From: Octopus vulgaris
Lineage: Eukaryota
NCBI GenBank assembly: GCA_951406725.2
Contig: OX597819.1
Span: 104,532,001-104,596,000, forward strand
Direction of reading: 5' to 3'
Length of the DNA stretch: 64,000 nucleotides
The notes beneath the pieces are model-generated. The model saw nothing but the letters and a program-made list of their open reading frames with translations. It searched no databases and was not told the DNA's origin. This document shows, one piece after another, positions 1-64,000 of this stretch. Position 1 is the first letter of the stretch; each line of letters opens with the position of its first letter. The translations under genes and the position numbers were made by a program.

Positions 1-68
1 AGAGTTAATAAAAGACATATGTCATTTACTCTGCCTGTATGCATTTTTTAAACTTTTTTTTTGCTGAT

Positions 69-286
69 CTCTTTTACTCTTTTACTCTTTTACTTGTTTC
101 ACTCATTTGACTGCGGCCATGCTGAAGCACCGCCTTTAGTCGAGCAAATCGACCCCGGGACTTATTCTTTGTAAGCCCAGTACTTATTCTATCGGTCTCT
201 TTTGCCGAACCACTAAGTGACGGGGACGTAAACACACCAGCATCGGTTGTCAAGCAATGCTAGGGGTACAAACACATACACACACA

Positions 287-343
<57 letters not shown>

Positions 344-510
344 GATATACAGGCTTCTTTCAGTTTCCGTCTACCAAATCCACTCACAAGGCATTGGTCG
401 GCCCGGGGCTATAGCAGAAGACACTTACCCAAGATGCCACGCAGTGGGACTGAACCCGGAACCATGTGGTTGGTAAGCAAGCTACTTACCATACAGCCAC
501 TCCTGCGCCT
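69..510 (-). mobile_element. tRNA-derived CORE-type SINE, full length, with internal (CA)n/(TA)n tract
   Basis: Minus strand has A-box-like TGGCTGTATGG, B-box-like GGTTCAGTCCC, CORE-like CTTGGGTAAGTG and a GTAAAAGA-repeat tail. Near-identical copies lie at 16184, 25085, 46055 and 57403. Confidence 0.9.
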
Positions 511-532
511 ATCTATCGACAAAAATTCAGCG

Positions 533-678
533 CTGGCATGGCTGTATCGTTAAGGAGTTTGTTTCGTAATTACAGGGTTTCGGGTTCAGTCCCAATGCGT
601 TGTACATTGCGTAATTATCTTCCACAGTAACTCTGGGCCTATAGGAATTTGGTAGACAGAAACAGTGCTGAAGCCCAA
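533..678 (+). mobile_element. Diverged 5' half of the same CORE-type SINE
   Basis: TGGCTGTATCG...GGGTTCAGTCCC...TTTGGTAGACAGAAAC match the family head. Confidence 0.7.
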
Positions 679-774
679 GATATGTGTGTGTGTGTGTGTG
701 ATTGTATTTTACTACCTCATAATAGTCAAACACTTTAATACATACATTCATATACATACTTACATACACACACA

Positions 775-860
<86 letters not shown>

Positions 861-864
861 CAAT

Positions 865-2084
865 TAAAATAAAACAGAGAAAAAAGAAAAAGAAAAAACA
901 AACGTGGGAACGTAGCACAAGCAATGTATTAATAAGACGCCCGGAGAAAGAAGAGAGTTGTTGTTTTACGTTTCGAGCATGGTTCTTCGTCGGAAACAAG
1001 AAAAACAGTAAAGTCCAAAGGGAACGAAGGAAGAAGGAGGAAAAATCGCCAACAGTCCACGTTAACTTACATTTCTGGTGTGACCGGAAGTAGAAAGAGG
1101 AAGAGAAAATGCATTCTGGGAAGGAGAGTGTGAAGATGGTTAGCATGTGTGTATGTGTGTATTAGGGGGGATAGCATGTGTGTGTGTGGTAGCGTGTGCA
1201 TGTACGGTAGCGTGTGTGTGTATGTGTGTGTGGTAGCGTGTGTGTGTGGTATTAACTTTGTGTGTGTTTGTGTAAGTAGTTACTCTGTGTGTGAGTATGT
1301 GTGGTAGGTAGGATGTGTGCGTGTGGTAGAATCTATGTGCGTGTGTATTAATGTTGCTCTGAATGGTCAGCAGCTATAGTGACAGGTGTGTGTGAATGGG
1401 CGAGCGTGGCCGTGTGTGTGAGTGTATGTGATTGTATGTGTGTGTAGATGGAAGGGTGACTATAGAGTCAGAGGCAGTCTGAAAGGTGTGTGAAATGGTG
1501 AGTGTGGCTATGTGTGTGTCGGTGTGTGTGCGTAGACGGACTGGGAATGTGTGTATGAGTTGTGTGTGTGTGCACTCGTGTATGAGTGCGTGTGTGTCTC
1601 TCTCCATGTCACTCTGTCTCTCCCTCTGTATATATATGCGTGTGTGTATGGGTGTGCTTGTACTTGTGTCTATGTGCGTGTGAGTGTGTATGTAGTGTAT
1701 GTGCATGTATATGAGTGTATGTGTGTGTGTGTGCGGGCGGGCGGAGGGGGGTGTTTGATGTGTGCGTGCATGTAAGCGTGTGTGTGTATGGTGTGTGGTG
1801 TGTGGTAAAGGAACATAAAAAAGTAAAAAAATAACACAAATAAATAATGAAAATAAAAATTAGTAATAGTAAAATAATTAAAAAGGTTGTGAATAAATCA
1901 GTAACAGAAATAGAATCAGCCACCAAAAATCAGTAACAGAAAAGGGGTGAGGGGAAAGTCACTGAGAAGAGGGGGTTGTGTTGAGTCCGAACGGAGTTCG
2001 AGTTTGTAGAGTGAAAATGCAATGCTGTTCCAGGCGAACTCTAGAGCTGGTCGATCCATGGTGTAGGTCAAGGCCAAAGACAGT
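865..2084 (-). mobile_element. 3' end of a Penelope-like retroelement: GIY-YIG C-terminus, (CA)-rich 3' UTR and terminal HHR
   Basis: Minus 2084-1959 translates TVFGLDLHHGSTSSRVRLEQHCIFTLQTRTPFGLNTTPSSQ*, matching the R..LEQ..IF.L.T..P.GLN end of PLE endonucleases. An HHR-like motif follows at 999-961. Confidence 0.7.
961..999 (-). ncRNA. Minimal type I hammerhead-like motif, U4C core variant
   Basis: UUGUUU CCGACGA A GAAC-CAU-GCUC GAAA CG UA AAACAA: 6-bp stem I, stem II with one mismatch, palindromic ACGU stem III, GUA site. Confidence 0.6.
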
Positions 2085-3254
2085 GTGTTATTTTCTGTAT
2101 ATGTGTATATATATATATGTATTTCTCATGTATATACAGTTTCATTCTTACATACTCATTACTTCAGTTCACTGGAGGGATAAAAGTAGAATGAAGTATT
2201 ATTGCCTCTTGGCAATTTCCATTGCTCTATGTTATATATTTTAATAATTACTGATATTTATATATTTTATATATTATATAAGTAAAGCATAATATGTTAT
2301 ACATTTATGTATATTGTTATAATTTTAGTAAATAAATTTATTGACATAATATAATGTCTAAAATTTGATGAATACCACCTATTGATCCCCTCCATTTTCT
2401 TATTGCTCTATAAATTAATGGTAAAATATCTCTTTACCCTCACCCATTTATTACACTCGGTAATGTAATTGCCATGCAATGAAAAAGCACTTGGGTATTA
2501 ATAATTGGGTATTCTACCAGCAGTATATTGGATAGATAGTCGGTTGGATTCACAACCTCTAACTTCCTTGGAATTATATATATACATATGGAGGGGGTGA
2601 TATATCTCTGTATTTCGATGATGCAGATACAGTTGTTGATCAAGTAAATTTACATATAAGCGGCTGAATATTCCAAAAAGACGTATACTCTTATCGTAAT
2701 TTCCTGGTAGAGTGTGTGCCAAGGCTGTACCTTTTAAGTTATAGGTACAATGCACATAACGGGATTCTGCACATTTTCCATCTACCCAATTTCACTCACA
2801 TGGTATAGATCGGCTCGAGGTTATAGAAAATAGAATGTGCTCAAAAGCCGCATACACGTTGTTGTGAAGGAGCTTCTTAGCCATTCACCCACACTGCACA
2901 ACCAAACACATTAGTATATGTAGATAGAAGTTAAGTACTGGGGTTTATGCAATCGATTACACCCTTTCTCCAAAATTTATTTCTTGAACTAGAATTCTTT
3001 CAAATTTTGGCACTAGGCAACCATTTTATGAGGAAAGGAGTAAATTACATCGGTTTACCAGTATTTATTGTAACTGTACTTATTTTAACCACAGTGGAAT
3101 TTCAACCACAGTGGAATTTGAGCTCAGAATGCAAAGATCTGTCAGAAATGCTGTTAAGCATTTTGTTAGACACACAAACGATTCTTCTCGCTCACCATTT
3201 TCACCTACCCCTAAATTCCTTTCTCTCATAAGCATAAGGTTTGAAATATTTGAA

Positions 3255-3900
3255 GAAGGGGCTAAGTCGATTACATCGACCTCAGTGTTCTACTGGTATT
3301 TATTTCATCGAGCCCGAGAGGTTGAAAAGGCCAAGACGACCTCGGCGGAATTTGAACTCAGAATATAAAGACGGGTGAAATGTCGCTAAACATTTTGGCA
3401 GGCGTGCAAATGATTCTACCAGCTACCTGTACCTATATTGGTTTCAAATTTTGGTATATTTCCAGCAATTTCGGAGGTGGAGATAAGCCTATTACATCGA
3501 CCCCAGTGCTCAACTGCTAGTTATATTTCATCGACCCTGTTAGGATGAAAGACAAAATCAACCTCGACAGAATTTGAACTGGGAAATAAAGGCGGACGAA
3601 ATGCTGCTAAGCATTTTGTCCGGCGTGCTAACGCTTCTGCCACCTCGCCATCTTAACATGTACCTATATATAAAGTAATTATTACATAGAAATGGATTAG
3701 CAGAATCTTTAGAGCATCGAATAAAATGACTTGCTGTAGTTTTACAGTTCTTTATGTTCTGCGTTCCGATCCTGCTGAGATCAACTATGCGTTTCCTCCT
3801 TTCGAGGTAGACAAGATAAAGTACCAGTTAAGTAATGGGGTCAATGCAACCGAATTGCCCCTCCTCACAAAATTACCAGCCTTGTACTAAAATTTCGAAT
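3255..3900. mobile_element. Cluster of three diverged Meta-type SINE copies (about 3255-3425 minus, 3445-3652 minus, 3690-3900 plus)
   Basis: Each matches the head and central domain of the intact copy at 11227 (GAGTTCAAATTCCGCCGAGGTCG..., AAGTACCAG...GGGGTCGAT). Confidence 0.8.
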
Positions 3901-4139
3901 GAATTACTATAACAATTGTTGTAGTTATTGTTTTCCTTATAGTTGTGCTTTCAAACAGCGTCATTCCACTAAGCAATAATCATTGTAAGGATCTCTTCTG
4001 TATTTAGCCGAAAGCTAAATACTTCTGTTCACCACCGCCCCTCTGCAAACCGCTGCCACGCCTACTTAACAAGACCCGGTACCCTAAACAACACAGTGCC
4101 AGCATCTTCTGCGTTTCCATTCATTTACGTATAACAATA

Positions 4140-4146
4140 TGCATAC

Positions 4147-4189
<43 letters not shown>

Positions 4190-4226
4190 GCACACATATA
4201 TATACATATACATATATACATACATA

Positions 4227-4315
<89 letters not shown>

Positions 4316-4466
4316 TCTCAAATGCACACACTGCAAACCATATAAACATGAATAACTATGCACATAAATAGACACGTACACGCACACACACACACACGCG
4401 CGCACACACATACAAACATGTGTATGTATGTATGTATGTATGTATATATGTGTGTGTGTGTGTATG

Positions 4467-4550
<84 letters not shown>

Positions 4551-4968
4551 TGCATAGATATTGATACAAAAAGACATGCATACACATACATAAACACACA
4601 CACACACACATGCAATTCACCTACTCCACAATGAATCTATGTATGCACATGTATTCACACATACTCAGACACACTCACTTATCCCCAAACTCACTTACAC
4701 ATACACACACATCCATAATACATACATCAATAATATATATAATAAAAAAAAACACACACGTATGCATATGTCCATTTTTTTCTTTCTTTTTTACGTTTTA
4801 CCACACTTTTGGTATATCGCACATCAACAGAGATGTACATTCGGCAGAACACCTGTTTTCTATACAGCATTGCAAGACATTTGCGCAAAAGGTCTTTGAT
4901 AAAATCTTCTGTTTGAGATTTGGAAGATTTCCTTGTCACCATTTTCTCCTATCTTCCTGCAAATATCT

Positions 4969-5047
<79 letters not shown>

Positions 5048-5057
5048 TGTATGTATG

Positions 5058-5091
<34 letters not shown>

Positions 5092-5102
5092 TGTATATAT
5101 AT
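4140..5102. repeat. Compound (TA)n/(CA)n/(TATG)n microsatellites
   Basis: Direct inspection; source of the YIYI and MYVC pseudo-ORFs. Confidence 0.95.
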
Positions 5103-5212
5103 TTCTTTTTTCAAAATATATTCCTTTCTCACACTTCACTCTATTAACGTTTTAACAGAGTTCCTTGTTCCTCCTTGTGTATCTGTTCTCGTTGACTCTA
5201 CCCAGTCGCTTA

Positions 5213-5258
<46 letters not shown>

Positions 5259-5910
5259 GTTGTTGTTGTTCATGTTGTTGTTGTTGTTGGTGGTGGTGGT
5301 GATGATTGAGAGAGAGATCGCTCACCTTGTTTTTGTTATTGTATATATGTAAAAATTAAGAAATTTGTTGTATCGTTATCATTTTTGTTGTTGTTGCTAG
5401 TGGTGGTAGTGGTGTTGTCGTCATTGATGCTGTTAATATTGTTGTTGCAGTTTGTGTTGACTTATAATTTCAGTTTCTTTCATTTTCTCACAGCATCATC
5501 ATCATCAACATCGTCATCATCATCATCATCATATACATAAACTTATTTTCACTACAACAGCAACAACCACTACTGCTGTTTTTATTTTTTCGTCACCACC
5601 GTCACTGTCGCCGCCACCGCCGCCACCACCACCAGCAACACCATCACTTCCCGTCACAACTACCAGCTGCAACAACAACAATAACAGCATCTATCATTAG
5701 CTCTACAAGGACACCTCTATCACCACCACCGTCTACACTACAATGCGATGGTCACTAATCCCATTACTATTACTACTAAAACAACCAGTCTAACTACAAT
5801 GATCACAGCTATGCCAAACACCACTAAAACGGCCAACGTTTCTACAAGTATCACCATCTCCGCAATCACCATGATGATGATGATCATCATCATCATCATC
5901 ATCAACACCA
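5213..5910. repeat. Trinucleotide low-complexity region: (CTA)n, (TTG)n, (CAT)n, (CAC)n
   Basis: Direct inspection. Confidence 0.9.
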
Positions 5911-5952
5911 GTTGTCATGTTCTGTGACCCTTGAGATTTCCCCTTTTATTGT

Positions 5953-6030
5953 TTTTTCTCCTGACGTCTTGAACAGAAAGTCCTAGGGTAACATTTGCAA
6001 CCACAAATGAAGCATTTAGGTTTTCTTCGA
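5953..6030 (-). pseudogene. Relic zinc-knuckle segment of a LINE ORF1
   Basis: Minus strand translates RRKPKCFICGCKCYPRTFCSRRQEK, similar to GRRPHCFVCGETTHLRAFCP near 33870. Confidence 0.5.
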
Positions 6031-7254
6031 ACACTCCACATGTCCACCTTCTTGAATAATTTCAGGACTGAATGTTAGATTTTGAAGTTAAGAACGTGGG
6101 ACTGGATGCCATGCAATATAAGTTCCGGCTCTTTGCGTTCTGAGTTCTGCTATGACCTACTTGGATAGTATACTCAATGCATTACCTGGTCGAAAATTAT
6201 CACTTGGCATCTTGAGTACCTTTAACGGAATCCAATCTGTTGTAGACATTCGAGGCAGCTTTCCTGTTTGAGGGTACTTTCCTCCTTCACTTCCACTTGT
6301 CTTGGACACTGTAACTATCGACGTTATTGTCTTCTCTCTTGATTAAAAGAGAGGAAAAGGTACACGACGAAATAGTTTACAGTTGTTTGTTTTTCCTTTC
6401 AGTAGCTAGACCGCTATTTCTATATATTGTAAGTTTAATTAACCTCAATGTCAAATTTTCCCAAATTTAATACTTCCACAGTTGGTGATGTTGTTGTTTA
6501 GCCTCAGATCCATTCTAATCAGGTACATCTATACTCAAAGGCATTCTAACTGTAATCATCCCTCTAAACATTACTACAGGAGTAAATCCATAGGTTGTGG
6601 CCAACACTAAATTTAAACCAATTAAATAAGCTATTTGCCTGTCCTGTATATCACATGCTACACACAGTATATTTCAAAAATTCACACTTTGTTCCAGCCA
6701 TCAAAGTAATTTGTGAAAGGGTGCGGATAGCTGTATGTTACTCAAAACATAAAACAAGGGTTAATTAAAAGTTTGAAACCAACCAGAGATGCTTAAGACA
6801 AACTTATGAAGATACTTTGGACAGGCAAAGGGCTAAGTAGATGCACTGAGTAGTTATAAAACGGTTGTCATGTTTATACATTTTTACTGTAGACCAAAAG
6901 GTGTGAGGTCGACTGGCCTCTAATTTCAAACAGGATTCAGTTATCAACGGTTGCTGAAGAGAATGTAATATCCTGCTCTTACCTGACCATTGTGAGGTTG
7001 TGTTTAATTTAACTAAGGAAACTGATGTATTTCACACATTTTTGGCGCATATTTGATACCTATTTAAGATGATTGTTGCGATTCTAACCTGGATTCCGGT
7101 TTTTTGGTAGGCGTCCAGACTGTAGTTACATATAAAAGGACTGGCTCTACTGTTACACGGAAAAAAATCCTCTTTAGGTTGTCTGACTGGGTTGATTACC
7201 AGACAATATCCAAATTGTAATAAGTCTGAGTTTTATGCCCTTTTCAGTTGAGGC

Positions 7255-7570
7255 TATCTAGTTGGAACTTACACCCGAATGTTAAGAGCAATCTTAAACA
7301 TATCTTGGAGAACTCATTCCACCAAGAAACAGCTCTATAGAGATCTGCCTGTTTTCACCATATTAAGGGGAAAGCGCTTGCGCTTTTACGAGATATCGCT
7401 GGCGAGCTAGACAAGAGCTGGCAAGTGACCTACAGCTATGGATACCAAAGCATGGTCGTACTCGATCAGGTTATGTGAGCACGACGTATGTAGATCAACT
7501 TATCAATTAATGCTGGATAGAGATAGATGGTATGTGCAGGTTAAAACGGTACGAGCAAACTCGACAAGCT
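7255..7570 (+). mobile_element. Degraded 3' end of an RTE-clade LINE
   Basis: From 7264: GTYTRMLRAILNISWRTHSTKKQLYRDLP...RLRF, then frameshifted WRARQELASDL.LWIPKHG...TYVDQL and MLDRDRW, typical of RTE C-termini. Confidence 0.8.
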
Positions 7571-8186
7571 GGTTGCGATTTAATTAAGATTTAGCTGTTT
7601 GTTTTAGCATGTTGAATGACTACTTAGAGGTTATCATTCTACTTAGTGGTTATCATCTCTATTCTTGCATGATAGATAGCATATGCACTAGTAATACACT
7701 GTCGTCAGTTCAATCGATTACAACCCGTTGATTTACAGTATATTCACCGTGCATTTAGTCTTGCGTAATCATCATTAATATCGTTTCACTACTACTACTA
7801 CTACTACTAAAGTTAACCTCAGCAGGATTCGAACTCAGAACGTTGAGTGCCGGAACCTACACCGCAAAGCAACGTTTTCTGTTAATCCATCGCCCTTTAT
7901 ATTAAGAATAATAGCAACTGTAGAGAAACAGAATTTACGATTGCCAAAAAAAAAAACATGCAATAACAACAGCAATGTCAAACAATAACAGCGGCAACAA
8001 CAAAAGAATAACATTAATAAAACTATAGTATTAACAACAATACCGACATCAACATCAACCACAACAATAACAACAACAACAACAATATTATTTACTGTTT
8101 GTTGTCCTGTGTTTTGCTGATTAATTGTTATATTATTGGCGATAATTGAAGGAAATTCAATTAATTATTCACTTTATTCTGAATGG

Positions 8187-9110
8187 CTACTGCTGCTGCA
8201 AAGAAGGAGGAAGAAGAGGAGGAGGAGAAGAAGAAGAAGAAGAAGAAGAAGAAGAAGAAGAAGAAGAAGAAGAAGAAGAAGAAGAAGAACAAGAACAAGA
8301 ACAAGAACAAGAACAAGAACAAGAAGAAGAAGAACAACAACAACAACAACAACAAGAAGAAGAACAACAACAACAACAGAAACAACAACAACAACAACAA
8401 CAACAGAAACAACAACAACAGAAACAACAACAACAACAGAAACAACAACAACAACAACCACGACATCAGCAACAACAGGACCGACAGCAATAACGACAGC
8501 TACAACAATGACAACAATATTGACAACAATAGCCACAATAGCGTCACGAACAACTTCGACAACGACAACAGTATCACAACGACAGCAATAACAACAATAT
8601 TGTCTACGGTAAAAAAAAAAAAACATAACAACTGCAACACGAACAACATCAATATGAACAGTGCGAACAACCTCGACACCAAAAACAATAGCAAGAACTT
8701 ACAGGGAAACGCTGACAAACGCCATGGGCAAGACCCACCAGAACATTAGTACCAACAACAAAAATATTAACAATTATAACAGAAGCTACAACGGCATCGA
8801 TAGCACCATTAGTAATAATGACAATAGCAACAGCATCAGAAGCAAAACGACAGCAATATTAACTACAGCAAGAACGGAAATAACACCAATGACACCGTTA
8901 GCAACAAGGTCGAATTAGTAATAACAACATTAGCAACAACGAAAACAGCAACAATAACACTAAACAGGAATACAGTAATATCATCAAGCCATAAATGCAT
9001 CAACAACAACAACAATAGCAACAATAGAAACAATAGCGATAGCAACAACAATATCCACGCCAACAGTACTAACAGCTGTAACTTTGCAAGAGAAACAACT
9101 GCCACAGACA
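8187..9110. repeat. Compound (GAG)n(GAA)n(GAACAA)n(CAA)n array with degenerate (AAC) tail
   Basis: Direct inspection; open in several frames only because the repeats lack stop codons. Confidence 0.92.
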
Positions 9111-11226
9111 ACGAGGAAGTCTAAGTATGGACACACGATCTGTTATAAATAACAACCAAATACCCTTCAAAACACACTGTCACCTCTAAGAAAGTAACAT
9201 TACATAGACATCTTTAGTCTTACGTCTGAGAAAAATATAAAGGAAGGTGACAGGTGGACCATCTTTACAAAAAACGTTAAGTAATGGGTCTCCATCAGTG
9301 TCGATAATCTATATTCACTTGTTCAATGACTCTCAAATGGTTGAATATTCTACTGACGTGTGCCTTTAGCGTAAGTCTCAGGATGGATCAACGTGACACA
9401 ATGACTGACAAAGCTGGATCTTTGAATTTCAAATACAATCCGATATTGGATCTTTGAATTGCAGATACAATCCAGAAAGAAATAAGAGATAGAAAACTTA
9501 ACACCAGTACTGGATCGCTATTATATTTCTCGACTCTGAAAAAGATGCAAGGCAAAACCGAACTCGGTGGGATTTGAACTGCGAGTGCAGAGAATCAAAA
9601 TTCGATGCGCCAACGCTTCTTCGGAATGTTCACCTTTAGACACTGCTATACCAAAACACAGAATAGCCACGACTAGAATGTCTTTGATAGCACGTCTGGC
9701 TATTGCAGGCAAACCTCAAAGCTAAACTACAACATGAACAACAAAAAGCCTTCAATGACGCTGCTGCCGATATTGTAGATGATGACGACGACGAGAACAA
9801 TACCAGCAGCAATATGCAATTCTTACTATCGTTATGAGAAATGTAACTTTTGATTTCATTCCATGCAAATTACTGGTAAACAGTCTGATGAACTGACTGT
9901 CAAGTTTCCAAGTATATGTAGAATTCAGTGACAACACATCTATCTGTAGCTCTGTGGCCCTTCCTCTAATCCATTTTGTACATATACAGGCATAGTGGAC
10001 TACTTTGGAGTAATCGTACTCGCAGCTAGAAACCTAACAATGCACTGTTTCTGCGATTACCCTTCGCCCTTGTTACTTTTCCATAATGAAATAAATGACA
10101 ATATTAAACAGCAGCTTGAGGAAAATTAACATTAACAGTATCAGTAACAGATACAAAAACATCCAGATGTGTAACAAGGACAAAAGAACACAACATTTTT
10201 TTAAGGAGAGAAGATGAAAACAATTTCAGTTTATCAGTTCCGGCTCTTTGTGTTTTGAGTTCTGCTACGACCTACTCGAGTAGTATAATTAATGCGTCGC
10301 CTGGTTGAAAGTCACCATTTGGTACAGAAATATCGAACTCTGTGCTTCAAATGATGCATGGTTGTTAAGGAAATATCCATTGTACCACATGTGATATACA
10401 AGACAGGCAAAGTATTAATTCAATTATTTTGTAAATTTAGGGATGGCCAAAAATCTTTGGATTTACTCTTATAGCAAGTGTTAGAGGGATGATTACAGTT
10501 AGAACACCTTTGAGTATAGATGTGCCAGATCAAAATGGATCTGGTGCTAAAGAACCACCATATCAGCAACTATGGAAGTATTAATGTTTTTTGTTATCGT
10601 CCCATCTTTTCCTTGACACGTGGATGAAATGTAAAAATAACCTCACTCGAATTGAAACACCATTCTGAAATGGTGACAAGAGATCTTGGTCTTCTTCCAT
10701 AGCGCCAGGTCACATTTACAACATAGGCCAATAAAACTCTCCTACAATATACTTTGCTAGGCAGAGGATGACTAATACGTCCGAAGCATACTCCTAGCTC
10801 TTCTCCTTATCTGCAGGAAATTATGATTTTTCCTTTTTAAAATGTAAATTGCTTTTGTGAAAATAATCTTTTATTTTGAAATTATCTTTCCTTGTGTTAC
10901 ATAATAACTAGCAATTGCCGCTGAGGTTTTTATTTACTTCGTGTTATCCTTTGTATCAATGATTTACTTTACCAAATCCCAAAATACCCATTTCTCTGCA
11001 TTACCTAGACATTACAAAAGCTAGACTTGCACTGATTCTTGAGATTCTCAGTAGGAGGACCATGACAAACAAAAATACGCACTAGTTATATCAAGAAAAC
11101 AACACATCCACACTAAACATGAGCAGCACTAACAATCGGTCCAAATGCTGAGCTTCACCATCACCAAATGACCCCTGTATCTCGGAACCGGCTAGTCTCA
11201 TTAATCAATATTAAATCCCTGAAAAA

Positions 11227-11458
11227 GGCGGCGAGCTGGCAGAAACGTTAGCACGCCGGGTGAAATGCGTAGCCGTATTTCGTCTGCCGTTACGTTCTGA
11301 GTTCAAATTCCGCCGAGGTCGACTTTGCCTTTCATCCTTTCGGGGTCGATAATTTAAGTACCAGTTACGCACTGGGGTCGATATTATCGACTTAATCCGT
11401 TTGTCTGTCCTTGTTTGTCCTCTCTGTGTTTAGCCCCTTGTGGGTAGTAAAGAAATAG
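11227..11458 (+). mobile_element. Full-length Meta-type tRNA-derived SINE with 15-bp target-site duplication
   Basis: B-box GAGTTCAAATTCC; Meta-like GGTCGACTTTGCCTTTCATCCTTTCGGGGTCGATAA; ATATTAAATCCCTGA at 11208-11222 and 11459-11473. Confidence 0.9.
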
Positions 11459-12658
11459 ATATTAAATCCCTGATGGTCAATTCATCTTTCCAACTGTTTG
11501 TGAGTTCAAAGCCCTCGGGCTCACATTAAATATTGTGCCCAGCGTTCTCTTGCCCTGAATATCAGCGCTCTGGAACCTCCTCTCTTTTAATGTATTTCTT
11601 GTAGGCGTTGATCTACATGGAATATTAGCGGAAAAAGCCGCAGGAAATGTGTGGAAAGAATACTGTAGAGTGAAAACAACTAATCACAAAGCATTACGAC
11701 TATCGACTATCAATAAATATATTATAATTATTATTAATAAATAATAACAAGCATTAAATATAATTATTATTAATAGATAATAACAAGCATTAAATCCAAA
11801 AAGGCAAATTCATGAATTAATAATTAATTATAAATTTATCAATACATATATATGGGTGTGTGTGCGTATATATATGTATATCTCTGTCGGTGTGTGAATG
11901 TTTGTGTATGTGTGTGCGTTTGTGTGTGTAGGCTAAAGTCCGAGATGTTGAAACACTTAACACACATTTCAATCTCTCGAACTTTTTATTAACTCCATAC
12001 TCTTCAGGCATTATATTCAGATATAGATCTTTTTAATGGTTATTTCACATTATATACGCGTTCGCACACACAGAGGTGCACTCACAGAGGTACACCCACA
12101 AAAATACAGACATGTGTGTGTGTATATATACATATATGCACATACCTGCACTAAGATACACACACTTATATATGCATACATATATATATATGTATATGTA
12201 TGTATGTATTCATGTAAATGTGCAGATATATACGTTAGTTTTCTGTAGCACCCAGATACTTTTTGGAAGACCGAGGTAACAGTCAGAATTATAGATAAAT
12301 AAGAGCCATGACGAACTGCAGAGAACTATCTAGAGGGTTCTGGATAAAATGCGGTGAACTATAGCATGAAATTCCTGTTGGACAGAATCGAAACTTGTTC
12401 AGTGTCTGTCGGGATGCTATAATGAGAGTGTATGCTATAAGACCCGAAACAGCCTTTAATTCTAAGGCACATGCTGATGATGTATCGAAGTATTTAATAT
12501 ATATATAGATGCAAAATCTGTGCGTGAATGTGTGTGTGTGTGTGTGTGTGCGTATGTGTGTGTGCAAGCATATAGGCGTGTGTGCACATGTATGTGTGTG
12601 TGTGTATATGGATCTTGACTGCGATGAAACGAAAAACAACAGTTACTATTGCAGTGGC

Positions 12659-12709
12659 TCCTCCTCCTCCTCCTCCTCCTCCTACTACTACTACTACTAC
12701 TACTACTAT

Positions 12710-12757
<48 letters not shown>
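12659..12757. repeat. (CTC)n-(CTA)n compound microsatellite
   Basis: Direct inspection. Confidence 0.95.
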
Positions 12758-13864
12758 AAAACATGAATGAGAGCAACGGCATAAAAATTGTTAATAACAA
12801 TACGACCACAATTATATAATTAGATTCATAAGGAAAATAATTACATCATGAAGTATTACAACAAGCACTGCATTAGCAACAATAACGATGACAGCAGCAA
12901 CACGCCTCTAGCACCACCATCATCACTATAAACAACAATAACTAAAAAATACTCAACAATAACAGCCCCAATACCGCCACCATCATCATCACCATCAACA
13001 ACAACTAACAATATTGCCGACATCGGCGACGTCAACAATAGCAACAACGACAGTAACAACACAAACGATACCAACAACACATAAATGGCAATAGCAACAA
13101 CAACAACAAAAATTACTAGAATGACAACAATGAAAAAAAAAAAAACAACAACGACAACAATAGCAATACCAACAACAACATCAACAACAATAACAACAAC
13201 ACCAACGTCATTCTCTTCTCTTATCTACGTTAATAATTTCATTAGGAAAGTTTTAAATATTTGGTTTCTCTCGCTCCAGATAAATTTTTCCTCGAACATT
13301 CAATTAATCTATTAAAGCTTTTAATAACGCCTATCTCCACCCTTACCTACACACTCTTCCAGCTATCCACCACACTCATATCTACCCGACCACAACAAAC
13401 ACTCGACCACGCAGGCGCCCTACCAACACAGAACCCCATTTACCATACTTCTTCAATTGTTATCTAATGTCTTCTGATAAATTCGAAAATATATGAATCT
13501 GTTTATAGAGGATTATTTTCATATCTTCATATGTTATAACCAAACCGAGAGCGTATTTATCTATATGTAACAGTGCTGTTATGTACATGTCTGAGAGTGT
13601 GCCTATAGAAGTGTATGTGAGTATATTTTTTGTTTAGGAAGGTAACAGTAAACACATTATATGTTTGCGTGTCGGGAAATGAATGTGTGTGCAGGTATGT
13701 TTGTCTGTGTGTGAATGTGTGTGTGTGTGTGTGTGTGCGCGCGCGCGAATGTGTGTGCGTGTGTGTGTGTGTGTGTGTAATACATATATACATATATACA
13801 TATACATACATGCATACATACATATGTAAATACATATATACATATACATACATACATACATACA

Positions 13865-13955
<91 letters not shown>

Positions 13956-13974
13956 CGGGAAGGTTTACGAAAAT

Positions 13975-14128
13975 CAGGCGTTGCTGTGTGGTAAGAAACT
14001 TGCCCCCAACCACATGGTTCTGAATTCAGTCCCACTGAGTGGCACCTTGGACAAATGTCTTCTATAGCCTCGGACCGACCAAAGCCTTGTGAGTGGACTT
14101 GGTAGACGGAAACTGAAAGAATCCCGTC

Positions 14129-14130
<2 letters not shown>
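13975..14130 (+). mobile_element. 5' half of CORE-type SINE
   Basis: GCTGTGTGGTAAG...TTCAGTCCCACTGAGTGGCACCTTGGACAAATG...GGTAGACGGAAACTGAAAG, ending at the internal (TA)n. Confidence 0.85.
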
Positions 14131-14177
<47 letters not shown>

Positions 14178-14447
14178 AATATTAATTATAATAAAAGGGT
14201 AAAATCAATAATAATTTTTCCAAGTAGTTTAGTCAGTTCGGATATAAAAACGTTATAGGTAAATTTTACAAAATATTTTATAATTATATACATAATTATA
14301 GCAAGGGATCGGCTTTACGCCTCACCGCACACTGCAAGAAACAGACGCTACATTCCCTATTACTACCTTAAAATCTCCAAGAATAACACACTATATTGTA
14401 AGGCAAGCAAAAGAAGAATAGTGAATCAACCAGGTTGGTTAACTCCG

Positions 14448-14513
14448 TACCCGATCGAATTTCAAGCTTAAGTAACATTTAAAATGTCTCACTTACTGTT
14501 CTCATCAGCAGTA
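14448..14513 (-). ncRNA. Degenerate hammerhead-like motif in a PLE-type noncoding repeat (about 14180-14730)
   Basis: UACUG CUGAUGA, long imperfect stem II (AGUAA/UUACU, CAUUU/AAAUG), GAAA UUCGA UC GGGUA. Stem I is mismatched at the junction. Confidence 0.4.
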
Positions 14514-15221
14514 GTATTCCATAGGCTAAATTTACGAGTATTTCAAAATATGCTTGCGATCGGCGACATCGCATGACCAATATCCATCCACACTCGCAAA
14601 AATATACCGCCAAGTATAATTCACATCCCTCTTTTGTATCCACGTGTAGTGTGTTAATATCTAGACGGCAGTAAATGCAATTTCGATCATGACTACCTGG
14701 TAAAATTATTACTGATTTTGCCTTGTTATTATGGTTGGTATTTGAATAAATTTACTCCATGATTTTCCACAATAGATGGTCAGACTGAACCTGGTTTTTC
14801 CTCGAGGCTACTGTCACCTTCTTTGAAACGTCTAAATCAGTTTTGTAGCATATCTTCCTGGGCCTTCCACGTGATTCTTTTGCCGTTTCCCTTACAACCA
14901 GTACTTCCGAAGAGATAGTATAGTTAATTCTTTTGTTAATGCACGCTACTTATTTATCGATCTCTTAACACACCCGCTAGGTTACGGAGAAGTAAACACA
15001 GCAAACCGCTTGTCAAATAGTTGTAATGGTGGTGGTGGTGGTGGTGCTGGTGGTGGTGGTGGTGGGCATATATATATTGCAATATTTAAATGAAAATAAA
15101 GAATAAGCAATTTAGCAACGACTGGACGATATATTGTATCAAATGAATGATATAACATGGTGATACATTTTGTCAATAATATTAGTGAAAATTCGAAAAA
15201 TTTTCTGACTCGACCTGGTGT

Positions 15222-15298
<77 letters not shown>

Positions 15299-15618
15299 GA
15301 TCGATCGATCGATCGATCTATCTGTTGAATACAAAGATTGTCTTTACTGCTTCTATAGCCAATAATTATATATATATATATATATATATATACAGGCACA
15401 GGCATGTCTGTGTAATAAGAAGTTCGCTTCACGACCCCATGGTTTCGGGTGCAGTTCCATTGCCTCGGACCGACCTAAACTTTGTGCGTGGATTTAAGTA
15501 GAATGAAAATCAATATATATATATACATGTATGTATATATGCATATGTGCATACATATGTGTGTGTGCGTTCGTTTACGCGCATTCATAAATGAGTGTAT
15601 ACGTTGATACACACACAC

Positions 15619-15676
<58 letters not shown>

Positions 15677-15680
15677 TATA

Positions 15681-15716
<36 letters not shown>

Positions 15717-15754
15717 TGTATGTATGTATGTATGTATGCATGTATATATGGATC

Positions 15755-15821
15755 AAAACAGTTTGACTCAATTTCGTTGGTGTTCCGATTTTCAAGTGTG
15801 ATGCTAGTCTTCAGCTATTTT
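15755..15821 (-). ncRNA. Degenerate hammerhead-like motif
   Basis: AAAAUAG CUGAAGA ... GAAA UUGAGUCAA A CUGUUUU: 7-bp stem I and palindromic stem III, but stem II pairs poorly and U16.1 is missing. Confidence 0.35.
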
Positions 15822-16144
15822 GAATTTGATTGAAAGAAGTTGATTATTACCGTAAGGTAGATTGCGATTGTTCGAGGAAGGTCACGCGGTGTCGTGGTTT
15901 GATGTTGGCATATTAGTATGCCAGCGATATCAGTTAGTTGGAAAATACTGCATGGTGAACAGGAAATGGACCGCGTGGTGGACAATAAATTGGTCGGGTT
16001 CCTGGAGAGGGATTAGGAAGGGGCGGTGTGTAACTCCGATTAAATTTGTTGAGTGCCCTTCTTTCTCACTCACTCATATATATATATATTTATATATATA
16101 CAACAAAGTTATTCGGAGTTACAAGCTGCCCCTTCCCGATTCCT

Positions 16145-16183
<39 letters not shown>

Positions 16184-16185
<2 letters not shown>

Positions 16186-16590
16186 TCTTTTACTCTTTTA
16201 CTTGTTTCAGTCATTTGACTGCGGCCATGCTGGAGCACCGCCTTTAGTCGAGCAAATAGACCCCGGGACTTATTCTTTGTAAGCCCAGTACTTATTCTAT
16301 CGGTCTCTTTTGCCGAACCGCTAAGTGACGGGGACGTAAACACACCGGCATCGGTTGTCAAGCAATGCTAGGGACAAACACAGACACACACACACACATA
16401 CACATATATATATATATATATATATACATATATACGACAGGCTTCTTTCAGTTTCCGTCTACCAAATCCACTCACAAGGCATTGGTCGGCCTGGGGCTAT
16501 AGCAGAAGACACTTGCCCAAGATGCCACGCAGTGGGACTGAACCCGGAACCATGTGGTTGGTTAGCAAGCTACTTACCACACAGCCACTC
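16184..16590 (-). mobile_element. CORE-type SINE, nearly full length
   Basis: Near-identical to 69-510 apart from the internal microsatellite. Confidence 0.9.
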
Positions 16591-16591
16591 A

Positions 16592-16663
<72 letters not shown>

Positions 16664-16804
16664 ATGGGTGTGTGTTTATTGAATAATATTTATCTCTTAG
16701 ATAGAATGCTTTTACCGTTGATCTTACCATCTTGTATGTGTGTGTGTGTTTGTGTGGGTGTTTGTGTGTGTGTGCATCTTTGTGCCTGTTTTTGTCACCC
16801 CATT

Positions 16805-16980
16805 ACGGCTTGACAACCGGTGTTGGTGTGGTTACGTCGTCGAAACTTCGCAGTGCAGCAAAAAATTAGTACTAGGCTTTAAAAATAAGTCTTGGGATCG
16901 ATTTCTTCGACTAAAATTCTTCAGGGCGACGCTTCACCATGGCCACAGTCAAATGACTAAAACAAATAAAAGAATAAAAG
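16805..16980 (+). mobile_element. Diverged 3' half of CORE-type SINE
   Basis: CTTGACAACCGGTGTTGGTG...CATGGCCACAGTCAAATGACTAAAACAAATAAAAGAATAAAAG. Confidence 0.75.
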
Positions 16981-17086
16981 AACATGTATATGTATATATG
17001 TATATTATATATGTACATTGCATATGTGTATGTATATATGCATATATGAATGTACGCGCGTGTGTGTATGTGTGCAGATATGTATG

Positions 17087-17120
<34 letters not shown>

Positions 17121-17124
<4 letters not shown>

Positions 17125-17439
17125 TGCAGCGTGGAAGGTGTTTATAAGCCATTTAAGAAACACACAAAAGCCGTTCGATTCACTTCAACAATTAAGTTTA
17201 ATTTGTCAAAATATTTTCGTCGCTAAAATCCGCGACCTGTTCACTGACAAAAATCCGTGAACAGGTCGCGGATTTTAGCGACGAAAATATTTTGACAAAT
17301 TAAACTTAAATGTTGAAGTGAATCGAACGGCTTTTGTGTGTTTCTTAAATGGCTTATAAACACCTTCCACGCTGCAATTGTTTTCGTTTCAGCACACGAT
17401 CTCAGATCAAATTACTTGCTATGCGAGTACATCTCCGTA

Positions 17440-17440
<1 letters not shown>
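17121..17440. mobile_element. Fold-back non-autonomous element (PLE pseudo-LTR-like) in (TA)n, with 124-bp inverted arms
   Basis: 17121-17244 is the reverse complement of 17257-17380 with one mismatch. A related copy lies at 27509-27757. Confidence 0.85.
17202..17251 (-). ncRNA. Minimal type I hammerhead-like motif with G3-C8 core
   Basis: UUUGUCA GUGAACA G GUCGC-GGAUUUUA-GCGAC GAAA AUAU UU UGACAAA: 7-bp stem I, 5-bp stem II, palindromic AAUAUU stem III. Confidence 0.7.
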
Positions 17441-17533
<93 letters not shown>

Positions 17534-17764
17534 ACACGAATTACCGGCTTGTTAGAAATAAAAATCCTCAAATAAGCCACTATCTCACTGAAAACATAAC
17601 AGACCAACGAGCACAGAAATTAACTTATTAACTCGACTAATAGCCGCAAAATGAGGTAATAGATATACCTGTATCATGGTTTCGAATTCTGGGTTTTTCT
17701 CTTAATTCTCCTAAGCAGGTTTTACTAAATAGCTCGAAGCAATAGCTTTACTCGCTACGTCGTG

Positions 17765-19298
17765 TCTGTTAAACTGCCCTCGAAGCCAGCTACGAAATCT
17801 CCCTGCAAAACATGGAAAGAATCACACTATCGGAGAGCAACTAATTAAATCAGCTATCTCTATATTCTTAAAAACCGTACAACAAAAAGATGATAGAGAT
17901 GTCAGAGCCATGCTACTCAGTAATAACACTGTCTCCAGCAGAATTGATGAAATGGGGCAAGGTGTTGAAAACCAGTTTCTTGAGACATTAATATCACGAA
18001 AATTCTCATTACAAATGGATGAATCCGCATTCCGGGACAGTGAGGCCTTGTTATTGACTTTTGTGAGATATATTGAGCACGATGCTTTTCATGAAGAGAT
18101 ATTTTGCAAATCATTGGAAACAACCATAACTGCAAAGGATATCCCCAGGAAGCTTAAACATTACTTGGATGGAAACAAAATTCCGAAAGCAAAATTACTG
18201 TCATGTGCGGCAGACAGTGCACCTGGTATGATGGGCAAGAAAACGGGATGCTTAGAAATGATGATGGATGAAAATCCAAACATGTCGATTGTCCATTGCG
18301 TCATACACCGAGAAAACTTCGTTGCCAAGAAACTGTCCCCTGTTCTTACGAGCTGTGATCAAGTGTGTCAATACCATTAAAGCAAATCCCAAAGCCGAAC
18401 GTCTTTTTAAGCAGTTTTGCGCAAATCAAAGTGTCGAGCATGTTTGATTATTGCTTCATACAGAAGTAAGGTGGCTATCAAATGGAAACAGCCGAAAAAG
18501 GTTCGTGGAGTTATTTGATCAGCTTAACGACTTTCTCGGTGATAAGTGTGAAATGGAAATGCTGTCAACAACGGATGGAAAAGCGTTTGTCAGTTATTTG
18601 ACATCTTTGAGAAACTTGGAAACTTGAAGAAACAACTCCAAAATGTTGATGCGAAAGTAAATATGTTTGGATTCATTACAACCTTCGAAATATGCCAAAA
18701 AAATGTTTCCACAAGAAATTTCAGTCAGTTGTACTGGTTGAGTAAATGTGAGATAACGAATGATGCTGCCACTGTAATTATTGACCATTTGAATATCTTA
18801 AAAAAGGGCTTCAACGATAGATTTTGTGATTTGAAGGCAATGAATTTTTCCCTCTTGGTTAACTCAACCACTGCTGATTGACGTTTCAGATGCTGCAGTT
18901 CAATACCAAGAAGTGTTATCAGACTTACAACATGCTGAATCAGGGAAAACATCGTTTAAATTGAAAGGTACAAATATGTGGCTATGTGACGAGGTTGAAA
19001 GAAAATACCCCAACATCTCTACATCAGCAAGAGAACTATTGACTCATTTTCCTTCGTCTTATTTGGTCGAATGTGAATTCAGTGTAGTTAACAATTTGCT
19101 GGAAGCCAAGCGAAACCGGCTTGAAATTACAAAGCGTGACTATTTACGAAATTGTCTCTTCAAATCAAGGATCTATCTCGTATGCACCAGGCACAAGGTT
19201 CTCACTAAATTAGTCAGCCAGGCAATTGAATTAAAAATCGTGTTTCTATATTCCATATTAAAAAGTGGTGTACCGGAAAAATAGGCTGGGAAACACTG
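17765..19298 (+). mobile_element. Decayed hAT (Charlie/Buster, ZBED8/SCAND3-like) DNA transposon
   Basis: Motifs HTIGEQLIK, LSNNTVSSRIDEM, FSLQMDES, DSAPGMMG, HCVIHRE, LLHTEVRWLS, FPSSYLVECEFS, KRNRLEI are split by stops and frameshifts. The right end GGGAAACACTG resembles a Charlie TIR; no left TIR seen. Confidence 0.88.
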
Positions 19299-20042
19299 CT
19301 TTACAGTATAAATATCCACAATTTTTACAGAGATGTTTCATTGATGAAACCGTCCAAGTATAACTTTGGGACGTATTTTAAAACTGAAATAGTATCCAGA
19401 AATCATATGGCATGCGACAAGTGCCAAAGAGGTGTCATCTAAGTACTTCGGACAAGTTCACGATGACCAACAAAAAGTCTTTGGAAGCTCTAAAGCGAAG
19501 CTTCCACGATTTATGAAATTCTGTGGTATTAACGGGTTATGTTACCCCTGTACTATCAAGAACCCTAAGAATGTATGAGCGCTACTCTTTTCGATAAGTT
19601 GTCTAAAGTATTTGTCTATCTCTTTGTTAAGGAGTGGCAGGAAGAGATAAAAGGCTGAGTTTGATGTATCAAAGCAGAGTGGTAGAAGGTTAGTGACTTT
19701 ACAACAGATGTCATTATATAGATATGTTATTCTGTCCACGACACAGACAACACATGCACGCGCGCGCGCAGGCACACACACGCGCACACACATATACACG
19801 CGACCAAGAAACGTTAAGTTGAGACATACGATAACTAAAGAAAATGTTTTGTACGTGTGTGTGTGTATATATACCTTCGAAACACGCATTGAATCGAACC
19901 AGGGGCAGCTGATGAAGGGGAATTTTCCTTGTATTGTTTGTCCTGTACTCTGTTTTTTCGTTGTTAAAAAAAGTCCGTTTCCTTGTTTGATTTTATGTTT
20001 TCGTTTCTCGTTGTGTTCTACGTTTATTTGTGGTGTCCTGTA

Positions 20043-20094
<52 letters not shown>

Positions 20095-20274
20095 TGTATA
20101 TATACATATAGATGTAAGTATGTACATATATGTATGTATATATGCATATGTTTTATTTATTTATCATATTGTGTATATATATATATATTCTAGCAAAAAC
20201 TGTCCGACGAACGGGAACGTGAAACTTTGTTGAATTTTCTGCTTCTTTTAAATAAAGTATATATATATATATAT

Positions 20275-22688
20275 GACACCGACACTACTCTCGGATCACA
20301 ACATGGTAGAGCTGACCATGTACGGGCCAAAAGAGAGCACGGACATGCAGCCTACAAGAAACCCTCAGAATCTTTCCAGCTTGAACTACCATAAGGCAAA
20401 CTGGAAACAAATTGAGAAAGAGATCCTCAAACAAAACTAGCCTAAATGTCTCTCCTCGCCAGACATCGACGTGAAACTTCAAAAATTCATGTCTGTAATG
20501 CAAGCCATATGCTACAAATGTGTCTCAGAGAGAAAGGCCACTGTACACAAGAACAAAATCCCCAGAGAGAGGAAAATTTTAATGAGACGGCGTACAAAAA
20601 TTTCAAATCGCCTAAACAAACAGATTGAAAGCAGTGAAAAGTCCCGCCTAAAAATAAAACTTTTGGAAATTGAAAAATGTCTGCAACTCTCCCATGAAAA
20701 GGAAAGAGCAGACAAAGAAGCCTGGGCTATAGACAACATAAAATCTAACCCCAGAGCTTTCTACAGGTATGCCAAAGAAACAGCTACGGTGCACTGTAGA
20801 ATAGGGCCACTCCTTGAAAAGGATGGCACACTTACAGGAAAACCAATGAGGGTAAGTGAAATACTGAATGAGCAATTCAAGAGTGTTTTCACTCCACCCC
20901 TTGGGCATCTCCAAATCACCAATCCAACTGACTTCTTTACCACTGCAGATATAAAATCAGAGGCGGCGACGATAGATTACATCGATATAAAGGAAGACGA
21001 TGTAATAAAGGCTATAGATGAAATGAAAACAGACTCAGCTACTGGCCCCGATGGATTCCCGGCAATCCTCCTAAAAGCATGTAAGAGAGTCCTAGCAAGA
21101 CCACTGCAGTTCCTCTTTCAGAGCTTCCTTGCAACTGGCAAACTTCCAGGAAAACTGAAGGAAGGTAAAATATGCCCCATTCATAAAGGAGGCAGCAGAG
21201 CGGAGGCCAAGAACTACAGACCTATCTCTCTGACCTCACACATCAGCAAGGTCATGGAACGAATAGTCAGAAGGAAACTGATCACCTTCCTTGAAGAAAA
21301 TGACTTGCTGCCCGACACCCAACATGGTTTCCGACCAGGGAGAAGCTGTTTAACTCAGCTCTTACAACACTATGACTGGGTGCTGAAACGGCTGCTCAAC
21401 CACTCAAATGTGGAAGTGATATATCTCGACTTTGCAAAGGCCTTTGATAAAGTCGATCATGGAATGATATGTCACAAACTGCGTGATCTCAACATAGTTG
21501 GAAAACTGGGAGAATGGCTTCATGACTTTCTGAAAGATAGAAGTCAGGTGGTAGTGGCCAATGGGGCCACTTCCATTAACACGCAAATAGTGAGCGGTGT
21601 TCCGCAGGGCACTGTTCTGGGTCTACTACTGTTCATAATGGCCCTCTCAGACATGCCCTCAGCCACGCAGAGAGCCACGATCACAAGTTATGCAGATGAT
21701 ACAAAAGTTTCACAGGCAATACAGAACCCTGAGGACACTAAACGCCTGCAATGTGAGCTGGACAAAATATACAAGTGGGCTGAAAAGAATAGCATGCAGT
21801 TCAATGCTGGAAAGTTTCAAGCTTTATACTATCAGCATGCAAAACTAAATGCAATACCCAATGAATACACTGGACCCGGAGGAATAGCAATCCCAGAGGC
21901 ACAATCAGTGCGTGACCTGGGTATTTACATGAGTGATGACGCAACCTTTCGTGTACATGTTGCTAAATTGGCAATGAAATGTAGACGACTGGCCGGATGG
22001 ATTCTCAGAACCTTTAGAACAAGAGAACAAGAAACCATGATGGTCCTCTGGAGGACACCTGTCCTAAGCCACTTTGACTATTGCTCTCAGTTATGGTCAC
22101 CATCCAGTGTCAAGTTGATCACAGAGCTCGAGGCGATCCAGCGTAGCTACACGAAGAAGATAGCCTCTATGCAGAATGTAAGCTACTGGGAAAGACTCAA
22201 GAGATTAAAACTATATTCCTTGGAGCGTAGGCGGGAAAGATATGCCATAATATACATCTGGAAGATCCTGGAGGGAAGCGTCCCAAACTTTGGCATCGAG
22301 AGTTACACAAATGCCAGAACTGGGCGCCACTGCGTGGTGCCTAGGACTCCAAATTTGCCATCAAGATGTAGGACAAGATACTGTGATAGCCTGGGCTTCC
22401 GAGGCCCACAGCTCTTCAATATCCTCCCGAAGAACCTGAGAGACCTGCATGGGGTGGATGCAGATGTCTTTAAAATGGAACTGGATCTCTTCCTGTCAGG
22501 TGTCCCAGATGAACCAACTTCACGGCAGGAGGTGCAGATGAGGGCAGCTGCATCGAACTCTCTCATGCACCAAATGGCAGTTGCTAAAAAGCTTTCGTGA
22601 AGTAAATCCAAGTAGCAACACCAAATGGCGGTGCCCCAGCATGGCCACAGCTCATGAGCTGAAACTAGAATCAATCAATCAATCAATC
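20275..22688 (+). mobile_element. 5'-truncated CR1-group (CR1/L2/Daphne-like) LINE inserted in (TA)n
   Basis: Begins in the APE endonuclease tail (LLSDHNMV), continues through RT and a short 3' UTR to an (AATC)n tail at 22668-22688. (TA)n lies on both sides. Confidence 0.92.
20471..22600 (+). CDS. Non-LTR reverse transcriptase (LINE ORF2, N-terminally truncated)
   Basis: 709-aa uninterrupted ORF with NYRPISLTS, QHGFRPGRSC, YLDFAKAFDKVDH, GVPQGTVLG, YADD and YWERLKRLKLYSLERRR. The in-frame upstream part is cut off by a single TAG at 20438-20440. Confidence 0.92.
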   Translation: MKLQKFMSVMQAICYKCVSERKATVHKNKIPRERKILMRRRTKISNRLNKQIESSEKSRLKIKLLEIEKCLQLSHEKERADKEAWAIDNIKSNPRAFYRYAKETATVHCRIGPLLEKDGTLTGKPMRVSEILNEQFKSVFTPPLGHLQITNPTDFFTTADIKSEAATIDYIDIKEDDVIKAIDEMKTDSATGPDGFPAILLKACKRVLARPLQFLFQSFLATGKLPGKLKEGKICPIHKGGSRAEAKNYRPISLTSHISKVMERIVRRKLITFLEENDLLPDTQHGFRPGRSCLTQLLQHYDWVLKRLLNHSNVEVIYLDFAKAFDKVDHGMICHKLRDLNIVGKLGEWLHDFLKDRSQVVVANGATSINTQIVSGVPQGTVLGLLLFIMALSDMPSATQRATITSYADDTKVSQAIQNPEDTKRLQCELDKIYKWAEKNSMQFNAGKFQALYYQHAKLNAIPNEYTGPGGIAIPEAQSVRDLGIYMSDDATFRVHVAKLAMKCRRLAGWILRTFRTREQETMMVLWRTPVLSHFDYCSQLWSPSSVKLITELEAIQRSYTKKIASMQNVSYWERLKRLKLYSLERRRERYAIIYIWKILEGSVPNFGIESYTNARTGRHCVVPRTPNLPSRCRTRYCDSLGFRGPQLFNILPKNLRDLHGVDADVFKMELDLFLSGVPDEPTSRQEVQMRAAASNSLMHQMAVAKKLS

Positions 22689-23706
22689 ATATATATATAT
22701 ATATAAGTAACGTATGTATATGTTTATGTACTAACATGAAATAGTGTGCAAGTGTTTGTAGGTATGTATGGGTACACACACACACACACACTCATACACA
22801 CAGACACACACATTTAAGTCAAATGTGAAACATTTTTGCATAGCTGCTTAACTTGCTAGAAATAACAGCCAAACCATCCTCCATTTCACACGCTGCCGTC
22901 TTAAAAACGGTGGGTCACTTTGGATAAGAAGCAGAGCCAGTATATTTGCTTTACTTTTTTATTGCTTTTATTTTCCCTTTGTGTTTTTTCTTTGATTTAC
23001 TTTCATTGGTTCAGTCCGATATATTTCTTGAATTCTGTACGAATATTAAAATAAAACACTACGTACACATATACATTAATGCTATTTAGTTAATACACAA
23101 TTATATCCATAAAGAAAACAATGAGTGGCAGACCCCATAATATCATACATTTTTATGATTAAGTCAAAACTTTACCTCCTCCCCGTCCTCCTCCTCCATG
23201 TCTTCGTCCTCCTCGTCCTCGTCCTCCTTTTGCTTCTCTCTCTCTCTCTCTCCCTCTCTCTGTTGCTTTCTCTCCCTCTCCCTTTCTCTGTCTCTATCTC
23301 TCTCCTCCCCCGACTCTTCACCATTGACACTCCTTTCTATTTTCCTGTTTGCGACACATTCTTTTACTCTGTCTTTCTCCTTTCACCCTTTTGCTCACAT
23401 CTCCTCGCCCTCTCTATCTTTCTCTCTCTTTCTCCCTCTCCTTCTTTCCTTCCTTCATATCTCCCTCCCTCTTTATATACCTTTCTATTTTCCTGTTTTC
23501 GACTCATTCTCTTTTACACTGTCTTTCTCCCCTTCACTTACCTATCGCTATTTCTCTCCCGTCTCCCTTCTGTCTTTTCATCTCTTTCTCTCTCACTCAT
23601 TCATTCACACACTCACTCACATTCTTCCTCTCTGCCTCTCTCTTTTCCTCCCTCCCTCCCTCCCTCTCTCTCTCTTTCTACCCCTCTCTCTCCCTCACAC
23701 TCACAC

Positions 23707-23889
23707 AGTTATTTTACAAACAGCGTTTCAACCGAAATCATCCAGAATCAACCGGATTTTTCTAGTTTGGAGTTGGAGCAGACGACAGCAGCGTTCAACA
23801 GCAGATATCGTCTGCTAAATGCTGAGAGTGAAATCTCTTTCGCTTGATCTTCGAAATCTTCGCGAAGTCATCTAAAGTCAGCATTGAAG
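23707..23889 (+). other. Candidate noncoding first exon, copy 1
   Basis: Follows a long CT-rich tract, starts at Inr-like CACAGTT, ends at donor-like AAG|GTAAAG, and is identical in copy 2. Confidence 0.4.
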
Positions 23890-24469
23890 GTAAAGTACCT
23901 TATCAATTCACCTGAAAAGTATTCATTATTTCTTTAATACCTATAAAATTGTATTTGGTCAAGTCATTTATCACAAAGTTGAAAAGACCGCTTTCTAAAG
24001 AGGAAATTGGTATTGTTTTGTATCTTATCAGTCTTAGGTATTGGCATTGCTCGTCTCTGCTTTATTCACGGAGAAACCATTCTAAAGTTTAAACTGATTG
24101 TAAAGTAAGCGACCTTATTAAATTCATTAAAAAATATTGAACGAAGTCTCAAATTATATCTTTTAACTAACTCGGTCCAATATCTCTCTGTATCTTGATT
24201 ACACTCGTACACACACACACATACACACGCGGTCACATTTATATAAATTTATAAATAAGGATAATATCGATATTTAAATATCGATATTATCAAATGGCCA
24301 GCATGGGAAAAAAATACCATACAAAGGTAATAATTTTTTACTACTAAAATTAAGGGTGTCTGAGAGACACCACCATGCCGAAATAACAGGCAAATTCTTG
24401 ACTCTAAAAACCACGTAGATGTTCATATCGCACCATCAGATAGTTATATATACACACACACACACGCGC

Positions 24470-24519
<50 letters not shown>

Positions 24520-24520
24520 G

Positions 24521-24559
<39 letters not shown>

Positions 24560-24769
24560 CCACACACATACGTAGATGGTATTTGGCGAATTTGCTTGTG
24601 GAAGGCACACTCAACAGAAACCAAGACTTCGATTTAAGGATTATGCACAGTCCTCGTTGAAGACATGTGAAATATGTGGGGTCAATTGAGGAAGTTGTGC
24701 TTGTTACCACCAATGAAGTGGATATTTTGGGGAAAAACACGCAGAAATTAAGCGATCTGCTGGAAAACG

Positions 24770-24957
24770 CACCGCTAGTGTAGTGGACTGAGGAAGCTTA
24801 GTCTGCAATATCTGCGGACGAGTACGTATGTAAAAAACTGAGCTCATTACTCACCAGTGAAGTCACAAAGGTAAAGCATTCATTTGTCTGAGAGTACAAT
24901 GTTCTTAATGATCAGTGACAGTCTTTCTCGGTCACGGTTGAACGGCCTCATCATCAT
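24770..24957 (+). mobile_element. RTE (BovB-like) LINE 3' tail fragment, duplicated at about 28065-28258
   Basis: LVCNICGRV...ELITHQ.SH zinc motif plus a 3' UTR similar to the reverse strand of 63178-63412. Confidence 0.7.
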
Positions 24958-25084
24958 ACATACATATATATACAAAAATATATGCATATTCATATACATG
25001 CATGCATACATCCACACATACATACATACATACATAAATACATACATACATACATACATACATACATACATACATACACACATA

Positions 25085-25256
25085 AGAGTGGCTGTGTGGT
25101 AGGAAGCTTGTTTCCCAACCAAATGGTTTCGGGTTCAGTCCCACTGCGTAGCATTTTGGGCAAGTGTCTTCTACTATAACCTCGGGCCGACCAAAGGATT
25201 TGGTAGACGGAAAATGAAAGAAGCCCGTTGTATATTTATATACATACATATATGCA

Positions 25257-25288
<32 letters not shown>

Positions 25289-25498
25289 AGTTGTGTGTCT
25301 GTGTTTGTCCCCCTACCATCACTTGATAACCAATTTTGATGTGTTAACCATCCCCGTAACAATAGCGGCTCAGCAAAAGGGACCGATAGAATAAGTACTA
25401 GGCTTACAAAGAATATGTCCTGGGGTCGCTTTGTTCGACTAAAGGTGGTGCTCCAGCATGGCCACAGTCAAATGACTGAAACAAGTAAAAGATTAAAA
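25085..25498 (+). mobile_element. CORE-type SINE, nearly full length
   Basis: A/B boxes, TTGGGCAAGTG, internal (TG)n, and tail CAGTCAAATGACTGAAACAAGTAAAAG. Confidence 0.9.
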
Positions 25499-25643
25499 GG
25501 TCGGTGAGCTGCTGGCAGAATCGTTAGCACTCCGGGCGAAATGCTTAGCGGTATTTCGTTTGCCGCTACGTTCTAAGTTCAAATTCTGCCGAGGTTGACT
25601 TTGCCTTTCATTCTTTCGGGGTCGATTAAATAAGTACCAGTTC
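25499..25643 (+). mobile_element. 3'-truncated Meta-type SINE abutting the CORE SINE tail and the duplication breakpoint
   Basis: Matches 11227-11366 and stops at AAGTACCAGTT, just before copy 2 of the duplication begins. Confidence 0.85.
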
Positions 25644-26050
25644 TCTCTGTTCCCTGACTCTTCATCATTGACACTCCTTTCTATTTTCCTGTTTGCCACT
25701 CATTCTTTTACTCTATCTTTCTCCTGTCACCCATTTGCTCACGTCTCCTCGCCCCCTCTCTCTTTCTCCCTCTCCTTCTTTCCTTCCTTCATCTCTCCCT
25801 CCCTCTTTATAAACCTTTCTATTTTCCTGTTTTCAACTCTGTCTTTCTCCCCTTCACTTACCTATCACTATTCCTCTCCCGTCTCCCTTCTGTCTTTCCA
25901 TCTCTTTCTCTCTCTTTCTCTCTCACTCATTCATTCACACACTCGCTCACATCCTTCCTCTCTGTTTCTCTCTGTTTCTCTCTCTCTCCCTCCCTTCCTC
26001 TCTCTCTCTCTTTCTCACCCCCTCTCTCTCTCTCTCTCCCTCACACACAC

Positions 26051-26233
26051 AGTTATTTTACAAACAGCGTTTCAACCGAAATCATCCAGAATCAACCGGA
26101 TTTTTCTAGTTTGGAGTTGGAGCAGACGACAGCAGCGTTCAACAGCAGATATCGTCTGCTAAATGCTGAGAGTGAAATCTCTTTCGCTTGATCTTCGAAA
26201 TCTTCGCGAAGTCATCTAAAGTCAGCATTGAAG
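26051..26233 (+). other. Candidate noncoding first exon, copy 2
   Basis: 183 nt identical to 23707-23889, with the same donor-like site. Confidence 0.4.
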
Positions 26234-26568
26234 GTAAAGTACCTTATCAATTCACTTGAAAAGTATTCATTATTTCTTTAATACCTATAAAATTGTATTT
26301 GGTCAAGTCATTTATCACAAAGCTGAAAAGACCGCTTTCTAAAGAGGAAATTGGTATTGTTTTGTATCTTATCAGTCTTAGGTATTGACATTGCTCGTCT
26401 CTGTTTTATTCACGGAGAAACCATTCTAAAGTTTACACCGATTGTAAAGTAAGCGACCTTATTAAATTCATTAAAAAATATTGAACGAAGTCTCAAATTA
26501 TATCTTTTAACTAACTCGGTTCAATATCTCTCTGTATCTCTCATCTCTATCTCTGTCTCGATTACACT

Positions 26569-26606
<38 letters not shown>

Positions 26607-26616
26607 CACACACACA

Positions 26617-26689
<73 letters not shown>

Positions 26690-27442
26690 TGGTGGGGAAA
26701 ATTAGTAACAGTGTAAAATGTGTAATTTCCGATATCTCGTTATTTTCTCCCTACCAGTTTGAAATTATTGCATTATCATTGGGACTAAAACTTGGTCAGT
26801 GTAGTTGTTGTTGTTGAAGGGGAGAGAATTCGAAACATAGTCAGGTATCAGGTACATTTTTATAAAAAAGTTTTCTTCAATTTTGACCTGATTGTAATTG
26901 AGGCTGCTAATAAAATATCGAGATAATTTTTGGTGTTAAGCTATCAATATTCTTTTCAGTGTTGGATGCCAAGTCAATTTTTTTCTATAATGTCTAAAAT
27001 GGGGTAAAATGAGTAATTACTAATTTCAATAATTTTTTCTCTTTAACTACTTGGTGAGTAAATATATCACGAAAAGAGAAATTTCATTGGATTGTGAAGA
27101 AGCTATAGAGAATATTTTATGCTGATTGTTTTTTTAGTCGAGTTTCGTTAATTTCATATCAAATGCTATTTTTCTTTGATCTTCTTTCGTTTCATTTAGA
27201 TATTTAATATTTTTTTGTTTTTGTTTTGCATTTCTGATCTTTCTGATGTCTAGGGATGGATATTGATGTGTATACGTCTGTTTTCAAATGTGATTCTGGA
27301 GAATTCAAGCGCAAACTTGCCTCATCTTGGTTTACTCATTTTGCCCCAGCCAAATTTGTTGTTTTTATGCTCAAAGAGAAATAGTGATCAAATCATGTTA
27401 TATTTTTAATGCAGTTAGGGAAGCCATTTGCTAAGCTCTCTC

Positions 27443-27508
<66 letters not shown>

Positions 27509-27511
<3 letters not shown>

Positions 27512-27754
27512 CGGAGATGTACTTGCACAGCAAGTGACCTGATCTGAGATCGTGTGCTGGAACGAAAACAATTGCAGGGTGGAAGGTGTTTATAAGCCAT
27601 TTAAGAAACACACAAAAACCGTTAGATTCACTTCGACATTTAAATTTAATTGGTCAAAATATTTTCGTCGCTTTGAGACCACGACCTGTTCACTGACTCT
27701 AACGGTTTTTGTGTATTTCTTAAATGGCTTATGAACACCTTCCACGCTGCAATT

Positions 27755-27757
<3 letters not shown>
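27509..27757. mobile_element. Second copy of the fold-back PLE-type element, with partial inverted tail
   Basis: Homologous to 17121-17440; 27698-27757 is an inverted copy of about 27567-27626. Confidence 0.85.
27653..27697 (-). ncRNA. Hammerhead-like motif with G3-C8 core, second copy
   Basis: GUCA GUGAACA G GUCGU-GGUCUCAAA-GCGAC GAAA AUAU UU UGAC. Core and stems are retained while loop II differs from 17202-17251. Confidence 0.65.
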
Positions 27758-27843
<86 letters not shown>

Positions 27844-28333
27844 ACGAAGATATATATATATCCACACACATACGTAGATGGTATTTGGCGAACTTGCTTG
27901 TGGAAGGCACCCTCAGCAGAAACCAAGACTTCGATTTAAGGATTATGCACAGTCCTCGTTGAAGACATGTGAAATATGTGGGGTCAATTGATGAAGTTAT
28001 GCTTGTTACCACCAATGAAGTGGATATTTGGGGGAAAAATACGCAGAAATTAAGCGATCTGCTGGAAAACGCACCGCTAGTGTAGTGGACTGAGGAAGCT
28101 TAGTCTGCAATATCTGCGGACGAGTACGTATGTGAAAAACTGAGCTCATTACTCACCAGTGCAGTCACAAGAGTAAAGCATTCATTTGTCTGAGAGTACA
28201 ATGTTCTTAATGATCAGTGACGGTCTTCCTCGGTCACGGTTGAACGGCCTCATCATCATACATATATACATACAAAAATATATGCATATTCATATACATG
28301 CATGCATACATACACGCATACATACACACATAC

Positions 28334-28364
<31 letters not shown>

Positions 28365-28392
28365 CATACATACATACATACATACATACATA

Positions 28393-28723
28393 GGAGGGCT
28401 GAGTTACCTCCTAGAAGAATGCCCTAACAAAAGTTAGGAGTGCTTCACTCCCAATGGTTTGACCGCGCGATCGGGTATTCAGTCCGATTATTTCTATGTC
28501 CCCGCGCATGATACATCTTTAAGACATTTATTGGATGGCCGTTGACTCTCAAGAGTTCTTCCGCCCTTTGACGGGTTTTGTTTTTCCTCCCGCAGGGTGT
28601 CCAATAAACACCCTCCTCACCAAGAAAGCTTGGTGGGGTTGCCAGTTTAGTCGCCGACGACCCGGCCATGCAACAGGTTGCACTGGGTTACATGTTACCA
28701 GTACCACTCGAAAGTGACCTGAC
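28393..28723 (-). mobile_element. Unclassified short noncoding interspersed element next to (CATA)n arrays
   Basis: Highly similar to 54182-54510; no recognisable ORF; orientation inferred. Confidence 0.75.
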
Positions 28724-28754
<31 letters not shown>

Positions 28755-29601
28755 TATATACATACATACATACATACATACATACATACATACATACATA
28801 CATACATACATACATACATACATACATACATAATACATACATACATATATATATGTTAATAACATAGACCAATCTAATACCATCTTTAATCTCTCCTTAG
28901 ACAGTATTACCTCCTCGATTCCTGAGAGTAATCCCCACAATACTTCTCTTCCTAAAAATGAATTACCATCTACTAAACATAAGAAAACGACTCATCTTGA
29001 TTAGTCCTCTTCCGCTGTTTCTAATATATATCATTGACCCCTAATATATTCACTTAATTAATAAGACTTTTGTCCACAGTTATTGAATATAACTTCTGAC
29101 ATTTATTTCACCCCTACCTGATCATTTGATCAGGAGAGCTAATTGCAATGTGTCATACTGATCGTGGTACTATTACGAAAAATATTGATTATTCTTAATA
29201 CATTAAGTTCTGTCAATTAGCAGAGCCGATGGAACATCGCATAAATTGTTTTGCAATAATCATTCCGGCTCTCTATTCTCTGAGTTCAAATGTATCTGGG
29301 ATCAAAATTGAATTATAATTGTCTAGTGTTGATGAACAAGCTACCAGTTAAATTCTGGAGTCGATTGTTCTTTCCGTTTTTCCCCATCAGGAAGAAATCG
29401 ACTGAAGAGATGTATACCGCCAGATATAAAATGTCCAAGACGCTATGTATGTGATACGCACACGCGCGCGCACACGCACACACACATATATACTTGACTA
29501 AATATATATATAGGGAGAATTCACTAAAAAACAAAAGACGAAGACAGGTGGTGTAGACAACAAACAGATGTATTAGTTTAACGCTCGGGAAGTGAAAAAG
29601 C

Positions 29602-29637
29602 CTTTAACGTTTCGAGCCTACACTCTTCCACAGAAAG
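29602..29637 (-). ncRNA. Minimal hammerhead-like motif, A6U core variant, in a short PLE-type repeat (about 29510-29670; related piece at 58773-58890)
   Basis: CUUU CUGUGGA A GAGU-GUAG-GCUC GAAA CG UU AAAG. Confidence 0.55.
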
Positions 29638-29689
29638 AAACAGGGAGACAAAATAATAAATGTGCAGTGGCTATATATATATATATATA

Positions 29690-30200
29690 TACAAGACTAC
29701 CCGTGACCCGTTGAGTCACTGACGGTTCAGGTTATAAAACGTTGAAGCTGATTTCATCATTCCATTGAAATGAAAGTAAATTTTATGATAATTCAGTTAA
29801 ATATTTCAATTCGTAGGTCTGGTTTACAAGTTCTAGAAACAGAACTTCCAGGATAATCCTGGATTCCAGTAACAGCATTTATTTGTGGCATATGTGTATA
29901 CTTCTACAAAAATGCAAAAGGAATTGCTAAATAACGTAAACATAAAATTAATGGAAACAATTTTCACAGTTTATATGTTACTATTTCAGGATTATGTTAC
30001 TTTCAGAGTATTTTCTCATTATGCACCGTTTTGGCTATTTATGAAGGTACCTCAAAAACCGAATATCTCGGCAGTACGTAGTCCGATTTACGCGGAACTT
30101 GTTTTATTTCGTTTGTCTTCACATTGCTTTCAGAGTATTTTTCAATTATGCGCCGGTTTGGGTGAGTTAATTTACAGACAAGCACACACACAAGCATGTA
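29690..30200 (-). mobile_element. Possible non-autonomous Helitron-like element
   Basis: Minus strand ends with a CCGT...ACGG hairpin shortly before a CTTG (CTAG-like) terminus in TA context. Confidence 0.35.
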
Positions 30201-30609
30201 TGCAAGCAAGCAATCACAGAGTAGCAGTAGTAGTAGTAGTAGTCAATAGAGGTGCTAGTAGTAGTGGTGGCTATAGTTGTTCGAAATATATATTTGTACA
30301 TTGAGAAAAGAGGCGGACGCCAGAATTTTGGAAAACGAATTTTTTTTATCTAGTCATTATTATTAGCGTTTTCCTTTGTCTTCGAGCTTGTCAAATAAAA
30401 TTTTATTTCACAGATTCGAAGACGAAGAAAAGTCCTAATAATAATGACTAAATAAAATAAAATCTTTTTCCAAAATTCTCAATATTCAATATCTGTACAG
30501 CACTTCTAACACTCTATACATATATACGCATGCTAAGTATGGGGTTTTAGTTCACAGGTGATTTAAACGATTAGATACGCTAGGTAAGTGCCGTAACGGA
30601 TTATATATG

Positions 30610-30656
<47 letters not shown>

Positions 30657-30752
30657 GAAGGAAAAAATGGTATAGATCAGTGTGTGATTCATGGATTTGG
30701 TTTGCAAGATTCTTTATATAAGTTCGTGTGTTGGAGCATATTTTGTTGTGTT

Positions 30753-31008
30753 TGGGGAGAGTCATTCTCTTTTAGTGCCTTATTATTTAACACACTCACC
30801 GGTAAAATTTCCACTTATTTCTTATTTTTATTTTCTAGAATTTTCGTTGCGTCTTGCAACCTTTTCAATAGACTTTTCAAGAGTCAAGACTATTGAAAAG
30901 GTTGCAAGACGCAACGAAAATTTTAGAAAATAAAAATAAGAAATAAGTGGAAATTTTACCGGTGAGTGTGTTAAATAATAAGGCACTAAAAGAGAATGAC
31001 TCTCCCCA
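30753..31008. repeat. 119-bp inverted repeat (fold-back PLE-type element in (TA)n)
   Basis: 30753-30871 is the reverse complement of 30890-31008 with one mismatch; 18-nt spacer. Confidence 0.92.
30834..30872 (-). ncRNA. Hammerhead-like motif with U3-A8 core; mirror copy at 30890-30926 plus
   Basis: UCUA UUGAAAA G GUUGC-AAGAC-GCAAC GAAA AU UC UAGA. Stem III is the loopless palindrome AAUU. Confidence 0.55.
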
Positions 31009-31574
31009 GATACAACAGTATATATATATATATATATGTGTATGTAAGGCTAGATGTGTGTGTGTACATGAATGTAGTTTATGCACACCACAAATTAGCC
31101 CGCATGTCGCTCAAATTTTATAAGGACATTCGTCACGACCCTAGCTGTATTTTCGTCAAATTATTTTCCCCCGAGGCACCCGCGAATTGCGGTAAATAAT
31201 TTTGAGCCATCAATTTTCACGGCGGAGAAATCCACTATAGTGACGCCATTATTGTTTACAACATGAGTTAAGACCTCTTCTAGCGACGGCGTAAAGAGAG
31301 GGAAGGAGAGGGAGCGAGAGGGAGAGAGATAACAGATTTTTAAAATTTCGTCTTTTTACTGAGTGATTGACAGGCGCAAACAGACAGACAGGTGTTGTTA
31401 TGTATGTATGTATGTATGTATGTATGTATGTATGTATGTATGTATGTATGAATGTATATGTGAATGGCTTCAGTCACACACACACACACACATACACACA
31501 CACACACACACACGAGCATGTATGAGTATAAAACACATACATGCAATGTGTGTGTTGACCGTGTGTATATATAT

Positions 31575-31690
31575 ACAATATAAACGATATTCTCCGTTTC
31601 TCCACAACTAATTTCCAAATTAGCTGAATCCGTTGCTCTACTCATAGCGATATATAGCTGGTCGTGCGTGAACATGGAGATAGCAGAGGT
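31575..31690 (-). pseudogene. Helitron PIF1-like helicase C-terminal relic
   Basis: FTHDQLYIAMSR...TENIVY matches Helitron FTHGQLYVAxSR...TxNIVY. Confidence 0.75.
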
Positions 31691-32728
31691 TACCAGAGCA
31701 AAAGACCTACGTGTTGACTATAGACACGCTCCTTCGCAAACGATCAGCTATTTTTTGTAAACAATGTTTCGAAACTGTTCATGTTTTCGAAAGGAGAGAT
31801 CTGACTCACATCTCTGCGGGAGAAGGTAGGTTTCTCTATTCCTGTAACAAAACTTAAGTCCGGGTGCCAAATTTGCTTCAATTGATGGTATTACTCGGGT
31901 AAGAGGTGGTGGTGGCACAGGGGCAGGGGCAAAGGCGTGCAAAAACATGTATGCTTTTGGTGTATGTACGTCTATGTTTGTGTGTGTATTGCCTATATAT
32001 ATATAATTAGTTGTGATCTGAACATAACCGCTTTTCGCACAGAGGATCGGGGGCCCTTTTGGGCGTTCTATTTTCCTTGCTAGAACAGTTCCCAACCCAT
32101 GGGCAAAGTGGGGTTACATGATGGGGGTGGTGTTCTCAAAAGGGTTGGCATATGCAACATGATCACTTCTGCCGATCAAACTCCCAACCCATGCGCCGCC
32201 GTCGCGACACTGATTCTGCAGAACTGGGTTGGGTATGAAAACAAACTTTAAAGTATAAATATAGATGTTTTTGAATCAGCAATGTTCGGTTAAGTCCTAT
32301 TTTGGGTGAAAAGTCAATAAACTGATTCCTTATGGAGTTTTCCATTTAATCAGAATTTTTAAAAATCGATAAACCGATTCCTTATAGGACTTCCCACTAA
32401 AATTGGCTACTCCCCATTTTCAACAAGAACGTCTACCAATTTTGATGTATTTTGTTCCTCCTCCTCCTTCTCCTTTTTCTTCGTTGCGGGATACGTATGG
32501 CGTTGTATCGAAAACGCTTGGTAACTCCTGCTTTAAACTGTGCCTTTCACCTTGTCTGTGCAAATTATGTTATTAATTTTTCTTATAAACAGAGAATAAG
32601 AATACTTAGAACTTGTTGATAGGATTTCGGTAGTTATTTCTTCTCCCGTAAAGGGCAGTATTTATTCATTTAATTATCCACTGCATTCAGAAAACGCTCT
32701 GTCTTCTGTAAAAACACAAACACACACG

Positions 32729-34270
32729 ATGGCTTTGTCATTATCACTACTATCATCGGCATCAGCAACCATGGAAGCGCTGAGGTGGAAAGCCACAGAA
32801 GAAGATTTCCACCTCATATCACTCACTCCCTGCGACAACAACAACAACAATAGCCTAAGCAATGTGAAAGCTCGCGAAGCTTATGAAATTAGTTACCACA
32901 AAAACGGCACTAGTGACAGGAGTGTCGATGGTGAATGTGGTAGAAGCAGTAGTGATTGTGGTGGTGGTGGTGGTGGTGGTGGTGGTGGTGGTGGAGACAG
33001 CAAAGGCTGTAACGCCACGACAGGTTTTATCAGTAACAAGAACAGCAACAATACCAGCAGCAGTCGCAGTGATAGCAACACAGACGGCTGCAGCAGAACC
33101 AACAATAGCAGTGGTAGAGAAGAAATTGAAGTCAGCAGTGGTAGCGGTGATAGTGGCAACAAACCAAGTGGCTACAACCCCACCACCACAACAAGCAGCA
33201 ACAGCAGCAGTAGCGACAACAATAACAACTGCAATAAAATCAACACCAACACGATCAACAAGAACAACAATGCCAATAAGAACACGTTCGCAGCAGCAGC
33301 CAAGACTAGATCACGTTACATCATAGACCTCACAAAGAAAGAGGAAAAGTTGGCCTTAGCCTAGAAAATAATAAAACATGAGCAAACCTGGGCCATCTTA
33401 ACCATCTCGAAAGGGGCAATTGAAGCAGTGGAGAAAAAACAGTTCATTTCAGATGCATCTCAGCAGAGAAAAACAAACAATCAATGACAGCCCAAGCAGA
33501 TATTGAAGCTGCGCTGAGATGTATCAGGGATGATAGCGAGTACATAGCGAGGGGCAAACAATACGGCACCATTTCGGTGCTTTTTAAGTCAGAAGCCCTC
33601 GCTATGAATCACTCAATGACCCCTTGCAAAACAAGCAAGGTCATTTTGTACCCATCCCTTACGGGAAGAATAGCGCGTGTCTGCATTCAGGACTTGACAA
33701 GTGGTAGCTTCAGGAATGCGTAATCGAGCAAGTGTCAGATACCGTCCCGATAGAGTTGACAAAGACTGCCAGGGAGGACAGGTCCGGGGTGGATCTGGAG
33801 ATACTTCTCCAGATCAAGCCCGTAAACTTCAAAAGAATTCCTGTCCACATTCGTCTTTGATAATGACTGAGGGCAGAAGGCCGCATTGTTTCGTTTGTGG
33901 AGAAACCACTCATTTGCGAGCCTTCTGCCCTCAATTAATAAAATGTCCAAGGGGTCGGAGACCGCCACTGTTGCCTACACCGGAAACAGGACCACAACCA
34001 ATACCAGCCCCAGCACCAGGACCGGCAAAACCGCCAGCAACAACGAACGAAACGCTACCAAAGACATTGTCCACTCTAGAAGGAAACGAGGAAAGCTCTC
34101 CCCAACCCCCACACAAATAAATAAGAATATAAACACAAACACAATCACAGGCACACTTACAGCCATAAATCCCTCGTATTCCTGTAGTGAAGATGAACGA
34201 AAACCAAAAGCCCCCCCACCAAAAAAAAAACAGAAAAGAAAGCACAAACGAAACACTCCACAAGCATAAC
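32729..34270 (+). pseudogene. Disrupted LINE ORF1/gag-like protein with CCHC zinc knuckle
   Basis: Low-complexity N-terminus, TFAAAAK motif, middle domain YIARGKQYGTISVLF, then EGRRPHCFVCGETTHLRAFCP and a Pro/Lys-rich tail; broken by stops and frameshifts. Confidence 0.65.
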
Positions 34271-34284
34271 AACACCAACAATAA

Positions 34285-36242
34285 AAAATGCAATGCACAT
34301 GCATAGTGGGCATTGCATCCTACGGTACCATGCCATCCATTCTTTTCAGCTATCCAATATTTTCCTGATTATTCTATCCATGTCAAGGAGGCAAACCTTT
34401 TGTAACTGTTCTACTGGGTACTCTATTCCAATTTCCATTATATTCCCTTTAATGACTTCTGAATCGACAAGGATCCAACAATAATTGGCACTATTTTCAC
34501 CTTCTTCATTTTCCATAGCCGGATTATTTCGTACTTAAGAGGGTTGTATTTATTTTTCACCTTCCTTCTCGAATAATCGTGAGTGAAAGTGGCATGCTAC
34601 ACCAACTATATAGCTTATGTGGTGCATCTTGTCCACCACCACTATGTCCAGTCTGTAATGTTGTAGCATCTGATCTGTTTGGATCATAGAGGATTTTGCT
34701 AGTCTCCGACTCTGCCACACTCTGGAGTTTGTTCTCATACCACGTCTTGCCTCTCTCTAGGACCCACTTTTAGCACAATTTCCAATGTAGCACTTTCTCT
34801 ACCTGACTGCATCGCCACAACTTGTAGTAGTTTGGGGCAAGTGTTGGGCATCTGTTCGTGATATGAGAAATGGTTTCACCCACTCTATTGCAGATGCGAC
34901 ACAGCGGAGACACTTGCTCATTCCTAAATTGACCCTCCATTTCGTGGCCAAAGCTTGGTCTTGCGCTGCCAGTATAGTGCTCACGGTCTCGTTTATTAGC
35001 GTTCATTTCATCAACCAATCCCAACTATAATTTTCAGCAGCTTCTGTTGTGGCTGCATGGAAAAGACTGCGTAAGTCCCTTCGTGCGTAATTAATCTTCA
35101 AGCCATTTTTGCACTGCTTCCTTTGATCTTTCAGTACTCTCTTGTCCCTAACTGTCACTAGCAAGGTTCCCTTATTTTGGGTTAGGTATCTCATTAAGCT
35201 CTCGAGTTCGATACTCGCGCAGTGTTCCACACTTATCAGTCCTCTTCTTCCATTTGCTCTCGTCATATATAGGCGGTCTGTGTCCGTACGTGGATGATGG
35301 ACACCATGCATTGTTAGAAAGCTTCTTGACATCCTGTCCATCTCCTTTATTTCTTCCTCTGTCCACTTCAGGATTCCAACACCATACCGAACTACTGCGA
35401 CTGCGCGCGAGTTTATTGCTGAAATTATATTTCTAACATTTAGCTTTGAAACCAATATTTTTCCCACTCGCCGCAGGTACAATCTTTTTGTCTTTTCCTT
35501 CATGTCGTTCTGTTTGATTCCATCTGCTTCAAAAATTCCCAGGTAGTTATTCCTGGATTGAGGTTGAATTGCCTTCATCCTTTCACCACTTGATAACCCT
35601 ATTCCTTCTGTTCTGAAAAGCTTTCTTCGTCTTGTCACCATCGTAGCACATTTTGAAAGTCCAAACTCCATCTTAATGTCACTGGAGAAAATCCGCACAG
35701 ACTGGATGTCCGGTTCAACTTCAGATTTTGTGAATAGCTTCAGATTGTCCATGAACAGCAAGTGGTGCAGTTTTCCCTTACCTCTTCCCAGATTATATCC
35801 TAACTTTGTTTTTCGTAGTATTTTATTCAAGGAGATCATTGTCAGCACGAAGGTCAATGAGGACACACTGTTCCCCTGGAAGATACCTCTCTTGATTTCA
35901 TCTCTCCTAATACTTGATTCCCTGTTGTCAATTCCACTCTCCAGCATTTCATGTTATTGCATTTAAGGCTACACATATTCCTTGCTACTCCATACATTTC
36001 CATTGTTTTTATTATCCATGAATGTGGTATCATATCGTGTGCTTTATGATAGTCAACCCATGCCATGCTCAGAATTTTGCGTCTTCTCTTGCAGTTCCTG
36101 ATAATTAGATTATCAATTAAGAGCTGTCCCTTCGTTCCCCGGTTCTTCTTTTGGTAACCTTTCTGTTCAATAGGTAGCAGCTGTTTCCAGGTATCTATAC
36201 AGTTCACCGGCTAACTACTTGACATTAGTTTCCACATTAACG
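34285..36242 (-). mobile_element. 5'-truncated R4/Dong-like non-LTR retrotransposon (RT + CCHC + RLE), decayed
   Basis: EQKG...RGTKGQLLID, AWVDYHKAHDMIPHSWI, RGIFQG, HLLFMDNLKLF, FGLSKCA, AAQDQAL, CRIC...ETISHI...CP, IQTD...RLDIVVVDK, EKEGEK, LQKVCLL. The 5' end abuts (TAA)n. Confidence 0.88.
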
Positions 36243-36287
<45 letters not shown>

Positions 36288-36748
36288 GAGTGAGAGAGCA
36301 GTGCATGCCATCAAAGTGACACTGGGGTAAAATATACGAAGCCCAATATACCCATCATGACTACCCGTCTGATAAGGGTACACCAGGCACATGCATCACA
36401 ACCATATGTGCGCGACATGGTGATCTCATATCAAGATAAACAGCACATGACCTTGCAGGTGGGGCCCAGTTAGAATTTTCTTCAGGTTGAGTAGCCCATC
36501 CTGCTCAAAAGGTCCCTGAATAAGGCTTGTTTAAGGATGTTGAAAGAACCACCCATGTTTCCAGAGGTGAATTATTCAAACCCCAAAGAATCCCTCTCAA
36601 CACATGGCTATGATGCTCCCCCACTACTTCTGCTCGTGATCAGAGATGCACATATCGTCAGCCACTAAGGGACATGCTCAACTGGTTAAGGTCAAACAAC
36701 TGACAAGCAAATCTGTGGTATTGAGCAGAATATTTGCTGTAGCCCATC

Positions 36749-36752
<4 letters not shown>
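36288..36752 (-). mobile_element. About 465-bp noncoding element bounded on both sides by (TAA)n arrays
   Basis: Sharp boundaries with (ATT)n at 36243-36287 and 36753-36803; GC richer than flanks; orientation inferred. Confidence 0.6.
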
Positions 36753-36803
<51 letters not shown>

Positions 36804-36805
<2 letters not shown>

Positions 36806-39800
36806 TACTTTTAATCTACATATTTGTTACAATCACTTGCCGAGACACACCCACCATGCTAGGGCGAATGAAGGATAAGAGATGTTACAGTATAACTGAA
36901 AACTTGGGGAGGAGAAGTGGCAGGGGCAGTAGCGAGATATCTTTATGTAATACAACACAGATATTTAAATTGAGAGGGTTTTTCTAAGGATATAGACAGT
37001 ACTAGTCAGCACAATCTTTTGGATTTCTCTGAGACACGGTTCTCCTGGGATATTATCTAGATGTTTCTGGCATCCCTTTCTTATCATACTTTGGTCACCC
37101 ACAATAACATGAACAGTTCTCGCTTTAAAATACCACATCTTTTGTATTTCAATTTCTAGGTGCTTATATTTGCTTAACTTGCCAAATCCTTGGCAGATAT
37201 ATTTTTATCTTTGGCAATACTTATATCTATTAGTCTACAAGAATTTTCTTCTCTGTCTTCAATGACTGTGTCTGTTCGATTAGCCTTGATTGTTCTGTCA
37301 GTGTTGACTGGAAAATCTCAGAGGATAGTGACATTTTTACCTTTAACGATTGGCACAGGATGATGTTCATACCAGTAAGCAGGAGTGCTGAGTTTATAGT
37401 GTTTATTTATATATTTTCCAATGTAAATGCTGTCCTATCCAATCGTCACGATTTTTGTATTTGTTTGGTATCAGCACAGGACATCCCTAGACGAGATGGT
37501 TTATTGTTTCATTAAATTTGTCTCAGAATCTGCATTTAGGGTCAGAACCGTTTTGAAGAACGTTAGCCTGGTAGTTTTTGGTAAGCATGCTTTGATGTTG
37601 TGCCGCCAATATGAAACCTTCTGTCTCTGCTTTTTGTCCCAAGCTTCTCAACCACTGATGAGTTGTTGCTTGGTCTACATCGGCATTTCGGCTTCGAAGT
37701 ATATACTGCTCATGCAGAAGCTTCTGGCTCCATCGTTCCTCAATTTGTTTCTGCTCGTCCTTTTTTGCAGTCTATTTGATCCATTGTGCTTGTTTGGTGG
37801 CAAGTGTTTCAGGTTCTTCATCTAAGTCAGAGTTAATGCCGAGTTCCCTTGTGAATTTGCAAGCTTCCTTGACAACAGAATGTAATTTTTTGCTGCTTTC
37901 ATGTTTGCACACAAACCGCAGCATCCAGTCCTCCTTACTAAATAAGTACTTGTTCATTGCTATTGTAAAGGTCTTATTGCACAAATCTACCTGCATCATT
38001 CCTTTTCCCCCATTACGTTTTGGTAGGTACAGACGATCAACGTTTGCTTTTGGCAAGTGCATGTTCTTAGTAGTTTTCTTGTCTTCCTATCCAGGCGTTG
38101 GAGCTCCGTAGAGTTCCAGTTAATGATGTTAAAACTGTATTGGATGACCGGAAGTGCCAGGGTGTGAAAAGCATCGAAGCGATTTTTCGAGTTGATTTAA
38201 GGTTTTAGTATAAGCCTTACTCTCCTGTAATACTCCTTCCTTATTTTCCTTCATAGTAGCATGTTGTATAACATCTCCTTCGTTAATCCCCACGTATTTA
38301 TAACTTTCTTGTGGGTTAAGTTCCTTGATAGTAGTGCCGGTATCTAATTTAATGGAAGTTGTTTGTTTGATCTTGCCTCTTACAAAAGTTGATTAAGCAC
38401 ACTTATCAAGGCCAAAATCCATCCCGGTGTCATTACTGAACACTTTAACAGTTGTTAACAGCCCTACAAACTCTTCGTCATTTCTAGCAAACAGCTTCAG
38501 ATCGTATATATGAAACAGGTGGTTTGCTATAATAGTATTATTTTTGGTAGAAGGTACGTTGTTCCTTCAGTCAGTCATGCAGGTATTTGCTCTAGGTTCT
38601 GGATGACATCAGTTAAGGATGCAGCAAAATGTTGCTGTACTTCTGTCAGTTCGGCCAGAAGTTAGGGATCCGGCTCAGTACTGGGGCTTTCTGATTGTGA
38701 GACTTTCTAAGAACATATCTTAGCTCTTCTACGCCTATTGCCTCTCATTTCTGCTCTTCAACTTCATCCAGTCTCACGTTCTCACGTTCTATCCAGTGAA
38801 CTTCAGCATTATATTCTTTTTTTGTTGTTCCATATCTTCTTCCAGAACTCTTCCATTTTCTCAGTCTTAGGTGGATCCTTTACTTCTATCATGCTTTTGC
38901 CAATTTCCCTATAAAATTTCTTTGCATCTGTTTTGAATACCTTGTTTTGTCGATAAAATTTGATTATTTTGTCATACCTTCTGAGCCGTTGAGCTTTCAG
39001 TTGTATTCGCTGTTTCACTGTTTCCTTGGTTCTAAGGAGATTTATAAAATCTTAGATTTTATATTTTTGCTTGAGTTTTCTAGCTTTTTTCATCTCAACA
39101 CTTATTTCTCTAGCAAGTTCATTGGGAACTGATTCATCTGCCCGCAAAAATTCGATCTCTTTGTATTGCTAATTTCCACTTAGGAGGTCTGTTGACATGG
39201 TAGGTCCTTTTTATATCGTCCTGGTATCTAGTTGAGCAGTTACAGCTTTAGCAATAGAATAGATGAGGTTTGTTAAGGTTGGGTAATATCCTTTATTTCT
39301 TAAGATCTGTCTAAGAGTAACATTATATAACATGATTAAGTTGTAATTGTTTATGCTATTTGGGAGCTTTGGTAGCAGTTCTCTATTGATCATGTCAGTA
39401 AATTCACTTTTGCTGAGTTCTCCCGTAATATCTTCTTTTGCTTCTATGATCTCTTTATTATTCACCTCAGATTCTGTGTCATATCTATTTTGGCGATCTT
39501 GAGGTAGGTCTACTTTCTCCTCTTTTTCCGTATATCATTTCTTCGTAAATCTTTTTTCAGCTTCCTCGTTAGGATGTACTGCAGGTACACTGGGTTCTGT
39601 GCATCTGTTACCTATTTCATCTGCATTGTTACTGTTTTCCTTTGGTCTACCATGAGATATTAGCGTCCTAATTTGTCTAATTTCAAGGTCAATTAATCTT
39701 TTTATTCTTAATGATGTCTCTACGTACATTACTTAATTTATTTGCGACTATATATCGGCGTACTTCGTTTCCTAATAAGTTTCTCCAATGAGGTCATTGT

Positions 39801-40742
39801 TTGAGTTTAGTTGGGCTTTATAGAAAGCTTTCAACACATCTCTATAATCCTCTCTAGTCCATTTTATGCGTTTTGTTTCAAGTGATGTCATTACAGGTCT
39901 AAGGTTAGGGTTATACTGGCTCTGGTTACCTGGTAGTTCGTTTGTTTTTTTGTTTTTTTGAGAGACTGTTCCAGTAGTAGACTTTTCGACCCCAGTCTGG
40001 TTCCCCACTGGGTAACGCGGCCTTGTCTCGAGCGATGACCGATCTGGCTTGAGATTTGGCTTGTCATTAAAGTATTGACGGTGACAATAGGAAACGGGTC
40101 TGTTTGTTCAGGGTGGACTTTTGACATAACACCACTTTCTTGTTCTTCGGATGGATATACTTGTCATATCGTAGGCTGATATATCGAAAATAGCCTCTAT
40201 TTTTTTGGTAGCTATGTTTCCGGGCATAACTATTTAATAAAGCTTTAAAATGCGTGACCGATTTGCTCCTTTTTATATTCGTTGGTGGGAAGTCGCTTTG
40301 TTTTTGATTGGTGCGGCGTCGTTCGTGACACGTGTTTTTCTCTTATTTTCTGTGTGTGAACGTGTGCGTCGTGTAGGCATTATTTATGTTGCTTATAAAT
40401 ATTAGTATGTGCACACGGATGTATAGACAGTTGCATGTATAGGTAATTATTCAATTTACGTATTTACTGTGTAATCAGTGTGTTTGGTGTGTTTTTCCAG
40501 GGTTCCTAGTGCTGGTTTCGACGTCTTAAGTATGTCACTTTGAGATATCACGCATTTAAGAAAGACACTACACTGTATTTAACAAAAATCTTCCCGATTT
40601 TTTTCAGTTCCTTTGCTTTAACAGAACTTTTCCTACAGTTGTATCGCAAAGTTTTCCTTCTATTGCACCGATGTTACTGGATTAAATTTGTTTTGAGGCA
40701 AGAACTTCTTAGTGTATGTCTAAGTTGTTATTTAACAGGAGC
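36804..40742 (-). mobile_element. Near-full-length but decayed R4/Dong-like retrotransposon between (TAA)n arrays, with internal RT deletion
   Basis: RIKWTREDYRDVLKAFY, KQRIQLKAQRLRRY...FYRQNKVF, RLYLPKRNGGKGMMQ, C-terminal KIVLTSTVYILRKTLS. (ATT)n lies at both ends (36753-36803, 40743-40783). Confidence 0.82.
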
Positions 40743-40785
<43 letters not shown>

Positions 40786-40786
40786 T

Positions 40787-40948
40787 TCGCCCGTTGCTAC
40801 GTTCTGAGTTCAAGTTCCGCCGGGGTCAACTTTACCTTTCATCCTTTTCGGGGTCGATAAATTAAGTACCAGTGAAACACTGGGATCGATGTAATCGATT
40901 AGTCCCCTCCTTCGAAATTTCAAGCCTTGTGCCTTTAGTAGAAAGGAT
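40787..40948 (+). mobile_element. 5'-truncated Meta-type SINE; another diverged copy at about 42490-42635
   Basis: GTTCTGAGTTCAAGTTCCGCCGGGGTCAACTTTACCTTTCATCCTTTTCGGGGTCGATAAATTAAGTACCAG. Confidence 0.85.
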
Positions 40949-41104
40949 TATTTTATTATTATTATTATCTGATCTGCTTTATCCAATGCTTTATTCTTTT
41001 TTTTTTTTTTTTTTACGACAGTAGTGAGGGAACTGAGGAAAATTTCGCTGCTAAATAAAGGGTCAGGAGTTTAATTAATTGTTGTGGTTGTTACGTGAAC
41101 AACA

Positions 41105-41163
41105 GCATCAGTAGCACAGGAGTAGTAGTAGCAGCAGCAACAGTAGCTGTAGCAGCAGCAGCT

Positions 41164-41233
<70 letters not shown>

Positions 41234-41268
41234 CAGCAGCAGCAGCAGCAGTCGCCGCCGTCGTCGTC

Positions 41269-41320
<52 letters not shown>

Positions 41321-41367
41321 CAGCAGCAGCAGCAGCAGTCGCCGCCGTCGTCGTCGTCGTCGTCGTC

Positions 41368-41450
<83 letters not shown>

Positions 41451-41452
41451 TA
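41105..41452. repeat. Compound (GTA)n(GCA)n(GTC)n array with a duplicated higher-order block
   Basis: The block (GCA)n GTC GCC GCC (GTC)n (GTA)n occurs twice. Confidence 0.95.
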
Positions 41453-43426
41453 GTCAACATTTACGCAAATCAGGAGGTTTGGGTGGAAATTTCAACTGAA
41501 ATTATCTGCAACTCTTAGAAATGGGTATTTTGTGACCAAATGTATGATCTGAATGAGTCATTCACACAGTTTTTACACATATTTAGATGGCAACTTGTTT
41601 AATTTCATTTAGTGTCATTACTCTTGAGATATATGATATAACTGTCCTCACTGTCCTTATTTTTGCCGCTTTAAAATGGCGATAAGATTCTATTTGCAGA
41701 ACATTTGGTTGCTCTTTGAAACAGATCAGATTGATATTCAGGAGTTAAGTTTGCTAGCTTTCCCATAACAGTTAGAGAAGGGCTTAGAACATAAAACATT
41801 ATGTTGATTACAGATACGGTCGATAATTTTGTTTTAGTTATTTTTATGATAAATATTGTGGCCTTTTTCTTATTGTCCAGAAACTATCTTCGTTTTTACA
41901 TTTTCCCAACGCTGCACACTTAGCATTTGAATGTATCCCTTGTTGCAGTGGACGTCTTTATGATCAGGCTTTTCTCCGTAGTATATAGACTACATTAGCT
42001 GCAGGAAATCCTTTGTTTCAAATTTTGCTTAATAAAAGTTTTCCTTAGGAAATAAACACCCTTTACTTCGTTAACAATAGTACAAACATCAATACCGTTA
42101 CTATCACAATCACCATCGTCACCAGTTGGGTGAAGATATCATCTGGACGAACCTTTGAAGAGCTAGAAATATCAGCTACAACCTTTCGAATCACAGAATG
42201 TAACCATAGAAAAGAAAAGGACATATTGAACAACACCAGCACCAGCACCATTATTGAGTTACATATCCCATCACTAAATTTACAACCACAACTAAAAGAC
42301 GCAATGCCGTCCTCGTTATCCATGACTATCAACATCGGTACCGCCATCACCACGACCTTCACCACAATCCCCACATATGCAAAACCATACTGAATACCAC
42401 AACTACCATCAACATCCTCTCCGCTATCCCCACTACAAACATTACTGTTACAAAGCAACACCAATATTAACACTACTAGTCCGACACTTTACGTTCAAAT
42501 CCCTCCGAGGTCGGTCTTGCCTTTCATCTTCTCGGTTACTAGTTAATGAAGTACCAGTCAAGTGGTGGAGCCGAAGTAATCAACCTACACTTTTCTCCTA
42601 AGATTGCTGCTTTGGCGCCAAAATTTGAAACAATAGTAACACTACTGTGAACGTCACCACTGCCACTATATCACTAAGTAACGACAATATTAATACCATC
42701 ACTACGTCACCACAATCGCCATTTCCACCACCACCACCACCACCACCACCACTGCCACCGCTACTACTAGCACTATAACCATACCACCATCACCAATACT
42801 GATATTCCAACACAGCACTACCACTGCCATACCACCATTACCACCATAACCACCGTCAAAATCTCTACTGCTCCTTCCCCAACAAAACAACAAAATATAT
42901 ATCGCAATATACCACTATACCAAACACATCATCAATGGCAGCACTCTGTTAGATGAAAAATCTCAGATCGTTGCTGTTGTTTTTTCACTTCTTTAATTAC
43001 ATACAATAAGAGAATTCCTCAATATCTTTATCACAATATTCTTACCATACAGCATATTTCTTTCTTAGCTTCCCATTTTCTTATATTGTCTTGTATTTTT
43101 CGCCGGGGCTTTATTGTTTGTACTATTTTAGGGTCTTATTTGTGCATTTTTGTGGGGTGTGGGTGAAGGTAAAACCATGTATCTGTATTTTGAGTAATTT
43201 CTTTTAGTGATATTCTTATTCTTAGTACTGGCGGTGTGTATGTGTATTTGTGCGTGTGTCTCTTACGCATTTATGTATATTATTTATATTTAGTTTTATG
43301 TGCTTGAATATTGTATTATTGTCTCTGTCCCATTCTTTACCTATTCTCTCTCTCTCTCACTCTCTCTTCAAGCACACACATATGTGTGATTATATGTACG
43401 TTTGTGTATATGTATGCATGTGTATG

Positions 43427-43484
<58 letters not shown>

Positions 43485-43589
43485 TGCAATATGTTTGTTC
43501 CTTCTTTGTACACAGACATAGTAACACATCCATATCTCACACATATGCATACATAAACATATGACACACATACACAGAATTATGTATAT

Positions 43590-43751
43590 GTATATATTAT
43601 TCGCATATACATGCATATGTGTGTGTTTATATATATATGCATATACATATATATACATATATATATATATATATGTATATATATGTATATATATATATAT
43701 ATAAATATATATGTATATATATATATATGGATATATATATATATATAAATA

Positions 43752-43813
<62 letters not shown>

Positions 43814-43841
43814 CATATATATATGTATATATATACATATA

Positions 43842-43897
<56 letters not shown>

Positions 43898-43950
43898 AAT
43901 GTTTTAACATACATATATGTGTTTGAATGTGTGTGTGTGTGTGTGTGTAT
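43590..43950. repeat. Long interrupted (TA)n array
   Basis: Direct inspection. Confidence 0.95.
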
Positions 43951-44813
43951 ATCTATCTATCTATCTATCTATCGATATTACCCCACGTACACACGTAGGC
44001 ACACACATGTAGATATCTTTACATTTATATATGTCAGTCCATTCGGAATTCTTACTTATATAGTTTTACTTAATGTTGTTGCTGCTCTCTTTTATTTCTC
44101 GCTACACCACCCTTTCACACACCACACCTACACCACGCACACATTCACGCACAGACTCTCGTATACACATACAAACACACATACACGCAAGTGGTCTTAC
44201 GCACACATACACCAGCTACTGTCTCTCACCCTATGCACCTACCGATCCTTCCCACAATTCCATTTTTCCTCATCTTTTCTTGCTGCTATTCCCTTTGTTT
44301 CCTTTTATTTCTCCCTTAGTTCCTTCCCTCGTCCTGCCCCTCACAATTACCATTACCTCTATTCTTACCGTCTTAACACCTAACCCTCCACCTATGCTTC
44401 CCTTAAAAATACCACCATACCGCTCTTAACAAAAACCTCCACAAAAGCCTGTCAAGTACCACACACCACTCCCACTCTTGCACACCTCACGAAATTCCGT
44501 GTTTGGTCAAGCACCATCGTCACACTGTACCAAAACTCAAGGCGTTTGACGGTAGGAACCCCTCCTGACAACCTGTCTCTTACCCAACATCTCTTTTTTC
44601 GCTCTCCACTATCTCTCCCCCTCTTCCTCTTCTTACTCTTCCCCCACCTTGTCTTCAACAAAAGCCATGTCAGTCATTAGTATATAATATATAAAAGCAC
44701 TCAAATATCTTTAAGCTGTTTTCTCTTTTTATTATTTTCTTTTCTTGTATATTATTATTAAGGAAATGGTATTTCTCGCTAAATGGAACGGAACCTTGAA
44801 CATGGTAAAGAAA

Positions 44814-44849
<36 letters not shown>

Positions 44850-45954
44850 GCACACACACACACACATACAAACATACATACCTACATACACTCATAGATG
44901 TAATTATATAAGTCTTTATATTTTTAAGTATGTCAATGTATATGTATAAATATGCGTGTGTGTTTGTATTTGCGAGTGTCTGTGTGCGTGTGTATGTGTA
45001 TGCGTGTGTGCGTGTGTGTGTATACTTATATATATAAATATATTTTATGTATGTGATTTTTAAAAATACAGTCACATGTGTGCACATACATATTTATTTA
45101 TACAATAAACGCATACATGTATAATGTACATTGAAACGTACTTATCTCCTGTTTTATTTAGAAGTTCTATTTTTGAAATATTGCTATTCACAAACAATAC
45201 AACAGACCCAGGGTAGATGAGGCCCTTCCGCTCTTTAGCTGCTCCTATTAAAGAAGGTAATTCGATACAAATCTTATACCCTGTATATTGGGCTCGTGAC
45301 TCGGCTCTGCAAAAACAAGACCTCGGTAATAATAGTAATCGTGCAAATTCTTCGAACACCTGTGCAGATATCTTGCCGAATCCTTATTTTTCGAAGCGAC
45401 GCGAGTTCAGAGACAGCGAGAGATAGATAGAGAGCAACTAAGTGGGTGAGCGAGAGAGAGAATGACAGTGAGTGAGAGAGTGAGTGAGTGGGGCAGAGAG
45501 ACAGGGAGAGAGAGATAGAGAGTGAGAGAGAGAGAGAATTTCGAGATAAATTCACTAGAAGTCAAATGCGTATTTGCAGAAAACGAAGAATCGGGGACAT
45601 ATTGTATTGCTCAGTCAAAACTCATTGGTATTGTATGTACACTCAAACCTGCTGAAGAGTTGAGAAACATTACATTTATAAATACAAGATCAAACACTAA
45701 AACCTTGAGAAAATATGCATAGATATACAAAGATAAAACAAATATTTGGTGAACAAACTACGTCAAACACAAAATAAAACACATTCTTCTATTTTCTTTT
45801 CTTATAGATTTGGTGCTTTCAGTTGTTTGATAAAGTCAGGCTCGAGCACTTTTATTTGAACAAGTTAAGGGAAAGTCTGAGTCACTCATGTTTAGAGTCC
45901 CATCATCTGCAAATGTTTTGCAGTTTTCTACAAATTTATCCACGATTCCGAATC

Positions 45955-46023
<69 letters not shown>

Positions 46024-46054
46024 AATACATAGATGCATACATGCATACATACAA

Positions 46055-46365
46055 ACATGGCCATACTGGAGCACTGCCTTTAGTCGAACAAATCGACCCA
46101 GAGCTTATTCTTTGTAAACCTATTACTTATTCTGTCGGTCTCTTTTGCCGAATCGCTAGCTTACGGGAACGCAAACACACCAATAAATCGGTTGCCAAGC
46201 GATGTTGGCGGGTGGTAAACACAGACACATAAATATATACATACATAAATTATATATATATGACGGGCTTCTTTCAGTTTCCGTCTACCAAATCCACTAA
46301 CAAGGCTATAGAAGAAGACATTTGCCCAAGGTGCCACACAGAGGGACTGAACCCAGAACCACGTT
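46055..46365 (-). mobile_element. Diverged CORE-type SINE
   Basis: Aligns to 69-510. Confidence 0.85.
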
Positions 46366-46379
46366 GCTGAACTGCTGCG

Positions 46380-46850
46380 GTGGAACGGTTAAACTCCCTG
46401 GAATGCCCCAATCCCAGAACCATTGAAGAAACTTGGTCAACCGACCAAGATTCTAAGCACTTTCAAAACAAAATTCGACAATATAACGCTGCATTACAGA
46501 TGATATCATCTGGAACTATAAGAGAAATAACTGAACCAGGATTCATGCAAGCTTTCAAGATCTACAGGCAAATTTATCATCGGATTGACTCTCTACTACC
46601 TCTGTCAAATGAGTCACCAAAATTCGTACAAATATACTTGATGGGTGATTCTCAACATGAAGGGCAAGAGAGGGGCAAGAACATTTCTGGCACCAGGATG
46701 CACATTGTGGTGCCTCTGCAAAAGATGCTGCACAACAACAATGACCTCATCTGAACCTTCAAGACTCTACTTGAAACAATTCCACTTAACTCCAGGAAAT
46801 ACAATGTAGTTATGAGGTCACACAAGAAACCAGCTGGTCAACATGGAGGG
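46380..46850 (+). pseudogene. Helitron Rep/helicase N-terminal region relic
   Basis: SKHFQNKIRQYNAALQMISSG...FKIYRQIYHRIDSLLP...PKFVQIY...LQKMLHNNN matches the Helitron F..IR.YN..FQMTSFG...IQGQIYH..GSLLP...PKFLQIY pattern. Confidence 0.8.
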
Positions 46851-48199
46851 AGGAAAAACTACTGTGTTAAGGTTATGAATTTATATTCTAAGTTTATAAA
46901 CTGCTTTTATACATACATACATACATACATACATACATACATACATACATACATGCATACATGCATACATATATATATATATATATTTAGATATTATAAG
47001 TCTGCAAACATACACATACACAATCTGTGCTTATATGTGTGTATACAAAAGTTTTATATATACATATGCGTGCGTGTGTATACGCACGCGCGTGCGTGAT
47101 TACAAACAGGCATAGCTTAGTAAAGTAGTTCACTTCAAATTTTGGAAGAAGGTTTACGCTAGGTTCGGGTAGAGTAAAGCCTTGTGAGGGAAATTCTGTT
47201 GACAGAACTCGTACCTTTCTCTGCAAGCATTTCAATTGCAGTGACATTGATTCTTCTTTCATAAAAAGATACTCGCGTCAGTGGAATGTTTACTCACTTT
47301 CCACGTTATCGAATGAATTGATCAAACAAGTGATTGGTCATATCTCGAAACTGACCGAAACGTCTATAATAATAAACATGAAACTCTGTCTGTCCGGGAC
47401 CCCCGTATCCTAGTCTATATTTGTTCTACATAGATATATTATACCTTTTTGGAATCTGGATGATTCCGGGATTGAAAATCTGCCCTTCATTTGGTTCTTG
47501 AATATTCAGCATTGGGATATGATTTAAAAGCATTTGAGTTGCTATTTCTAGCAGGTAAAGAGTAGCTGATTCACACCATCTTAGTTGGCATTTGTCAGAT
47601 GACGTCAGAGATCATGGAGGAGATAAATGACATTCGCTTCGTTAGTTTTATGTCGGGATAAGAACCTTAGGACAAGTTGGTCAACAGTTGGAATTCAACT
47701 TGGGACTGGAATGATAGAATGATTGCACTATGGAATTAATTCTTATCCGTCCTTAGAATTTGATCAAACACCGCCGTGTAGACGTATTATTGTCATGCTA
47801 TTTAGCTCTCTTTAGTTTTGGGTTGCAGGCCTAATTAGCTCTCTGCAGGAGCTCACGTAAAAGTCCGCACAGAGTGCAGCTTTTAAGCTAGTCCATTACA
47901 CACACACACACAAACATAGACACATACACACACATAAACACATATACACATACACACATCCTCACACACACACGTACACACACATACACAGGCGCGCATA
48001 TGGCTAGAACTATATAAATATATATATTTTTCATTCAATTTTATTTAAGTTCTTCTTTAGAAAGAGTTCAAAGTGACAAGAGTTAAGAGTGTTCCCAGCA
48101 TTTGTAAATATGTCGCTGAGCTGGCTAGTGTGCTGGATGAACAGTGGATGCACACAACCAAGTTTATTCATTTATACATCTAAAGAATGTGAAATGGAG

Positions 48200-49000
48200 A
48201 ATCTTTAGAATGTCTTAAAACTTTTCACAGAGCTGCTAATAGAATAAAGAATGAGTGTCAGTTTCTTTTGCTCTTTCTTCGCAAAACGTAATACTTCTAG
48301 GGTTTTGTATAAACCTATAGATACATAGTCAAATGCACCTCATGTTGATAAGTACAAATGAAAATGTATAGTCAGAGTTGTGAGTTTCGCATTAATTCAC
48401 CAGTAATATTCTCTTTTTCGTGAACTTTTGACAGTACATTCACATCCGCTGGGCAGCTGACCTCTGCAACAGTGCAAGACTTCTGTTCCCTGTTCCACAG
48501 GACAATATCAGATCAGTTGAGTTTGCCCTGGATTGCTGTTTTCATTGGAGTATCCAACCTTTGACGTATCTGTCAGGGTAATCCTTTCTGCGGAAGCATT
48601 GTAAATCGTTATTGCAATTATATCATGTCGCAGGAATAGAAAGTGCCCAGGGACATTTTGGGGCAGCCGCTAATAATATGGCTTACATCTTCCAAACTGG
48701 TATAGTAGACCCAATATTTTATATCACAGCGTGGATGTTTGGTCTCTGTTGTTTATCAGGTATTTAGTAGCTATCTGCTATTACAAGATAACCAAGACAA
48801 TGCTGCTGCTATCCTCTAGCTTATGGTATAGGTATCCATGCATTGCTTTTTGCTGGTAGGACTATGTTTCCGTCCCAAGCTTCTGTTTAGGTAGGCTAGT
48901 CCAGCCACCTTTGGATCACATCAGACAGTTGTACTCTCACAGTACTTGGTCATTAGTTCCATTCGTACTTTGAAGATATTGTTTCTCACGTTTTTGAGTA
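48200..49000 (-). mobile_element. Degraded 3' fragment of a third RLE (R4/Dong-like) retrotransposon
   Basis: MHGYL, QIATKYLIN, EDVSHIISGCPKMS, RHDIIA, SDIVLWNREQKSCTVAEVSCPADVNV..KVHEKEN. Confidence 0.75.
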
Positions 49001-50612
49001 TGCTTGTATCATTACTTTCTTTACTGTTCAGCAAGCGTTGTGAGTGATAAGTATATATGTAGCAAGGTATGCATCTCTCGCTCTTTCTGTGAACGTGTGT
49101 GCGTATGCGTGTGCGTGCATGCGTGCATGTGTGTATGTGTGTGCATGTGTGTGAATGTGTGTGTGTGTAGAGAGAGAGAGAGACTGAGTGAGAATTAGTG
49201 TGAGATAAAGAGAGCGATAGAACGATAGTGATCGATCGATAGATTTAGCGGTAGAGACCAAATAAGATTCCATATTGACACCAAACAAACGTTAAAAGCA
49301 CCGAAGGCCAGCACTACTGAAACACCACTACAAAACCACTGTTACACCAGCAGACATTTCCATCTGTTCATCTATTCATTCTACATTCACAGCCAATGTG
49401 AGTGTAACACATTCACATATACAGACAATTATTTCATTTGTTTCTAATTTTACATTAACAACTCCGTCCAGATTCCTGCATCCTTAAGAATATTTGTGCT
49501 CCAGGACAAACCTTAGTTGAGTCGGTCAGCAATAGAAACCATAAGTTGTCTTCAAAGGAAGCAGAACAATGGTGAATGTCTTTGGACAGCACCTGACTTA
49601 ATATCTGGTTCCTGATGCAGTCTTTTGCAGGCTAGCTTACACACACACACGCACGCACACACACACACATACGCACACAGATACGCAGACACATACACAT
49701 ATGTATCTATTCAGGTATATATACATGTTTTCATAGAAGTTGATATATACATGTACTCAGACATATATACTTTTTATGTATGCATAAACATATATATTTA
49801 TCTATCAATTAATATACGTATCTATAGATAGGTATACATGCTCATACGCACGAATACATACAATCACACACGCACACACACATATATACATTAAAAGAAA
49901 AAAGACTGGAATAAAACAAAGAAAGGGGCGAAGATAAATAAATAGAAAGGCGTGAATTTTCTTTGAAACGGTGAAACTTTGAAGAGATAGAAGCACAATC
50001 ATATGCCTTTGCGCATAAGTGTACACACACACAAGCAGCGCGCACACACATTCACGCACATCCATATGTATGTGTATAAATGCGTGTATGTGGCCGTATA
50101 TGCATGTGTGTTTGTGCGTGTGTATATGTACACGTTTGTGTATGTATAAGTTATTTGATGTCGAGATATCACACAAATCTACAAACGAAAAACAGGCAAA
50201 AATTTCTCTTTGTTTTCGCTTTGTTTCTGTGTTACACGTTTTATATTTTATGTTTTGCAATTTGGCTGCTGGCTTTAACCGATACACAAGAGAAGAAAAG
50301 AAAATAAGTAGGCATGTATGCATGCATTCACTTATCTATTTGTATGTTTATCAGTCAGATGCCATCTGTAATATTCGTGTGTACGTGTGTGCCTATGAGT
50401 CTCTCTCTCCCCCTCCCCTCTCTGTTGTCTCTATGTGTTAGTATTTGATTGTACATGGGTGCACGTGAATGTATGCGGCAGATGCTTTACAGACGATGGT
50501 CGAAAACTTATAACGAATAGGCGAAAGTGAAGTTAATTATGATAAAACGTATAGTTAATACATATACACGTATGGTACATATATATATACGCACGCGTGT
50601 GTTCATATAAGT

Positions 50613-50662
<50 letters not shown>

Positions 50663-50703
50663 AACACACACACACATATATATGTATATATATATATACA
50701 CAC

Positions 50704-50750
<47 letters not shown>

Positions 50751-50751
<1 letters not shown>

Positions 50752-51107
50752 CGTAGCACTCCGTCGGTTACAACGACGAGGGTTCCAGTTGATCCGATCA
50801 ACGGAACAGCCTACTCGTGAAATTAACGTACTCGTACCTTTAACGTAGTTCGCGGGGAGATTCAGCGTGACACAGAGTGTGACAAGGCTGGCTCTATGAA
50901 ACAGAGGTACAACAGAAGCAGGAAGAAAGAGTGACAGCAAGTTGTGGTGAAAGAATACAGCGGAAGTCGCCACCACCCTCTGCCGGAGTTCGTGGAGCTT
51001 TAGGTGTTTTCACTCAATAAACACTCACAACGCCCGGTCTGAGAATCGAAAAGCGATCCTACGGCCGCGAGACCGCTGCCATAACCACTGGGCCATTGCT
51101 TCTCCAC
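50751..51107 (-). mobile_element. tRNA-derived SINE of a third family, full length
   Basis: Head GGAGAAGCAATGGCCCAGTGGTTA...TTCGATTCTC (A/B boxes). 5' part also at 59285-59446; diverged body fragment near 9340-9430. Confidence 0.85.
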
Positions 51108-51140
51108 GATACTCTCTCTCTCTCACAGACACACAGACAC

Positions 51141-51171
<31 letters not shown>

Positions 51172-51260
51172 TGTATATGCAACATATATTTGGAGTATTC
51201 AGGCTGAATACTCCAAACGTAGAAGACATTTACTTCTTGTTTCCAAATCGTGAGCGTTAG

Positions 51261-51309
<49 letters not shown>

Positions 51310-52496
51310 AGTATAGATAATAAAATGAATAGTTTTATATTTCAATATATAGACATTTGTCTGTTCTATATATTTCCTCCACCCATCTTTGTTTGTTTCT
51401 TTCCTTATTATCCTTTTCCCATATATATATATAACTAATATGCTGTATATTCAGTTTTACTGTCTTTGAGTTGCTATTTCTTTGCATGGGTGTATTCGAC
51501 TAAAAGTTATTCAAGGCGGCGGATTATCTTGTACTGCTTCAATTCTTTGGTTATAAGTTTTTATTGTGATGTCAACATAGTACAGACAGCTATGTTATGG
51601 ATCTACTCACAATATCCATAAGATTACGTAATAACTTACGCAACTCTCAAATATTCAAATTTATCAAAAATGAAAATGAACAAAAAAGAAAACGAGGGAG
51701 AGCAACATGTTGATTAATAAACAGATCATCAACAGTTGATATGTCTTATGCGAATTACCAACATTTAAGAAATGTAAAGTGGGTAGGACTACCAACTATT
51801 AATCATGAGAGGTAGATAGCAAAATGAGGTTATAAATTAAGAAATATTTAAAGGTGTTTCTCTTCTAAAGATCTTATTAAACTTAGCGAGCTCACTCGCA
51901 AAGGTTGGTTCAGGCAAACCATGCTTGTGTACCAGCAGATAGCAAGCGCCATGCATGATCTTTGATCCTAACAAAATATGTTCTAAGACAGCTACCAGCG
52001 TTGCTTTAAAAAAAAAACAAATTATCGTGTTAAATTGTTTAGTACAAGTGAAGTGACACGGTTAATAAATTCTAGCTTTACTTATTCATTTACTTCATTC
52101 ATCTTGATTCAAGTGCGCCAATTATTGCGGAACTAGTAGGATATTAGCGTTAACTAATGGAGATGCAAATATCATAATTCAGGAAAGTAACTTAAGAAAA
52201 ACCATAGATTAGTGAATGTCTTTGCGAAATTTCAGAGGAGAGAGACGGAAGAAGGAGATGAAGAAGGAAAACGAAAAGAAATATTGTCCACACACACACA
52301 CACATATGCATGCATGTATGTATGTATGTATGTATTACGTTTGTATGTATCTATGTATGTATATACATACATACATACATATATATAAATATATATATGC
52401 ATATTTATGTATTTATGTATCCCCTCCTCTCTCTCTCTATACATACATACATGCACACACCACCCACACATACACACACACACACATATATATATA

Positions 52497-52795
52497 TTTA
52501 CATGTATGATGTATTTTCAGGGATAATTTATTTCATCTCACTACCTTAGCTTTTTAGTTTTGCATATTAATTCATCCCTCCCACCAAAATGGGCAATTAC
52601 ATCCCCTATCCCAAATAATAATGATCACCATTTACCTCCCCTTCATTCACAAATCCCCGTACATAGATGGGCTAAAATCGGAAGAAAATACGAAATTACA
52701 ATAATTTCAATGTCATGATTAGCGAACGCGAAACCGGTCGACAAACACAATACTCTTTTACTTATTATATATATATATATATTCATTTCCAAGTA

Positions 52796-52837
<42 letters not shown>

Positions 52838-52843
52838 TATATG

Positions 52844-52874
<31 letters not shown>

Positions 52875-52968
52875 TTACATGTATGATGTATTTTCAGAGA
52901 TAATATATTTCATCTCACTACCTTAGCTTTTGAGTTTTGCATATTAATTCATCCCTCCCACCAAAATG
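52497..52968 (+). mobile_element. PLE pseudo-LTR-type unit (377-bp period, about 95-bp direct repeat) containing an HHR
   Basis: 52497-52591 repeats at 52874-52968 with about three mismatches. Confidence 0.7.
52711..52743 (+). ncRNA. Minimal type I hammerhead-like motif with A3-U8 core
   Basis: UGUC AUGAUUA GC-GAAC-GC GAAA CCGG UC GACA: 4-bp stem I, palindromic ACCGGU stem III, canonical GUC site. Confidence 0.72.
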
Positions 52969-52969
52969 A

Positions 52970-53330
52970 GTGGACTCTATAACCACTAAAGACACCGTTT
53001 CGACGAAGAAATACGTGGGCCTTACAGAGGGTAATTTCAAGACCAGGTTCAATAACCACATCTTGAGTTTTAGGCACTGGAACAAAAGAAAAGCGACAAA
53101 ATTATCTAATCATATTTGGTCTTTAAAAGATAAAGATGTCGATTATAACATCCTTTGGAAGATTTTGGCCAAATGTAAGCCCTACACCAACGGCAGCGGA
53201 AAGTGCGACATGGAGAGATGGTTTATCTAGAAAAGCAGCTTAGACCCTACTACATGTCTAAACTCAAGGACAGAACTTTTCGGATCATGCCCATATGTGA
53301 CAAAATTTTTGTTACGATTTTGGTCCCCTA
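52970..53330 (+). pseudogene. GIY-YIG endonuclease C-terminal fragment of a PLE
   Basis: KYVGLTEGNFKTRFNNH...LSNHIWSLKD...WKILAKCKPY...KCD..., then CLNSRTELFGSCPY after a stop. Confidence 0.8.
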
Positions 53331-53956
53331 AAGAAAACAGATAGAACTTGCTTTCTATATTATGTCCCAAAAAGTTTTTTTATCTCATTATACCTTTTAT
53401 TATTTCATATATTTTTATATTTTTTCACACGTAATAATTTTTTCTGTACTCTTCTATCCTGCATTTTTTCCTGTGCCTATATAGACGTGTATATAGATTC
53501 ATTTGTACACGTGTGGAAATATGTATGAGTGGGCAGTTTTAGATGTGTGCGTGTGTGCGGTCATAAGAATGCATATATATATACACGTTTTTACTTAGTA
53601 TTTAGTTCGTATGTGTGCGCAGGCAGGTTTGTGCGTGTGTGTATGTGTGTGTGCATATCAAGATATACTTAAAAAATTCAATATAGAGATTATAGGTTTT
53701 CAAAATAACGGACTTTTAATGGACACCGAATATTAATATAAAAGGTAATAAGGTATATTCCATATACAGCTCATTCAAAAGATGGATGGAGCATAATAAA
53801 AATGTAACTGGATAAACATATTTTCTGTTAAGTACCAGAAGCAATATATACGTATACATACATACATACATACATACATACATACATACATACATACATA
53901 CATACATACATGCATACATACATACATACATACATACATACATACATACATACATG

Positions 53957-54510
53957 CAGGCATGGTGGCTTCCCCCTCATTATCAAGTTTGCACGAAGCT
54001 TAATCAATGTTGTTATCGTGCAAAACCTGTGCAAGAAGATTTTTTTTAAAGTGAGGAAAGGCTGTGCACAGAGTCAATCCCACTCACTAAGCAACAGCAG
54101 CCATAATCTGAAAAGAAGAACAAATCAACATCATCGGTAACCACTGAGCCGCATGTTTTATGTCGGAGTTATTCCAGTTACCTGAGTTACCTTCTCTTAG
54201 AAGGATGCCCTAACAAAGGCTAGGAGTCCTTCACTCCCAATGGTTTAACCGCGCGATCGGGTATTCAGTCCGATTATTTCTATGTCCCCGCGCATGATAC
54301 AGCCTTAAGATATTTATTTGATGGCCTTTGACTCTCAAAAGTTCCTCTGCCCTTTGACTGGTTTTGTTTTTCATCCCGCAGGGTGTCCGATAAACACCGT
54401 CCTCACCAAGCAAGCTTGGTGGGGTTGCCGGTTTAGTCGCCGACGACCTGACCATGCAACAGGTTGTACTGGGTTACATGTTACCAGTAGCACTCGAAAG
54501 TGACCTGACA
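53957..54510 (-). mobile_element. Longer copy of the noncoding element flanked by (CATA)n
   Basis: 54182-54510 matches 28393-28723; an extra roughly 225 bp extends to the (CATA)n array ending at about 53955. Confidence 0.7.
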
Positions 54511-54862
54511 TAACATACATACATACATACACACGGGCAAAGGTATGTACTATCACAGAAGTCAGCTGCCCTGCAGATATGAATATCTCTTTGCAAATCA
54601 ATGAAAAAGAGGATACCTCCAGTTTCTATATCCTCACTATGAATTCACATTCATACTAATAATAATTGGAGCACTAGGTTTGTTAGTTATAGGAGAATCT
54701 GGATAAGCTGGAATTTTCAGAAAAAGAAATCGACTGGATAATTCATACAATTCGCACAATCTGTGAGTGGAACAGTAAAAACCTTTGGCTAGTATATTGA
54801 TTTTTGTTATAGTTTATTGTTATAGTATATTAATTTTTGTTTTGGCTAGTATATTGATTTTT

Positions 54863-56750
54863 GTAACCCACCGCCTAAGCAATTTTCTAGACATCCTACT
54901 GAAACCCTTGCTGAAATACATCAAAAGTTTCATTAGAGATGATTTAGACATGCTAGAACATCTACCAAAAACAATTAATGAAGAGGCAATATTGGTTACC
55001 CTCGATGTTATCAATCTTTACACCAACATCCCCTATGACTGTGGAATAAAAGCAATTAAATTCTGGTTGGAAAAGTACCCCGAAGTACTCCCGGAACGCA
55101 TAAACCAGGTCTTTATTATTGAATCCTTAAAATTTATACTTCAGAACAATTATTTCCTATTTGATGACACATATTATCGTCGGAAATACGGAATTGCGAT
55201 GGGAACGAAAGCAGCTCCTGTTCTTGCGAACCTAATAATGGGTTATTTTGAATTCCCCTTATAATTCCTCTTCAGAAATATGGTTACCCATTTTACCTCT
55301 ACATAAGAGAAAATTGGAAGAGATACCTAGGTGATTGTTTTATCATTTGGAAAGAGAACATCGACAAACGTTTGGACTTCAAATCAACAATAAATGATAT
55401 AAATAGTAACATTCAATTCACAATGGAATATTACAAAGAACAACTCCCATTTTTAGACATCATGATAAAAAAAGTTAACAATGAAATCATAACTGACATT
55501 TATTATAAATCAACTGATTCAAAACAATATCTTCTCTTTAACTCATGCCACCCGAAACACATCAAAATAAACATCCCTTTCAATTTGGCAAAAAGAATTT
55601 GCGCAATAGTGTCTGGTAGAGCAACTCGGGACCTTCGTCTTCAATACCTCAAAACAACGCTTATTGAAAGACAATATCCACCCTCACTTATCGACGAGGG
55701 AATGAAACGTGCCAAACAATTAGACGCAAAAACACTAAGAACAACAAAACATAACACCACACCTCAACTCAAAACATTACTATTTATATCAACACACAAC
55801 CCCAGAAACTGTGAGGCATTCAACACTATTTTGCAAACTCTTCCTTTACTAACTAGAGATCTAAAAATGAACGACATCCTGAAAACACACAAACTCATCA
55901 AATGCAAAAACAAGACAAATCGCTAAATGCGAAGCTTTACAAAACAACCACGAAACCAACGGTTGAAAAATGTAGACGATCAAACTGTGGAACCTGCACC
56001 AACCTACTTGAAGGCTCAGATTTCCTTTTCAAACAAGGACAGAGGTTCACAATTAAAACTAGTTTCACTTGTGCCTCTGAGAACCTAATTTATGTAATAA
56101 CCTGCTCGGGTTGCGAACACAACTATATTGGACAAACGGGTATGACTTTGAGAAAGAGAACCACTCTACATAAAGAGTAAATCCGTTTCCCGCAATACAG
56201 GCAAATTCTTCTCAGTGAACATATAGAAAAATGTGCAGATAACATCAAACCAAATTTCACAACCTTCCCCTTCTACCAGTGCAAAGACACAATCTCTCCA
56301 CAAGAACGTTTAAATAAAGAAACTTTTTTCATTGAAAAATACAGAACACGTCTCAATATGCACGCATAACCAACTTTTATCTTTTTACATATTTCAGTTC
56401 ACGATTACATCACTGTACATAAATCCCCTCACTAAACAAGGTTTTCGAAACTTGTTTTGTACATATATATTCCCCTCCTATTACCGAAAGCTGAACAGTT
56501 ATCTCCTTTACCCACAACAATAACAATAATAACGACAACCCATTACCTCCATTTATTTATCTACTTGTGAAGTCGTCATTCTCTCGTGAATTTCATCACA
56601 CACAAGATGGACAAAATTTCTTCTTAAGAAAAATTACATACTTAAATAAGTAAAACATAATATGAATAGCAATAGCGAAACCGTTCGATATATTAAAAAT
56701 TATATGAAAACTATATAAGTGTGCGTATTTTCCTTTTTAAATTTCTCATA
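54863..56750 (+). mobile_element. 5'-truncated Penelope-like retroelement (RT + Cys linker + GIY-YIG, Neptune-like), decayed
   Basis: THRLSNFLDILLKP, LDVINLYTNIP, GIAMGTKAAPVLANLIMG, WKRYLGDCF (YLDD mutated), LPFLDI, NSCHP, CRRSNCGTC, NLIYVITCSGCEHNYIGQT. Confidence 0.92.
56654..56694 (+). ncRNA. Degenerate A3-U8 hammerhead-like motif in the PLE 3' terminal region
   Basis: AUGAAUA GC-AAUA-GC GAAA CCGU UC GAUAUAUU; stems I and III carry mismatches. Confidence 0.5.
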
Positions 56751-57189
56751 TATATATATATATAATTGAAATTTACAGAAAAACACGTATGTACGTATGT
56801 ATGTAAGTAAGTAGGCATGCACGTTCATATAAGCAATAATGCTTGTCTACATGTCTTACAATAACATCGCCATTTCGCAACGAATCTTCACCAAATTTTG
56901 CAGTGGCATCCAGATGAAGCCCAGAATTATGCATCAACTAAAATGGTCAGGCCTCCTTAGAGTAAAAGCGCTATAAGTAAATAAAAAAATGTAGAGTGAC
57001 TAGAACTTGCTCATGAGTAAGAGTCCAGTAGGGGTGTTGGTGGAGGGCCAAGAACGTTAACAGTTTTATTTTCTCCTTTACTAACACATACGCATATCCT
57101 TAGTTTCATATATATATATGAGCGTCCTCGTTCGAATTGCTTTGCTGCGCTTTTGTTTTGTTTTGTTCTGACAACGTAATTCCTGGTTT

Positions 57190-57269
57190 TTCCTGAAGAG
57201 AAAGCTGCAATATGGTATCCTTATTTAATCAGAATTTGGAAAATTGTGGCCTTTGAAACATGTGTAGAA
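57190..57269 (+). ncRNA. Type I hammerhead-like motif with canonical core and extended stem II
   Basis: UUC CUGAAGA GAAAGCUGCAAU...AUUGUGGCCUUU GAAA CAUGUG UA GAA, inside a roughly 210-bp element between (TA)n tracts. Confidence 0.55.
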
Positions 57270-57323
57270 TGTAATAAAAGGAATTCTGTACAATCTTCGT
57301 TCAACTCCATTTCTTCCATTCAC

Positions 57324-57402
<79 letters not shown>

Positions 57403-57772
57403 TCATTTACTTGTTTCAGTTTCAATCATTTGACTGCGGCCTTGCTGAAGCACCGCCTTTAGTCGCCCAAATCAACCCGAGGACATTCCTTGTAAGCTAA
57501 GTACTTATCCTATTGGTCTCTTTTGCCGAACCGCTAAGTTACAGGGACATAAAAACACCAACATCGGTTGGGGAGGGGACAAACACAGACATACAAACAT
57601 ATATATATATATATACGACAGACTTCTTTCAGTTTCCGTCTACCAAATCCACTCCCAAGGGTTTGGTCAGCCCGAGGCATTAATAGAAAACACTTGCCCA
57701 AGGTGCCACACAGTGGGACTGAACCCAGAACCATGTGGTTGGGAAGTAAGCTTCTTACCACATCGCCATGCC
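57403..57772 (-). mobile_element. CORE-type SINE
   Basis: Aligns to 69-510. Confidence 0.88.
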
Positions 57773-59202
57773 TCTATGTTTTACTATATTTTACTGTATA
57801 TATTTGACTATTTCACTACACAAGAGCAGAAGGTTCGCAATGTTGTGAGAACGCCGAAAATATGTCTTGTATTTGCATTTTGGGTTCAATTATCGCTTAG
57901 GTTAACTTTGCTTTACAGCTTTACAGCTTTTCGGGAAGCCATAAATAAAATACCAGTCTAGTACTGGTGTCGATGGTATCTACTAGTTTTTTTCAAAATG
58001 ACTGGTGTTCTACGTAAGAAAGTTATTTCACTATAGAATATAGCAGTAGTAGCAGTTGTGGCTGTTAGAGATAACAGTAACGTTTGATGTACGTAGCAGT
58101 GTTTATAGAAGTAGAAATGACAGTGATAGTGGCTATAGCATTAGTACACTCAGCAGTGGTCGCTGTGATCGTGTTGCCGTTGAGTGTTCCATACCTCGAT
58201 ATAACACAGGATCAAACTTAGGGAATTAATTTACCATTGCATTAAGAAGGCATGAAGACATCTGGCTTTCGTTAGTGGATTGCCTTGTGGTGTGTGTGGG
58301 AAATACGTCTGTCTACGCCTGCGTCAGTCTATATGTGTATATCTGCACCTGCCTCTGTATGTATCTATGCGTTTATGTAAGTGTACGTATCCGTATGTGA
58401 CTGTTGGTGTGGATGGAAATTGTATGTTTGAATAAGAATGAAGAGGCATTCACACTTGTATACGTATTATGCGCATTTTCGATGCATATATCTGTATGAA
58501 AGAGAATAAGTGGTTATCCATGAAATTGAAGTCATACATACTCATATATCTGCACACATATACACTAATATATATGTTTGTATATAAGCGTACGCATTTG
58601 TGAGTAATTATACATTTGTGTGAACTCATCACTTATTGCAAATTATAAATAAAATAATACTATATGACTGTATATTCATAACTCAAATATATAGTATATT
58701 GTAGATGATAGCGCCTTATTGGATAACGTGTATGCATGTATGTGTGTGCGTATATATATATATATATATATATAAGAGCGTATGTTCAAAACGTAAAATA
58801 CTTTCTCACTTTCCCGAGCGTGAAACTAATACACCTGCTTGTTGTTTATACACCTGTCTTCGTCTTTTGTTTTTCTGTAAATTGTTAATATATATATATA
58901 TAAATAAATTTGAAATTTAAAATTTAGGTCTAGATAGGAGACATTAAAATGCGGCATCCAAACCATGGTAGTGTTCCTGCAGAAAACTTTCACCACTTAT
59001 GATTACCAGACGTCATCCGCGGTACAGTGCTTTCGCTGGTTCTACGTAAAGAATTCTTGGGTGAAAGTTGGGGATATTTAAAATGATTGACACAGAAGAC
59101 TGAGTGCAACTAGAAGCTTCACTTAGCACAACCGAAGTGATTTTTGTGCTAAATAAAGTTTCTAGTTTATTTCTAGTCCGTCTTTCCTATCAATCATGTA
59201 AT

Positions 59203-59281
<79 letters not shown>

Positions 59282-59284
59282 TAT

Positions 59285-62148
<2,864 letters not shown>

Positions 62149-62164
62149 TGCATATATATATATA

Positions 62165-62211
<47 letters not shown>

Positions 62212-62218
<7 letters not shown>

Positions 62219-63043
62219 TATATTGAGGGTACTACTATTCGTAGATACCAACACGCTAAGAGGGACCAATGCGGTCAAAACTACTAAAAATAAACAAAAT
62301 TTTACCGAATGCAAAACTTCAAAACACATCATTTTAAAAAAGAATTCAGTTACATACCACATGTGATTTCGCATTTAAATGCAGAATATGCATTTCTATG
62401 TTCATCAGTGCAACAAACTCAAGAAATATAATAGAAAAACATAACATTACAAGCTCGATAGCCAACCGTAGAATTCGTCGTAGCATGTCCGAATGTTTAT
62501 CTTTATATATCTATGAAAATGGCGGGCTCATTTGCAATGCATTTCGGTTACAAATTGTCTATTCGGAATAAAAATTCAGTATTGAACTATTCCGGTGGAA
62601 AATATAAATTAACAATTGAGGATAAAATCTTTAAAAGAAATTATCAGTAGTCAGCGTGAAAAACCTCGTAAGAGAAAAAATCCGTAAATTCTTCCTCATT
62701 GAAAATATTCATTTATATTATATTGAGGGTACTACTATTCGTAGATACCAACACGCTAAGAGGGACCAATGCGGTCAAAACTACTAAAAATAAACAAAAT
62801 TTTACCGAATGCAAAACTTCAAAACACATCATTTTAAAAAAGAATTCAGTTACATACCACATGTGATTTCGCATTTAAATGCAGAATATGTTGGTATCTA
62901 CGAATAGTAGTACCCTCAATATAATATAAATGAATATTTTCAAAGAGGAAGAATTTACGGATTTTTTCTCTTACGAGGTTTTTCACGCTGACTACTGATA
63001 ATTTCTTTTAAAGATTTTATCCTCAATTGTTAATTTATATTTT
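62212..63043. mobile_element. 500-bp HHR-bearing unit in partial tandem plus inverted arrangement (PLE pseudo-LTR or retrozyme-like)
   Basis: 62221-62390 is identical to 62721-62890; about 62889-63043 is an inverted copy of about 62598-62753. Confidence 0.85.
62349..62414 (-). ncRNA. Type I hammerhead ribozyme motif, canonical core
   Basis: GUUGCA CUGAUGA ACAU-AG-AAAUGCA-UAUUC-UGCAUUU-AA-AUGC GAAA UCACAUGUGG UA UGUAAC: 6-bp stem I, palindromic CACAUGUG stem III, GUA site, A.C mismatch at the base of stem II. Confidence 0.75.
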
Positions 63044-63177
63044 TGGGGATAAACATTCATTCCGGTACCTACAAGCGAGCTGCCTTGAGAAATTGGGTTG
63101 TGACTGCCCTTTCGAGGATGTAAGAAGTCCTATCGAGGGTCTTCTCTTCGTGTATTTATATACTATTATAATATATA

Positions 63178-63412
63178 CATGATTGCCGTCCACTCGTGAC
63201 CGAGGAAGACCATTGCCGGCCTTCAGGAACATTGTGCGCTCTAGGACTAACTTATATTTTGCATTTGCGGCTCCGTTGGTGGCTAATGAGCCCTGCTCTT
63301 GACAAGCATACACGACTGCAAACATCGCAGACCAAGCTTTCCCCATTCACTATACGAGCCATGCGCTTTCGCGCAGGTCGCTTAAGTTCTTCATGCTGGA
63401 TACGTACTCTCT
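63178..63412 (-). mobile_element. RTE (BovB-like) LINE 3' end
   Basis: RIQHEELKR...LVCDVCSRVCLSRAGLISHQRSRK followed by a short 3' UTR. Confidence 0.8.
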
Positions 63413-63843
63413 CATACATACATAGGCACAGACACACACATATATATATGTACACACACACACACAATATACACGCACGTTACGAGTTGTTTGTATAGGC
63501 TTGCCTTTTGCCTTGAAATTTAGCATACAATTTACATATGCTTCAATTTTTCTGTATAGTTTTTCTGTATAAATGCTGATGTACATATGTTTATATGTCA
63601 CTCTTACACAGGCGGTTTGTGTGCCCTCTCTGTCATTTAATTGTGATGTGAGGAATATTTGTTAGTCCCCTCAAGCTAATGAATCGACTATGCGATAATC
63701 TTTTTAATTAATTGGAAGAGGCTGTTAGTTACATCTGGTTTATACTTGTGTGTGTGTGCGCGCGCGCGGAAAATGGGTAAAATTTGCCATGTTTATAATT
63801 ATACCATAAATTACATATATATACATACAGGTATATATCTATC

Positions 63844-63916
<73 letters not shown>

Positions 63917-63927
63917 CTCTCTCTCTC

Positions 63928-63958
<31 letters not shown>

Positions 63959-64000
63959 ATATATCTATCTATTATCGTATGTGATATATACACACTGTCA

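What the first reader, a model, noticed from the sequence alone, without database searches (positions are those of the whole stretch)
17202..27697. G3-C8 inverted-core hammerhead family conserved in two independent insertions
Both copies keep GUGAACA-G, the 5-bp stem II (GUCGC/GCGAC and GUCGU/GCGAC, a wobble-preserving change), GAAA-AUAU-UU and stem I, while loop II differs (GGAUUUUA versus GGUCUCAAA). That pattern fits structural constraint. The predicted site is an unusual UUU triplet. I know G3-C8 mainly as an engineered rescue mutant.
Basis: partly seen in the sequence, partly recalled or inferred. Interest (0 to 1): 0.75.

Follow-up and report, generated by a model that had tools for sequence, protein, structure and literature searches.

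The report
Swapped-core hammerhead in Penelope-like retrotransposon
The two motifs are leftover end-pieces of a young, very abundant jumping gene whose built-in hammerhead RNA motif naturally carries two paired core letters swapped (G3-C8 instead of C3-G8), a form I found in print only as a laboratory mutant; it likely cuts itself slowly, but cutting is untested and the new copies were made from uncut RNA.

Summary
Both minus-strand motifs (17202-17251, 27653-27697) are minimal type I hammerheads with a G3-C8 core. They are not a free-standing ribozyme family. Each is a solo pseudo-LTR of one Penelope-like retrotransposon (RT plus C-terminal GIY-YIG, open frame of 1,000 aa or more), with at least 5,469 pattern matches in this 2.8-Gb genome. 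All 19 young long-ORF loci fetched carry G3-C8, so it is the element's wild type. Two sister families here have C3-G8 and U3-A8, and relatives in metagenomes have C3-G8 (8 of 11) or U3-A8 (2 of 11). The 3:8 pair therefore covaries naturally and G3-C8 is probably derived. The GUCGU 'wobble' is ordinary CpG decay, and UUU sites are already listed for such ribozymes. Cleavage is untested. Only 2 of 97 placed insertion arms start near the predicted cut; 47 start about 22 nt upstream of the core, so uncut RNA is the template. A small G3.G8 clade also spread. Verdict: a new natural core variant of a known ribozyme class, probably slow and dimer- or protein-dependent. One key paper (Lunse 2017) could not be read.

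The parts
17121..17441 (.). Insertion 1: solo pseudo-LTR of the Penelope-like element (young subfamily, loop GGAUUUUA) with an inverted partial copy at its 5' side, in (TA)n
   Evidence: 96-98% identical to the pLTR of full-length copy L272; folds as one long hairpin, -221 kcal/mol
17202..17251 (-). Complete minimal type I hammerhead motif, G3 at 17244, C8 at 17239, extra G at 17237, 7-bp stem I, predicted cut between 17209 and 17208 (UUU)
   Evidence: stems I and II form with pair probabilities 0.66-1.0 when folded alone; cut site inferred from hammerhead numbering
17257..17441 (+). Plus arm of insertion 1: hammerhead truncated at G3 (no 5' strand of stem I), 5' UTR, AUG at 17349, first 31 codons of the RT ORF, long 3' end
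27508..27757 (.). Insertion 2: solo pseudo-LTR (older subfamily, loop GGUCUCAAA) on the minus strand with a short inverted arm (27694-27757), in (TA)n; AUG at 27600 minus
   Evidence: 89-91% identical to L272 pLTR
27653..27697 (-). Decayed hammerhead motif, G3 at 27693, C8 at 27688, 4-bp stem I, CpG-decay U at 27681, predicted cut between 27657 and 27656
   Evidence: the hammerhead stem II has pair probability only about 0.1
30655..31030 (.). Palindromic solo pseudo-LTR of a sister Penelope-like family with a U3-A8 core (U3 at 30868 minus), used here as the comparison
   Evidence: 2,631 genome matches; linked to a GIY-YIG ORF 48% identical to P0003 in L391

Best explanation
Both motifs are solo pseudo-LTR fragments of one young Penelope-like retrotransposon whose hammerhead natively has G3-C8, and that hammerhead likely still cuts its RNA, slowly and only as a dimer or with help from the element's protein. 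Shown: the motif lies in the pLTR, with the predicted cut 56 nt upstream of the AUG of an RT-GIY-YIG ORF; G3-C8 is the state of the young ORF-bearing copies; sister families keep the 3:8 pair as C-G or U-A; insertions have two 3' ends about 32 and 93 nt into the ORF and 5' ends clustered about 22 nt upstream of G3. Inferred: RNA starts near that 5' cluster; the element's protein nicks AT-rich DNA and primes reverse transcription at the two internal sites; the template is uncut RNA, giving short, often inverted copies in (TA)n; the swap keeps the 3:8 pair that positions the 2'-OH of residue 8; two RNAs pair through AAUAUU to build stem III; U17 avoids the G3-C17 pair that would trap the fold. 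Cutting would trim tandem or read-through transcripts at a low rate or late in the cycle. The two window copies themselves are probably dead.
For: pLTR runs into the ORF in L271 and L272; 1,000-aa frame with Pfam GIY-YIG above cut-off. 19 of 19 young long-ORF loci L241-L259 carry G3-C8. Cross-family alignment of 16 motifs: 3:8 pair C-G 10, U-A 3, G-C 2, unpaired 1, with U4, G5, A6, G10.1, C11.1 and GAAA invariant. 0 of 35 structured columns carry a subfamily-level change while the ORF DNA of subfamilies differs by about 15%. No second letter at 5% or more at positions 3 or 8 in contigs of 4 of 4 runs laid, under four organism labels. 3' ends short 78, long 83, in between 5; direct repeats of 7 nt or more flank 28 of 60 loci, some of low complexity. 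In print: the C3G/G8C double mutant partly restores cleavage of an anole PLE hammerhead, which needs the protein (PMC11167929); PLE minimal hammerheads cut weakly as dimers (PMC4209133); a C3-G17 trap is proposed and G3-C8 works better without C17 (PMC3884650, data not shown there).
Against: No cleavage data. 2 of 97 placed arms start within about 4 nt of the cut and neither is clean. A G3.G8 form, which breaks the pair, spread in a clade of older ORF-bearing copies (7 of 55 units, one unreliable). Core conservation is not clearly above the rest of the pLTR (p=0.07). The AAUAUU duplex is worth only -0.2 kcal/mol, the minimum-energy monomer extends stem I with a G3.U17 wobble, and the predicted co-fold of two copies is not a clean double hammerhead. 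The extra nucleotide is G, outside the H consensus of PMC4209133, though G is usual in this clade. The C3-G8 sister family has C at position 9, so cores in this clade drift.
Confidence: 0.62

Rival explanations
1. The motif is a real hammerhead descendant but no longer cuts. It is kept as a folded element of the pLTR (promoter, protein-binding or 5' UTR structure) or simply carried along by the master copies, and G3-C8 arose by two steps of a C-G mutation bias.
For: Insertions come from uncut RNA. A G3.G8 clade propagated. C-to-G changes are common in the ACA context (32 of the first 100 at a control site). Conservation is close to that of the whole pLTR. In anole, catalytic mutants do not affect insertion and no reads end at the cut site (PMC11167929).
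Against: The 3:8 pair is kept in 15 of 16 motifs across families while both letters change. The youngest, intact lineage has the paired state. U4, G5, A6, A9, G12, A13, A14 and the palindrome show no subfamily change.
Confidence: 0.3
2. A free-standing small ribozyme element (retrozyme-like), cut to unit length and circularised, that spreads by itself.
For: Most copies are about 200-300 nt and lack an ORF; 7 of 99 arms share one identical inversion junction, so a short palindromic unit may itself have been copied.
Against: The unit is the pLTR plus the first 31 codons of the PLE ORF. Ends map to the RT start sites and to about -22, not to the cut site. No 200-400 nt head-to-tail array of the unit in the window.
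Confidence: 0.05
3. A chance look-alike inside a repeat, not a hammerhead homologue.
For: Rfam reports no hammerhead; the motif is short.
Against: Relatives have a hammerhead of the same build (extra nucleotide, palindromic stem III) in the same place behind the endonuclease gene: 11 credible motifs in 41 metagenome loci, all on the sense strand, 0 antisense hits; the sister family has one in both pLTRs.
Confidence: 0.03

Closest known systems
Minimal type I hammerheads (min-HHR) of metazoan Penelope-like elements (Cervera and de la Pena 2014, PMC4209133)
   Same: Position in the pLTR; short stem I; extra nucleotide between 9 and 10.1; G10.1-C11.1; palindromic stem III implying a dimer; pairs on opposite strands 100-700 bp apart; thousands of solo copies; UUU site listed for Crassostrea.
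   Different: Core pair G3-C8. That paper reports C3-G8 and U3-A8 only in the text and Fig. S2 rows that I read. The extra nucleotide is G, outside its CUGANGAH consensus.
Anole Poseidon PLE hammerhead (Frangieh et al. 2024, PMC11167929)
   Same: pLTR overlapping the ORF start; two RT start sites inside the ORF giving an optional tail; AT-rich targets; uncut RNA as template.
   Different: There G3-C8 is an engineered partial-rescue mutant and the cut lies 26 nt downstream of the AUG; here G3-C8 is wild type, the cut would lie 56 nt upstream of the AUG and the tail is about 61 nt. The protein here has a Zn-finger linker, which Penelope/Poseidon lack.
Natural U3-A8 core covariants (Perreault et al. 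2011, PMC3088659)
   Same: Natural exchange of the 3:8 Watson-Crick pair.
   Different: U3-A8 is two transitions and keeps a purine at 8; G3-C8 is two transversions and puts a pyrimidine at 8. Section 8 of that paper names only U3-A8.
Neptune/Nematis-type C-terminal-endonuclease PLEs (Craig et al. 2021, PMC8557442)
   Same: RT, CX3CxxC linker, GIY-YIG with CCHH-like residues, inverted 5' copy, (TA)n targets.
   Different: I did not place the element between Neptune and Nematis; it has DKS in place of DKG and a microsatellite-rich 3' UTR of 1-1.4 kb.

Membership tests
Hammerhead ribozyme (type I) | Core U4 G5 A6, A9, G12 A13 A14, A15.1-U16.1, H17 | tested here: met
Hammerhead ribozyme (type I) | Canonical letters C3 and G8 | tested here: not met
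   G3 in 135 and C8 in 123 of 139 copies; no C3-G8 among the first 100 of 116 non-G3 copies (hand count)
Hammerhead ribozyme (type I) | Watson-Crick pair between positions 3 and 8 | tested here: met
   G-C here; C-G 10, U-A 3, G-C 2, unpaired 1 across 16 motifs. Five of the 16 came from scans that required or rewarded the pair; the 11 did not
Hammerhead ribozyme (type I) | Stems I and II around the core | tested here: met
   pair probabilities 0.66-1.0 for copy 1 and 0.76-1.0 for intact L272; stem II fails in decayed copy 2
Hammerhead ribozyme (type I) | Stable stem III (monomer or dimer) | tested here: inconclusive
   palindrome present; isolated duplex only -0.2 kcal/mol; co-fold not a clean double hammerhead
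Hammerhead ribozyme (type I) | Self-cleavage 3' of residue 17 | not testable with these tools
   no raw RNA reads offered; no genomic footprint of cut templates
Rfam hammerhead models | Match to a curated covariance model | tested here: not met
   no positive control with a C3-G8 minimal motif was run, so the miss may reflect the minimal build rather than the swap
PLE min-HHR | Located in the pLTR of a PLE, extra nucleotide after A9, G10.1-C11.1, palindromic stem III | tested here: met
Penelope-like element, EN+ | Single ORF with RT motifs and C-terminal GIY-YIG | tested here: met
   P0003, 1,000 aa, GIY-YIG 25.5 bits against cut-off 22.6; RT motifs read by eye (DVVSLY, YVDD), Pfam RVT_1 not hit; homologues labelled reverse transcriptase
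Penelope-like element, EN+ | pLTR, 5' inversions, optional tail, AT-rich targets | tested here: met
Neptune or Nematis clade | RT phylogeny with reference PLEs | not tested
   only the Zn-linker and CCHH-like residues were seen; no named reference set was aligned
Retrozyme | Non-coding 150-400 nt tandem unit bounded by hammerhead cut sites, circular RNA | tested here: not met
   unit overlaps the PLE ORF start; ends do not map to the cut site; circles not testable; the family definition is from the abstract of PMC7229834 and recall

The most novel reading that the evidence does not exclude
A thousands-of-copies, recently active animal retrotransposon uses a working hammerhead whose 3:8 pair is inverted, the form so far described as a lab rescue mutant. 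One genome then holds three families of one clade with C-G, U-A and G-C at this pair. The swap may be a selected slow setting that lets full pLTR RNA survive as the reverse-transcription template. CUGANGA-based searches would miss this whole class.
Probability: 0.45. Interest if true: 0.6.

Novelty: new variant of a known kind. Interest (0 to 1): 0.42.

Why it matters
It gives natural, family-level covariation at the hammerhead's tertiary 3:8 pair, including the transversion swap, within one retroelement clade. The three scaffolds (C-G, U-A, G-C) are a ready test set for the open question of what PLE hammerheads do: whether cutting is needed, and how slow it may be. The insertion ends independently match the anole in vitro result that uncut RNA is the template. 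It also shows that descriptor searches built on C3/U3 undercount hammerheads by thousands in a single genome.

Tried and rejected
1) The window's two broken Neptune-like ORFs (54.8-56.4 kb plus; 62.1-60.0 kb minus) as the autonomous partner: none of 30 loci of that family matched the G3-C8 pLTR. 2) L120 as the partner: its endonuclease is cut off where the element's 3' UTR begins. 3) G3.G8 as an ancestral intermediate from C3-G8: C8-to-G is 46 of the first 100 of 256 non-C8 copies, but a control C in the same ACA context gives 32 of the first 100 of 144 (hand counts; p=0.06-0.09). In the tree most G.G copies sit inside a mixed clade and the base is unresolved (20 near-identical young rows dropped, units without a detected motif left out). 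Inconclusive, more likely derived. 4) A second G3-C8 family: a general pattern gave 52 matches against 28 control; the recurring hit has no stem I and lies in a SINE-like repeat. That pattern demanded G/C at several stem II places, so other families are not excluded. 5) RNA evidence: no RNA holder listed and only contigs; contigs show no start, end or strand. This is no evidence either way. 6) Three hits were dropped before counting (L433 inside the ORF; two weak L448 hits). 7) A 3' splice site just upstream of the motif (CUAAC, pyrimidines, AG) as the cause of the 5' cluster: no shared upstream exon is seen in the short copies; a transcription start fits better but is untested. 8) Literature: nine searches found G3-C8 only as an engineered mutant; Lunse et al. 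2017 (PMC5785218) is not held.
Full report
1. Observation. Copy 1 has G3 at 17244 and C8 at 17239, a 7-bp stem I, an extra G after A9, a 5-bp stem II with loop GGAUUUUA, GAA, the palindrome AAUAUU and U17 at 17209. Copy 2 (G3 at 27693) has a 4-bp stem I, GUCGU-GCGAC and loop GGUCUCAAA. Copy 1 is one arm of an inverted repeat (17121-17441); copy 2 has a short inverted arm; both lie in (TA)n. The genome is 2.8 Gb in about 30 large contigs, and the best protein homologue is labelled Octopus vulgaris by its source, so I call it octopus-like. A pattern with positions 3 and 8 free matches 5,469 places, control 0; a pattern in the downstream tail matches 7,445 arms. Exact patterns miss decayed copies, and inverted pairs count twice.

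2. What the repeat is. Following the sequence upstream led to L198, where a microsatellite-rich UTR joins the motif to the end of an ORF with a Zn-finger linker and GIY-YIG endonuclease. Searching with that protein found a young family with many identical hits. All 19 young long-ORF loci fetched (L241-L259) carry G3-C8 with the loop of copy 1; the twentieth, older L260, has G3.G8. L241 holds a 1,000-aa open frame (P0003; GIY-YIG above the Pfam cut-off). In L271 and L272 the repeat runs directly into the ORF start MAYKHLPR. The window copies are therefore solo pseudo-LTRs: 5' UTR with the hammerhead, the AUG 56 nt after the predicted cut, and the first codons. Their 3' ends fall at two points, short 78, long 83, between 5, about 32 and 93 nt into the ORF. 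This is the 'tail' signature that Frangieh et al. tie to two internal RT start sites (PMC11167929, parts 1-2 of 4 read). Direct repeats of 7 nt or more flank 28 of 60 loci, some of low complexity.

3. Is G3-C8 a real covariant? A sister family (55% identity over most of the ORF; frames of about 1,310 aa) has C3-G8, with C at position 9, in both pLTRs. A third family, present in the window at 30655-31030, has U3-A8 (2,631 matches) and sits behind a related endonuclease in 1 of 30 loci, with a weaker hit in a second. In 41 metagenome loci of the clade, a scan that did not require the 3:8 pair gave 14 sense hits and 0 antisense. After dropping 3, the 11 left are C3-G8 8, U3-A8 2, C3.A8 1, G3-C8 0. 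In the 16-row alignment the pair is C-G 10, U-A 3, G-C 2, unpaired 1; stem II counts there are circular because the scan required stem II. G3-C8 is thus probably derived in this family. Contigs of four runs under four organism labels show no other letter at 5% or more at positions 3 or 8 (laid at 85% identity or better).

4. Variation inside the family. In 139 copies not chosen on the core, no core, stem I, II or III column has a non-CpG second letter at 10% or more (0 of 35), against 4 of 7 in loop II (p=0.0003) and 13 of 141 in the rest of the pLTR (p=0.07). The nearest thing to a core exception is C8-to-G (11 of 139). Genome-wide it is 46 of the first 100 non-C8 copies, against 32 of 100 at a control C in the same context (hand counts, p=0.06-0.09). 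Most of it is mutation bias, but several older ORF-bearing copies on C16 share it within a mixed clade. UUU is not special: the U3-A8 family has it, as does Crassostrea in Fig. S2 of PMC4209133.

5. Does it cut? Untested. Folding gives stems I and II in copy 1 and intact L272, with a G3.U17 wobble extending stem I and a marginal stem III duplex. Copy 2's stem II is not favoured, and the whole of insertion 1 folds into one long hairpin, so the window copies are probably inert. Of 99 arms chosen only by the downstream tail (first 100 places on C1), 97 could be placed: 9 extend beyond -26, 47 start at -25 to -14 relative to G3, 17 at -13 to 0, 11 inside the motif, 2 near the cut (one an internal deletion, one an inversion junction), and 11 further downstream. 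Templates were uncut RNA with a 5' end near -22, probably a transcription start (inferred). This agrees with the anole result that cleavage is not needed for insertion and that the motif needs the protein. Published chemistry says the swap is tolerated: C3G partly rescues G8C (PMC8495972 passages; PMC11167929). PMC3884650 (passages) proposes a C3-G17 trap and says G3-C8 does better without C17, which fits U17 here.

6. Best reading. A slow, dimer- or protein-assisted hammerhead that is wild type in an active PLE lineage (0.62); a non-cutting relic kept as structure (0.30); an independent retrozyme (0.05); chance (0.03).

7. Prior art. PMC4209133 (parts 1-2 of 4, supplement file 2 part 2 and term search; file 1 could not be searched) defines this build and reports C3-G8 and U3-A8. 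PMC3088659 (section 8 and passages) reports natural U3-A8 only; its supplements were not read. PMC8557442 (passages and supplement term search) defines the PLE clades. PMC6765202, PMC3376415 and PMC10085705 were seen as passages. Nine searches found no natural G3-C8. Lunse et al. 2017, recalled as describing about 150,000 PLE-linked variants, is not held and could contain it. Unchecked notes of this scan report G3-C8 motifs in phages and in two other Penelope-type elements; I did not test them. They suggest the swap recurs and is not unique to this family.

8. Verdict. A new natural core variant of a known ribozyme class in a known type of element, well supported as sequence and unproven as catalyst. 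Interest 0.42.

Noticed in passing
window 30655-31030: Palindromic solo pLTR of a sister PLE family with a U3-A8 hammerhead (extra G, AAUU palindrome, UUU site); 2,631 genome matches.
   Followed up: yes
window 54779-56370 (+) and 62212-60002 (-): Two broken Neptune-like PLE ORFs (RT, Zn linker, GIY-YIG); about 18,500 first-look candidates in the genome.
   Followed up: partly
window about 59830-59780 (-); L455-L466: The 3' UTR of that Neptune-like family holds a hammerhead-like motif with A3-U8, a 2-3 bp stem II and an extra nucleotide in the GAAA segment (176 matches, control 0). If real, all four Watson-Crick pairs occur at 3:8 in this genome; the fold is atypical and may be degenerate.
   Followed up: partly
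L320:1137 and 5725: Very young sister PLE with intact frames of about 1,310 aa and tandem pLTRs; its C3-G8 hammerhead has C instead of A at position 9 and a non-palindromic stem III.
   Followed up: partly
L480, L514, L515, L517, L518, L521, L553: Seven arms share one identical inversion junction, suggesting a short palindromic non-autonomous unit that was itself amplified.
   Followed up: no
L483, L489, L540: Some non-inverted copies have an extra G before the 5' cluster at about -22, as reverse transcription of a cap would leave; numbers are small.
   Followed up: no
G000 C16, about 1-15 Mb: An older subfamily (loop GGUCUGAAA) is concentrated on one contig and includes the G3.G8 copies.
   Followed up: partly
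window 17733-19200 (+) and 20441-22597 (+): A broken hAT-like transposase remnant (by eye; no Pfam hit) and a 719-aa LINE RT frame (Pfam RVT_1) lie between the two copies and are unrelated to them.
   Followed up: no
window 23300-24230 and 25640-26570; 24560-25080 and 27860-28390: Two local duplications of about 900 and 500 nt around copy 2.
   Followed up: no
window 62599-63043: 155-nt arms, 99% complementary, 135 nt apart, upstream of the minus-strand Neptune-like ORF; no hammerhead found in it.
   Followed up: no
family-wide: C-to-G changes in an ACA context are nearly as frequent as C-to-T in these repeats, an unusual mutation spectrum.
   Followed up: partly
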